Positions 1-64,000 of a DNA stretch of 64,000 bases are shown in pieces. Source of the stretch: an uncultured Clostridia bacterium (GTDB lineage: Bacteria; Bacillota; Clostridia; Oscillospirales; Acutalibacteraceae); the NCBI GenBank assembly GCA_946566955.1, contig CAMNXD010000005.1:12044-76043 (forward strand), in the 5' to 3' direction. Made by a program: the position numbers and the translations under genes. The first letter of the stretch is position 1. The number at the start of each line of letters is the position of its first letter. Under the pieces are notes generated by a model. The model searched no databases. It saw only the letters and a list, made by a program, of their open reading frames with translations, and was not told the DNA's origin.

Positions 1-6
1 TGCCAT
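1..6 (-). CDS. First two codons (ATG GCA) of a gene leaving the window. Its position after rpsM suggests rpsK (uS11).
   Basis: SD GGAGG (plus 16-20) followed by ATG at 6..4. The rpsM-rpsK order is established knowledge, but the product itself is not visible. Confidence 0.3.
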
Positions 7-24
7 TAAAATATTCCTCCTTTA

Positions 25-393
25 CTAACCTTTCTTATTCGCCATTGTTTTTTTAGGGCCTTTACGCGTCCTAGCATTAGTTTTTGATCTTTGACCTCTT
101 ACTGGTAATCCTTTTCTGTGACGAATTCCTCTATAACATCCTATTTCAATTAATCTTTTGATATCGAATGCTATTTCACTTCTAAGGTCACCTTCTACCT
201 TGTAGTGCTTATCAATGCAAGTTCTAATCTTAGAAATATCGTCTTCCGTAAGATCACGAACTCTAGTGTCAGGATTAATACCTGTTTTGCTGATAATTTC
301 TTTAGCACTTGTTCTGCCAATACCAAAAATATAAGTGAGTCCTATTTCAACTCTCTTGTCTCTAGGTAAATCCACGCCGGATATACGAGCCAT
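25..393 (-). CDS. rpsM: 30S ribosomal protein uS13
   Basis: 122-aa [29 protein letters not shown]...; canonical S13 sequence and position. Confidence 0.95.
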
Positions 394-422
394 TTTTTAA
401 CACCTCCATATTTTACTTTAGA

Positions 423-536
423 TTATCCTTGTCTTTGCTTATGCTTAGGGTTTTCGCATATAATCATAACTCTGCCACGCCTTTTTATGACTTTGCATTT
501 GTCGCATATCTTTTTTACAGATGGTCTGACTTTCAT
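423..536 (-). CDS. rpmJ: 50S ribosomal protein bL36 (zinc-binding form)
   Basis: Below the ORF-track cutoff. Hand translation gives [37 protein letters not shown], 37 aa, with CxxC...CxxxxH. Confidence 0.93.
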
Positions 537-539
537 CTT

Positions 540-887
540 TTATTTCACATCCTTCATCAGTGATATTTTCTGATGTCCATCACCTGACGGGTTCGAGGTA
601 TTTCCTATATTGGAAGTATTCGACGCCTCTAGTATGCTAGAATTACTCTTAGAAGTGGATTTATCGATATTTTTGCCTCTCCAAGTGATTCTTCCGCGAG
701 TCAGGTCATAGGGCGACATCTCAACCTTAACATAATCTCCTTGCAAAATTTTGATGTAATTCATTCTTAGTCTGCCAGATATATGAGCAAGAATAGTCAT
801 TCCATTAGAAAGTTCAACTTTAAACATTGCGTTTGGAAGCACTTCAACTACCTTACCCTCTACCTCCAGAGAATCTTCCTTAGACAT
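540..887 (-). CDS. infA: Translation initiation factor IF-1 with a 43-aa C-terminal extension
   Basis: Residues 1-72 ([26 protein letters not shown]...RGRITWRGK) are a complete IF-1. The ORF then continues through a Ser/Asn-rich tail to 3 nt before rpmJ. Confidence 0.85.
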
Positions 888-987
888 TTTTCATAGAGCA
901 TTAATTAATGTTAATTTAAAGACCCCATATAAATTATTAATTAATATGATGCTCCTTTCACCACCTTTTCCTACTAAAAGCTTCTCA

Positions 988-1239
988 TCATGCCTCTTTG
1001 CTATTTTGAAAAGAACGAAGTGCTAATCTTATCAACTTATTAGACTTTAAGTTTTCTTCTTTTAAAAGAGTCTTAGTAAATCTAAGATGCATTAAGTTCT
1101 TTTTCTTGGGTTTTTCAAGTAGTCTTTCCTTGCCATCACAAACAAAAACATATTTTCCGCAAGTACTTAAAACAACTTGAAAATAATTTTTATCCCTTCC
1201 TGCGCAAGACCTTACTACTAATCCTCGAGCCACTTCCAT
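988..1239 (-). CDS. KOW-domain RNA-binding protein (small protein typical of the map-infA interval in clostridia)
   Basis: 83 aa, MEVARGLVVRSCAGRDKNYFQVVL...; KOW-like GRDK motif and conserved position. Confidence 0.7.
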   Translation of the reverse strand: MEVARGLVVRSCAGRDKNYFQVVLSTCGKYVFVCDGKERLLEKPKKKNLMHLRFTKTLLKEENLKSNKLIRLALRSFQNSKEA

Positions 1240-1252
1240 AATTAAACCATCC

Positions 1253-2005
1253 TTAATTAGGGTCCGTAAGTACTAATGGACCTTCTGGCGTCACTGCAAT
1301 TGTATGCTCAAAATGTGCAGAGAGCTTTCCGTCTAAAGTAACTGTAGTCCAGCCATCATTAAGTACTTCAACCTCATGTCTTCCTTGGTTTACCATGGGT
1401 TCAATAGCTATGGTCATTCCTGGAACTAGTCTTATCCCATGACCAGAGCTCCCAAAATTTGGCACAGAAGGGTCTTCGTGTAATTGCGTGCCCACTCCAT
1501 GACCTACGAAATTTCGCACCACTGAGTAGCCACGTGCTTTGACATAACTCTCAACCGCATTGCCGATATCTCCAATCCTGTTACCGACTTTAGATAAATG
1601 TATCGCTTCTTGTAGACTTTGTTTCGTAGCTTCCATCAATCTTTTGGCATCCTCAGATACATCTCCACAAGCAAATGTATAAGCGTTATCACCGTGAAAT
1701 TTTTCTAAGTATGCCCCAACATCTACACTAACGATATCTCCGCTCTTAATAATACGGTTTTTGCTAGGTATGCCATGGATGACTTCATTGTTTATAGAAA
1801 TACAGCAACTTCCAGGAAATTCATCATATCCGAGGAATGACGGCTCCGCACCCTGAGACCTAATATATTTGCAAACAAGATTATCAATTTCTTTTGTGCT
1901 AACACCTGGCTCAATTGCTTCACCTGCCAGCTTTAAAGCTCTTGCCGAAATTCTACCAGCATTTCTCATAAGAGCGAGTTCCTTGGAATTTTTTAGTTTA
2001 ACCAT
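1253..2005 (-). CDS. map: Type I methionine aminopeptidase
   Basis: 250 aa; metal-ligand context DIVSVDVG, HGVG, IAIEPM, FEHT. Confidence 0.93.
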   Translation of the reverse strand: MVKLKNSKELALMRNAGRISARALKLAGEAIEPGVSTKEIDNLVCKYIRSQGAEPSFLGYDEFPGSCCISINNEVIHGIPSKNRIIKSGDIVSVDVGAYLEKFHGDNAYTFACGDVSEDAKRLMEATKQSLQEAIHLSKVGNRIGDIGNAVESYVKARGYSVVRNFVGHGVGTQLHEDPSVPNFGSSGHGIRLVPGMTIAIEPMVNQGRHEVEVLNDGWTTVTLDGKLSAHFEHTIAVTPEGPLVLTDPN

Positions 2006-2657
2006 TTTTATTTTCCTGCGCTTGAAGTATTTTTAAAACATTTTCAGTAATTTCAGGTAAAGGCTTTGCACCATCAACTACTATCCTCATATTGCGCTTA
2101 TCATAGTACTCTTTAAGTGCATGAGTTTGATCGTAATAAACCTTAAGCCTTTCTTTTACTGTTTCAATTTTGTCATCCATACGTTGAACAAGGGTGCCTG
2201 CACATACATCGCATTTTCCATCAACACGGGGTCTTTTATCAGTGTTGACGTTATACACACGAGCACATTTTTCGCAAACACGGCGCCCAGACATTCTCTT
2301 ATAAATAACTTCTTCATCAACTTCAATGTCGAGAACACAGTCTATAATTATATTAGAATTGTCCAGAGCCTCAGCTTGAGCAATAGTTCTTGGAAATCCA
2401 TCGAGTATAAAACCTTTTTTACAATCTTCTTGCTTTATCCTCTCTGTAACAATCCCTATTACTACCTCATCCGGAACCAGATGACCTTTATCGATAAAAG
2501 ATTTTGCTTTTAGCCCCATCTCAGTACCATTTTTCAATGCTGCTCTTATAATATCTCCTGTGGAAATAGTTGGAATATTAAGATGAGCAGATATAATTTC
2601 GGCCTGAGTACCTTTCCCAGCACCGGGTGCTCCCAAAAGTATAATGTTCATTTTCAA
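1998..2657 (-). CDS. adk: Adenylate kinase (zinc-lid type)
   Basis: P-loop GAPGAGKGTQ and lid CEKCARVYN...CDVCAG. The true start may be the second Met (2651). Confidence 0.93.
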   Translation of the reverse strand: MKMNIILLGAPGAGKGTQAEIISAHLNIPTISTGDIIRAALKNGTEMGLKAKSFIDKGHLVPDEVVIGIVTERIKQEDCKKGFILDGFPRTIAQAEALDNSNIIIDCVLDIEVDEEVIYKRMSGRRVCEKCARVYNVNTDKRPRVDGKCDVCAGTLVQRMDDKIETVKERLKVYYDQTHALKEYYDKRNMRIVVDGAKPLPEITENVLKILQAQENKNG

Positions 2658-3128
2658 AGCCCCTTCTTATATAATATTAATTAAATTGACTTAAATTAGT
2701 TGCTTTTTAAACACTTAAAAGTGACTACTTAAATCCTTATCGATATCAAAAATTTTTAGCTGCTTTTCAACGTCTTAATTTAGGCATCTTCCAGATTATA
2801 ACCAGGAAATTCTTATAAATCATCTTAGCAAGGTCAATTAGATATATCCTCACAAAATGATTATAAGCTAGATTAAAGAGTTCCCGTGTGCCTCACGGTG
2901 CTCTGAGGTTTTAATCCACCCCAAAAATTCGCAGCAGACTAAATTCAAAAATCACCTTCATTAAAACTATGAATAAAATTTCCAATTTAATCTTATATAA
3001 TTCATTTTAGGGCAATTATAACCTACTAATTTAAAATTATGCCATTTTACATTCAATTAGTCAAGTAAAAGAATGCTAAACTGCAAGAGAAATAAAGAAG
3101 AAACTAAGTTTTACTGTTTAAATCAATT

Positions 3129-3158
3129 AGAAGAAATCGCCGGTATATGCTCCGGCGA
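3129..3158 (-). terminator. Intrinsic terminator/attenuator-like hairpin just after secY
   Basis: Minus-strand UCGCCGG-AGCAUAUA-CCGGCGA followed by UUUCUUCU. The 7-bp GC stem starts 30 nt after the secY stop. Confidence 0.55.
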
Positions 3159-3187
3159 AATCAGGTCAATTAACATTTCACCATCCA

Positions 3188-4513
3188 TTAGCCTAAGAAG
3201 CCTTTGTAGTGACGCATCATAAGCTGAGATTCTAATTGCTTAATTGTTTCAAGTGCAACTCCTACCATAATTATTATGGAAGTACCACCTAAAGAAAGAT
3301 TTTGCATTCCAGTAAAAGTAGTAAAACCAATTGGTAAAAGTGATATTACTGCTAAAAACAATGCTCCTAAGAATGTTACCTTAGAAAGAACTTTTGAAAA
3401 GTAATCCGCCGTGGGCTTTCCTGGACGAATTCCTGGAATTGCACCATTACTTTGACGCAAATTGTTAGCCATTTCCACTGGATTATAAGTAATTTCAACG
3501 TAAAAATATGCAAAAACAAATATCAAGAAGAAATAGCATACGGTATATACAGGACCATTTATTGCAAAAGCATCTAGAACCGTTTTCCAAAAGCCAGTAG
3601 GCTTAGCAAAGAAGTTCACAAAATTAGGAATGGCTAATATTTGAGTTGCAAATATAACTGGCATTACTCCTGTTATACCTACTTTTAAAGGTATATGAGT
3701 ATTTTGTCCGGCATAAGTTTTTCTTCCTACTGTGCGCTGAGCATACTGAATTGGTATTCTTCTCTCGGCGTCATTCATAGATACTATCATCCACATTAAG
3801 AATAAGAACAATAGGATAAATAACGGTACATACGCATAAAACAACGAGAATTGCTCTGGCATCTGCATTGCAAGTGAAAAATAACCAAATAATTTTCCAA
3901 GAAGACTTGGCATGCGAGAAACGATACCTGCAAACATCAAAATTGATACTCCATTACCAACACCTTTGGCGTTTATTTGTTCCCCGAGCCACATTATAAG
4001 TGCAGCACCAGCGGTAAAGCAAAGTACAATTATAACAGCAACAAATGCACCTGCTGCTCCTTGTGTATACCTCACAATCGGAATGCCTTGAAAGCTTCCA
4101 CTTCTTAAGTACATATAAAATGTGGTTCCTTGTAAAAGAGCAAGGATAATTGTAATGTACCGCGTAATAGCAGTAAGCTTTTTTCTACCTTCTTCCCCTT
4201 CTTTTTGTAAAGATTCCAGATAAGGAATAGCAACTGTCATAAGCTGTATAACAATAGACGCATTAATATATGGTCCAACAGACATAGCAAATATAGTTGC
4301 TTGAGCAAATGCTCCTCCCGATAAAGTGTCAAGGTAAGTAAGGATTGCTCCGCTTTCTCCTAAACTTCCCATCATTCCTGCTAAAGCCTCAACGTTCAAA
4401 AATGGAACGGGTATTACAGATCCTACACGAAAAACTATTATTATCAATATCGTAAACAATAACTTGTTTCTTAGTTCTTTAACCTTCCATGCATTTATTA
4501 ACGTCCTAATCAA
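3188..4513 (-). CDS. secY: Preprotein translocase subunit SecY
   Basis: 441-aa polytopic membrane protein with canonical SecY sequence and position after rplO. Confidence 0.95.
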   Translation of the reverse strand: MIRTLINAWKVKELRNKLLFTILIIIVFRVGSVIPVPFLNVEALAGMMGSLGESGAILTYLDTLSGGAFAQATIFAMSVGPYINASIVIQLMTVAIPYLESLQKEGEEGRKKLTAITRYITIILALLQGTTFYMYLRSGSFQGIPIVRYTQGAAGAFVAVIIVLCFTAGAALIMWLGEQINAKGVGNGVSILMFAGIVSRMPSLLGKLFGYFSLAMQMPEQFSLFYAYVPLFILLFLFLMWMIVSMNDAERRIPIQYAQRTVGRKTYAGQNTHIPLKVGITGVMPVIFATQILAIPNFVNFFAKPTGFWKTVLDAFAINGPVYTVCYFFLIFVFAYFYVEITYNPVEMANNLRQSNGAIPGIRPGKPTADYFSKVLSKVTFLGALFLAVISLLPIGFTTFTGMQNLSLGGTSIIIMVGVALETIKQLESQLMMRHYKGFLG

Positions 4514-4954
4514 TTAGACCACCTCCGCCTTCCCTCCTGCAGATTCGATTTTTTCAATCGCAGATTTCGAAAACATCTGTGCTTTGACCGTTAGATTTTT
4601 AGTAAGATTACCATTACCTAAAATTTTGATTTTATCAAAATGACGCTTTATTAAACCCATTTCGATTAACTCATTAGCTCCTATAACTGAGCCATCTCCA
4701 AATCTCTCTAGATCTCCCACGTTGACGGAAAGTACTTTCTTAGCAAATATGTTTGTAAAGCCTCTCTTAGGGATACGTCTTTGCAGTGGCATTTGACCTC
4801 CCTCAAAACCTGGGCGAACTCCTCCGCCAGAGCGTGCATTTTGGCCCTTGTGACCTTTTCCGGCAGTTTTACCCCAACCTGATCCGTGGCCTCTTCCAAC
4901 ACGTTTTGGTGCTTTCCTTGATCCCGCAGGACACATTAAACTTTCAAGTCCCAT
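4514..4954 (-). CDS. rplO: 50S ribosomal protein uL15
   Basis: [29 protein letters not shown]. Start trimmed to the ATG at 4954, which follows SD GGAGGTG by 6 nt (the track start is an upstream GTG). Confidence 0.93.
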
Positions 4955-5084
4955 TATTTTCACCTCCTATCCAAATTCAACAGAACCCATTACTATACAA
5001 ATACCACAACTTCTTTGCAGCAAGTACCATATAATTTTATCATATCGATAAAGGATATCAAGCTATTTTTTTAATATAAAGCAA

Positions 5085-5585
5085 CTATTTAAGAATTTCG
5101 CTCACGTTCTTGCCCCTTAATTCTGCAACTTGACTTGCAGTTCTCAAACATTTAAGACCTGAGATAGTTGCTCTAACGACATTACATGGATTATTGGATC
5201 TGAGAGCTTTAGTACGAATATCCTTTATACCTGCAGATTCAACTACGGCACGTACTGGGCCCCCTGCAATAACTCCTGTTCCTGGCGCAGCTGGTTTCAT
5301 TAATACTCTTCCTGCTCCATATGCTCCAAGAATTTCATGAGGAATAGTATCGCCTTTTAGCGGAACTTTTATTAAATTTTTCTTTGCGTCCTCAATACCT
5401 TTTCTTATGGCGTCGGGAACTTCTCCAGATTTTCCTATTCCGAACCCTACAGTTCCCTTTCCGTCACCAACAACCATTAAAGCTGCAAATTTAAAAATTC
5501 TTCCACCTTTTACAGTTTTTGAAACCCTATTTATAGCAACCAATCTTTCTTTTAAATCCAGTGTTGAACTATCTATCCTAGCCAA
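5085..5585 (-). CDS. rpsE: 30S ribosomal protein uS5
   Basis: 166 aa, [32 protein letters not shown]. Confidence 0.95.
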
Positions 5586-5602
5586 AAAATTCCCTCCTTT
5601 TA

Positions 5603-5962
5603 TTAAAAGTTAAGTCCCGCCTCGCGAGCACTTTCCGCTAATGCTTTAACACGTCCGTGAAATAAATATCCTCCACGGTCAAAAACCACAGTTGAAATTC
5701 CTTTTTCTAGCGCACGTTTAGCAATCATTTTGCCTACTTCTGAAGCAGCCTCTTTATTTCCGCCATAGGAAGAAAATTCCTCCTCATAGGTAGAAGCACT
5801 TACCAGAGTTTTAGCAGTAACGTCATCAATTATTTGAACGCTTATATTACTTCTGGAACGAAAAACGTTTAAACGCGGACGGCTGGCAGTACCAGAAATT
5901 TTGCCTCTAACTCTTCTATGACGCCTCAAACGGGCCAGATTCTTATCAGCCTTGTTTACCAT
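5603..5962 (-). CDS. rplR: 50S ribosomal protein uL18
   Basis: 119 aa, [26 protein letters not shown]...[16 protein letters not shown]. Confidence 0.95.
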
Positions 5963-5980
5963 GCTTATTTACCCTCCTTG

Positions 5981-6517
5981 TTATTTTTTACCGGTCTTGC
6001 CTTCCTTACGGCGAATTACTTCGTTAACATATTTAATTCCTTTACCTTTGTAAGGCTCCGGTGGACGTTTTTCTCTTATTTCAGCAGCACATTGACCTAC
6101 TTTTTGCTTATCAATACCGATTACTGAAATCTTGTTTCCCTGTGCTTCAAGTTTAATTCCGTCAATTTCCGGAACAATTACTTGATGAGAGTACCCTAAG
6201 TTAAGTACCAGATTACTCCCTTGCTTTTGAACACGGTATCCAACCCCATTGACTTCTAATTCTTTCTTAAAGCCATGTGTAACTCCTTCGATCATATTGT
6301 TTATCAAAGAGCGGGTCAAGCCATGCAAAGCACGGTTTTCTTTTTGATCGTTAGGTCTTGAAACTGTTATTACTCCGTCTGTTATTTCAACCTTCATTCT
6401 AGGATGAATAGCTTGAGTAAGTGTTCCTTTGGAACCTGTAATTTTTATTGTGCCATCACTTAAACTTGCTTCCACGCCCGATGGTATAGTTATAGGTTTT
6501 TTACCAATTCGTGACAT
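5981..6517 (-). CDS. rplF: 50S ribosomal protein uL6
   Basis: 178 aa, MSRIGKKPITIPSGV...PEPYKGKGIKY. Confidence 0.95.
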   Translation of the reverse strand: MSRIGKKPITIPSGVEASLSDGTIKITGSKGTLTQAIHPRMKVEITDGVITVSRPNDQKENRALHGLTRSLINNMIEGVTHGFKKELEVNGVGYRVQKQGSNLVLNLGYSHQVIVPEIDGIKLEAQGNKISVIGIDKQKVGQCAAEIREKRPPEPYKGKGIKYVNEVIRRKEGKTGKK

Positions 6518-6533
6518 TTTTATCCTCCTTTCT

Positions 6534-6932
6534 TTACCATATAAATGCTAGAACTTCTCCTCCAAGATTTTCTTTACGTGCCCTGCGGTCAGTCATAACT
6601 CCCTTAGATGTAGAAATTAGTGCAATGCCTAATCCTTTCATCACTCTGGGCATTTGTTCCACATTGCTATAAATTCTAAGTCCTGGTTTTGAAACTCTTT
6701 TAAGGCCTGTGATAACTGGCTTTTTTTCTTCAGTATACTTTAAAAATATTTTTATACTATTTTGACGGTTATCATCAATTACCATAAATTTTCTGATGTA
6801 TCCTTCATCCAGCAAAACTTGTACTATAGCTTTTTTAATATTAGATGAAGGCACTTCAACTATTTCATGTCTCGCAGCACATGCATTGCGAATTCTTGTT
6901 AACAGATCTGCGATAGCGTCCGTTATTTGCAT
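6534..6932 (-). CDS. rpsH: 30S ribosomal protein uS8
   Basis: 132 aa, [13 protein letters not shown]...GGEVLAFIW. Confidence 0.95.
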
Positions 6933-6957
6933 AAGTAATTTACCTCCTTTGCCAATT

Positions 6958-7143
6958 TTACCAACTTGCTTTTCTGACTCCTGGAATTTCTCCTCTGTGC
7001 GCTAGTACCCTAAAACATATACGGCATATTCCGAATTTGCGAAGGTATCCATGCGGCCTACCACAAATCCTGCAGCGAGAATATTCACGTGTTGAAAATT
7101 TTTGAGCTCTTTTTTGTTTTATCTTTAACGACGTTTTAGCCAC
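6958..7143 (-). CDS. rpsZ: 30S ribosomal protein uS14, short type Z (zinc form)
   Basis: 61 aa with [22 protein letters not shown]. Confidence 0.93.
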
Positions 7144-7154
7144 AATATCCCTCC

Positions 7155-7694
7155 TTATTTTGCAAATGGTGCCCCCATTAATTTTAATAGCTCTCTAGCT
7201 TCATCATCTGTATTAGCAGTGGTAGTAATTGATACGTCCATTCCACGAATTTTATCGATTTTATCGTATTCGATTTCAGGGAATATAAGTTGTTCTTTAA
7301 TTCCCATGTTATAGTTACCTTTGCCGTCGAAAGACTTAGGATTTATACCTCTAAAGTCTCTAACACGTGGGAGTGCAAGATTAAAGAGTCTATCTAAAAA
7401 CTCATACATTTTGTCGCCGCGAAGTGTAACCTTAGCTCCAATTTTCATTCCTTCGCGTACCTTAAAGTTAGCAACCGATTTCTTTGCACAGCACACAACA
7501 GGTCTTTGACCCGTAATAGTTGCAAGGTCCTCCAGTACGGAATTTATGGCTTTAGAATTATCTTTCGCTTCTCCCACACCAACATTTATGACGATCTTTT
7601 CCAGCTTAGGCACTTGCATGACATTTTTATAATCAAATTTGCTTTTAAGCTGAGATATCACTTGTTGTTTGTAAAAATCTCTTAATCTGGCCAT
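7155..7694 (-). CDS. rplE: 50S ribosomal protein uL5
   Basis: 179 aa, canonical L5 sequence and position. Confidence 0.95.
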
Positions 7695-7705
7695 TCTTCT
7701 CCTCC

Positions 7706-8062
7706 TTACAGCACTTCACCGCATTTTTTGCAGCTACGCTTTTTCTTACCATCTTCCAGAATCTTATGAGCTATACGTGTAGGCTTGCCGCAGTGAGAAC
7801 AGACTAACTGTAATTTACAAGCGTAAAGGGCTCCTTCTGTTTTAAATATACCGCCCTCTTGACCTGCCCTACGTGGCTTAACGTGCTTAGAAACAATATT
7901 GATTCCTTCAACGATTACCTTACCCTCTTTAGGACTTACAGCTAATACTTTCCCCTCTTTGCCTTTATCTTTTCCACTCAAAACTTTGACTTTATCTCCA
8001 GTTTTTAAGTGAATTTTACACCGGTTAAGACTTACTCCATTTCTTTTATTACTTTTAAACAT
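7706..8062 (-). CDS. rplX: 50S ribosomal protein uL24 with an N-terminal extension and C-terminal CxxC...CxxC
   Basis: [24 protein letters not shown] core. SD GGGAGGTG lies 8 nt before the ATG at 8062. C-terminus is [32 protein letters not shown]. Confidence 0.92.
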
Positions 8063-8080
8063 TAATCAAACACCTCCCTC

Positions 8081-8449
8081 TTAGAGAACCTCTGGGGCTA
8101 AGCTCGATATTTTAAGATATCCCTTTTCGCGTAATTCACGGGATACAGGTCCAAAAATACGTGTGCCCTTTGGAGTCTTATCATCTTTGATAATAACTGC
8201 TGAATTCTCGTCAAAATTGATATAAGAACCATCTGCTCTTCTGACTTTAGATCTTGTGCGTACTACTACTGCTTTAACGACATCACCTTTTTTTACAACG
8301 CCGCCGGGTGATGCTTTTTTAACAGAAGCAACTATTACATCACCAATTCTTGCATATCTTCTGCGTGTACCACCTAAAACTCTAAAGCACATTACTTCTT
8401 TTGCGCCTGTGTTATCGGCAACCTTTAAACGAGTCTGAGGTTGTATCAT
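8081..8449 (-). CDS. rplN: 50S ribosomal protein uL14
   Basis: 122 aa, [18 protein letters not shown]. Confidence 0.96.
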
Positions 8450-8492
8450 AGTAAACTATTCCCCCTAACTAACCTTAATTTTAATTAATTTC

Positions 8493-8750
8493 TTATTTTG
8501 CTTTTTCAATTATATTAACAAGTCTCCAATTTTTATCTTTAGATAAAGGTCTTGTTTCCATAATTTTCACGTAGTCTCCAATTTTGCATTCATTGGATTC
8601 ATCATGAGCTTTAAAACGCTTCATACGTTTAATAATTTTCTTGTAAAGCGGGTGTTTAACGCTATCTTCAACAGCTACAACGATAGTTTTATCCATCTTG
8701 TCGCTCACAACTTTACCCGTCTTAACCTTTCTCATATTTCTTTCGCTCAA
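8493..8750 (-). CDS. rpsQ: 30S ribosomal protein uS17
   Basis: 85 aa, [19 protein letters not shown]...[11 protein letters not shown]. Confidence 0.94.
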
Positions 8751-8790
8751 GGTATTTCCCTCCTCCTTTTTTACGCTTAGTCTCTATAAC

Positions 8791-9027
8791 TTACTGCTTT
8801 TTATCAGAGTGCAGAGTTTCAGCGGATTCTTCCGCTATTTTTAATTCCTTTTCTCTAATAGCAGTCTGTGCTCTTGCAATGTCTTTTTTTACCATCTTTA
8901 TGCGCATTGGATTCTCCAACTGGTTTATAGCAAGCTGAAATCTAAGGTTAAAAAGTTCGGATTTAAGGCTTTTTATCTTCGCAGTCAATTCTTGGATCGT
9001 CAACTTCTCGAATTCTGACATCTTCAT
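8791..9027 (-). CDS. rpmC: 50S ribosomal protein uL29
   Basis: 78 aa, [13 protein letters not shown] motif. Confidence 0.92.
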
Positions 9028-9452
9028 TAAACCTCACCATCCGTTTCTTGCTTTCTTACGAACTTACATTTTATCGGTAACTTATTAGCTGCTAAACGCA
9101 TTGCTTCTTTGGCAGTTTCTTCAGATACTTCACCGATTTCAAACATAACTCTTCCCGGCTTTACTACTGAAACCCAAAATTCTGGCGAACCTTTTCCTTT
9201 ACCCATACGTGTTTCAGCAGGTTTTTTAGTTATAGGCTTATCGGGGAATATTTTTATCCAGACTTTACCTACCCTTTTACAAAACCTTGTCATTGCAATA
9301 CGTGCTGCTTCAATTTGATTAGAAGTTATCCAGGCAGGTTCTAAAGCTTGTAGGCCAAAATCTCCATGAGAAACTCTGCTTCCTCTTATTGCCCGACCTT
9401 TCATTCTACCTCTGTGTACTTTTCTATACTTAGTTCTTTTTGGTAATAACAT
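9027..9452 (-). CDS. rplP: 50S ribosomal protein uL16
   Basis: 141 aa, [19 protein letters not shown]. Confidence 0.95.
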
Positions 9453-10122
9453 TAGCTCCGCCTCCTTTTCTGGGCTCTTTGCTTGATGAATTAACCAAAA
9501 TTTCGCCTTTGTAAATCCAAACTTTTACTCCTATAATTCCGCCATAGGTAGTAGCTGCTTCTGCAAAACCATAGTCGATGTCTGCTCTAATAGTCTGTAG
9601 AGGGATGGTTCCTTCATGATAGTGCTCGGTTCTGGCTATTTCTGCTCCTCCAAGACGTCCGGAAACTTGGGTTTTAATTCCCTTAGCTCCTGCCTTCATA
9701 GCGCGTCCCATAGCTTGTTTTAATGCGCGTCTAAATGAAACTCTTTTTTCAAGCTGAGTAGCTATAGTTTCAGCAACTAGTTGAGCGTTCATATCTGAAC
9801 TTTTTACTTCAACAATATTTATAATTACTGGCTTTTTTACTATTTCTTGGCAGTAAGCTCTGAGTTTATCAATTTCTGATCCACCTTTACCAATCACGAC
9901 TCCAGGCTTTGCGCAGTGAATATGCAGACGAATTTTATGGTTGTCTCTCTCAATTTCTATTTTGGGGACTCCTGCTGGTTTTAATCTCTTAATCAACAAT
10001 TTACGAAGATTATAATCTTCAACTAAAACATCTGCAAAGTCTTTCTTTTTTACAAACCATCTAGAATCCCAGTTTTTTATTACTCCAACACGAAATCCGC
10101 ATGGATTAACTTTCTGTCCCAT
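9430..10122 (-). CDS. rpsC: 30S ribosomal protein uS3
   Basis: [14 protein letters not shown]. Start trimmed to the ATG at 10122, 6 nt after GGAGG (the track start is an upstream TTG). Confidence 0.94.
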
Positions 10123-10140
10123 AGTCAACCTCCTTTTCCA

Positions 10141-10476
10141 TTAATTTTTTTCCTTTAAGACTATAGTAACATGTGAACTTCTTTTCTCAATCCTATAAGC
10201 ACGGCCTTTAGACATAGGTCTTATCCTTTTGAGTATCGGCCCAGGACATACAAAACATTCTGATATATAAAGACGCGTTACGTCCATTTGATTATTGTTT
10301 ACCGCATTAGCTATGGCAGACTTTAAAAGTTTCTCAAGGTACTCACATGCTGATTTAGGCACATGCTTGAGAACTGCCATTGCGTATTCCACAGGTTTAT
10401 TTCTTATAAGGTCTAGCACAATTGAAACTTTCCTTGGTGAAATACGGGCAAACCTCAAATGAGCTTTTGCTTCCAT
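10141..10476 (-). CDS. rplV: 50S ribosomal protein uL22
   Basis: MEAKAHLRFARISPRKV. Start trimmed to the second ATG, 9 nt after AAAGGAG. Confidence 0.94.
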   Translation of the reverse strand: MEAKAHLRFARISPRKVSIVLDLIRNKPVEYAMAVLKHVPKSACEYLEKLLKSAIANAVNNNQMDVTRLYISECFVCPGPILKRIRPMSKGRAYRIEKRSSHVTIVLKEKN

Positions 10477-10498
10477 ATATTCCATCTCCTTTCACCCG

Positions 10499-10777
10499 TT
10501 ATTTTTTACCCGTTGTTTTTGAACCGGCATGACCTTTAAAAGTCCTAGTTGGAGCAAATTCACCAAGCTTATGACCCACCATATCTTCTGTAACATAAAC
10601 AGGAATATGCTTGCGTCCATCATGAACAGCGAACGTATGGCCTACAAACTCCGGGAAAATGGTTGATGATCTGCTCCATGTTTTTAACACCTTTTTTTCG
10701 CCGGTTTTATTAAGTTCATTAACTCTTTTTAAAAGTACCGGTTGCACAAAGGGGGCCTTTTTTAAACTCCTACTCAC
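10499..10777 (-). CDS. rpsS: 30S ribosomal protein uS19
   Basis: 92 aa, [11 protein letters not shown]...[16 protein letters not shown]. Confidence 0.95.
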
Positions 10778-10798
10778 TTTATCAAACTCCTTTCCCTA

Positions 10799-11632
10799 TT
10801 ATTTGCTGTTTCTACGTTTAACAATATATTTATCAGAAGGATTTTTCTTAGAGCGCGTTTTGTATCCTAGTGCTGGTTTACCCCATGGTGTACATGGTCC
10901 AGGACGTCCAACAGGAGATTTTCCTTCGCCGCCTCCGTGCGGGTGGTCACATGGATTCATAACTGATCCGCGCACGGTTGGTCTCCAACCCATATTGCGT
11001 TTACGTCCAGCTTTACCTATTTTAACGTTTTCATGCTCTATATTTCCAACTTGGCCAACAGTTGCCATACACTCTACAGGTACATTTCTAAGTTCACCTG
11101 AAGGTAATCTCAGAAGTGCCATTTTTCCTTCTTTAGCCATAAGTTGTGCCATGATTCCAGCTGCTCTTGCAAGTTGTGCACCTTTGCCAGGATATAGCTC
11201 TATGTTATGAATAAATGTTCCCACAGGTATATTTATTAATGGTAAAGCGTTTCCAACTATGATATCTGCGTCTGCACCGGATTTTATTTCTTGGCCAATT
11301 TTTAATTCCTGAGGCGCTACTATATATCTTTTTTCGCCGTCAGCATATTTAATAAGTGCAATATGTGAAGATCTATTAGGATCGTACTCAAGCGTTAGAA
11401 CCTCGCCTTGAACTCCAAGTTTATTCCTCTTAAAGTCGATTAGACGATATTTTCTTCTGCTGCCGCCTCCTCTGTGGCGTACAGTTATTCTACCATAGTT
11501 GTTTCGTCCGGCAAATTTATTTAAAGGACGAAGTAAGCTTTTTTCTGGTTTTACCTTCGAAAGTTCTGAGTAGTCGATTACCGACATATTTCTTCTTGAA
11601 GGTGAAGTGGGTTTATAATTTTTTATTGCCAA
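10799..11632 (-). CDS. rplB: 50S ribosomal protein uL2
   Basis: 277 aa, ...[16 protein letters not shown]. Confidence 0.96.
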
Positions 11633-11681
11633 TCTATTTCACTCTCCTTAAAAACTTAGCTTTGCGGAAGCTGACTCTTCC

Positions 11682-12053
11682 TTAATCTGCTTGTTTCTTA
11701 ATTTTTTTAATTTCAAATAAACTAGCTCCTAGACTCAATAGGCATAAAATTTCTATTAGAATAACAGCTACAATATATCTTGAAAGATACATAAGAAAAA
11801 ACGCTAAGCTTAAAGTTAATAGCATTATTAAAAAACTTATCCCAGTATTTTCTGCCGCAGTACTATCCTTTGAAAAAACTGAAAACTTTAATTTCTTAAA
11901 ATAGATAAAGCTAAAAACAGAAAATAAAAGTTCAAATAATCCTAAAATAATTAAAGCTACCCAGACGTGATAAAGCGCTCCCCATAATACTTCACAAGAT
12001 GTAAAAATTCCAAAAATAGCAAAAAGCATGCCTATTTCTTTCTTAATAACCAA
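11682..12053 (-). CDS. Hypothetical small polytopic membrane protein (about 4 TM) inserted between rplW and rplB
   Basis: An open frame of 123 codons fills 372 of the 426 nt between rplW and rplB in an AT-rich (stop-rich) genome. It has four hydrophobic stretches and K-rich loops. The start is TTG at 12053 or ATG at 12029, and the SD is weak. Confidence 0.6.
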   Translation of the reverse strand: MVIKKEIGMLFAIFGIFTSCEVLWGALYHVWVALIILGLFELLFSVFSFIYFKKLKFSVFSKDSTAAENTGISFLIMLLTLSLAFFLMYLSRYIVAVILIEILCLLSLGASLFEIKKIKKQAD

Positions 12054-12058
12054 ATTAA

Positions 12059-12349
12059 TTAAACTATTCCTTCAAAGAATTCTATAGCTTTACTTTCAGG
12101 TTTTAAAGTCACGTAAGCCTTTTTCCATGATGAAGTATAGCCTTGAAATTTACCTTTACGACGCATTTTACCACGCATATTCAAAGTGTTTACTTTTAAA
12201 ACTTTAACTTTAAATATTTCTTCAATTGCTTTGGCAATTTCAATTTTACCGGCGCTTTTAGATACTTTAAAGGTGTATTTTTTATTCGGCATACCACCCA
12301 TTGTTTTTTCAGTTATTATGGGTTTTATTATAACGTCATGTGCCAACAT
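12059..12349 (-). CDS. rplW: 50S ribosomal protein uL23
   Basis: 96 aa, DVIIKPIITEKT...KKAYVTL. Confidence 0.94.
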   Translation of the reverse strand: MLAHDVIIKPIITEKTMGGMPNKKYTFKVSKSAGKIEIAKAIEEIFKVKVLKVNTLNMRGKMRRKGKFQGYTSSWKKAYVTLKPESKAIEFFEGIV

Positions 12350-12972
12350 TATGCATACACCTCCTCAATTTTGCTTACTGCTTCTTTAAGAATTACTAAC
12401 TTTCTAGCGTTCAATATGTCGTAAGTGTTTAATCCACCAACTTGTGAAGTCTTAACCCCTGGAATGTTACGAGCGGACTTAATAATCTTTTCATCGATGC
12501 TTGGCAACACTATTAATGGTTTTTTAGACGCTTCAATTGCTCCGAGCATATTAACTATAATTTTTGTTTTAAATTCATTTAAAGATATGGAATCTAAAAC
12601 CACAATATTGTTTTCTATAAATTTACTTGAAAGCGCGGACTTAAGAGCTAAACGCTTAACCTTTTTATTAAGTACATAGCTGTAATCACGTGGTTTAGGT
12701 GCAAACACTATTCCACCATGTCTCCACTGAGGAGCTCTTATAGAACCTTGACGCGCATGGCCTGTTCCTTTTTGTCTCCAAGGTTTCTTTCCTCCACCCG
12801 AAACTTCCGAACGTGTAAGTGCACTTTGAGTACCTTGTCTTTTATTGGCAAGATGATTTACAACTACATCGTGCATCACAGCTTTGTTTGGATGAATTCC
12901 AAAAATGGCATCAGGTAAATCAATAGCGCCCACTTCTTTACCCGTCATATCAAGCACTGCTACCTTAGGCAT
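12349..12972 (-). CDS. rplD: 50S ribosomal protein uL4
   Basis: 207 aa, ...[25 protein letters not shown]. Confidence 0.95.
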
Positions 12973-12989
12973 TAAAATTCCTCCCTTCC

Positions 12990-13622
12990 TTATGCTTTAA
13001 CACTGTTGCAAACAAGCACTACGCTACCTTTTGGACCAGGTACTGCACCTTTTATTGCAATCAGATTGTTTTCAATATCAACTTTAACAATTGTTAAATT
13101 TTGAACCGTAACTCTTTCAGCTCCAAGATGTCCAGCCATTTTCTTGCCCTTGAATACTCTCGAAGGATCTGAGCAAGCTCCAATGGATCCACCCTTTCTT
13201 ACTACTGGACCTGAACCGTGAGTTTCTTTAAGTCTTCTAAAGTTCCAACGCTTAATTACGCCGGCCCATCCTTTACCTTTGCTCGTACCTACAACATCTA
13301 TTTTGTCCCCGGATTGAAAAATATCGACCTTAACGATGTCACCTACGTTATAGGAGCTGGTATCCTCGAGACGAAATTCCCTAAGTACTCTTTTTGGAGC
13401 CACATTAGCTTTATCGAAATGGCCTTTTAGAGGTTTACTTACTTGTTTAGGTCTCAAATCACCAAAACCCATTTGTATAGCGTCATATCCGTCAATGTCA
13501 ACTGTTTTTTTCTGCGAAATTACGCAAGGTCCTGCTTGGACTACTGTCACAGGAACGACTTTCCCTTGTTCATCAAATATTTGAGTCATTCCTATTTTTT
13601 TACCTATAATGGCTTTTTTCAT
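12990..13622 (-). CDS. rplC: 50S ribosomal protein uL3
   Basis: [16 protein letters not shown]. Start trimmed to the ATG at 13622 behind GGAGGAG. Confidence 0.94.
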
Positions 13623-13693
13623 TTTTCTCCTCCTATTTAGGTTATTGGTTAGCAAAATCTTGCTAACTTGACCCCAACTGCATGTTGGTTAAG

Positions 13694-14005
13694 TTATAGT
13701 TTTATTTCTATCTCAACACCTGCAGGGAGCTCGAGATTCATCAAAGAGTCGATAGTCTTATTTGAAGGTTTTAGAATATCTATAAGTCTCTTATGAGTTT
13801 TCATCTCAAATTGCTCACGGCTATCCTTATTTATGTGAACAGAGCGAAGGATAGTTATAACTTGCTTTTCAGTGGGAAGCGGCACGGGACCAGATATTTT
13901 GCATCCAGTTCTAGTAGCCGTTTGGACCAACTTTTGTGCTGCTTGGTCAACAAGTCGAGAATCGTATCCTTTGATTCTAACTCTCATTTTTTCTTTGCCT
14001 GCCAT
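13694..14005 (-). CDS. rpsJ: 30S ribosomal protein uS10
   Basis: 103 aa, [16 protein letters not shown]...; SD AAGGAGG. Confidence 0.95.
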
Positions 14006-14250
14006 TGAATCGCCTCCTTACTTAAAATATTGGTGGGCTTGCCTTTAACCATCAACCTACCCGGGTGTTTCAAAATCCGCATAAATAAAAACGGATCAAC
14101 AACTACGTTCAACCCGAATAACACAAAAGCACTGAATTTTTAATTAAAAATCCAAAATCTTTCGCCCGGTTTTAAATCGGACATACTCCACGGAAATAAC
14201 CGACTTTAAGTCGCAACCTCCCGCTTCAACGCATACCGCAGCAGTCACAC
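14006..14250 (-). promoter_or_regulatory. Long (about 245 nt) GC-enriched 5' leader of the S10 operon with several hairpins
   Basis: Lies between the predicted promoter and the rpsJ ATG. Hairpins: CGACU-UAA-AGUCG nested in AACCGA...UCGGUU, AUCCG-N12-CGGAU, and a long-range ACCGGG/CCCGGU pair. Confidence 0.45.
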
Positions 14251-14256
14251 TCGGTT

Positions 14257-14285
14257 ATAATACCATATGACTTCAAAAAAATCAA
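14257..14285 (-). promoter_or_regulatory. Sigma-A-type promoter of the S10 operon
   Basis: Minus strand TTGATT, 17 nt spacer, TATTAT. Confidence 0.55.
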
Positions 14286-14465
14286 GAACTTTTTTAAGGT
14301 AGTAAAAATATTCTGGTGGCTTTACCTTTTAAGTCAATGTCTCTTTTTCCCCGATTTCAAGAAAATATTATTTTTTTAGCTTAAGTTTAATAGCAAAGCA
14401 CATCTAAAACGTTATTTTTTCAAGATATCCATTCTAGAAGTAAACTTTGCTATATTTTAAATTTA

Positions 14466-14837
14466 TTATTCGTAGTTGCAGTATAAACTTAATGGATGAG
14501 GATTTGAACTACATTTTTTTAAACACGCAGCCGAACGCACTAAATAATTATTTGGCCCTACTCCTCGTTTCCACTCAAATTCTTCAATCAGAATTTTAAA
14601 TCCATGAATCCCTGTTCGATAAAATGAACATTTATTTTCTTTAGCACATTCAATTGCTTTAAAAATGCGTTCAAATGGACCTATAACTAACTCCCTTATT
14701 TCATGAATAACATACCAGGCTTCTTTGTTAGATATACTTTTTATATAACCATAATAAATATATCCTCCGGCAATTTTTTCAAGTTCTTCTGAGCTTAAAG
14801 CTTCCAACTTAGAAGAAACATCTTCAAAATGTTTTAT
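14466..14837 (-). CDS. Double-glycine-leader cargo protein (98-aa Cys-containing core). The start is uncertain: ATA at 14837 behind a good SD, or TTG at 14807.
   Basis: LEALSSEELEKIAGG|YIYY matches the LSxxELxxIxGG leader motif. GGAGGG lies 7 nt upstream of an in-frame ATA, and there is no in-frame ATG. Confidence 0.6.
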   Translation of the reverse strand: MKHFEDVSSKLEALSSEELEKIAGGYIYYGYIKSISNKEAWYVIHEIRELVIGPFERIFKAIECAKENKCSFYRTGIHGFKILIEEFEWKRGVGPNNYLVRSAACLKKCSSNPHPLSLYCNYE

Positions 14838-15022
14838 AGTCTTTCCCTCCTTATAAATATGGTTATAAGTACTTATAATGTACGTATGCTAAAATGCTTA
14901 GATTGTATTTTCAAGAATTTTTTGTAAATTCAGAGGTTTTAATATTTTGAATTAGCTATATCGCAAAAAATACTTACTATTTTCTAGAAATTACTTTATA
15001 TCTATCTAAAGTTTTAAATTGA

Positions 15023-16135
15023 CTATTTCCTCTCATCATTTAGTTCATATATAAAATTTTTTAAATCAGATTTAGCTTTTGAAAGATTATTTATAACAAG
15101 TACCATCTTTTGATTATAAATTTCATCGCGAACATTTCCATCAGCGGGAATTCTGTATTCTTCTACGGGATAGTTTAAATAAGTCATACCTCGAGTTACT
15201 AGACGAGTTATTTCAGAAATTTTAAAATTAGTTGTAATTAGCGGTGCAAGAGTTGATATCATCTCCGTTATTTTTGATGCTCCCGCTTTTTTCATCGATT
15301 CAATCATTGCTTTTATAACCTCTCGTTGACGCATGGTTCTATCGTAATCAGACCCTAAACTATTCCTATTGCGAGAATGATGCAAAGCCTGAAGTCCCGT
15401 CAAATGCTTTACTCCCGCGCCCTTTAGAGTATTTTTGTCTTTTGAATAAGTATTAATGTAAGAACTTTCTTTTGCTGTAAGTTCGATGTCAATACCTCCT
15501 AAGGCATCTATAATTTTAGAAAACCCTTCAAAATCTACGCAAGCATATCTATCAATTAATATACCAAAATTTTTTTGAAGCGTTTCTATCGTTAATTTAG
15601 GTCCTCCATAAGCATATGAAGCATTTATACGGTCTTTACCGTAATTTGGAATATCTATCCAAGTATCTCTCATTATAGACGTCACTTTTATTTTTTTAGC
15701 TCTTATATTTAGCGAAAGAATTAACAGTGAATCGCTGCGTCCATGATCCCCTGCAGACATAGAATCACTGCCTATTAATAAAACATTAAGGACTTTATTA
15801 TCATTAAAAAGACCATCTACAGCTCCATTATCTTCAGATTTACTAGTTTTTCCTTCTTCATAAGGTATCTCTTCATAGTTAAAAGAATGTAGCATGTTAT
15901 AGGTATATATCATCATTCCACCTAAAATTCCAAGAAACATAAAAAAAACAAATGAAAGAATTCTTAAAATCGGAATACGTTTTTTCTTCTTTACTCGTTT
16001 TTCATCTGAAGAGAATATGTCTACATAATAGTTATTATGGTGAGGACTTAAGGGAAAATTTGTATTATTATGTGATGTTTTATTTAAATTATTTTTTCTA
16101 GAATGCAAAGTGTAATTTTTTGGCGTTTTTTTCAT
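15023..16135 (-). CDS. LytR-CpsA-Psr (LCP) family cell-wall glycopolymer ligase
   Basis: N-terminal TM, then LNVLLIGSDS...GRSDSLLILS...INASYAYGGP...DFEGFSKIIDALGGI. Confidence 0.85.
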   Translation of the reverse strand: MKKTPKNYTLHSRKNNLNKTSHNNTNFPLSPHHNNYYVDIFSSDEKRVKKKKRIPILRILSFVFFMFLGILGGMMIYTYNMLHSFNYEEIPYEEGKTSKSEDNGAVDGLFNDNKVLNVLLIGSDSMSAGDHGRSDSLLILSLNIRAKKIKVTSIMRDTWIDIPNYGKDRINASYAYGGPKLTIETLQKNFGILIDRYACVDFEGFSKIIDALGGIDIELTAKESSYINTYSKDKNTLKGAGVKHLTGLQALHHSRNRNSLGSDYDRTMRQREVIKAMIESMKKAGASKITEMISTLAPLITTNFKISEITRLVTRGMTYLNYPVEEYRIPADGNVRDEIYNQKMVLVINNLSKAKSDLKNFIYELNDERK

Positions 16136-16213
16136 GTTTTCTCCCCATAAAATAACTTTTTAAGTCGTATCTTATTTTAAATTCTTTTATAGTATTTTTC
16201 AACAAACTTTTCT

Positions 16214-17365
16214 TTATTTAGATAAATACAAAGCAATAGCAGTACGATTCGGAAGTTTCAAGATAGAACCTGCTGTTAAAGTTTCATTAGTTTCTATACC
16301 GTTGAAACTAGCCACGGCCGTAATATATCTATTATCTTTATAATAGCTTGTACATATCGATGCTATAGTATCGCCATGCTGCACTACATAATCCTCAAAT
16401 TCTATATCAAGTCCAGTAGGAAGAATAATATCGCCAGTTTTAGAAGTTCCAGTTTGATTGTCAATATTTTCAGCAACTGTTTTATCCGATTCGTCCTCTG
16501 TATTTCCATTATACGTGACTTCGCCTATAGTCACAGCTGTGGCTGCAGTTCCTGATTGCTGACCTTCAGTTAACTTGGAATAAGCAAGATAAAAAACTCC
16601 CGCAACGACTAATGAAATCATGGAAACTTTCGAAATCTTACTTATTAACGGTTTTCTTAAACTTATTTGATACTTTATATAAGAAAACCATGAACTTGTT
16701 TTAGATATTTTTTCAGCTTTTTTAAGTTCAATAACCATCTCAGGTATAGACCGATAAACCCCTCGTTTACATTTATCAATAACAATATGCAAAGGTTTAT
16801 TAAACTTCGCTTCAGACTCTGGCTCTAAAAGGGTATATATTATCTTCCCTATATTTTGCGAAATTAAAGCTTGAGCTTCTTTTCCATTATTATATTTCTC
16901 CATATTTTTAAAATTATAAATTAAATGGATATTTTTTTTCTCGTCAATATGGATATTCTCGAGTTCTGTTAAACATCCAAGAATACTTGGTGGAAAATTA
17001 TATATTCTATCAATACGAATAAGTATATTTTCTAAAATTACACACCTTTCATCGAAGGGAGAAAAATTAAAACCTTTTCTGAATTTTTGTTTTATGTTTT
17101 CAGCTTCCACATACTTAAAAACACTATAAAACCGTTCATTCTCTACGAAAAAGTCAACAAATTCTTTAGGACACTGCGAAGAAGAAAAGATTGAAAACAA
17201 CATTTTAAATGTGTCTAGCTCATTTTTTTTACATTCAAACTCATTTATGATGTAAAGATTGTCAAGCGTATTTTCGCCTTTATACCCGATAAGTACACTA
17301 TATTCTGGACCCGAAAATAGATTCGCTATCACAACGTAATCAAAACTTCTGTTTATCTCACACAT
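16214..17365 (-). CDS. Membrane protein: cytoplasmic kinase-like (probably inactive) domain, one TM, extracellular LysM domain
   Basis: C-terminal LysM YVVQHGDTIASICTSYY...LTAGSILKLP; TM ISLVVAGVFYLAY. Start trimmed to the ATG at 17365 behind AAGGTG. Confidence 0.7.
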   Translation of the reverse strand: MCEINRSFDYVVIANLFSGPEYSVLIGYKGENTLDNLYIINEFECKKNELDTFKMLFSIFSSSQCPKEFVDFFVENERFYSVFKYVEAENIKQKFRKGFNFSPFDERCVILENILIRIDRIYNFPPSILGCLTELENIHIDEKKNIHLIYNFKNMEKYNNGKEAQALISQNIGKIIYTLLEPESEAKFNKPLHIVIDKCKRGVYRSIPEMVIELKKAEKISKTSSWFSYIKYQISLRKPLISKISKVSMISLVVAGVFYLAYSKLTEGQQSGTAATAVTIGEVTYNGNTEDESDKTVAENIDNQTGTSKTGDIILPTGLDIEFEDYVVQHGDTIASICTSYYKDNRYITAVASFNGIETNETLTAGSILKLPNRTAIALYLSK

Positions 17366-17419
17366 GAATTTTTCACACCTTTTTGTAAAAATAAGTACGG
17401 AAAACCTTCTTAGCACTAC

Positions 17420-17448
17420 TTGACTTAACTATTCTATGATAATATACT
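17420..17448 (+). promoter_or_regulatory. Candidate sigma-A promoter for the sensor/MORN genes
   Basis: TTGACT, 17 nt spacer, TATACT, about 140 nt upstream of the ATG at 17588. Confidence 0.4.
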
Positions 17449-17587
17449 ATATTAAACAAGTCAATGAGGATAGTAATAATGTAAGTTATATAAAATATTT
17501 ATATACTATATATTATCTCATAATCTATAAAGTAACTTTTATTTATCGACTGCTAAATTAAAAAATAAATTGATGTGAGGAGATTCT

Positions 17588-28184: not shown

Positions 28185-29137
28185 ACTTTTCCCTCCAAAA
28201 TATTACCAATTAATTCACTTTTCACGTACTCTTCTAAGCATTTCCCACTTTCTTTAATAAGAGGAGCATACTTTTTCCCAACGAATCTAAAGTGCCAAGG
28301 TTCATAAATTACACCAGTGCGTTTTGTCCAGCGCTTTTGATATCTTTCAATAAACCCATATCTATGAGCGTTATCCATAAGCCACTTATATTCTTTAGTC
28401 GAATAAAAATCGTCTTCCACACCGTTAAAATCTACTGCAAGTCCAGTATTATGTTCACTGGTATGTGGCCGGGCAACTACTCTTGCAGCACGTTTTTCTG
28501 CTTCCTCTTGGCTTATAACCTCCTTTCCTTTAGACTTTTCCCTTTCAATCTGCCTATTAAACAAACGTGATTGTAAATCCACGCTTCTATATCCAGAAGA
28601 AATCCATAAAAGAACCCCATCCTTCTTTGCATCAATTATCATTTGCTCTAAGTCTAGAGCCGCTATAGCACTAATTTCTTTTCCTCTACAAATCTTTGTT
28701 TTAACTTCAAAATCTGCAGGAAGCTTATTTCCTCCGTTTATCACAATAAGCTCTGGATCACAGTATTTATTCCAGTGGGAAAAATTAAAAAATTCATTGT
28801 CCGGTTTATTAGTCTTGGTTGATTGGGAATCAGAAATAATCTTTTCTTTTTCAGATTCTCGCTTGAGTTCCATTTTATCAAGTTCACTAAGACCCTCCAT
28901 ATCGTCTTGTGCGTCTACCTGCTCAAACCCTACGGAGCTAGTTTCCGTTTTTTTATGACTTACCGTTGAATCTTTATCAAGAACAAAATAAAAAGCTATC
29001 ATTCCTAACATAAATACCAAAACTATTCCTAAGCCGATAGTAGCCCACTTAAATAACTTTTTTATGTTCTTCTTCCCATCTCTGTAAAGCTTTAATTTTT
29101 TTTCATCACGAGAATTCAAATGTCTATAATTTTTCAT
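28181..29137 (-). CDS. Membrane-anchored VanY/M15B D-alanyl-D-alanine carboxypeptidase
   Basis: SGYRSVDLQ...SEHNTGLAVDF...EPWHFRFVG. Start trimmed to the ATG at 29137, 7 nt after GGAGAA. Confidence 0.85.
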   Translation of the reverse strand: MKNYRHLNSRDEKKLKLYRDGKKNIKKLFKWATIGLGIVLVFMLGMIAFYFVLDKDSTVSHKKTETSSVGFEQVDAQDDMEGLSELDKMELKRESEKEKIISDSQSTKTNKPDNEFFNFSHWNKYCDPELIVINGGNKLPADFEVKTKICRGKEISAIAALDLEQMIIDAKKDGVLLWISSGYRSVDLQSRLFNRQIEREKSKGKEVISQEEAEKRAARVVARPHTSEHNTGLAVDFNGVEDDFYSTKEYKWLMDNAHRYGFIERYQKRWTKRTGVIYEPWHFRFVGKKYAPLIKESGKCLEEYVKSELIGNILEGKV

Positions 29138-29184
29138 TGTGCAATTCTCCAAAATTATAATTAAAAGATTAAGTTTGCTATTAA

Positions 29185-32100
29185 TTAATTGTATATGATT
29201 TCACCATCAATATCAACTCCTGAAGATAAACTCACATTGTTTTTAAGTTCGTTTCCACTTCCATGAATTAAAACCGAAACTCCCTCACATGCTCTAACCG
29301 AACCAGATATTAGCCTTACCTTTCCATACGACTCAATTGGCACATTCAGTTTAGACTTATCCTTTTCTCCTAAAATTCCGCCCTCAATGCTTATCTTAGA
29401 AAATTCCAATCCTTTAATGCTTTTTATAAAGCCTCCTTTAATAATCAAACTACAGTTTACCAAAAAAGCCGCTTTATTACCTGATGAAAAATACTTCCCG
29501 GCATTTACTTTTACTTTAGAATTAAAACTTAGTGCTTTAAGAAAAGGTTTACCAGTAAAATTGCAGCTTGAGCTATTCAAATAGACTATACATCCTTCCC
29601 CTAAGACGTTTATTCCTAACCCTTTATTCCCTAGGCCAAAGGCAGTATTCACCGAAACGTTATCATTTAAAATTAGTATAGAGCTGTTATGAAGTTCAAA
29701 AGCAGTTCGAGCAGGATAAATAGAAGTGATTTTTCTGCTATTATCAATGCAAATCCCGCCGGAAAGAGTAAGAACAGCTTTTCCCTTTAAAATAAAGCTT
29801 ACTTGTACAAGTTTAGCATAGCCACTTATACAAAGCGATCTATCTATTATTATTTGACCCTTAAACGAGAATTTATTCTCAAATTTTATTTCATCACACT
29901 CAACAATGATTGTGCCAACAGTTTTATCGGATATAGCATCTAAAAATTCACTTTTTGTTTTAACTCTGCAAATATTTTTATTTATAATATTAAGATAGTT
30001 TTCATTTAATCTTACCAAAGTGAAGAAATGCTCGGAATTTTTCACTTTAATCTTTTCTTTGTAACTTAAAGAATTATAAATGCACAGCGCCTTATTAATA
30101 CCTATCGAATTATCCATCCAAGGCGTATCAGGTATACTGTTTATAAGCTGAGACGCATAGTTACTATCCAGCTGATACGTTTTACCTTTGAGCTTTTCTA
30201 TAGAAAATGAATCTATAATTTTAGTGAGTTTAGTTTTAGTTTCAAACATATAAGCTTTAAATTCTAAGTTAGAATCATTTACCTTAATTTTTGAATATAC
30301 AGGATTTTCAAGTTTCGGCGATACCTCTAATGGAAATGGATGATATACCACCGAGCTATAATTTTTAACTCCCGAAGTCCCCGGAACTGCGAAAATAGTT
30401 CCATATGGATTTACAAATTTTTTACTTAAAAAGTCTATATTTTCAACAATAACCTTTTCGCATCCAACCTCTTCTGAACAAGATAAAATAGGTGTTCGGG
30501 CATAAACATGATCATGACCGCTGAAAACTACATCTACCCCTCCCTGATATGCAAGCTCTGAAATCTGCTCCCTAAACTTTTTAACATCTGAGTCGTTGCA
30601 GTGGGCTCCGTTTGAATAAGGAGACTTATGAGAAAATATAATCTTCCAAGTACTTTTAGAACCTTTAAGCACGCTAAGCGCCCATTGATATTGTACTGTA
30701 TCCAAGCAAGATTCATCTTCTTTAAAATTTGTACTTAGAACCACAAAAGTGGCGTTTCCAACCTCAAAAGAATAATAAATTCCTCTATGTGCTTTTTGAA
30801 AGTTTAGCCCTTGAACATTAAAATGCTCTGCGATAGCATCTTGAACTCCGGCTTTAAAAGCCACAGCATTTTTTCGTGACTCGTGATTCCCTCCTAAAGG
30901 TATACAAACGTTTTCCTTCCAGGACCGGGTACTTAAAACCCAGCTCCAATATTCTTCGTTATTTCCGTCATCAACAAAGTCTCCTAAATGAACTATAAAA
31001 TCAGAATTGCCGTTTTTCGCAGCACTATTAACCACTTGCGCAAAAATATCGTAGTCTTGTTTCACCATTCCTTGAGAATCAGTAAAAAGAGTAAACTCAA
31101 AGTCTTGCTTAATTTCCCTTATTTTAAATTTATAAATTTCGCTTTCATATTCATCACAGTGAATCTTATAATAAACAGTTCCCGGACTTAAATCTTTGAG
31201 ACATAAAGAATGCCTGTTAAGCTCAATAACTTTATATCCGGCAATAAGACCTAAATTTATAGTTGGAATAGTCCTAGAAACGGTTTCACAGGTTGATTTA
31301 ACTTTCTCACTGTTTTTAAAATTTATATCGTAAGAAAATTCAAGAAAACTATTTTTAACTGTTTTTGCTGTGTGCCATCTAAAGAATCTATCAAAGCAAA
31401 AATTTCTGCCGGGTAAAATTGTAATATTAAAAAGCTTTTGAGAATCCAACCGGACTTCCGATTTTTTTTGAAGACTAAGCTTCTTATTAACTTTACTTAA
31501 AAAAGTACCAGAGATGTCCACGAGTATTTCTCCTATACCTTTTATAAAGCTCGGACTTATATATTTTTTTGCAAAATCATAAATTATTTCTTTAACGTCA
31601 ATATTCATTATCTTTAAAAGGCTCGAAAGCTGACCTTTATTAGTTTTTTTATTAAGCGCCTTGCGTACAAGATAAGAGTCAAATGTAACTTTAAAATTGA
31701 AAAATATGTTCTCACTAACCTGAGCTATAACTTCAGAAATATAATCAAGTAAAGATTCTATCCAAGACCTTAAAAATTTTCCTTTTCTAATATTTACCAG
31801 CGCAGGCTTTATCCAATCAGGGACTTCATTACTCAGATCGTAATAATTAAGAAGTATGAGCATAGCAAGATCATACAAAGTTTTTTCTTCAGAATTTTTA
31901 GGTTTATATATTCCTTTTTCTGAAAAACTTGCTACTATCTCATCTATTTTATTTATTATGTATTCATTGTTAATAATATATTTTTCTTCAATTTGCTCTA
32001 AAATACTGTTTAAAGATTCTAGAATTTTAACATCTGTAATTGTTATTTTTTTTACTAAAAGTCTTAAAATACCCGTAGGTTCAATTTGTATTCCATCATA

Positions 32101-32343
32101 TCGGTATTGTATATCAACTCTACCAATAAATCCATTACTAATCTCTATTCCACGGCGTTTTAAAAGCTGCTTCCTTATTTTACCTACAACAAACTTATCG
32201 ATATCTATGTCTGGAACAAATTCCGCTACGCTTTGTTTTATACCTTTCTTTTTAAGACTTGCTAAAAATGGAATGAGCGAAATAATAATTATCTCGCTTA
32301 ATTTTCCGCCTTTATATTCTTTTTTATTGCTCTCTTTCATCAT
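29185..32343 (-). CDS. Large multidomain metallophosphoesterase (calcineurin-like core, unknown about 400-aa N-terminus, repeat-rich C-terminus)
   Basis: 1052 aa; DFIVHLGDFVDDGN...GGNHE...GHDHVYAR motifs. Confidence 0.75.
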   Translation of the reverse strand: MMKESNKKEYKGGKLSEIIIISLIPFLASLKKKGIKQSVAEFVPDIDIDKFVVGKIRKQLLKRRGIEISNGFIGRVDIQYRYDGIQIEPTGILRLLVKKITITDVKILESLNSILEQIEEKYIINNEYIINKIDEIVASFSEKGIYKPKNSEEKTLYDLAMLILLNYYDLSNEVPDWIKPALVNIRKGKFLRSWIESLLDYISEVIAQVSENIFFNFKVTFDSYLVRKALNKKTNKGQLSSLLKIMNIDVKEIIYDFAKKYISPSFIKGIGEILVDISGTFLSKVNKKLSLQKKSEVRLDSQKLFNITILPGRNFCFDRFFRWHTAKTVKNSFLEFSYDINFKNSEKVKSTCETVSRTIPTINLGLIAGYKVIELNRHSLCLKDLSPGTVYYKIHCDEYESEIYKFKIREIKQDFEFTLFTDSQGMVKQDYDIFAQVVNSAAKNGNSDFIVHLGDFVDDGNNEEYWSWVLSTRSWKENVCIPLGGNHESRKNAVAFKAGVQDAIAEHFNVQGLNFQKAHRGIYYSFEVGNATFVVLSTNFKEDESCLDTVQYQWALSVLKGSKSTWKIIFSHKSPYSNGAHCNDSDVKKFREQISELAYQGGVDVVFSGHDHVYARTPILSCSEEVGCEKVIVENIDFLSKKFVNPYGTIFAVPGTSGVKNYSSVVYHPFPLEVSPKLENPVYSKIKVNDSNLEFKAYMFETKTKLTKIIDSFSIEKLKGKTYQLDSNYASQLINSIPDTPWMDNSIGINKALCIYNSLSYKEKIKVKNSEHFFTLVRLNENYLNIINKNICRVKTKSEFLDAISDKTVGTIIVECDEIKFENKFSFKGQIIIDRSLCISGYAKLVQVSFILKGKAVLTLSGGICIDNSRKITSIYPARTAFELHNSSILILNDNVSVNTAFGLGNKGLGINVLGEGCIVYLNSSSCNFTGKPFLKALSFNSKVKVNAGKYFSSGNKAAFLVNCSLIIKGGFIKSIKGLEFSKISIEGGILGEKDKSKLNVPIESYGKVRLISGSVRACEGVSVLIHGSGNELKNNVSLSSGVDIDGEIIYN

Positions 32344-33179
32344 AATGAGATCCTACTTTTTATCATATCAATCTCCTGAGCATATCCTTCCAAGCTTTCT
32401 TGAGGAGTTTCAAGAATAAAAACTAAATTTTTAAGGTAGTTATTTTCAACTATTTTTAAAAGAGCTTCAAGTCCAATATTTCCCCGGCCAAGCTGCTCAT
32501 GCCTGTCTTTTTTACTTCCTAAAGCATTTTTACTATCGTTTAAATGCACCGCTTTTACTTTTGAAATACCTATTTTCTTATCAATCTCCTCTAAAACTCC
32601 TTCTAGGTTATTTACTATATCATATCCTGCGTCGAATATATGGCACGTATCAATGCATACTCCTAACTTTTCTTTAAGCTCAACGCCTTTAATAATTCTA
32701 GCTAAATCTTCTATTTTTCCACCAACTTCACTGCCCTTTCCTGTCATCGTTTCAAGAAGGACCGTTGTAGTTTGATCTGAGCGAAGAGTGTTATTTAAAG
32801 CATCAGTTATTTGTATTATACCCTTATCTATTCCTTGACCGGTATGACTGCCTGGATGAAAATTATAGTAGCTTCCGGGTACATTTTCTAATCTTTGGAT
32901 ATCTTCAGCAAAAATAGATTGAGAATAGTCTCTTATATGTTCATTCGAAGAGCATAAATTCATTGTATATGGAGCATGAGATACTATATGACTAAATTTA
33001 TTTTCTTCTAAAATTTTTAAAAATTCTTTTAAGTCCGATTCTATAAACTCGCGAGCTTTTCCTCCTCTAGGATTTCTCGAGAAATATTGAAAGGTATTAG
33101 CACCAATCTGAAGGGCTGCTTGCGCCATAGCAGTAAACCCTCGAGCTGAAGATAAATGACATCCTATACTTTTAACCAT
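32340..33179 (-). CDS. nfo: Deoxyribonuclease IV (endonuclease IV)
   Basis: 279 aa, IGCHLS...ANTFQYFSRNPRGG...HLNDSK...DRHEQLG. Confidence 0.9.
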   Translation of the reverse strand: MVKSIGCHLSSARGFTAMAQAALQIGANTFQYFSRNPRGGKAREFIESDLKEFLKILEENKFSHIVSHAPYTMNLCSSNEHIRDYSQSIFAEDIQRLENVPGSYYNFHPGSHTGQGIDKGIIQITDALNNTLRSDQTTTVLLETMTGKGSEVGGKIEDLARIIKGVELKEKLGVCIDTCHIFDAGYDIVNNLEGVLEEIDKKIGISKVKAVHLNDSKNALGSKKDRHEQLGRGNIGLEALLKIVENNYLKNLVFILETPQESLEGYAQEIDMIKSRISL

Positions 33180-33227
33180 AATCCTTAAACCTCCATAAGG
33201 TTTTTTATTTTTAATCCCCGGTCTAAA

Positions 33228-34691
33228 CTAATTTTTGTTTTCATTCATGTGAAAAACATAAGTCATAGCGTAACCGAGCATGGACCAGAAAAATCCTACC
33301 ATAAATGTCATATCAAAAAGGATAGCTTTCTCAAACAAACAATATCCACAGTAAGCAACAAGCACCGAAAAAAGCTTGCAAAACACACCAAAATAATCGT
33401 ATTCAACACATATTAACAAATGCTTACATATCTCTAGAGTGACTAAAAAAGAAAATATCGCAAAAATTAGAAATCCTATTATACCACAAGAAACTAAAAT
33501 AGTTAAATAACCATTATGTAAATCGGGATGAATTAACCCTCCTTTAAGATATTTACGAGCGTAAATGCCTAAATTGGCTCTTCCTATTCCTATCCATGGA
33601 TTATGCTTAAAAATTTCAACGCCCTGCTTAAAAAGAGTTATCCTGCCACTACTCACTTCATAATGCTGACGTCCAACGTGAAAGTCAGCAAGATATCCTT
33701 TTTCCTCACCGCCAGATGATTCCTCTTTTGGAATGGTAACGTTCTTTTCAATTATACTTACAGGAGCACTGAAACTTTCAAGTTTATGCTCCATTATATC
33801 TTCATGCTTATAAACGTCCGTAAGCACTATACTCATAAAATTTTGGCAGGCATCTCTAAGTGCAAAAGACATAGACATAATCACTAAACAAAATCCAAAA
33901 GTAATAAGTATGCTTTTGAAAAATTTCACCGGATATTGAAAATAATGTTTAAAGAATAAATTACAAAACACTCTAATAGTTGCATATATCATTAAAAATA
34001 CAAACGATGCATTTGAATCCGATAAAAATAAACACACACAACTTACTAACGCACAAATTCCGAGTTTTAATTTATTTACTTTTTGAATTTTAAATTTTTT
34101 TATAATATATGAGTCAGAAAGAATATCACATGCAACTATCGCTTCTATCATTGAAAAGGCCAAAATATTCGAGTTAGTGTAAACTCCTATTAAACGATTT
34201 CGAAAAATTCCGAGGTAGTATCCAAATAATTCAATTTTTTGCCGTGAAAAAAGTATTAAAAGAGAAAGAGAACCGAAAATAAGTCCAAAATTTACGAAAA
34301 ATTTTAAGATAAATATCATTTCTTTTTCTATCGACTCTAAATCCTGCTGCATATACATCCCATAGAAAATAAAGAAACAAACCGCAGTATAATATGTGAT
34401 AACTAAATTAGGTACAAACCATATGGACATATGAACAATAGAAGTAATAATCATTAAAATCAAAAAAGACCATAAAAGATATTTATGCTTAATTTTAAAT
34501 GCCAAGCCCTCTATAAAAAAATTATGGACTAGTATAAAGCTTCCCCATATCAAAACTAATGACTTAAGAATGAGCGCTACTACGTAAACAAAAGCTAGCA
34601 TTTCACATGATATTAGTATGATATAAGCTTTCCTAAATAAACTTGCATCTAAAGGAATTTTACCTATTGTCTTGATGCGCCCCGTCAGCAC
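33228..34691 (-). CDS. O-antigen ligase/Wzy_C-family polytopic membrane protein
   Basis: 487 aa, multi-TM; loop ...GIGRANLG...HPDLHNGYLTILVSCGIIGF. Confidence 0.75.
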   Translation of the reverse strand: MLTGRIKTIGKIPLDASLFRKAYIILISCEMLAFVYVVALILKSLVLIWGSFILVHNFFIEGLAFKIKHKYLLWSFLILMIITSIVHMSIWFVPNLVITYYTAVCFFIFYGMYMQQDLESIEKEMIFILKFFVNFGLIFGSLSLLILFSRQKIELFGYYLGIFRNRLIGVYTNSNILAFSMIEAIVACDILSDSYIIKKFKIQKVNKLKLGICALVSCVCLFLSDSNASFVFLMIYATIRVFCNLFFKHYFQYPVKFFKSILITFGFCLVIMSMSFALRDACQNFMSIVLTDVYKHEDIMEHKLESFSAPVSIIEKNVTIPKEESSGGEEKGYLADFHVGRQHYEVSSGRITLFKQGVEIFKHNPWIGIGRANLGIYARKYLKGGLIHPDLHNGYLTILVSCGIIGFLIFAIFSFLVTLEICKHLLICVEYDYFGVFCKLFSVLVAYCGYCLFEKAILFDMTFMVGFFWSMLGYAMTYVFHMNENKN

Positions 34692-34727
34692 TTTTTCACC
34701 TCCCCTTTTAAAAACTTACCGTTTAAA

Positions 34728-35924
34728 TTAAACGTATTTTTTTATTGTTTTTATAATATACTTGACTTCTTCATCTTTAAGCTGAGTATGCAAAGGAAGA
34801 GAAATTTCATTCTGGTACATCGCATATGCCTGAGGAAAATCATTTATTTTAAAGCCTAAATTTCTATAAGCCGTAAGAAGCGGTAAAGGCTTGTAGTGGA
34901 CATTAGTGGCAATGCCTGCTCTTGCCATCTGAGTTATACATCTATTTCTTTCGTCTTCGCTTTTTCCAAGCAGTCTCACCATATATAAATGGCAGCTTGA
35001 AATGCCAACATTAGATAAATGATTTGCCTTCCAAAAACTTGGCCCTCTTAACCCTTTATCGTACATTAAAACTATTTCTTTTCTTCGCTCTAAAATGCTT
35101 TCATATCTTTCCAGTTGAGAAAGCCCAAGAGCGGCCATTATGTCTGTCATGTTGCATTTATATCCTGGCCAAATTATATCGTATTCCCAAGCTCCTAACT
35201 GAGCTTTAGCAAGGGCATCTTTATTTTGGCCATGAAGTGAAAGCAGCATATAGCTTTTATAAATTTCATCATTGTTCATGGATTCAAGATTTCTCCAAGT
35301 GACGGCTCCTCCTTCAGCCGTAGTTAAGTTTTTAATTGCATGAAACGAAAAACAAGTAAAATCGGCCGCATTTCCAGATCGAATTTCATTTCTTTTAGCT
35401 CCAAAAGAATGAGCCGCATCCGCTATAACTGCCACTCTCCCTAAAGCTTCTTGCAAATTTCCATTGGGCTTAAAAAGTGATTTTTTCTTCTTAACAATTT
35501 CAAAAACTTTGCTATAATCACACATTATTCCACCTATATCGACGGGTATTATTGCTTTAGTGCGACTATTTATAGCATCACTCATTTTTTCGTAATCCAT
35601 CTCGAAAGAACCCGGGGACGTGTCCACGAGAACAGGAGTTGCTCCCACATGGCATATCACGCTGCAAGAGGCAGAATAAGTGTAGGCACTTGTTATAACC
35701 TCATCTCCTGGCCCAATTCCTAAAAGCCTCAAAGTCAATTCAAGTGCTGCAGTAGCTGAGTTTAAAGCAGCTGCTCGAGAAGTACCGCAGAACTTGGCAA
35801 TTTCTTTTTCAAAAAGCTTAGTTTTAGGGCCCGTAGTAATCCAACCGGACCTAAGAGCTTCATCAACAGCTTTTATATCTTCTTCAGTAATGTGTGGAGG
35901 AGAAAACTTTATATCATAACTCAT
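34728..35924 (-). CDS. DegT/DnrJ/EryC1/StrS-family sugar aminotransferase (PglE-like)
   Basis: 398 aa; PLP-lysine context DAAHSFGAK. Confidence 0.88.
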   Translation of the reverse strand: MSYDIKFSPPHITEEDIKAVDEALRSGWITTGPKTKLFEKEIAKFCGTSRAAALNSATAALELTLRLLGIGPGDEVITSAYTYSASCSVICHVGATPVLVDTSPGSFEMDYEKMSDAINSRTKAIIPVDIGGIMCDYSKVFEIVKKKKSLFKPNGNLQEALGRVAVIADAAHSFGAKRNEIRSGNAADFTCFSFHAIKNLTTAEGGAVTWRNLESMNNDEIYKSYMLLSLHGQNKDALAKAQLGAWEYDIIWPGYKCNMTDIMAALGLSQLERYESILERRKEIVLMYDKGLRGPSFWKANHLSNVGISSCHLYMVRLLGKSEDERNRCITQMARAGIATNVHYKPLPLLTAYRNLGFKINDFPQAYAMYQNEISLPLHTQLKDEEVKYIIKTIKKYV

Positions 35925-35936
35925 CTTAAAAACCCC

Positions 35937-36536
35937 TTATTTTTTTATTACTGCTATTACAGTTTTAAATATTATTTTCAAATCGTACCAAAAGCCAAAT
36001 TTTTCTATATATTCAAGATTATATTTCATTTTTTCCGGCAAAATACTTTTAATATAAACCTCATCAGGATTATTTGAATTTTTAAGCAGTTCCGATTCGT
36101 TTTTATAAAGAATACTTGTAAGAGAAGTGACTCCCGCGGGCAAAAGAAGCGTTGCATACATTTCTGGTGTGTACTGCTGAACGTACTTTAAAGATTCCGG
36201 ACGAACCCCAACGAACGAAAGTTCTCCTTTTAAAATATTAAAAAGCTGAGGCACTTCATCAAGACGAAATTTTCTAAGCCATCTTCCTGACCGTGTTATA
36301 CGCGGGTCATTTTCAAGTGTTACGCTAGAGCCTTTTTTTTCGGCATTTTTAATCATTGTCCTGAACTTTAAAATTTCAAATACTTTTTCATCTTTAGTAA
36401 CTCTTTTTTGCTTAAAGATAGCTCCTCCTGGAGAGTCCGCAATTACTACTATATATATAAATATCATTAAAGGCATAAATAGTATTATCAAAACCAAAGA
36501 GAGAATTATATCTAGCAACCTTTTGGCAGCTAACAC
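35937..36536 (-). CDS. Small bacterial sugar transferase (PglC/WbaP C-terminal type phosphoglycosyl transferase)
   Basis: 199 aa; KRLLDIILS..., KFRTM, DPRIT, LDEVPQLFNILKGELSFVGVRPE. Confidence 0.88.
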   Translation of the reverse strand: MLAAKRLLDIILSLVLIILFMPLMIFIYIVVIADSPGGAIFKQKRVTKDEKVFEILKFRTMIKNAEKKGSSVTLENDPRITRSGRWLRKFRLDEVPQLFNILKGELSFVGVRPESLKYVQQYTPEMYATLLLPAGVTSLTSILYKNESELLKNSNNPDEVYIKSILPEKMKYNLEYIEKFGFWYDLKIIFKTVIAVIKK

Positions 36537-36797
36537 ACCCCCCCGAGTTTTAAGTAGCTCATAATACGGCTTAACAGAAGGATTTTTTATCTTTGTTGGA
36601 AGCTTTTCCCACGGCGTTAAAATAACTAATCACATCCTAAATCAATTAAATGATTTCTTACTTAAAAAAATCTTAATTTATAAATTAGATTATATCTAAA
36701 GCTCACTTTATTTTCAACTGCACTGAATATTCCAAAAAGTTTATGTCAAAAATAATACTAAGTTTATACAAAATAAATTTCAAAGGTGGTTTTGTAA

Positions 36798-37469
36798 GTG
36801 GCTGTATCACTTCTTCGTACTATTATACTATATATCATTGTTATTTTTGCAATCAAGCTTATGGGTAAACGTCAAATCAGTGATCTTCAAACATCTGAGC
36901 TTGTAATAACCATTTTAATTTCCAACATTGCCGCTATCCCCATGCAAAACACAGAGCAACCTCTCTTAACAGGAGTAGTACCTATTGGAGTTTTAATATG
37001 CTGCGAAATATTTATTTCATTTTTAATGCTTAAAAGTCTTAGTATACGAAAATTAATATGCGGAAAACCCGTCGTTGTAATAGACGAAGGCAAGGTTCAG
37101 CAAGACGCTCTTAAATATTTACGCTTGAGTGCTGAAGATTTATTCGAGCAGCTCCGTCAATTAGATGTTTTTTCTCTCGACGATGTCTGGTTTGCTATTA
37201 TGGAAACCAATGGTCAACTTAGCGTACTAAAAAAATCCGAAAAACAACCACCAGATTCTTCCACCCTCGGACTTACAGTACCAAAGGCTAAAGTTGATAC
37301 GGTTGTTGTAAGCGATGGAAATATTTCAGACTTTTCTTTGTCTATCTGCGGTCTTAACAGACAGTGGCTTTTAGGCGTTATCGAAGGTCAAAACATAAAT
37401 ATTAAAGATATATTTATTATGACGGCTAATAAATCAAAAGAATTCAATATTATAAGAAAGGAGAAATAA
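36798..37469 (+). CDS. DUF421 (YetF-like) membrane protein
   Basis: 223 aa, GKRQISDLQTSELVITILISNIAA; GTG start. Confidence 0.8.
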   Translation: MAVSLLRTIILYIIVIFAIKLMGKRQISDLQTSELVITILISNIAAIPMQNTEQPLLTGVVPIGVLICCEIFISFLMLKSLSIRKLICGKPVVVIDEGKVQQDALKYLRLSAEDLFEQLRQLDVFSLDDVWFAIMETNGQLSVLKKSEKQPPDSSTLGLTVPKAKVDTVVVSDGNISDFSLSICGLNRQWLLGVIEGQNINIKDIFIMTANKSKEFNIIRKEK

Positions 37470-37473
37470 ATTT

Positions 37474-37860
37474 ATGAAAAAACTTATCATAACCTCCTTC
37501 ATAGCTGTTTTATCTGTGACGATATGTTTGCTATGCATGTTTTACGTCGATAGCGTTGCTACCAAAGCAGAAAAGTACATTGAAAGCATTCAAACTTCCG
37601 TAAGTAACCAACAGTACCGTGCTGCCCTAGGTCAAACTAATGAACTTAGTAATTTCTGGAGCCAAAATCATGATATACTTTCTATGGTTCTACACCACGA
37701 AATGCTTGAAGAAATCGAAGAAGCCATAGCTCTTGTAAAGTCATCTTTAGAGCACCCCGATGAAGAAAACGTTAATTTCTGGACCCAAATTACTAGTTCA
37801 CTAGTAAAAATTCAAAATCTTAAAGATACTGAATCTCCCTCTTTAGCCAATATTCTTTAA
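37474..37860 (+). CDS. DUF4363-like small membrane-anchored protein
   Basis: 128 aa; N-terminal TM; LHHEMLEEIEEAI motif; usual partner of DUF421 in clostridia (from memory). Confidence 0.65.
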   Translation: MKKLIITSFIAVLSVTICLLCMFYVDSVATKAEKYIESIQTSVSNQQYRAALGQTNELSNFWSQNHDILSMVLHHEMLEEIEEAIALVKSSLEHPDEENVNFWTQITSSLVKIQNLKDTESPSLANIL

Positions 37861-38732
37861 CTACTTAAAACTTCCTTTAATTCTTCTAAATGACGCCTCA
37901 CTGTACTTCTATGGTCGAAATCAAATTCATCTATTATTGGAATAATTGTTTTAACGAATCGTGTAAGGCCATATTTCAAATACGACGTATTAGCAACATC
38001 GTCTGATATTTGCTTCTGTGTGCTAATTGCCAAATTAAACGAAGCGTTTAAATATTGATTTTGTGCAAATTCGTAATTAATCTTTCCCATAAAACAGCTA
38101 TCTTTCCAAGGTAATTTTCCTTTACAACTACTAAAAATTTCCAAAAATTCTTTAACAAGCTTTAAAGGCCATGGAATTTGTTTTATTTCTTCATTATAAG
38201 TTTTAAAAAAATTATTAAACTTCTTCGTACAAGTTTTAGTATTCTCTATTCTATTATATTTTTCACCAACAATTTGCGATGTAAATTTAAGAAGACAATC
38301 AAAAATGTATTGGAATTTTTTTCTAATTCTAGAATCATCTAAGGTGTCACCTATAAAGGATGTACCAAATCTTTTACTTAGGTCCTTAATTTCCCACAAA
38401 ACAGCCGCCGCATAATTTGCTCGCTTATCAGTAAAACCGTTTGGAGCATTTTGAATTTTTCCACATAATCTTTTTATCTTCTCCAATTTGCTATAACTTT
38501 TTTCTTTTTTAAGTTTCTCTTTCGCTTTACCTTCCGATTTATATTTTTCTCTCATTTTAGTTAAAGCAGCATCTTGAGCTTTCTCAATAGTTTCTTTAAT
38601 TTGTTGAAACTGCTTTCTAATATCTTCAAATTTAATTTTCAATTCTATTTCACAACAGGTAAATTTTTCAATTTGTAAATTTCTAATCTCATTATAAAAT
38701 GCTTCTCTTTTATCTATATATCGATTTTTCAC
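37857..38732 (-). CDS. Orphan helical K/E-rich protein, paralog C of the tandem cluster
   Basis: 291 aa; GTG start 10 nt after AAGGAG; no TM or signal peptide; N-terminal DKREAFYNEI motif. Confidence 0.65.
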   Translation of the reverse strand: MKNRYIDKREAFYNEIRNLQIEKFTCCEIELKIKFEDIRKQFQQIKETIEKAQDAALTKMREKYKSEGKAKEKLKKEKSYSKLEKIKRLCGKIQNAPNGFTDKRANYAAAVLWEIKDLSKRFGTSFIGDTLDDSRIRKKFQYIFDCLLKFTSQIVGEKYNRIENTKTCTKKFNNFFKTYNEEIKQIPWPLKLVKEFLEIFSSCKGKLPWKDSCFMGKINYEFAQNQYLNASFNLAISTQKQISDDVANTSYLKYGLTRFVKTIIPIIDEFDFDHRSTVRRHLEELKEVLSS

Positions 38733-38753
38733 TTCAGCCCATCTCCTTGATTA

Positions 38754-39569
38754 TTATTTTGAGCAGAACCTTATTAAACTATTTAAAGCGGCCGAAAGTT
38801 TATTTTTCATACTAAAATTTATTCCTACAATTTCTCTTTTTATAATTCTAGCCGCCTTCGAAAGCAATTTCTTGTTTTTTTCGTCAAATTTCACGGATTT
38901 TACTTTAATCTTATTTTTATCAATTTTTTTCTTAATTTCGCACCATTTGTATTCAGGAAGGCTCCATAGCGCTAAAAATATATAGTTTTTATTTTTGGGA
39001 TCGGGATCAAGAAGTGAGCTCCATAAATCTCCAATACTTTCTCCTTTAGAATTAATAAAACTTCTAATTGAATTTTCTATAATTAAAACTTCTTCATTAG
39101 ATTTCCGCATCATTTCATTTCCATGACTCATAAAATCACTAGTAGTTTCTGCAAGTTCGCCTGCTAGACTTTTAAATTTTTTTAAAGTTGGTTTATGGTT
39201 CATGGGATTATTTATTTCTTGAATTTTTTTAAATTTGAGCTCAGACATAAACCTTAAATGACCAACACACTTAGAGCACATTTGCAAAAAGATTTTAGCG
39301 TTTTTCTCTTTACAAAATCTTTCAATAAAAGCAGAAAGGTTTTTTAGATGTTCATATGAAGCAAATTCATCGTATGAATCCATAATTTCCAAGCATTCAT
39401 TGAAAGTATTACTTAAGTTCTCCAATTTTTCTTTTAATCCTTTTAAGCTATTTTTTTTTACATCTATATCATTAAAATCGATATCCTCAATTTTTTCATA
39501 AAATTCTTTTTTATTCTTCGTTGATAAAATTTTTGTTTTTACATCTCTGACTTCTTTTAAAAGTGGCAT
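38754..39569 (-). CDS. Orphan helical K/E-rich protein, paralog B
   Basis: 271 aa from the ATG at 39569, 6 nt after AAGGAGGG (the track start at 39641 lacks an SD); NKKEFYEKI motif. Confidence 0.65.
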   Translation of the reverse strand: MPLLKEVRDVKTKILSTKNKKEFYEKIEDIDFNDIDVKKNSLKGLKEKLENLSNTFNECLEIMDSYDEFASYEHLKNLSAFIERFCKEKNAKIFLQMCSKCVGHLRFMSELKFKKIQEINNPMNHKPTLKKFKSLAGELAETTSDFMSHGNEMMRKSNEEVLIIENSIRSFINSKGESIGDLWSSLLDPDPKNKNYIFLALWSLPEYKWCEIKKKIDKNKIKVKSVKFDEKNKKLLSKAARIIKREIVGINFSMKNKLSAALNSLIRFCSK

Positions 39570-39666
39570 AAATAGCCCTCCTTTTTTAAATTTATTTTTG
39601 ATATTTAATTCTTTCTTACACCAACTGCTTAAATTCAGCATTTAAAGTAAATATTATTTGCTGCCA

Positions 39667-40527
39667 TTACTTTTTATTCTCCAACTTTATCTTTGCCAAA
39701 CCTTTTTCTAGTCTTCTTTCTAATGCTTTCAAATCAGAAATTAATAATTTACAACTATCTGAGAATTCCTTTTTCGAAATGTTTTTAAGTGCATGAGTAA
39801 GATTAAAAAGTACTTCACATGCCCCTTCCTCAGAAAGCTCCTTTTTACATAACTCTAAGTTTTCTTCCCAAGATTTAAGATTTTTCTTAACTTCGCCTGA
39901 CAAATGCTTCAGATTTTCAATTTCCTCGAGCTTATTTTCCGACTTTAGTGGGAACGAGCTGCCTTCAACATTTACAGATCTTATAAAATTGTTCAAATAG
40001 GATTTTATGTTTTCTTTTTTAACATTTATAATATCGGACACTGTATTGGAAATTTCTGTTGCTTTATTTTTATTATATTTGATTACTTCATTCTTTTTAT
40101 TTAAAAGACGCAATCCAATTTCGTTTTTTATCTTTTTAGCTAAGGCCTTAAAAAAGGTTTTAATATTCTTGTCATTTTAAACCTCAGGGCTAAGCGTAAG
40201 AAAGCGCCTTTTTGAAGTATCTTCCAGCTTTTTAATTAATGGTTTCAAGTTTTTATTCATATCTTCAATAGTTTCAGAATTGTCTTTCGCGCTTTTAGCA
40301 TGATTTATAAGCTTTTGTATAATTCTTTCGCTCGCTATCTTACTGTGTATATCTAAGCTTAAAGTTGCCTCTCTAGCACCTTCTTTAAGACACTTTATTA
40401 ACTCCCCAAGCCATATTTTGGCTTGCTTTAAAGAGATTTTGTTTTCGTCAATTAATGATGATTGGTTATCTATTTTTTTCACATTGCTCAAGAATTTTTC
40501 TCTTTTTTGTTTTAATTCGTTATTCAT
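39667..40527 (-). pseudogene. Orphan helical protein, paralog A, interrupted by an in-frame TAA (40177-40179). The track lists it as two ORFs.
   Basis: The 116-aa and 169-aa parts are in the same frame, separated by a single TAA. The distal part has no ATG at all and no SD. The joined length (285 aa) matches paralogs B and C. Confidence 0.6.
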
Positions 40528-40566
40528 TATTCTCACCTCATAATTATTTATAAATTTACAAGTTAT

Positions 40567-40594
40567 ATTATATCACATTTTTATTTATAGTCAA
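40567..40594 (-). promoter_or_regulatory. Near-consensus sigma-A promoter of the orphan paralog cluster
   Basis: Minus strand TTGACT, 16 nt spacer, TGaTATAAT; then SD GAGGTGA and ATG at 40527. Confidence 0.65.
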
Positions 40595-40602
40595 TAGTAT
40601 AT

Positions 40603-40640
40603 AAAAACAAACCCAATGTTTTATAAATAACATTGAGTTT
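40603..40640 (-). terminator. Intrinsic terminator after nifU
   Basis: 12-bp stem AAACUCAAUGUU/AACAUUGGGUUU (one G-U pair) followed by GUUUUU. Confidence 0.75.
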
Positions 40641-40655
40641 AAACATAAAATTTAA

Positions 40656-41102
40656 TTAATTTAATTCTTTATAGCAAGCCGCGTTTTCTCCACTGCACCC
40701 TTCTATACGTCCAACAATAGGTATGGGGTCAATTCCGTTTTTTAAATAATAATCCGAGATGGCTGCCTTTATAGCTTGCTCTGCTAAAACAGAGCAATGA
40801 ACCTTAACAGGAGGAAGCCCATCTAGCGCCTCCATGACCGCTTTATTACTCACTTTTAAAGCATCTTCTATAGATTTGCCTTTAATAAGCTCTGTGGCCA
40901 TAGAACTTGTTGCTATAGCGGCTCCGCATCCAAACGTTTTAAATTTTACCTCTTTTATTATTCCCTCCTCTATTTTCAAATACATTTTCATTATGTCCCC
41001 GCATTTAGGATTCCCAACCTCTCCTACTCCATTTGCATCGGCAAGCTCTCCAACATTCCGCGGATTTGCAAAATGATCCATAACCTTTTCACTATAATTC
41101 AT
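40656..41102 (-). CDS. nifU: NifU/IscU-type Fe-S cluster scaffold
   Basis: 148 aa, GNPKCGDIMKMYL...FKTFGCGAAIATSS...VHCSVLA. Confidence 0.9.
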   Translation of the reverse strand: MNYSEKVMDHFANPRNVGELADANGVGEVGNPKCGDIMKMYLKIEEGIIKEVKFKTFGCGAAIATSSMATELIKGKSIEDALKVSNKAVMEALDGLPPVKVHCSVLAEQAIKAAISDYYLKNGIDPIPIVGRIEGCSGENAACYKELN

Positions 41103-41123
41103 ATTTTCACTCCAATATCACAT

Positions 41124-42302
41124 TTATTTACCTTTTATTATCTTCTCCCATAGCGGAGACATTTCCCGTAATCTCTTAACAGCTTTCATGACTTCTTCTA
41201 TAGTATACTCAATTTCTTCATCAGTATTTAAATCGCTAATTGAAAGTCTAAGCGAGCCATGAGCAATTTCATGAGGAAGTCCTATTGCAAGCAAAACATG
41301 ACTCGGATCTAGCGAACCCGAAGTACAAGCTGAACCAGAAGAAGCACATATTCCCGCTGAATCAAGCAAAAGTAAAAGTGATTCTCCTTCTATACCTTCA
41401 AAGCATACATTTACATTCCCAGGAAGTCTATTTTTATCATCTCCATTTAAACGTGACCGCTCAATTTTTAAAAGTCCTGATATAAGCCGATCACGCTTAT
41501 TTTCTATTAGTAGTTTCCTTTCTTCTAGATTCTCCAAAGATTCTTCAACCGCCTTGGCAAGCCCCACTATTCCTGGAACATTTTCTGTGCTAGGTCGTTT
41601 ACTGGATTCCTGCCCGCCCCCTTGCATTAAATTAGAAAGTTTAATTCCCTTCCTGACGTATAAAGCTCCTACACCTTTGGGCCCTCTGAATTTATGAGCA
41701 GAAAAAGAAAGTAAATCAATAAATTCTCTTTTAACGTCTATTTTTAAATGTCCCACCGCTTGAACTGCATCAGTGTGAAATATAACTCCTTTTTCATGGC
41801 ATATTTTCCCTATTTGCTCAATGGGTTGAATAGTTCCAATTTCATTGTTGGCATAAATTATACTCACAAGCGCAGTATTACTCTTTATAGCGTTTTTTAC
41901 ATCCTCAAGATTTACAAATCCTTTTTCATCAACATCTAAATAAGTTACTTCATATCCTTCTTTAGAAAGCTCATTTACGGTGTGAAGTACTGCATGATGC
42001 TCAATTTTAGAGGTTATAATATGGTTTTTCCCTTTTTTAAATCCCGCCTTCATAATTCCTCTAATCGCCCAGTTATCTGATTCAGTTCCACCAGAAGTAA
42101 AAAATACTTCTTTAGCATTAGCTCCTATTAATGCCGCAACTTTTTCTCTAGCTTCTTCTACTTTAGCTTTAGCTTTCCTCCCTAGTCCATAGATACTCGA
42201 AGGATTTCCGAACTCTTCTTTAAAAAAATTCATCATAACACCAAGTACGCTAGGGCTTAATGAAGTTGTAGCTGCATTATCCATATAAATAGGTTTTTTC
42301 AT
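41124..42302 (-). CDS. nifS: NifS-type cysteine desulfurase
   Basis: IYMDNAATT..., [20 protein letters not shown]. The start is set at MKKPIYMD (42302); the upstream GTG at 42350 is possible. Confidence 0.88.
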
Positions 42303-42352
42303 AAAGCTTTGAAAAGTCTTGCACTTACAAGTCTTTTCTCGGTTCACCACCT

Positions 42353-43714
42353 TTAAAATTCTATTCTACTTTGAATATATTCTCTTAAAGCTTCGATGCT
42401 TACTCTCTCTTGATTCATACTATCTCTTTCACGTACAGTAACACAATTATCATTTTGACTCTCAAAATCGTAAGTTATGCAAAAAGGTGTTCCTATTTCA
42501 TCTTGACGACGATATCTTTTTCCAATTGAACCTGAGGAATCAAAGTCTACCATGAAATATTTAGAAAGCTTGGCTTTAATATCTTTAGCTTCTTTCTCTA
42601 GCTTTTTTGAAAGAGGCAATACGCAAGCCTTGTAAGGTGCTAAAGCAGGATGAAACTTAAGAACTACTCTTTTATCACCTTCGTTTAACTGCTCTTCAGT
42701 ATATGCGCTACAAAGAAAAGCCAGTGCTGCTCTATCTGCTCCCAGAGAAGGCTCAATGACGTATGGAATAAATCTTTTTCCACTTTCAGCGTCGAAATAT
42801 TCTAAATTTTTACCAGAATAACTTTGATGCTGTTTTAAATCAAAATCTGTCCTATCTGCAATACCCCAAAGTTCACCCCATCCAAACGGGAACATATATT
42901 CTATATCAGAAGTTGCCGAAGAGTAATGGCAAAGTTCTTCGGGTGAGTGATCTCTAATTCTTATATTTTCCCTCTTGATTCCTAAGTCCAAAAGCCATTT
43001 TTTAGAAAATTCCTTCCAAAAATTAAACCACTCTATATCCGACCCAGGATTACAAAAAAATTCCAGCTCCATTTGTTCGAATTCTCTAGTGCGGAAAGTA
43101 AAGTTGCCTGGAGTTATTTCATTTCTAAATGACTTTCCAATCTGAGCTATTCCAAAAGGAAGCTTTTTTCTCATGCTACGTTGTACACTGGCAAAATTTA
43201 CAAATATCCCTTGTGCTGTTTCAGGACGTAAAAATATTTCGTTTTTACTTTCCTCTGTAACTCCTTGAAAAGTTTTAAACATAAGATTAAATTTTCTAAT
43301 GCCTGTAAAGTCCCGCTTTCCGCAGCTCGGACAAGCTATATTATTTTTTGATATATACTCTTCCATTTGCTTAAAACTCAGTCCACTAGCAGCTGCTCCG
43401 CTGTCTTCTATAAGCTTATCAGCACGAAATCTCATTTTGCAAGATTTGCAGTCCATAAGGGGATCAGAAAATCCGCCAATATGTCCCGAAGCTTCCCAAA
43501 CTCTTGGATTCATAAGTATTGCTGAATCGAGCAAAACATTATAATCACTTTCTTGCACAAACTTTTTTATCCAAGCTTTTTTAATATTATTTTTAAGCTC
43601 TACCCCTAAGGGACCATAATCCCAAGTATTTGAAAGTCCGCCATAAATATCGGACCCCGGAAATATAAATCCTCTGCTTTTGCAAAGAGTAGTAATAGCG
43701 TCCATACTAACCAT
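42353..43714 (-). CDS. glyQS: Glycyl-tRNA synthetase (alpha2 type)
   Basis: [24 protein letters not shown]...; start at the ATG at 43714 behind GGAAGGGA. Confidence 0.9.
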
Positions 43715-43748
43715 AAAAACATATCCCTTCCGTAAAAATGCAGAAAAA

Positions 43749-44264
43749 TCAGCTGACTTTTTCTGCATACTGATTTTCTGAACTAAGACTCACTCCTAAA
43801 ATTCTATCATATTTTAATGTTGAATTGGGAATAAATCTTCCGTATTTAATTATAATGTTATCTAATTCCTTAAAAGCTTCAATTTCTTTTTTTATTTCAC
43901 TCGGATAATATCCTGTATAAATCACAAAATCATCAGAGCAGCCAGAGCCTCTAAAATACTTAATTAAATTAAAAATTTCTTTAAATTGCAGCATGGGTTC
44001 AAGTCCACCGATGATTATAGCCTGCGTAAGAGGATTAGAAATATATCTTTTGTAAATATTTTTTATCTCTAAGCATTTGTTTGGTAAATTGCATACCTGC
44101 ATGTTCTGACATATTTTTATGTCCATACTAAGTTCACGAAGGCACTTAAAGTCACATGATATAGCCGAAATAAACATAGAAGGTTTTTTGTAATCCTGAA
44201 AGTTTTCATCCACTATATCCTTAAGGCGTATACGCTGGTCTCCTAAAATTTTAGCGTTATTCAT
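43749..44264 (-). CDS. nrdG: NrdG-like activase of anaerobic ribonucleotide reductase (divergent; no canonical CxxxCxxC spacing)
   Basis: 171 aa overlapping the nrdD stop; GGLEP SAM motif; Cys pattern C-x3-C-x11-C-x5-C. Confidence 0.65.
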
Positions 44265-46164
44265 TTAAGCTAAACCACTTTCTTTTTTCAAACTCTTGCT
44301 TACGTTCTCTGCTATACGCCGAAACAGGAACTAAAAATCCTACTACTCTTGAATAAGTGTCTACAGGCTCTTTACCGCACTTAGGACATTTTTTTGAAAA
44401 AAATGCATGTTCATCTTTACAAACAGATATCTTGCAATTATATGCAAAGTAAATTACTCCCGCTTTCGCAACATGATTTAAAAGTTCCCATGCTTGCTCT
44501 TCACTTGCAAATCTACCTGCAAGATTTATATGTGAGATTTGTCCGCCGCCGCATTCTCTGTCGAGCTTCGCCCCAAGCTTTATTTTTTCATTTAAAGTAC
44601 ATTTCTCCATTAGAGGAATCCACTGGTTAGAATATATAAAGTACTGATCTTTATCCGGATATAAAATACTATCCTTACTACTTAGCACGACGTTGGCTCT
44701 TTCTGCCGGTACAGCTTCCACGTTTATACTGTAGTCAAACTCATATGAATCCTTTTGTTGATTTATAACTCCAAGTATCTTAGTTGCAAAATCGAGCGCT
44801 TCCTCAGTATAAAACTTATTTTCGAACTCATCTGTGCCAATCAAACCAAATTCGTAAAGTGCTTCATACATCGCAGTTATTCCAATAGTATTATACTGCT
44901 TTTCAAGCTCAATTAATCCTGATGTATAATTAGGCAAAAGCCCCCTTTCAATATTTTGCTTTATTACATCCCGCACAACATCTAGAACTTTAATGCAAAT
45001 ATCTAATCTATACTTCAAGATTTCAATAAAGCGCTCTTTGCTTCCATTCGCTTCTATTGCAATACGTCTTAGATTAATGGTATTTACTTGAACACTGCCA
45101 ATTGAAAGCGAGGTCCCCCCAACTGAATTTATAAATGCGTCAAGCTTAGAAGTATTGGAAATAAGTCTGCAGCAGTTTGAAAGACTAGTAACGTCATTAC
45201 CAACATAGAAATTGCTATCGTACCACTTAGTGTTATGCTTGTTGCACCACCGAGCAAATTCTTCGTCAACAAATTTACCGTCTTGAAATAAAAGTGAATA
45301 AGTAAGAACTGGAAAAGTCATCATAGTTTCTTCGCGCGTCTGAGAAACAACTTCCATAAACACCTTTTGATGCTCTATTATTCCTTCGATGTGGTCAATA
45401 ACGTATTCTCCATTAGGGAACTCTCTTCCTCCAAAAAGTTCTATTAAATAATTTCTATCCATTACTGTGATATTCGAAAATGCGCACTCAGTCACTCTGA
45501 GGTAAGGCTGATTAAGGTCATATACAAATTTTTGAAAGCACTGTCTGCGATAGTACTCAGGGTCTTTAAGGTAAAAACCATTTTTCACGTCATTATACCA
45601 AAAATAGTAAGAGTAAAGTAGATAACTCGGCAGTCCCACTGCTCCACTACTTCTATTAGCTGTCCAGCTTATAAACTCCAAAACATGATCGTTAAAAGTA
45701 GTTAAGTGCTGGCAAGGAGCGGTTTTAAACTTGTTTATAAAGTAAAGACCTTTCTCAACAACCTTGTCTAAATCATAAGCATAGCAGTAAGGCAAAAAGG
45801 ATGCTGTAGAGGAATTATGTAAATAAAATTCTCCATTCCATTCTCCTTCTAGCCACTTACAAGCTAAATCTTCACCATATTTTTTTGTTAGTTCCTTAAA
45901 TATTTTATTATAAGATAAAAGCTTATTATGAGGCTTTACCATATCTGAAAGAAGAGTGCGAATATCCAAAGTAGTACTATTAGCATTAGCATCTATAGTA
46001 GTATCAGCTACACTGCTAGACTTAACAAAATTATCTATAAAATCTGTAAAATTCAAATTGGAATTATCAAAGCCATTCATGAGCGAAAATTTTTCGCCAT
46101 ACTTTTCTCTCAAATTTTTTAATTGATTAGAAAATAGCTCGAAAAGTTTTAAATTAATTTGCAT
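44257..46164 (-). CDS. nrdD: Anaerobic (class III) ribonucleoside-triphosphate reductase
   Basis: 635 aa; C-terminal Zn ribbon CKDEHAFFSKKCPKCG and glycyl-radical motif SRVVGF. Confidence 0.88.
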   Translation of the reverse strand: MQINLKLFELFSNQLKNLREKYGEKFSLMNGFDNSNLNFTDFIDNFVKSSSVADTTIDANANSTTLDIRTLLSDMVKPHNKLLSYNKIFKELTKKYGEDLACKWLEGEWNGEFYLHNSSTASFLPYCYAYDLDKVVEKGLYFINKFKTAPCQHLTTFNDHVLEFISWTANRSSGAVGLPSYLLYSYYFWYNDVKNGFYLKDPEYYRRQCFQKFVYDLNQPYLRVTECAFSNITVMDRNYLIELFGGREFPNGEYVIDHIEGIIEHQKVFMEVVSQTREETMMTFPVLTYSLLFQDGKFVDEEFARWCNKHNTKWYDSNFYVGNDVTSLSNCCRLISNTSKLDAFINSVGGTSLSIGSVQVNTINLRRIAIEANGSKERFIEILKYRLDICIKVLDVVRDVIKQNIERGLLPNYTSGLIELEKQYNTIGITAMYEALYEFGLIGTDEFENKFYTEEALDFATKILGVINQQKDSYEFDYSINVEAVPAERANVVLSSKDSILYPDKDQYFIYSNQWIPLMEKCTLNEKIKLGAKLDRECGGGQISHINLAGRFASEEQAWELLNHVAKAGVIYFAYNCKISVCKDEHAFFSKKCPKCGKEPVDTYSRVVGFLVPVSAYSRERKQEFEKRKWFSLNE

Positions 46165-46375
46165 TAGATTTCCCCCTATTATTTATCCAATCATTTGCAT
46201 CTTTAAAATCCATGATAGTTTCATTTACTTGCAAAATTGGAAAAGTTTGATACCCAAGCGATACAAGCTTTTGTTCGTCACTGGTTTCTATAAAACTTAC
46301 TGCTTTTTCTTCAAGTTTCTTTTTTATTACTCTACATTTCGGACATCCATTGCTGTAAAGTATAACATCTTCCAT
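46154..46375 (-). CDS. Glutaredoxin/NrdH-like small redoxin
   Basis: 73 aa; active-site CPKC at residues 11-14; overlaps the nrdD start. Confidence 0.75.
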   Translation of the reverse strand: MEDVILYSNGCPKCRVIKKKLEEKAVSFIETSDEQKLVSLGYQTFPILQVNETIMDFKDANDWINNRGKSNAN

Positions 46376-46557
46376 TAATTAAGACTCCTTTGCAAAAAAT
46401 CAAGCAAAAAAAATAGTTCAGCACCCTCAACAGATTACTTATAACCTTGGGGTATGAAACAAAATTTAAATCTCCCTAAAGTCTAGGATAACTCCATCTC
46501 CTCCAGTTTGAATTTATTTAATTAAATATTTTTAAGCTAATGTGCAGCGCACCTGCA

Positions 46558-46605
46558 ACCACATATTTAGTGGAACAGGTGGTATTTTAGCACTGTATAT
46601 AGCGT
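46558..46605 (-). promoter_or_regulatory. Two NrdR-box-like palindromes upstream of the nrd operon
   Basis: ACCACATATTTAGTGG and GCACTGTATATAGCGT, with centres about 32 bp apart. This resembles the tandem NrdR operator arrangement (consensus recalled as acaCwAtATaTwGtgt). Confidence 0.45.
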
Positions 46606-46712
46606 GTGTCAAGAGAAAAAATATATATCCACATTCTGCATAATAACTTCCACAGAATTCAAGCTCAACTATATATTAGATTCAAGACCTAAAAAAATCC
46701 AAAATATATTTT

Positions 46713-48323
46713 TTACCCCTTACTTACTACTATAACTATTTCTGACCCATAGCTTACTAAATCTCCAGCTTGGTAACTTTGATATCTAATGACCGTCCCT
46801 GATGGGAATTTACTGCTACTTTCTCCAACTTGACTGGGCTTAAATTTAGCTTCAGTTAAAATTAAAGATGCTTCCGCAAGAGACTTCCCTATTATACTTG
46901 GTAAAGCTCTTTTTTCTGGACCTTTACTTACATTAACCGCTATCGTAGACCCTATATACATCTCTTCGCCATAAGCCGGGGTTTGGGAAATAATACAGCC
47001 CTCTTCGATAGAATCATGAAATTCTTCTGAAAGAACTACCACGCTATATGGATTTTCAGAAGTCGAGCCGTTTTGTGCAGCATTAACAGTCTTACCTACA
47101 AGTTGAGGAGTCTCCACTTTACTTGCCTCGGTTTCTTCTGGAACTTCATTTGAAAGTAAAACGGGAGAATTTAAAGATTCTTCAAGAGTATTATCTAAAG
47201 ACGAATTTTTTTCTTTAATCCAAAACCAGTAGATTCCAAAGCATGTTATTAGAAGTAAAAGTGCAGTCACAAAAGAAATAATTCCCCAGCGTTTATCGTC
47301 AGGATAGCTCTTATTAGCCGGAATTTTACACGTAAATTTATTTTGATTATTATAAATGTCCTTGACCTTTAGCACAGGAGAATTAGAAAGCTCTATTCTC
47401 AACGTTTCAAACGAGAGAGTTCTACTGTTAGGGTAAACCCTTAAGGCGTTAGCAAGTGCAGCTACTACGTTTTCAGGTAATTCCTTAAGAATATTTGACG
47501 GCACGAGAAGCTTATCTTTCTTTTTACGCTCCAAAGCACACGGTACATATTCACCTATCAAAGTAAAAAATAAAGACGCCGCATATCCATAAACATCTGT
47601 GCATTCAGAAATTTCTGCGTTTGCAATATACTGTTCAAGTGCTGAACATCCTTCGTTTAATTCACTTGTAAGCAGTGAACCTGTAGTTTTAGAATTTTTT
47701 GTTGTAAATCCAGTAAGTTTTATTTTATTTTCTTTAGTTACAATCATATTTCCTGGGGTTATTCCTAAATGATAAATCTTAGCCGAAGCCATTTTACTTA
47801 AAGAAGAAAGAAGAGGCATAAAAAGTACTCTTGCTTCTTTCCATTGCAATGCTCCTCCTTTTTGACTTAAATATTCATCTAAAAACATTCCTTCTATCCA
47901 TTCTATAATAACGTATATACTGCTATTTTGTTCTAAAATATCGTAAACTGCTGCTAAAGCAGGAAGCTGCCGCAGCCTAGCAATACATCTAAAATATTTA
48001 AGAAAATCATCATAAAGAATTTTTATATTTACTTCAGCATTAACTGCACCACTGGGTTTTAAACAACCTTTTTCATCTCGAACACAAAATTCCTGGGGGA
48101 AAAATTCCCTCACGTATACTTTTTGCCTTTTTATAAAATCGTACCCAATATAACTTAATCCTTCGGCATCCTTCTTTAAGCCTTTACCAATAATATATCG
48201 CTGACCTATTAAAGTTTTTGTGGATATAAATGGTTTCGGTTGATTAGTTTCTACGTTTTCACCGCAGTTAGGACACACTCCGTCCTTTAGCTCTTCCATA
48301 CAGTTCATACATACGTTTAACAT
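46713..48323 (-). CDS. Zn-ribbon + kinase-like (pseudokinase) + TM + PASTA-repeat membrane protein
   Basis: N-terminal CMNC...CPNC; HLGITPGN in place of HRDxKxxN and TGF in place of DFG; one TM; C-terminal PASTA-like repeats. Confidence 0.75.
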   Translation of the reverse strand: MLNVCMNCMEELKDGVCPNCGENVETNQPKPFISTKTLIGQRYIIGKGLKKDAEGLSYIGYDFIKRQKVYVREFFPQEFCVRDEKGCLKPSGAVNAEVNIKILYDDFLKYFRCIARLRQLPALAAVYDILEQNSSIYVIIEWIEGMFLDEYLSQKGGALQWKEARVLFMPLLSSLSKMASAKIYHLGITPGNMIVTKENKIKLTGFTTKNSKTTGSLLTSELNEGCSALEQYIANAEISECTDVYGYAASLFFTLIGEYVPCALERKKKDKLLVPSNILKELPENVVAALANALRVYPNSRTLSFETLRIELSNSPVLKVKDIYNNQNKFTCKIPANKSYPDDKRWGIISFVTALLLLITCFGIYWFWIKEKNSSLDNTLEESLNSPVLLSNEVPEETEASKVETPQLVGKTVNAAQNGSTSENPYSVVVLSEEFHDSIEEGCIISQTPAYGEEMYIGSTIAVNVSKGPEKRALPSIIGKSLAEASLILTEAKFKPSQVGESSSKFPSGTVIRYQSYQAGDLVSYGSEIVIVVSKG

Positions 48324-48353
48324 AACTCTTTGCCCCCTTAAACAACTCTTATA

Positions 48354-48923
48354 TCAAATATTACTGTTTAAATTGCTTACAATAGTTTCTATTTTATTTT
48401 TACTTTTTATATAAAATTTGTCAATATCTAAATTTTTGCTGTCAGTGCCCATTAAGATAAACTTTTCATACATCTGCGCATTTAAAACTTTTAAAATCGG
48501 TGAAATTTGAGCATAAATAACTGGCCAGTAATCTATTTTTTCTGAGCCTTGGGTAAGCAAAATCACAACTGATTTTTTTTTAAATGAATAAACTTGAGGA
48601 TAATTTCTCGCAAAATAAAATCTTTGTAAGCGATCAAATATAGCTTTAAGAGGTGCCGGAAAAGAAGCATTATATATAGGAGAGGCAATAATGAGCAGAT
48701 CGCTTGAAATTAAGTGACAATTTACCGATTCCATATCTTTAAAAATGCAAGCGTAATTCTTTAGGCAGTACTTGCACGCTATACAGGGATTTACATTTTG
48801 TTTATACGCATCTACTATATGCACGGAGTAATTAGGCAAAAATTTAAGGAAATACTTCAACAGCTTTGAAGTATATCCCTGCTTATTAGGTGATCCAAAT
48901 AATACACTCGCATTTTTCATCAT
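48354..48923 (-). CDS. Flavodoxin-like / NAD(P)H-dependent FMN reductase family protein with a Cys cluster
   Basis: 189 aa, VLFGSPNKQGYT...CIACKYC...ASPIYNASFPAPLK. Confidence 0.7.
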   Translation of the reverse strand: MMKNASVLFGSPNKQGYTSKLLKYFLKFLPNYSVHIVDAYKQNVNPCIACKYCLKNYACIFKDMESVNCHLISSDLLIIASPIYNASFPAPLKAIFDRLQRFYFARNYPQVYSFKKKSVVILLTQGSEKIDYWPVIYAQISPILKVLNAQMYEKFILMGTDSKNLDIDKFYIKSKNKIETIVSNLNSNI

Positions 48924-50074
48924 TTTTTACCCTCTTGAGTATTAAGAAATTTTCTCGTTTCATCTCGATTTAAATATACACTTTGAACTATCCCTACACC
49001 CAAGTATAAACACGCCGCCGATGACCCACCTACACTGAAAAACGGAAGCGTTACCCCCATTACCGGTAAAAGACTTAAACACATTCCTAAGTTAAATATA
49101 GATTGCGAAACAATAAGGCCGATAAACCCAAAACAAATTAGCATACCCATGCTCTCGCCAGAATGACAAGCTATAAATCCTATTCTACATATAAACGCAA
49201 GAATAAGTCCAAGCAGAAGAATACACCCTATAAATCCTAGCTCTTCTCCAACGGCAGCAAATATAAAGTCGCTCTCTTGAACAGGCACCACTCCATTTGC
49301 CACCCGTGGACCTTGAAAAAGTCCGTAACCAAAAATTCCACCAGAACCTATCGAAAGCTTACCTTGTATTTGTTGATAACCCATGTTAAGTGGGTCTGCT
49401 TCGGGATTAAGCTGAGTTAATATCCTCCTTTTTTGGTAATCGGCAAGAACAAAATTCCACATCATCGGTGCGCTTATTACAGCTAATACTAACATTGCTA
49501 TAAAATACCTAAGTGGAACTTCAGCCATAAACGCCATCATTAGTGCTATACATAAAAATATTATTGCAGCTCCATCGTCACCTTGAAAATGAGTCAGTAC
49601 TACCGGCACAAGCGCATGTAAACCAAGAAGGGTTATTTTTTTTAAATCTTTAAATCCATCGATTTTTTTTAGCTCAGAAAGATGGTGCGCAAACGTAACT
49701 ATAAATCCTATCTTAACTAGCTCCGACGGCTGAAAAGTAATCCCACCGGGAAGTTTTATCCATGCTCTTGCATTTATACCCATTGAGCCTTCCACCTTGA
49801 CTCCAACGAATAAAGTACACAGGATTAAAAAAACACCTATAGCGGCTATCCATTTCCACCATGAAGCTAAGACTTTATAGTCAAGAGCCTGCAAAAAAAA
49901 CGCACCTATAAATCCCATTAAAACAGATAAAAACTGAACAGTAAAATAATTAAAAGTCTCGCGAGAGATGCTCTTTACAAGAAATAAACTGTAAGTTGAA
50001 ATTAAAATAATTATTATCCATAAAACTTTGTCGCTATACCTGACGCAGTTGGAAATTAACTTAAATAAATTCAT
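48920..50074 (-). CDS. FtsW/RodA/SpoVE (SEDS) family peptidoglycan polymerase
   Basis: 384 aa, polytopic; FQPSELVKI..., SDFIFAAVGEELGFIG. Confidence 0.88.
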   Translation of the reverse strand: MNLFKLISNCVRYSDKVLWIIIILISTYSLFLVKSISRETFNYFTVQFLSVLMGFIGAFFLQALDYKVLASWWKWIAAIGVFLILCTLFVGVKVEGSMGINARAWIKLPGGITFQPSELVKIGFIVTFAHHLSELKKIDGFKDLKKITLLGLHALVPVVLTHFQGDDGAAIIFLCIALMMAFMAEVPLRYFIAMLVLAVISAPMMWNFVLADYQKRRILTQLNPEADPLNMGYQQIQGKLSIGSGGIFGYGLFQGPRVANGVVPVQESDFIFAAVGEELGFIGCILLLGLILAFICRIGFIACHSGESMGMLICFGFIGLIVSQSIFNLGMCLSLLPVMGVTLPFFSVGGSSAACLYLGVGIVQSVYLNRDETRKFLNTQEGKK

Positions 50075-50104
50075 ATGTATTATCTCATTTCTAGCAGATT
50101 ATTA

Positions 50105-50950
50105 TTAACTTATATTATAAAACCGATTTATAAAAAAAGTTGCAAAAAATATTCCTGCTGATACTAAAACAATAGTAGAACCTGCTGAAGTCCCGATATA
50201 ATATGAAATTAAAAGTCCTGATATTCCAGAAATAAACGAAAAAATTACCGACATAACATGATACATCCTCATACTCTTAACTATATTTTTTGCCGAAGCC
50301 GCCGGTAAAACTAAAAGAGAGTTTATCATAAGCATACCTATCCATTTTAGCGATACCGTCACTATTACTGCAATTAAAATTACAAAAATTCCTTTATAAA
50401 ATTTTACGTTAATTTGTTTACTAATAGCCATATCAGTATTCAAGCCTGAAAGTAAAAGACCATTAAAAATTAGCATCCATATAACTAAAACTCCTAATAA
50501 AGTAAATAGTAACATAACAACTTCGTCTTTTGTTATTGAGAGGATATCCCCTACCAGGTAAGAAGAATATTTTGAAAAACTTCCTCCGAAAGAAAGTATA
50601 AAAATGCCTAGTGCAATTCCCGCTGATGAAAAGACTCCTATTACAGTATCGGGAGAAGAAATTTCTGAATACATTATAGCTGAAATACTAAGTGCAAAGA
50701 TTATCGAAAATCCCAGCATAGCCACCGACGGATTTTGAACACCCATAACCACTCCCAAAGCAATTCCAGTCAAAGCGCAATGGCCCAATGCGTCCGAAAA
50801 AAACGACATTTTATTATTAACTACCATAGTTCCAATAAGTCCTAAAAGAGGCGTTATAAGCATTACCGCTAAAAATGCATTTTTCATAAAAGTAAAATTT
50901 ACCCACGAAAAGGGTAAAATATAGTCCATTATGGAATATATTATTTCCAT
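50105..50950 (-). CDS. Metal (Zn/Mn) ABC transporter permease, ABC-3 family
   Basis: 281 aa, polytopic; adjacent to the ATPase and TroA/ZnuA-like binding protein. Confidence 0.85.
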   Translation of the reverse strand: MEIIYSIMDYILPFSWVNFTFMKNAFLAVMLITPLLGLIGTMVVNNKMSFFSDALGHCALTGIALGVVMGVQNPSVAMLGFSIIFALSISAIMYSEISSPDTVIGVFSSAGIALGIFILSFGGSFSKYSSYLVGDILSITKDEVVMLLFTLLGVLVIWMLIFNGLLLSGLNTDMAISKQINVKFYKGIFVILIAVIVTVSLKWIGMLMINSLLVLPAASAKNIVKSMRMYHVMSVIFSFISGISGLLISYYIGTSAGSTIVLVSAGIFFATFFINRFYNIS

Positions 50951-51687
50951 ACTTCCTCAGCTCCATCCACATCTATTCCAAAGGTTTTGCGTACCTTTCT
51001 ACTATTAACCAGATCACGCGCAATTCCCGTTTCTACAACTGTATGATCAATAAGAGCGTAAGAAGTTGAATATTTAACAACGTGTCCAAGGTCATGTGAG
51101 ACTAGAAGAACCGGCATATGATAATCCTCTCGCATGGAATTTATAATGCTATAAAACTTACTTATACCCTTTCTATCAACAGCTGATACAGGTTCATCTA
51201 AAAGCAAAATATCGGGCCTTGGCTCAAGCGCAAAGGCCAAAAGTACTCTTTGCAATTCCCCTCCAGAAAGCCGACCCAAGGGACTGTCCACGTGTTTATT
51301 CATGCCCACTTTTTCTAAAACCTCTATAGCTTTATTTCTCGTCTTTTTTGTGTGGCCCAGCCATACAGCTAAACGCGAAGAATTTGCACAAAATAAATCC
51401 ATAACAGTTAGAGGAGTACTGCGATCAAAGCTAAGTCTTTGGGGAACGTACCCTATTTTAGGATTTGATATTTTATTTCCTTTGGAATCAAAAAAATCTA
51501 TACTACCACAAAATTCGCTAACACGAAGTATAGCTTTAAGAAGAGTGGTTTTACCAGCGCCGTTTCTCCCTATGAGCGCAAGAGTCTCTCCGTGGTTGGC
51601 AGTAAGAGAAACATTGTCAAGTATGACGTTACTTCCTTTTTTAACTCTTAAATTCCTAATTTTTACACTGCAATGACATTCTTTCAT
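50941..51687 (-). CDS. Metal ABC transporter ATP-binding protein
   Basis: Walker A GRNGAGKTT, signature LSGGELQR, Walker B LLLLDEP. Confidence 0.9.
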   Translation of the reverse strand: MKECHCSVKIRNLRVKKGSNVILDNVSLTANHGETLALIGRNGAGKTTLLKAILRVSEFCGSIDFFDSKGNKISNPKIGYVPQRLSFDRSTPLTVMDLFCANSSRLAVWLGHTKKTRNKAIEVLEKVGMNKHVDSPLGRLSGGELQRVLLAFALEPRPDILLLDEPVSAVDRKGISKFYSIINSMREDYHMPVLLVSHDLGHVVKYSTSYALIDHTVVETGIARDLVNSRKVRKTFGIDVDGAEEVWK

Positions 51688-51712
51688 TTTTATTAATTTC
51701 CTTTACTTAAAT

Positions 51713-52621
51713 TCACTTTAATGCTTCACAAAGCACATCTAAATTCTTTTTCATAGTATCTACATATGAATTCTCTGAAAAGTCTCCCGTAACTGCAGGA
51801 TCAAGAACATAAATTTTAGCGCCTGTTTCTTTAGCAATAGTTGATGCTGTGCTTTGAGGATATTGAGGCTCTACGAAAATACTTTTTATATTCTTTTCCT
51901 TTATTAGCTCTATAATTTCTCTGACTTCTCTAATAGGAGGTTCTTCACCTGGCTCGTGATTGATAACTCCTGCTATATTAAGATTAAATTCTTTTGCAAA
52001 ATATGGAAAAGCTTCATGGAAAGTTATGATATCTCTATTTTTTACGTCTTTTAGCTTCATGCTTATTTCTTGCTTTAAGTTTTCTAGCTTTGAGATGTAT
52101 TCCTGTGCATTCTTTTCATACATTTGCGCATGAGATGGGTCATACTTTACTAAACCGGCTTTAATGTTTTCTACCTGCTTTATGCAGCCACTAACAGACA
52201 TCCATATATGAGGATTAAACTCATGGTGACAATGCTCTTGATGGACATTTTCTTCATATAAGCAATCATCTTTAATAAGTTCTATCCCTTCGCTTGAATC
52301 TATTAACCTGATTCCAGGCAGTTCACTTTTCACCCTATCTAAAAAGGATTCCATACCTGCACCATTAATAATAAAAGCAGAAGATTTCTCTATTTTTTTA
52401 AGGTCTTCAGATCTTAACTGAAAATTATGCAAACAACCCGTGTTACTTTCAGACATATTAACTGTTTCAACGCCTGGAATATCCTTTGTGAGGTTGATAG
52501 TCATAATATAAATAGGATAACAAGAAGTTACAACTTTAAAGTCTTCATTTTTCCCTTTTTTACATCCCGTAAAAACAAAACAAACTAAAATCAATATCGC
52601 TGCGGAAAAAAACCTTTTCAA
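51713..52621 (-). CDS. Metal-binding lipoprotein (ZnuA/TroA family) with a His-rich loop
   Basis: Lipobox FTGC; HQEHCHHEFNPHIW. Confidence 0.85.
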   Translation of the reverse strand: MKRFFSAAILILVCFVFTGCKKGKNEDFKVVTSCYPIYIMTINLTKDIPGVETVNMSESNTGCLHNFQLRSEDLKKIEKSSAFIINGAGMESFLDRVKSELPGIRLIDSSEGIELIKDDCLYEENVHQEHCHHEFNPHIWMSVSGCIKQVENIKAGLVKYDPSHAQMYEKNAQEYISKLENLKQEISMKLKDVKNRDIITFHEAFPYFAKEFNLNIAGVINHEPGEEPPIREVREIIELIKEKNIKSIFVEPQYPQSTASTIAKETGAKIYVLDPAVTGDFSENSYVDTMKKNLDVLCEALK

Positions 52622-52696
52622 TTTAATACCTCCACAAAAATAAAATTAAACAAATATTCTCAATATATAATAAATTTTTCTGCGTCATAAGTAAAG

Positions 52697-53095
52697 CTAT
52701 ACACAAATATTCGTTTTAATTTTTTCAAATAGTTTTTCACCTATACCTTTCACATTTTTGATTTCCTCAATGCTAGAAAATCCACCGTAGCTTTCTCTAT
52801 ATTCAACTATTCTTTTTGCCATTGCTGGTCCTATGCCATCTAATTTAGTAAGCTCGGACTCAGAAGCAGTATTTAAATTAATTAAAGAATCTAAAGATTT
52901 ATTTTCATCTTTTGAGTCGGAATCAACTTTGTAGCCGGATAGCTTTTCGCGCGTAACATTACCAGAAATTTCAATGATTTCAGATGCATTTGGCGCATAA
53001 AAAGCATTATACCCAATAACAGCTGCAAACATAAAAATCGCAATACAAATTAAAATCGTTTCACTTTTAATTCCGCTTTGTTTTTCATCGTTCAT
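52697..53095 (-). CDS. comEA: ComEA-family helix-hairpin-helix DNA-binding protein
   Basis: TM, then LNTASESELTKLDGIGPAMAKRIVEYRE...VKGIGEKLFEKIK. Confidence 0.85.
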   Translation of the reverse strand: MNDEKQSGIKSETILICIAIFMFAAVIGYNAFYAPNASEIIEISGNVTREKLSGYKVDSDSKDENKSLDSLINLNTASESELTKLDGIGPAMAKRIVEYRESYGGFSSIEEIKNVKGIGEKLFEKIKTNICV

Positions 53096-53196
53096 AAATA
53101 ACTCCTCCTCGATTTTATTTAAAACCCATTGCTCTTTAGAAAGCTTTAGATCACTTTAACTTAAAGCTATTTGTTAGTAAATAAAAAATTGCTGAG

Positions 53197-53225
53197 CAAA
53201 AAAGCCGCACTATTTAGTGCAGCTT
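53197..53225 (-). terminator. Intrinsic terminator after the 384-aa orphan gene
   Basis: AAGCUGCAC-UAAAUA-GUGCGGCUU followed by UUUU. Confidence 0.65.
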
Positions 53226-53240
53226 TTAAATTTATAATTA

Positions 53241-54395
53241 TCAATCTAATATATTTTTAAGTTTACGGTCAAGCTCATCAAGATCGCGCACTTTCATTAA
53301 AATATTTGTTACTTTTTTTCGAAGTGTTTCATCTGACTTAATTTTTTCTTCTAATTTTTTAGTCATAATATCATATGCTTTTTTTAAAAAATCGTCAGCA
53401 GTTTTAGAAAACAAACCTTTTTTATATAGGATTTTCGATCTATAAGTGCAAACGAGTTTGCTGCTTTTTAATTCCCTGTAATATTTATTATCAGAATTTA
53501 CAAAGTCTAATAGGTCCTCAACGAACCAATCAACAAACCTTTCTACATCAGCATTATATTTATGTCTCATTTTCTCAGTAATTAGACTTCTTAAATTGGA
53601 TTTAATAGATTGAAATTCTTTTAAAGCTTTTTCAGGACCTTCTGCCTTCACTAATTTTTCAAACTTTTCCTCATAATTTTCATTTTGGAAATTGAGATAT
53701 ACACCATAATGTGTTTCTATTCTGTTCAAAAAACTATATTTATTTAACTCATTAATATTTATGTGATACTTATTTTTGCATTCCTCTAGAGCATCGTCAC
53801 GTATCTTTTGTATATTTTCTATTAATTCTTTTTTCATAGCTTCTTCTGGCTTGGCTTCATATTTATTTTTAAAAGAATTAAATATATCAAAAAGACTATC
53901 AGCAAGTCCTTTAATTTCTGTTTTTACGGTTTTTGAATTTAAAACCGCAAACCTAGATTTGACCTTTGCTTCTGATAACTTTAAAAGCGCCTTTCTAGAA
54001 AATTCCAAACTCGCTTTAAGTTGATGCCACTTTATTTTCCGGACATTTAGATTATCTATTTCCAGTTCTTTTATTTGGGTGTTAAATACTTTACGGGTTT
54101 TTATAAGTTCTTTTGCCGCTTTTTCTAAAAGTGGCTTGCTGTCGCTTTTCTTTTTTCCTCCTGATAATATTTTAGCATCCTCATCTGCTGATTCGTCGAC
54201 AGAAAATTTAACTTGCTCAGCAAGGCATTTTCCTATTTTTAAAATGACTTCATTGAACTCGTCAAGAAATTCGCGATTTTTAAATAAATCAAACTTTTCT
54301 CTATTAGAACCTAGATATTCAGACTCAACTGTTTCTAAATCTTTAGATAACTTTTTTAATTTAGATGTAAACGCTCCTTGCTTTGGGGTATTCAT
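53241..54395 (-). CDS. Orphan helical K/E-rich protein, paralog D of the 37.9-40.5 kb family
   Basis: 384 aa from the ATG at 54395, 8 nt after AAAGGAG; SNREKFDLF and IGKCLAEQ motifs shared with the cluster. Confidence 0.65.
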   Translation of the reverse strand: MNTPKQGAFTSKLKKLSKDLETVESEYLGSNREKFDLFKNREFLDEFNEVILKIGKCLAEQVKFSVDESADEDAKILSGGKKKSDSKPLLEKAAKELIKTRKVFNTQIKELEIDNLNVRKIKWHQLKASLEFSRKALLKLSEAKVKSRFAVLNSKTVKTEIKGLADSLFDIFNSFKNKYEAKPEEAMKKELIENIQKIRDDALEECKNKYHININELNKYSFLNRIETHYGVYLNFQNENYEEKFEKLVKAEGPEKALKEFQSIKSNLRSLITEKMRHKYNADVERFVDWFVEDLLDFVNSDNKYYRELKSSKLVCTYRSKILYKKGLFSKTADDFLKKAYDIMTKKLEEKIKSDETLRKKVTNILMKVRDLDELDRKLKNILD

Positions 54396-54441
54396 TAAAA
54401 CCACTCCTTTATTTTTTTAACTCCCGAGACTAGATTAACAC

Positions 54442-54455
54442 AAAAAAAAAAAAAA
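54442..54455. repeat. A14/T14 homopolymer in the promoter region of paralog D
   Basis: Counted directly: 14 consecutive A on plus, 47-60 nt upstream of the ATG, flanked on minus by TTG...GTGTTAATCT. Confidence 0.9.
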
Positions 54456-54471
54456 CAATACTTTTTTGTAT

Positions 54472-54506
54472 AAAAAATAAAATCCCTCCCAAATGCAGGA
54501 AGGGAT
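54472..54506 (-). terminator. Intrinsic terminator after spoIVA
   Basis: AUCCCUUCC-UGCAUUU-GGGAGGGAU followed by UUUAUUUUUU. Confidence 0.75.
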
Positions 54507-54511
54507 ATCTC

Positions 54512-55990
54512 TTATAAAATTATGCATATAAGTCCATTGCAGCCTTCATTAATAATTCGTTCAATAGTTTCCTTTATTTTTTCCCTGGCGTCTGGCGGCA
54601 TTCGATAAAGCTTGTTGTGAAGTCCTTCATTTACAAGCTCATGCAAGGATTTACCAAAAATATTCGACTCCCATATCTTCGCCGGATTCTCTTCGAATTC
54701 ACGCAAAAGATACATAACTAGCTCTTCAGATTGCTGCTCGGATCCAACAATAGGCGTGACTTCAGTTGTAATATTAGTTTTAAGCATATGTACAGAAGGT
54801 GCAGAAGCCCTAAGCTTTATGCCGTACTTTCCGTTTTGCTTTATGATTTCCGGTTCATCAAGACTAAGCTCTTCCATAGTCGGCATTACTATTCCATATC
54901 CTGATTCATCTACTTCATCATAAGCAGCGGCTATCTTATCGTATTTTTTTCTCATACGCGCTAAATCCATCATGCAATCCATAAGGGAGCATTCATCAGT
55001 TATATCAATGCCAGTTTTTTCACCAAGAACTTTATAAAAAAGCGTTGGGTCTAAACTTATATTTATTCTCGCATTCCCTTTACCCAAATCTATGGAAAGT
55101 ATCTCTGCAGAATTTATATACTTACACTGCGAAAGAGTGTCGATCATTTTTTGAATTTCACTTATTTTAGAAATATCCTTAGCAGCTCCACTTATACACG
55201 AGTAAACTGCTGCTCTGAGCCAATGATCTTTTTCAAGAGGAGTAAGCCAGCGGGGCATATTAATTTTTATTTCTCTTATAGGAAACTCAAAAAGAAGCTC
55301 AGCAAGTATTCGTTTAATTTCGTTTTCGTCCATTTCACTGCAGTTTACGGGTACCACAGGAACTTCGTATTTTTCTGAAAGCTTTTCCGAAAGATCTTTA
55401 ACGTCCCTAGAATACGGATACATACTGTTCAAAAGGATTATAAATGGTTTATTTATTTCTTTAAGCTCATTAATAACTCTTTGTTCTGCTTCTTCGTATT
55501 CAGTGCGCGCAATGTCGCTTATACTTCCGTCAGTGGTAATAACAAGTCCGATTGTTGAGTGGTCAGTAATAACTTTTTTAGTGCCTATCTCCGCGGCCAT
55601 GTTAAAGGGGATTTCTTCTTCAAACCATGGGGTTTTTACCATTCTCGGCTCATCATCTTCAATATACCCAAGTGCGCTTGGAACAATATATCCAACGCAA
55701 TCTATCATTCTTGTTTTAAAAGCAGCGGCGTCGTCTATGTTGACTTCCACGGCATCCTCGGGTATGAATTTAGGCTCAGTCGTCATGATGGTGCGTCCGG
55801 CGGCGGATTGCGGCAGCTCATCGACAGCTCTTTCTTTTTGACTTTCATCCAAAATATTGGGTATTACCAAAGTGTCCATAAATTTTTTAATAAATGTAGA
55901 TTTACCACTACGGACTGGTCCTACCACCCCAATATAAATATCTCCATTAGTGCGCTGAGAGATATCCTTATAGATGTTACGTTCTTCCAC
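54512..55990 (-). CDS. spoIVA: Stage IV sporulation protein A (spore coat morphogenetic ATPase)
   Basis: 492 aa, DIYIGVVGPVRSGKSTFIKKFMD; GTG start behind AGGAGG. Confidence 0.92.
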   Translation of the reverse strand: MEERNIYKDISQRTNGDIYIGVVGPVRSGKSTFIKKFMDTLVIPNILDESQKERAVDELPQSAAGRTIMTTEPKFIPEDAVEVNIDDAAAFKTRMIDCVGYIVPSALGYIEDDEPRMVKTPWFEEEIPFNMAAEIGTKKVITDHSTIGLVITTDGSISDIARTEYEEAEQRVINELKEINKPFIILLNSMYPYSRDVKDLSEKLSEKYEVPVVPVNCSEMDENEIKRILAELLFEFPIREIKINMPRWLTPLEKDHWLRAAVYSCISGAAKDISKISEIQKMIDTLSQCKYINSAEILSIDLGKGNARINISLDPTLFYKVLGEKTGIDITDECSLMDCMMDLARMRKKYDKIAAAYDEVDESGYGIVMPTMEELSLDEPEIIKQNGKYGIKLRASAPSVHMLKTNITTEVTPIVGSEQQSEELVMYLLREFEENPAKIWESNIFGKSLHELVNEGLHNKLYRMPPDAREKIKETIERIINEGCNGLICIIL

Positions 55991-56046
55991 TTTTTTTCCT
56001 CCTGAGAATTATTTTTTATATTTCAGCCCTAAAATACTATATTTAG

Positions 56047-57585
56047 CTATTTCATGGGTATAAGAAGCATACCACTATTTTGGATCTTATCTTCTAAAAG
56101 CTCATTTTCCTGTTTTATCATGCTTGCAGAGGTATAGTATTTTCGGGCAATATCCCAAACATCTTCTCCTTCACATGCATAGTATACCGTCAAAGAAGCA
56201 TCATCTTTATCAACCGTACTTGACTCATCCGTAACAACGCTAGTTACCATACTATATTTACGGCCTAAATAAAGTTCTCCGAAAATCTCAAGCTTTAATC
56301 TTATTTCTATGCCATTTGATCCACTTACGCCATATCCTATTGACGTCGGAACTATTCGAGCTTCACATATACTATCCTCTGAAGCGTTTTCGCACTCTTT
56401 AGAATGACTAAACTCAAATATACGTTCAACGTATATCGGGATGTTATCTCCGTCAAGAGCTAACACACAAACATTCATTTTACACTTAAAAGTTAAGGCT
56501 CCGTCCTCGAAATGCGGACTTACACTGCAAGAATCGCTCCAGACATCTAATATCTTTGAAATGCTGCCATCAGAAAGATTTATGCTTTCCTTATGATTAA
56601 AACTCTCACGCATAAAGTCAGTAAGCTGATTCATCTTTACAGGTTCACTCATAATCTCAACGTCATAATCTGTGGAATAGACGTCCGAAACAACTGAAAC
56701 TTCTTTATCGCTGTAAGCCATGACGGTAGCGGCAAGTTTTATTTCGCAAGCAACGAAATTAGAGTTTTGACCGTTTTCAGTGCGTATTTGTTCATCATGA
56801 GTCAAAATTTCAGCATTTATAGCGCAGTTAGAGTCTTCTGTTATGCCGGGCACATCTACTATCTGACTGATTGGTATATTGTAGTCTAAAACGTCAGTAT
56901 GACCTGAAGCTAAATCGTCCATATAAAGTAGTTTTATTACCGCTTCGCCTTTTACTACAGTCTTATTGGACATGTTTTTATATTCATTTATGACAACAGA
57001 TACTTCTGAATTGATAATTATTTCCGGTGAAGCATGACCTTCCGGCACTTCCAGCATTTCACTTAAAGCAAATTGCTGTTGACCTATACCAATTAGATTA
57101 TTCATTTTTATATCTGAAATTTTTTGCTGAATGTCTTTGCCTGAAACCGAAGAAGAAAGTTCTAAATTTTTTTTACTGTAAACTTCACTACAAATCGAAA
57201 ATGCACCATGTATATCAAGCTTTCGCGGACTTACCGCTCTACAGTTTACATACTCAACTCTTGAAGAAGTTATGGCAAAAGCATTTTCTGGCGTACATCT
57301 AATATCTACAGAACACGAAAACGGCACAGAGTTCTCACAGCATCTCATCCTATTATTTTCAGAATCTACGTACATAACTCGAATTTTAGTCATGCCTTCA
57401 ATATTAAGACGATCACCGGAAATGTTTCTTGAGGTTATGTTTGGACACATCCTACACTTTAAAATTTTCTTTATATCAGGGCAATATTCAGGTAGTTAAA
57501 AATCTAAATCGACTGGTACCTCCTTACATCCTTCAAAAACTTGATCCCTAATAGCTAAAGTGCTTTTACTTACGTCATAGTTCAT
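56047..57585 (-). pseudogene. SipL/SpoVID-like DUF3794 + C-terminal LysM protein with an in-frame TAA at codon 30 (57496-57498)
   Basis: Strong SD GAGGAGAGG + ATG at 57585, 29 codons, TAA, then the same frame continues LPEYCPDIKKILKCRMCPNI... into the 467-aa track ORF. LysM at the C-terminus. Lies next to spoIVA. Confidence 0.65.
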
Positions 57586-57663
57586 TTTTGACCTCTCCTC
57601 GACTCACATATAGTATTAAATTTTATTCTCATTCATCTTTATTTATTACAGCCTTGTAAAAAT

Positions 57664-58422
57664 TTAAGCACCATTTTGTTTCTGCTTACCTTGCGAATCC
57701 ATAGAATAATTTTCTTTGTAGATTATTTGAGAAATCGGGACTATTTCATATCCTTCTTCTTTTATGGCATCTATAATTTTAGGTAAAGCTTCAGGAGTAT
57801 TTTTAGCACCATTGTGCATTAAGATTATTGACCCTGGTTTTATCTTGGATTTTATTCTTTTCACCATATCCTCAGGTGATGGATCTTTCCAGTCGAGGCT
57901 ATCAACGTCCCACTGTATGCAATGCATTTGGAGTTCATTTGTAGACTCAACCACGCAGTTGTTATAATCACCGTAAGGGGGTCTGAACAAAATTGGACGC
58001 GGCGCACCAGCAGCTTCTATTTTTTTGTTGCAATCCTCGATTTGTGCAAGAACTTTATCTTTTTCTAATTTAGGTAGATGTGGGTGAGTATCGGAATGAT
58101 TACCAACGTCGTGGCCCGCATCAGCAATTGCTTTTACCGATTCAGGATATTTTTCGGCCCAAAATCCAACTAGAAAAAAGGTACTCTTAACTTCCTTTTG
58201 AGCTAAGATATCTAAAAGAGTTTGAGTCTGCTCGTTTCCCCAAGCGGCGTCAAAAGATAAACTTACTACTTTCTCTTCTTTATCAACACAATAAATAGGA
58301 AGCTTACGTTCCTGTGCTCGGAAAATATAACTGCTGCTCAGGGTCGCCACGCCGACAATAGTAGTAATTACGCAACCAACGATAATCATAAGTTTTTTTC
58401 TGTTTATTACCCATACTTTCAT
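57664..58422 (-). CDS. Polysaccharide deacetylase (PdaB-like, NodB domain)
   Basis: 252 aa; N-terminal TM; LSFDAAWGNE...FFLVGFW...GNHSDTHPH. Confidence 0.85.
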   Translation of the reverse strand: MKVWVINRKKLMIIVGCVITTIVGVATLSSSYIFRAQERKLPIYCVDKEEKVVSLSFDAAWGNEQTQTLLDILAQKEVKSTFFLVGFWAEKYPESVKAIADAGHDVGNHSDTHPHLPKLEKDKVLAQIEDCNKKIEAAGAPRPILFRPPYGDYNNCVVESTNELQMHCIQWDVDSLDWKDPSPEDMVKRIKSKIKPGSIILMHNGAKNTPEALPKIIDAIKEEGYEIVPISQIIYKENYSMDSQGKQKQNGA

Positions 58423-58477
58423 TTATATCGAATCCTCCTTGATAAAAATCTATATGCATAAATCCAAATATATAGAA

Positions 58478-64000: not shown

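What the first reader, a model, noticed from the sequence alone, without database searches (positions are those of the whole stretch)
14466..14837. Second double-glycine-leader cargo, a 98-aa Cys-containing protein with an ATA where the start codon should be
The ORF contains ...KLEALSSEELEKIAGG|YIYYGY..., a textbook LSxxELxxIxGG leader. The 98-aa core has 5 Cys and does not resemble any bacteriocin I recognise.

The frame has no ATG. A strong SD (GGAGGG) lies 7 nt upstream of an in-frame ATA (14835-14837). Starting there would give a 25-aa leader (x-KHFEDVSSKLEALSSEELEKIAGG), the normal length for PCAT substrates. The C. thermocellum PCAT1 substrate, for example, has a leader of about 24 aa on a 90-aa protein (from memory). 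The only other candidate start is TTG at 14807, which has no SD.

Together with the USP gene, this argues for a PCAT secretion route that carries protein-sized cargo. The gene also sits directly upstream of the S10 operon promoter, where tuf is normally found.
Basis: partly seen in the sequence, partly recalled or inferred. Interest (0 to 1): 0.6.

Follow-up and report, generated by a model that had tools for sequence, protein, structure and literature searches.

The report
Orphan double-glycine-leader gene with ATA start
A mouse-gut Clostridia bacterium carries a young, species-restricted gene for a small protein with a textbook export-and-cleavage leader. The gene appears to be translated from the rare start codon ATA; its exporter and function are unknown.

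Summary
On the minus strand, GGAGGG (14845-14850) lies 7 nt before an in-frame ATA (14835-14837). This opens a 123-codon frame: a 25-aa leader ending LSSEELEKIAGG, then a 98-aa basic core with 5 Cys.

- **ATA is not a read error.** It is present in independent mouse-gut assemblies representing three sequence lineages.
- **ATA is the best-supported start.** Its ribosome-binding pairing is -11.6 kcal/mol against -1.4 for the TTG at 14807. One lineage has TTA instead of TTG but keeps ATA and AAGGAG.
- **The frame looks translated.** Window versus relative gives 18 synonymous changes of 38, where 10.5 are expected (P 0.005).
- **The gene is a recent insertion.** About 720 nt sit between an LCP/LytR gene and the S10 promoter, absent from the next relatives.
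- **It has its own control signals.** There is a conserved promoter, a perfect 16-bp palindrome and no immunity-like partner.
- **The core is an orphan.** It has no family, no homologue among billions of proteins, and no confident fold.

No peptidase-ABC exporter lies in the 64 kb, and the rest of the genome could not be reached. Export is therefore inferred from the leader alone. This is a new member of a known kind, with an unusual start codon.

The parts
14290..15022 (-). Lineage-specific insertion of about 720 nt between the LCP/LytR stop and the S10 promoter. It carries the gene with its own control signals. The boundaries are approximate.
   Evidence: Relatives L004 and L007 (LytR 72% and 68% identical) have only about 280 nt from the LytR stop to the S10 start, and lack this segment.
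14886..14914 (-). Putative promoter: -35 TTGAAA (14914-14909), 17-nt spacer, -10 TAGCAT (14891-14886).
   Evidence: Consensus scan. Both hexamers are identical in the relative L003, while the 17-nt spacer has 6 changes. Function is inferred.
14863..14878 (.). Perfect 16-bp palindrome TTATAAGTACTTATAA just downstream of the -10. Candidate operator.
   Evidence: It is the only exact match in the window. It is identical in L003 although both flanks changed. The operator role is inferred.
14845..14852 (-). Shine-Dalgarno sequence AAGGAGGG.
   Evidence: Pairing with the 16S tail is -11.6 kcal/mol. The median for 44 gene starts in the window is -9.9. In L003 it is AAGGAGTG, -7.7 kcal/mol.
14835..14837 (-). 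ATA, the proposed start codon.
   Evidence: It is in frame, 7 nt after GGAGGG. It is unchanged in all assemblies and in three lineages.
14763..14837 (-). 25-codon double-glycine leader (M/I)KHFEDVSSKLEALSSEELEKIAGG.
   Evidence: Consensus positions are those given in PMC6959990. Only weak leader-level Pfam hits were found.
14805..14807 (-). TTG, the alternative start used by gene callers (113-aa product P0001). It would give a 15-aa leader.
   Evidence: Pairing upstream is -1.4 kcal/mol. It is TTA in L003 and kept in the X9-type lineage.
14469..14762 (-). 98-aa core (cargo): basic, soluble, Tyr-rich, with 5 Cys.
   Evidence: No family or homologue was found.
14466..14468 (-). Stop codon TAA.
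14390..14453 (-). Long hairpin after the stop codon. Possibly a terminator or stabiliser, but it has no U tract.
   Evidence: Fold z-score -2.1. In L003, three one-sided changes all keep pairing; there is no double compensatory change. This evidence is weak.
22348..22383 (+). The second double-glycine motif in the window (LSVNELKKIAGG), inside the USP/UCH-domain protein encoded at 22165-23808. Context only.
   Evidence: It shares L-12, S-11, E-8, L-7, K-5, I-4, A-3 and GG with this leader.

Best explanation
This is a real, recently acquired, fast-evolving orphan gene. It has its own sigma-70-type promoter and a candidate palindromic operator.

Translation most likely starts at AUA (14837-14835), positioned by a strong Shine-Dalgarno sequence. 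That start would give low or regulated output. The product is a 123-aa precursor.

The 25-aa N-terminus is a double-glycine leader. [quoted passage not shown] The hydrophobic -12, -7 and -4 residues would make the contact. The leader would be cut after Gly25, and the 98-aa, 11.5-kDa basic core (N-terminus YIYYGYIK) exported.

**Shown**
- The sequence features themselves.
- Presence of ATA in three lineages.
- A frame-specific excess of synonymous changes.
- The insertion relative to the next relatives.

**Inferred**
- Use of AUA as the start.
- Cleavage and export.
- Existence of the exporter.

The role of the cargo is unknown. My best guess is an extracellular competition or signalling protein.
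For: - **Leader.** It meets all consensus positions (PMC6959990). The strict motif has 0 chance expectation in shuffles.
- **Ribosome-binding site.** Pairing is -11.6 kcal/mol at ATA and -1.4 at TTG, against a gene median of -9.9.
  - Only 28 of the 91 GGAGG sites in the window precede a canonical start opening an ORF of at least 60 aa.
  - The site at 14850 is intergenic, on the coding strand and in frame. The only start-like codon 3-12 nt downstream of it is ATA.
- **Lineage comparison.**
  - ATA is present in three lineages.
  - L003 keeps AAGGAG and ATA, but has TTA for TTG and no other canonical start before the GG site.
- **Coding signal, window versus L003 over 87 codons.**
  - Nei-Gojobori counts give 20 synonymous and 18 non-synonymous changes, dN/dS 0.17.
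  - A permutation test controlled for mutation spectrum expects 10.5 +/- 2.7 synonymous and observes 18 (P 0.005). The other two frames give 8-9.
  - Differences by codon position are 10/8/20.
  - Leader codons 11-25 show 4 synonymous and 2 conservative changes (A>V, I>V).
- **Control signals.** The promoter hexamers and the palindrome are conserved in L003 while their surroundings changed.
- **ATA can initiate.** It is a working start in a Firmicute, with ATG > ATA > ATT in Listeria (PMC13068326). It gives 0.02-3% of AUG in E. coli (10.1101/063800).
- **Shared leader.** A second protein in the window carries a near-identical leader end, including I at -4, the position that sets exporter specificity (PMC6959990).
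Against: - No C39-ABC exporter lies in the 64-kb window or the short stretches seen beyond it. The rest of the genome could not be examined.
- There is no RNA or protein evidence. No RNA run holds the sequence.
- Overall identity of the gene between lineages (85.4%) is no higher than that of its non-coding flanks (86.5% and 84.7%). With the spectrum-controlled null, constraint is only moderate, about 0.4.
- On the short branches between the window and the X9-type lineage, changes are about 6 non-synonymous to 2 synonymous.
- The L003 copy carries a 23-nt frameshifting deletion, so that copy may be dying. Its loss of TTG could be part of the same decay.
- TTG is kept in two of three lineages, and a 15-aa leader is a legitimate length (PMC12219008).
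- Cys80 and Cys95 vary between strains.
- There is no immunity-like ORF next to the gene.
- There is no confident structure.
Confidence: 0.5

Rival explanations
1. The gene and export route are as above, but translation starts at TTG 14807. This gives a 113-aa precursor with a 15-aa leader, MEALSSEELEKIAGG. The upstream SD-ATA pair would be a relic or a standby site.
For: - TTG is a canonical start, and every public gene call uses it (P0001).
- It is kept in the window-type and X9-type lineages.
- 15-aa double-glycine signals are normal, as in MccV MRTLTLNELDSVSGG and the bacteroidetocins (PMC12219008).
- AUA initiates at only a few percent of AUG in E. coli (10.1101/063800).
Against: - Pairing upstream of TTG is -1.4 kcal/mol, where 75% of the window's gene starts have -6 or better.
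- The strong SD is 38 nt away, too far to serve TTG.
- L003 has TTA there, yet keeps SD+ATA and shows a synonymous-biased pattern along its long branch.
- In PCAT1, leader residues back to about -17 contact the peptidase domain (PMC6959990). A 15-aa leader would lack them.
Confidence: 0.2
2. It is a decaying or silent pseudogene. An ancestral ATG became ATA, the gene is no longer usefully expressed, and it is drifting.
For: - There is no canonical start behind the SD.
- L003 has a 23-nt frameshift.
- The gene diverges as fast as its non-coding flanks.
- Non-synonymous changes dominate on the short branches.
- Cys positions vary between strains.
- No homologues exist outside this species group.
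Against: - ATA is shared by all three lineages, so it predates their split. Yet the divergence since then shows a frame-specific excess of synonymous changes (P 0.005; other frames at the null).
- The frame is intact in the window-type and X9-type lineages, with no gaps.
- The SD, both promoter hexamers, the palindrome and the full leader consensus are all retained.
Confidence: 0.15
3. The protein is made, but the double-glycine-like N-terminus is not an export signal. The protein stays in the cell, or another protease processes it.
For: - No exporter was seen in the available sequence.
- No immunity or accessory gene is adjacent.
- Leader-level family hits fall below their curated cut-offs.
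Against: - All six consensus positions match, at the right distance from the N-terminus (PMC6959990).
- The strict motif has 0 chance expectation.
- The leader is kept, with only conservative changes, in L003.
Confidence: 0.1
4. ATA is a sequencing or assembly error for ATG.
For: None was found.
Against: ATA is identical in at least six independent assemblies or runs from different studies, and in three sequence lineages.
Confidence: 0.01

Closest known systems
CtA, the 90-residue substrate of PCAT1 of Clostridium (Acetivibrio) thermocellum (PMC6959990)
   Same: Both come from Clostridia. Both have a leader of about 24-25 aa with L-12, E-8, L-7 and GG, followed by a protein-sized cargo of unknown function. 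A 98-aa cargo scales to roughly 13,000 cubic angstroms, within the 15,000 estimated for the PCAT1 cavity (my scaling from the paper's figure for the 66-aa cargo).
   Different: No sequence similarity was detected to any PDB chain. No PCAT lies anywhere in the 64-kb window here. The -4 residue is I here and M in CtA. This gene uses ATA instead of a canonical start.
Class II microcins and bacteroidetocins (PMC12219008)
   Same: [quoted passage not shown] Some contain Cys.
   Different: They come from Gram-negative bacteria, have 15-18-aa signals, and are usually linked to immunity and exporter genes. Here there is no immunity-like ORF and no linked exporter.
Gram-positive class II bacteriocins and dispersed double-glycine peptides exported by shared PCATs, as in pneumococcal ComAB/BlpAB/RtgAB substrates (PMC7018657, PMC7595303)
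   Same: The leader consensus is the same. These systems also show that double-glycine peptide genes can be scattered in a genome and served by a shared PCAT.
   Different: This mature part is 98 aa (typical ones are 20-70 aa from my own knowledge, not checked here). Pfam Bacteriocin_IIc and L_biotic_typeA hits cover the leader only and fall below the cut-offs.
Bacterial genes with rare near-cognate start codons: Listeria rsbW ATA variants (PMC13068326), and E. coli infC and pcnB with AUU (from my own knowledge)
   Same: A strong ribosome-binding site faces an AUN codon, giving reduced translation.
   Different: Those cases are regulatory housekeeping genes. Use of ATA here is inferred from sequence only.

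Membership tests
Double-glycine-leader substrates of PCAT/AMS transporters | N-terminal leader of about 15-30 aa ending in GG, GA or GS | tested here: met
   The leader is 25 aa from ATA, or 15 aa from TTG, and ends AGG|Y.
Double-glycine-leader substrates of PCAT/AMS transporters | Consensus L(-12), E(-8), L(-7) and a hydrophobic residue at -4 (PMC6959990) | tested here: met
   In LSSEELEKIAGG the residues are L-12, E-8, L-7 and I-4. They are kept in L003, where I-4 becomes V.
Double-glycine-leader substrates of PCAT/AMS transporters | Short helix over positions -10 to -4 | tested here: inconclusive
   AlphaFold places a helix at residues 16-22, but pLDDT is below 55.
Double-glycine-leader substrates of PCAT/AMS transporters | A C39-peptidase ABC transporter in the same genome | not testable with these tools
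   None lies in the 64-kb window or in the short stretches seen beyond it. The species is absent from the reference genome collection.
Double-glycine-leader substrates of PCAT/AMS transporters | Cleavage after GG, with export of the core | not testable with these tools
   This needs biochemistry or secretome proteomics.
Class II bacteriocins (Pfam Bacteriocin_IIc PF10439, L_biotic_typeA PF04604) | Profile match above the gathering score | tested here: not met
   PF04604 scored 16.5 bits against a cut-off of 21.7. PF10439 scored 12.3 against 27.1. Both hits cover the leader only.
Class II bacteriocins and microcins | Adjacent immunity gene and/or linked exporter | tested here: not met
   There is no same-strand small membrane ORF in the insertion. 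The neighbours are LCP/LytR and the S10 operon.
Modified-peptide (RiPP) precursors: sactipeptide, ranthipeptide or lanthipeptide | A maturase gene next to the precursor | tested here: not met
   The only radical-SAM/SPASM gene (61545-62915) sits 47 kb away, beside its own SCIFF precursor.
CTB-family and Nif11-type leader precursors (NCBIfam) | Profile match above the cut-off | tested here: not met
   cyan_ocin_like scored 11.5 bits against a cut-off of 32.

The most novel reading that the evidence does not exclude
A mouse-gut spore-forming Clostridium uses a PCAT as a general protein secretion route. Its cargo would include protein-sized orphans such as this 98-aa protein and a USP/UCH-type (deubiquitinase-like) enzyme that shares the leader end LSxxELxKIAGG. 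A conserved AUA start would deliberately throttle production of this cargo. If so, double-glycine leaders would mark a hidden secretome that standard gene callers, limited to ATG/GTG/TTG, truncate or miss.
Probability: 0.12. Interest if true: 0.65.

Novelty: new member of a known kind. Interest (0 to 1): 0.35.

Why it matters
- **Annotation.** If confirmed, this is a natural, evolutionarily retained AUA start in a Firmicute. All public gene calls mis-annotate it by starting at an internal TTG and cutting off 10 residues of the leader. Where the TTG is absent (L003), only a 37-aa fragment starting at an internal ATG was called. Short secreted-protein genes of this type may be under-counted.
- **Cargo size.** It would add a protein-sized, sequence-orphan cargo to the few known for PCAT transporters in Clostridia.
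- **Gene birth or acquisition.** It shows a very young gene landing next to one of the most conserved operons of the cell.
- **Limits.** None of this changes how such systems are understood to work, and the function of the cargo is unknown.

Tried and rejected
**Searches for relatives**
- Pfam, NCBIfam, PHROGs and PADLOC on the precursor or core gave only sub-threshold, leader-level hits or nothing.
- The word-indexed search of 5.8 billion proteins returned only the gene itself. A leader-focused query found no candidate.
- Full HMMER against 1.84 billion representatives gave two hits.
  - P0003 is a 37-aa fragment and the only true relative.
  - P0002 is a 1142-aa tandem-repeat protein. I reject it as a repeat-inflated chance match.
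- PDB sequence search gave only an insignificant hit to a designed TPR protein, E 0.12.
- Back-translated and DNA-pattern scans of genome, metagenome and viral contig collections found nothing. My first alignment began with M, which wasted one pattern on ATG.
- A genome-collection scan with the LytR neighbour found only an unrelated actinobacterial hit.
- Phage and plasmid collections gave no match.

**Expression and structure**
- No RNA run holds the sequence.
- Two single-sequence AlphaFold runs gave pLDDT 39 and 40. I therefore ran no fold search, because it would be meaningless.

**Ideas considered and dropped**
- A mobile element carrying the gene. The only support is a weak 24-nt, 79% inverted repeat (14354-14377 and 14968-14991) in AT-rich DNA.
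- A link to the radical-SAM gene at 61545. That gene is the ordinary SCIFF maturase.
- Read error at ATA (see the rival explanations).

Full report
**1. What is in the sequence**

All features lie on the minus strand.
- AAGGAGGG occupies 14852-14845, followed by a 7-nt spacer and ATA at 14837-14835.
- The open frame reads IKHFEDVSSKLEALSSEELEKIAGG|YIYYGYIKSISNKEAWYVIHEIRELVIGPFERIFKAIECAKENKCSFYRTGIHGFKILIEEFEWKRGVGPNNYLVRSAACLKKCSSNPHPLSLYCNYE and ends at TAA 14468-14466.
- The previous in-frame stop is TAG 14891-14889. No ATG, GTG, TTG or CTG lies between it and TTG 14807-14805.
- The core is 98 aa, 11.5 kDa, pI 8.8, with no hydrophobic segment, 9 Tyr and 5 Cys.

The strict leader pattern [LIVM]S..E[LIVM]..[IVL].GG occurs exactly twice in the six-frame translation of the 64 kb. 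One is here. The other is in the USP/UCH-domain protein at 22348-22383 (LSVNELKKIAGG). It occurred in none of 100 shuffles.

**2. ATA is real**

The 500 nt around the gene are identical in a Logan assembly (SRR19792986) and an ENA assembly (ERZ12290372). Sixteen metagenome runs hold at least part of the stretch, most of them labelled mouse gut. The host is therefore an uncultured mouse-gut bacterium. SpoIVA and SipL in the window mark it as a spore-forming Clostridia. The nearest named LCP homologues are MAGs labelled Clostridia or Acutalibacteraceae, at about 60% identity.

Contigs of X2/X3 and X5 cover ATA and the ribosome-binding site without a difference. Two further lineages also keep ATA:
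- the X9-type lineage (X9, X10, X13-X16), 95-99% identical;
- the JGI contig L003, about 85% identical.

A read error is excluded.

**3. Which start codon**

*Ribosome binding.* Pairing of the 20 nt upstream with the 16S tail is -11.6 kcal/mol for ATA and -1.4 for TTG 14807. For 44 gene starts in the window the median is -9.9, and 75% are -6 or better. Only 28 of the 91 GGAGG sites in the window sit 3-12 nt before a canonical start of an ORF of at least 60 aa. The site at 14850 is intergenic, in frame with the ORF, and the only start-like codon 3-12 nt downstream of it is ATA.

*Comparison between lineages.* L003 keeps AAGGAG (-7.7 kcal/mol) and ATA, but has TTA in place of TTG. Its first canonical in-frame start is an ATG beyond the GG site, which is why its public gene call is a 37-aa fragment. 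The X9-type lineage keeps both ATA and TTG.

*Caveats.*
- L003 also carries a 23-nt deletion that shifts the frame after ...KEFG. The X9-type contigs across that site have no gap. The L003 copy may therefore be a recent pseudogene, and its TTG loss part of that decay.
- A 15-aa leader from TTG is a legitimate length. Microcin signals are 15-18 aa; MccV has MRTLTLNELDSVSGG (PMC12219008).

*Precedent.* ATA works as a start in Listeria at reduced efficiency (PMC13068326), and gives 0.02-3% of AUG in E. coli (10.1101/063800).

I put ATA at about 70-75% and TTG at about 20-25%, given that the gene is translated.

**4. Is it translated?**

I compared the window with L003 over the 87 codons before the deletion.
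- Nei-Gojobori counts are 20 synonymous and 18 non-synonymous changes: dS 0.55, dN 0.09, ratio 0.17. The LytR control gives 0.05.
- That null ignores the strong transition bias (31 of 38 changes). I therefore re-placed the observed substitution types at random on matching bases. This expects 10.5 +/- 2.7 synonymous changes and observes 18, P 0.005. The two other frames give 8 and 9.
- Differences by codon position are 10/8/20.
- In leader codons 11-25 there are 4 synonymous changes and 2 conservative replacements (A>V, I>V). The motif is intact.

ATA is shared by all lineages, so this constraint operated with ATA already in place.

Several points argue against strong constraint.
- The gene's identity (85.4%) is no higher than that of its flanks (86.5% and 84.7%).
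- With the better null the effective ratio is about 0.4.
- The short branches show roughly 6 non-synonymous to 2 synonymous changes.
- Cys80 and Cys95 vary between strains.

The gene is young and fast-evolving.

**5. Origin and neighbourhood**

The nearest relatives by the LCP/LytR neighbour are L004 (72% identity) and L007 (68%). They share the surrounding gene order HAMP protein, LysM protein, LytR, S10 operon. Between the LytR stop and the S10 start they have only about 280 nt. In L004 the S10 promoter begins about 10 nt after the LytR stop. The window and L003 have about 720 extra nt there. The remark about tuf is therefore irrelevant for this clade.

The insertion carries several signals.
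- **Promoter.** TTGAAA, 17 nt, TAGCAT. Both hexamers are unchanged in L003 although the spacer has 6 changes.
- **Palindrome.** A perfect 16-bp TTATAAGTACTTATAA lies at 14863-14878. It is unique in the window and unchanged in L003 despite changed flanks. It sits where a repressor would sit.
- **Hairpin.** A long hairpin follows the stop codon at 14390-14453. In L003 three one-sided changes keep its pairing.

There is no immunity-like ORF. The gene's GC content (31%) matches its neighbours, although the insertion as a whole is lower at 27.5%. No convincing terminal repeats were found. The S10-Clostridia leader RNA (RF03136) lies at 14162-14237, and the S10 promoter is intact downstream.

**6. 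What the cargo is**

The cargo has no recognisable relatives.
- No Pfam, NCBIfam, PHROG or PADLOC family matches; only sub-threshold leader hits appear.
- The only relative among the proteins searched is the L003 fragment.
- Nothing was found in PDB, phages, plasmids or viral contigs.
- Two AlphaFold runs gave pLDDT of about 40, with helices predicted at core residues 12-42, 54-62 and 70-84.

**7. The exporter**

I scanned every ORF of at least 100 aa outside the ribosomal-protein and adjacent housekeeping stretch (1-14,005) with Pfam, plus the extra ORF at 11682-12053. None has a C39 peptidase domain. The only ABC genes are a ZnuABC-type uptake system. The 1-4 kb seen beyond the window ends hold none either.

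The species is not in the reference genome collection, so the decisive test could not be run. Scattered double-glycine peptide genes served by a shared PCAT are known from pneumococcus (PMC7018657).

The two leaders in this window share L-12, S-11, E-8, L-7, K-5, I-4, A-3 and GG. Position -4 is the one that sets exporter specificity (PMC6959990). This fits one shared exporter.

**8. Verdict**

This is a lineage-specific orphan gene for a double-glycine-leader precursor. It was very probably translated through most of its recent history, and most likely starts at ATA. Cleavage and export by a PCAT are inferred from the leader only. It is a new member of a known kind, with an unusual start codon. 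Interest is modest until the exporter and the product are shown.

Noticed in passing
window 22165-23808 (+): A 547-aa protein has a C-terminal UCH/USP (ubiquitin C-terminal hydrolase) domain, Pfam E 1.7e-16. Its 73-aa N-terminus ends LSVNELKKIAGG and weakly resembles a Nif11-type leader (TIGR03798, E 0.036, below the cut-off, with the match ending exactly at GG). A hydrophobic stretch follows. Such a eukaryote-like protease behind an export leader in a gut commensal deserves separate study.
   Followed up: partly
window 11682-12053 (-): An extra 123-aa ORF with a TTG start lies inside the S10 operon, between the L23 and L2 genes. It is visibly hydrophobic, probably with four membrane helices, and has no Pfam family. 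It is called as a gene in L001 and L002. Relative L004 has only a 44-aa ORF at that position and L007 has none, so this is a second lineage-specific insertion in the same operon.
   Followed up: partly
window 14000-14290 (-): The S10 promoter, the S10-Clostridia leader RNA (RF03136, 14162-14237, 49.9 bits) and the start of rpsJ are 100% identical between the window and L003. The DNA just upstream is only about 85% identical. Either constraint is very strong here or recent recombination has a boundary near 14290.
   Followed up: no
window 14863-14878: A perfect 16-bp palindrome TTATAAGTACTTATAA lies between the -10 and the ribosome-binding site. It is unique in the window and conserved in L003. 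It is a candidate operator for an unknown regulator.
   Followed up: partly
window 61339-62915 (+), approximate start: A SCIFF peptide gene (46 aa, PF13165, seen in L012 and L013) sits directly upstream of its radical-SAM/SPASM maturase. This is the ordinary Clostridia pair and is unrelated to the finding.
   Followed up: yes
L003 841-880 (equivalent to window about 14552-14574): A 23-nt deletion in the JGI 3300006139 contig shifts the frame and truncates the gene after 88 codons. It is absent from the X9-type lineage. I could not tell whether it is real or an assembly error in a short contig.
   Followed up: partly
window 14479: Runs X2 and X3 carry C>T on the plus strand, which changes the last Cys (Cys120 of the precursor) to Tyr. 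L003 has Tyr119Cys and Cys105Arg. The C-terminal Cys residues are not fixed, which argues against an essential disulfide pattern there.
   Followed up: partly
window 25027-28184 (-): Two class-I Glu/Gln-type tRNA synthetase genes lie side by side. One is GlnRS-like, with tRNA-synt_1c_C domains; the other is GluRS-like, with Anticodon_2.
   Followed up: no
P0002 (not in the window): A 1142-aa tandem-repeat protein scored E 5e-11 against the query through about 20 copies of GPYGRIILFTHCTRENKW. This is an example of repeat-inflated false homology.
   Followed up: yes
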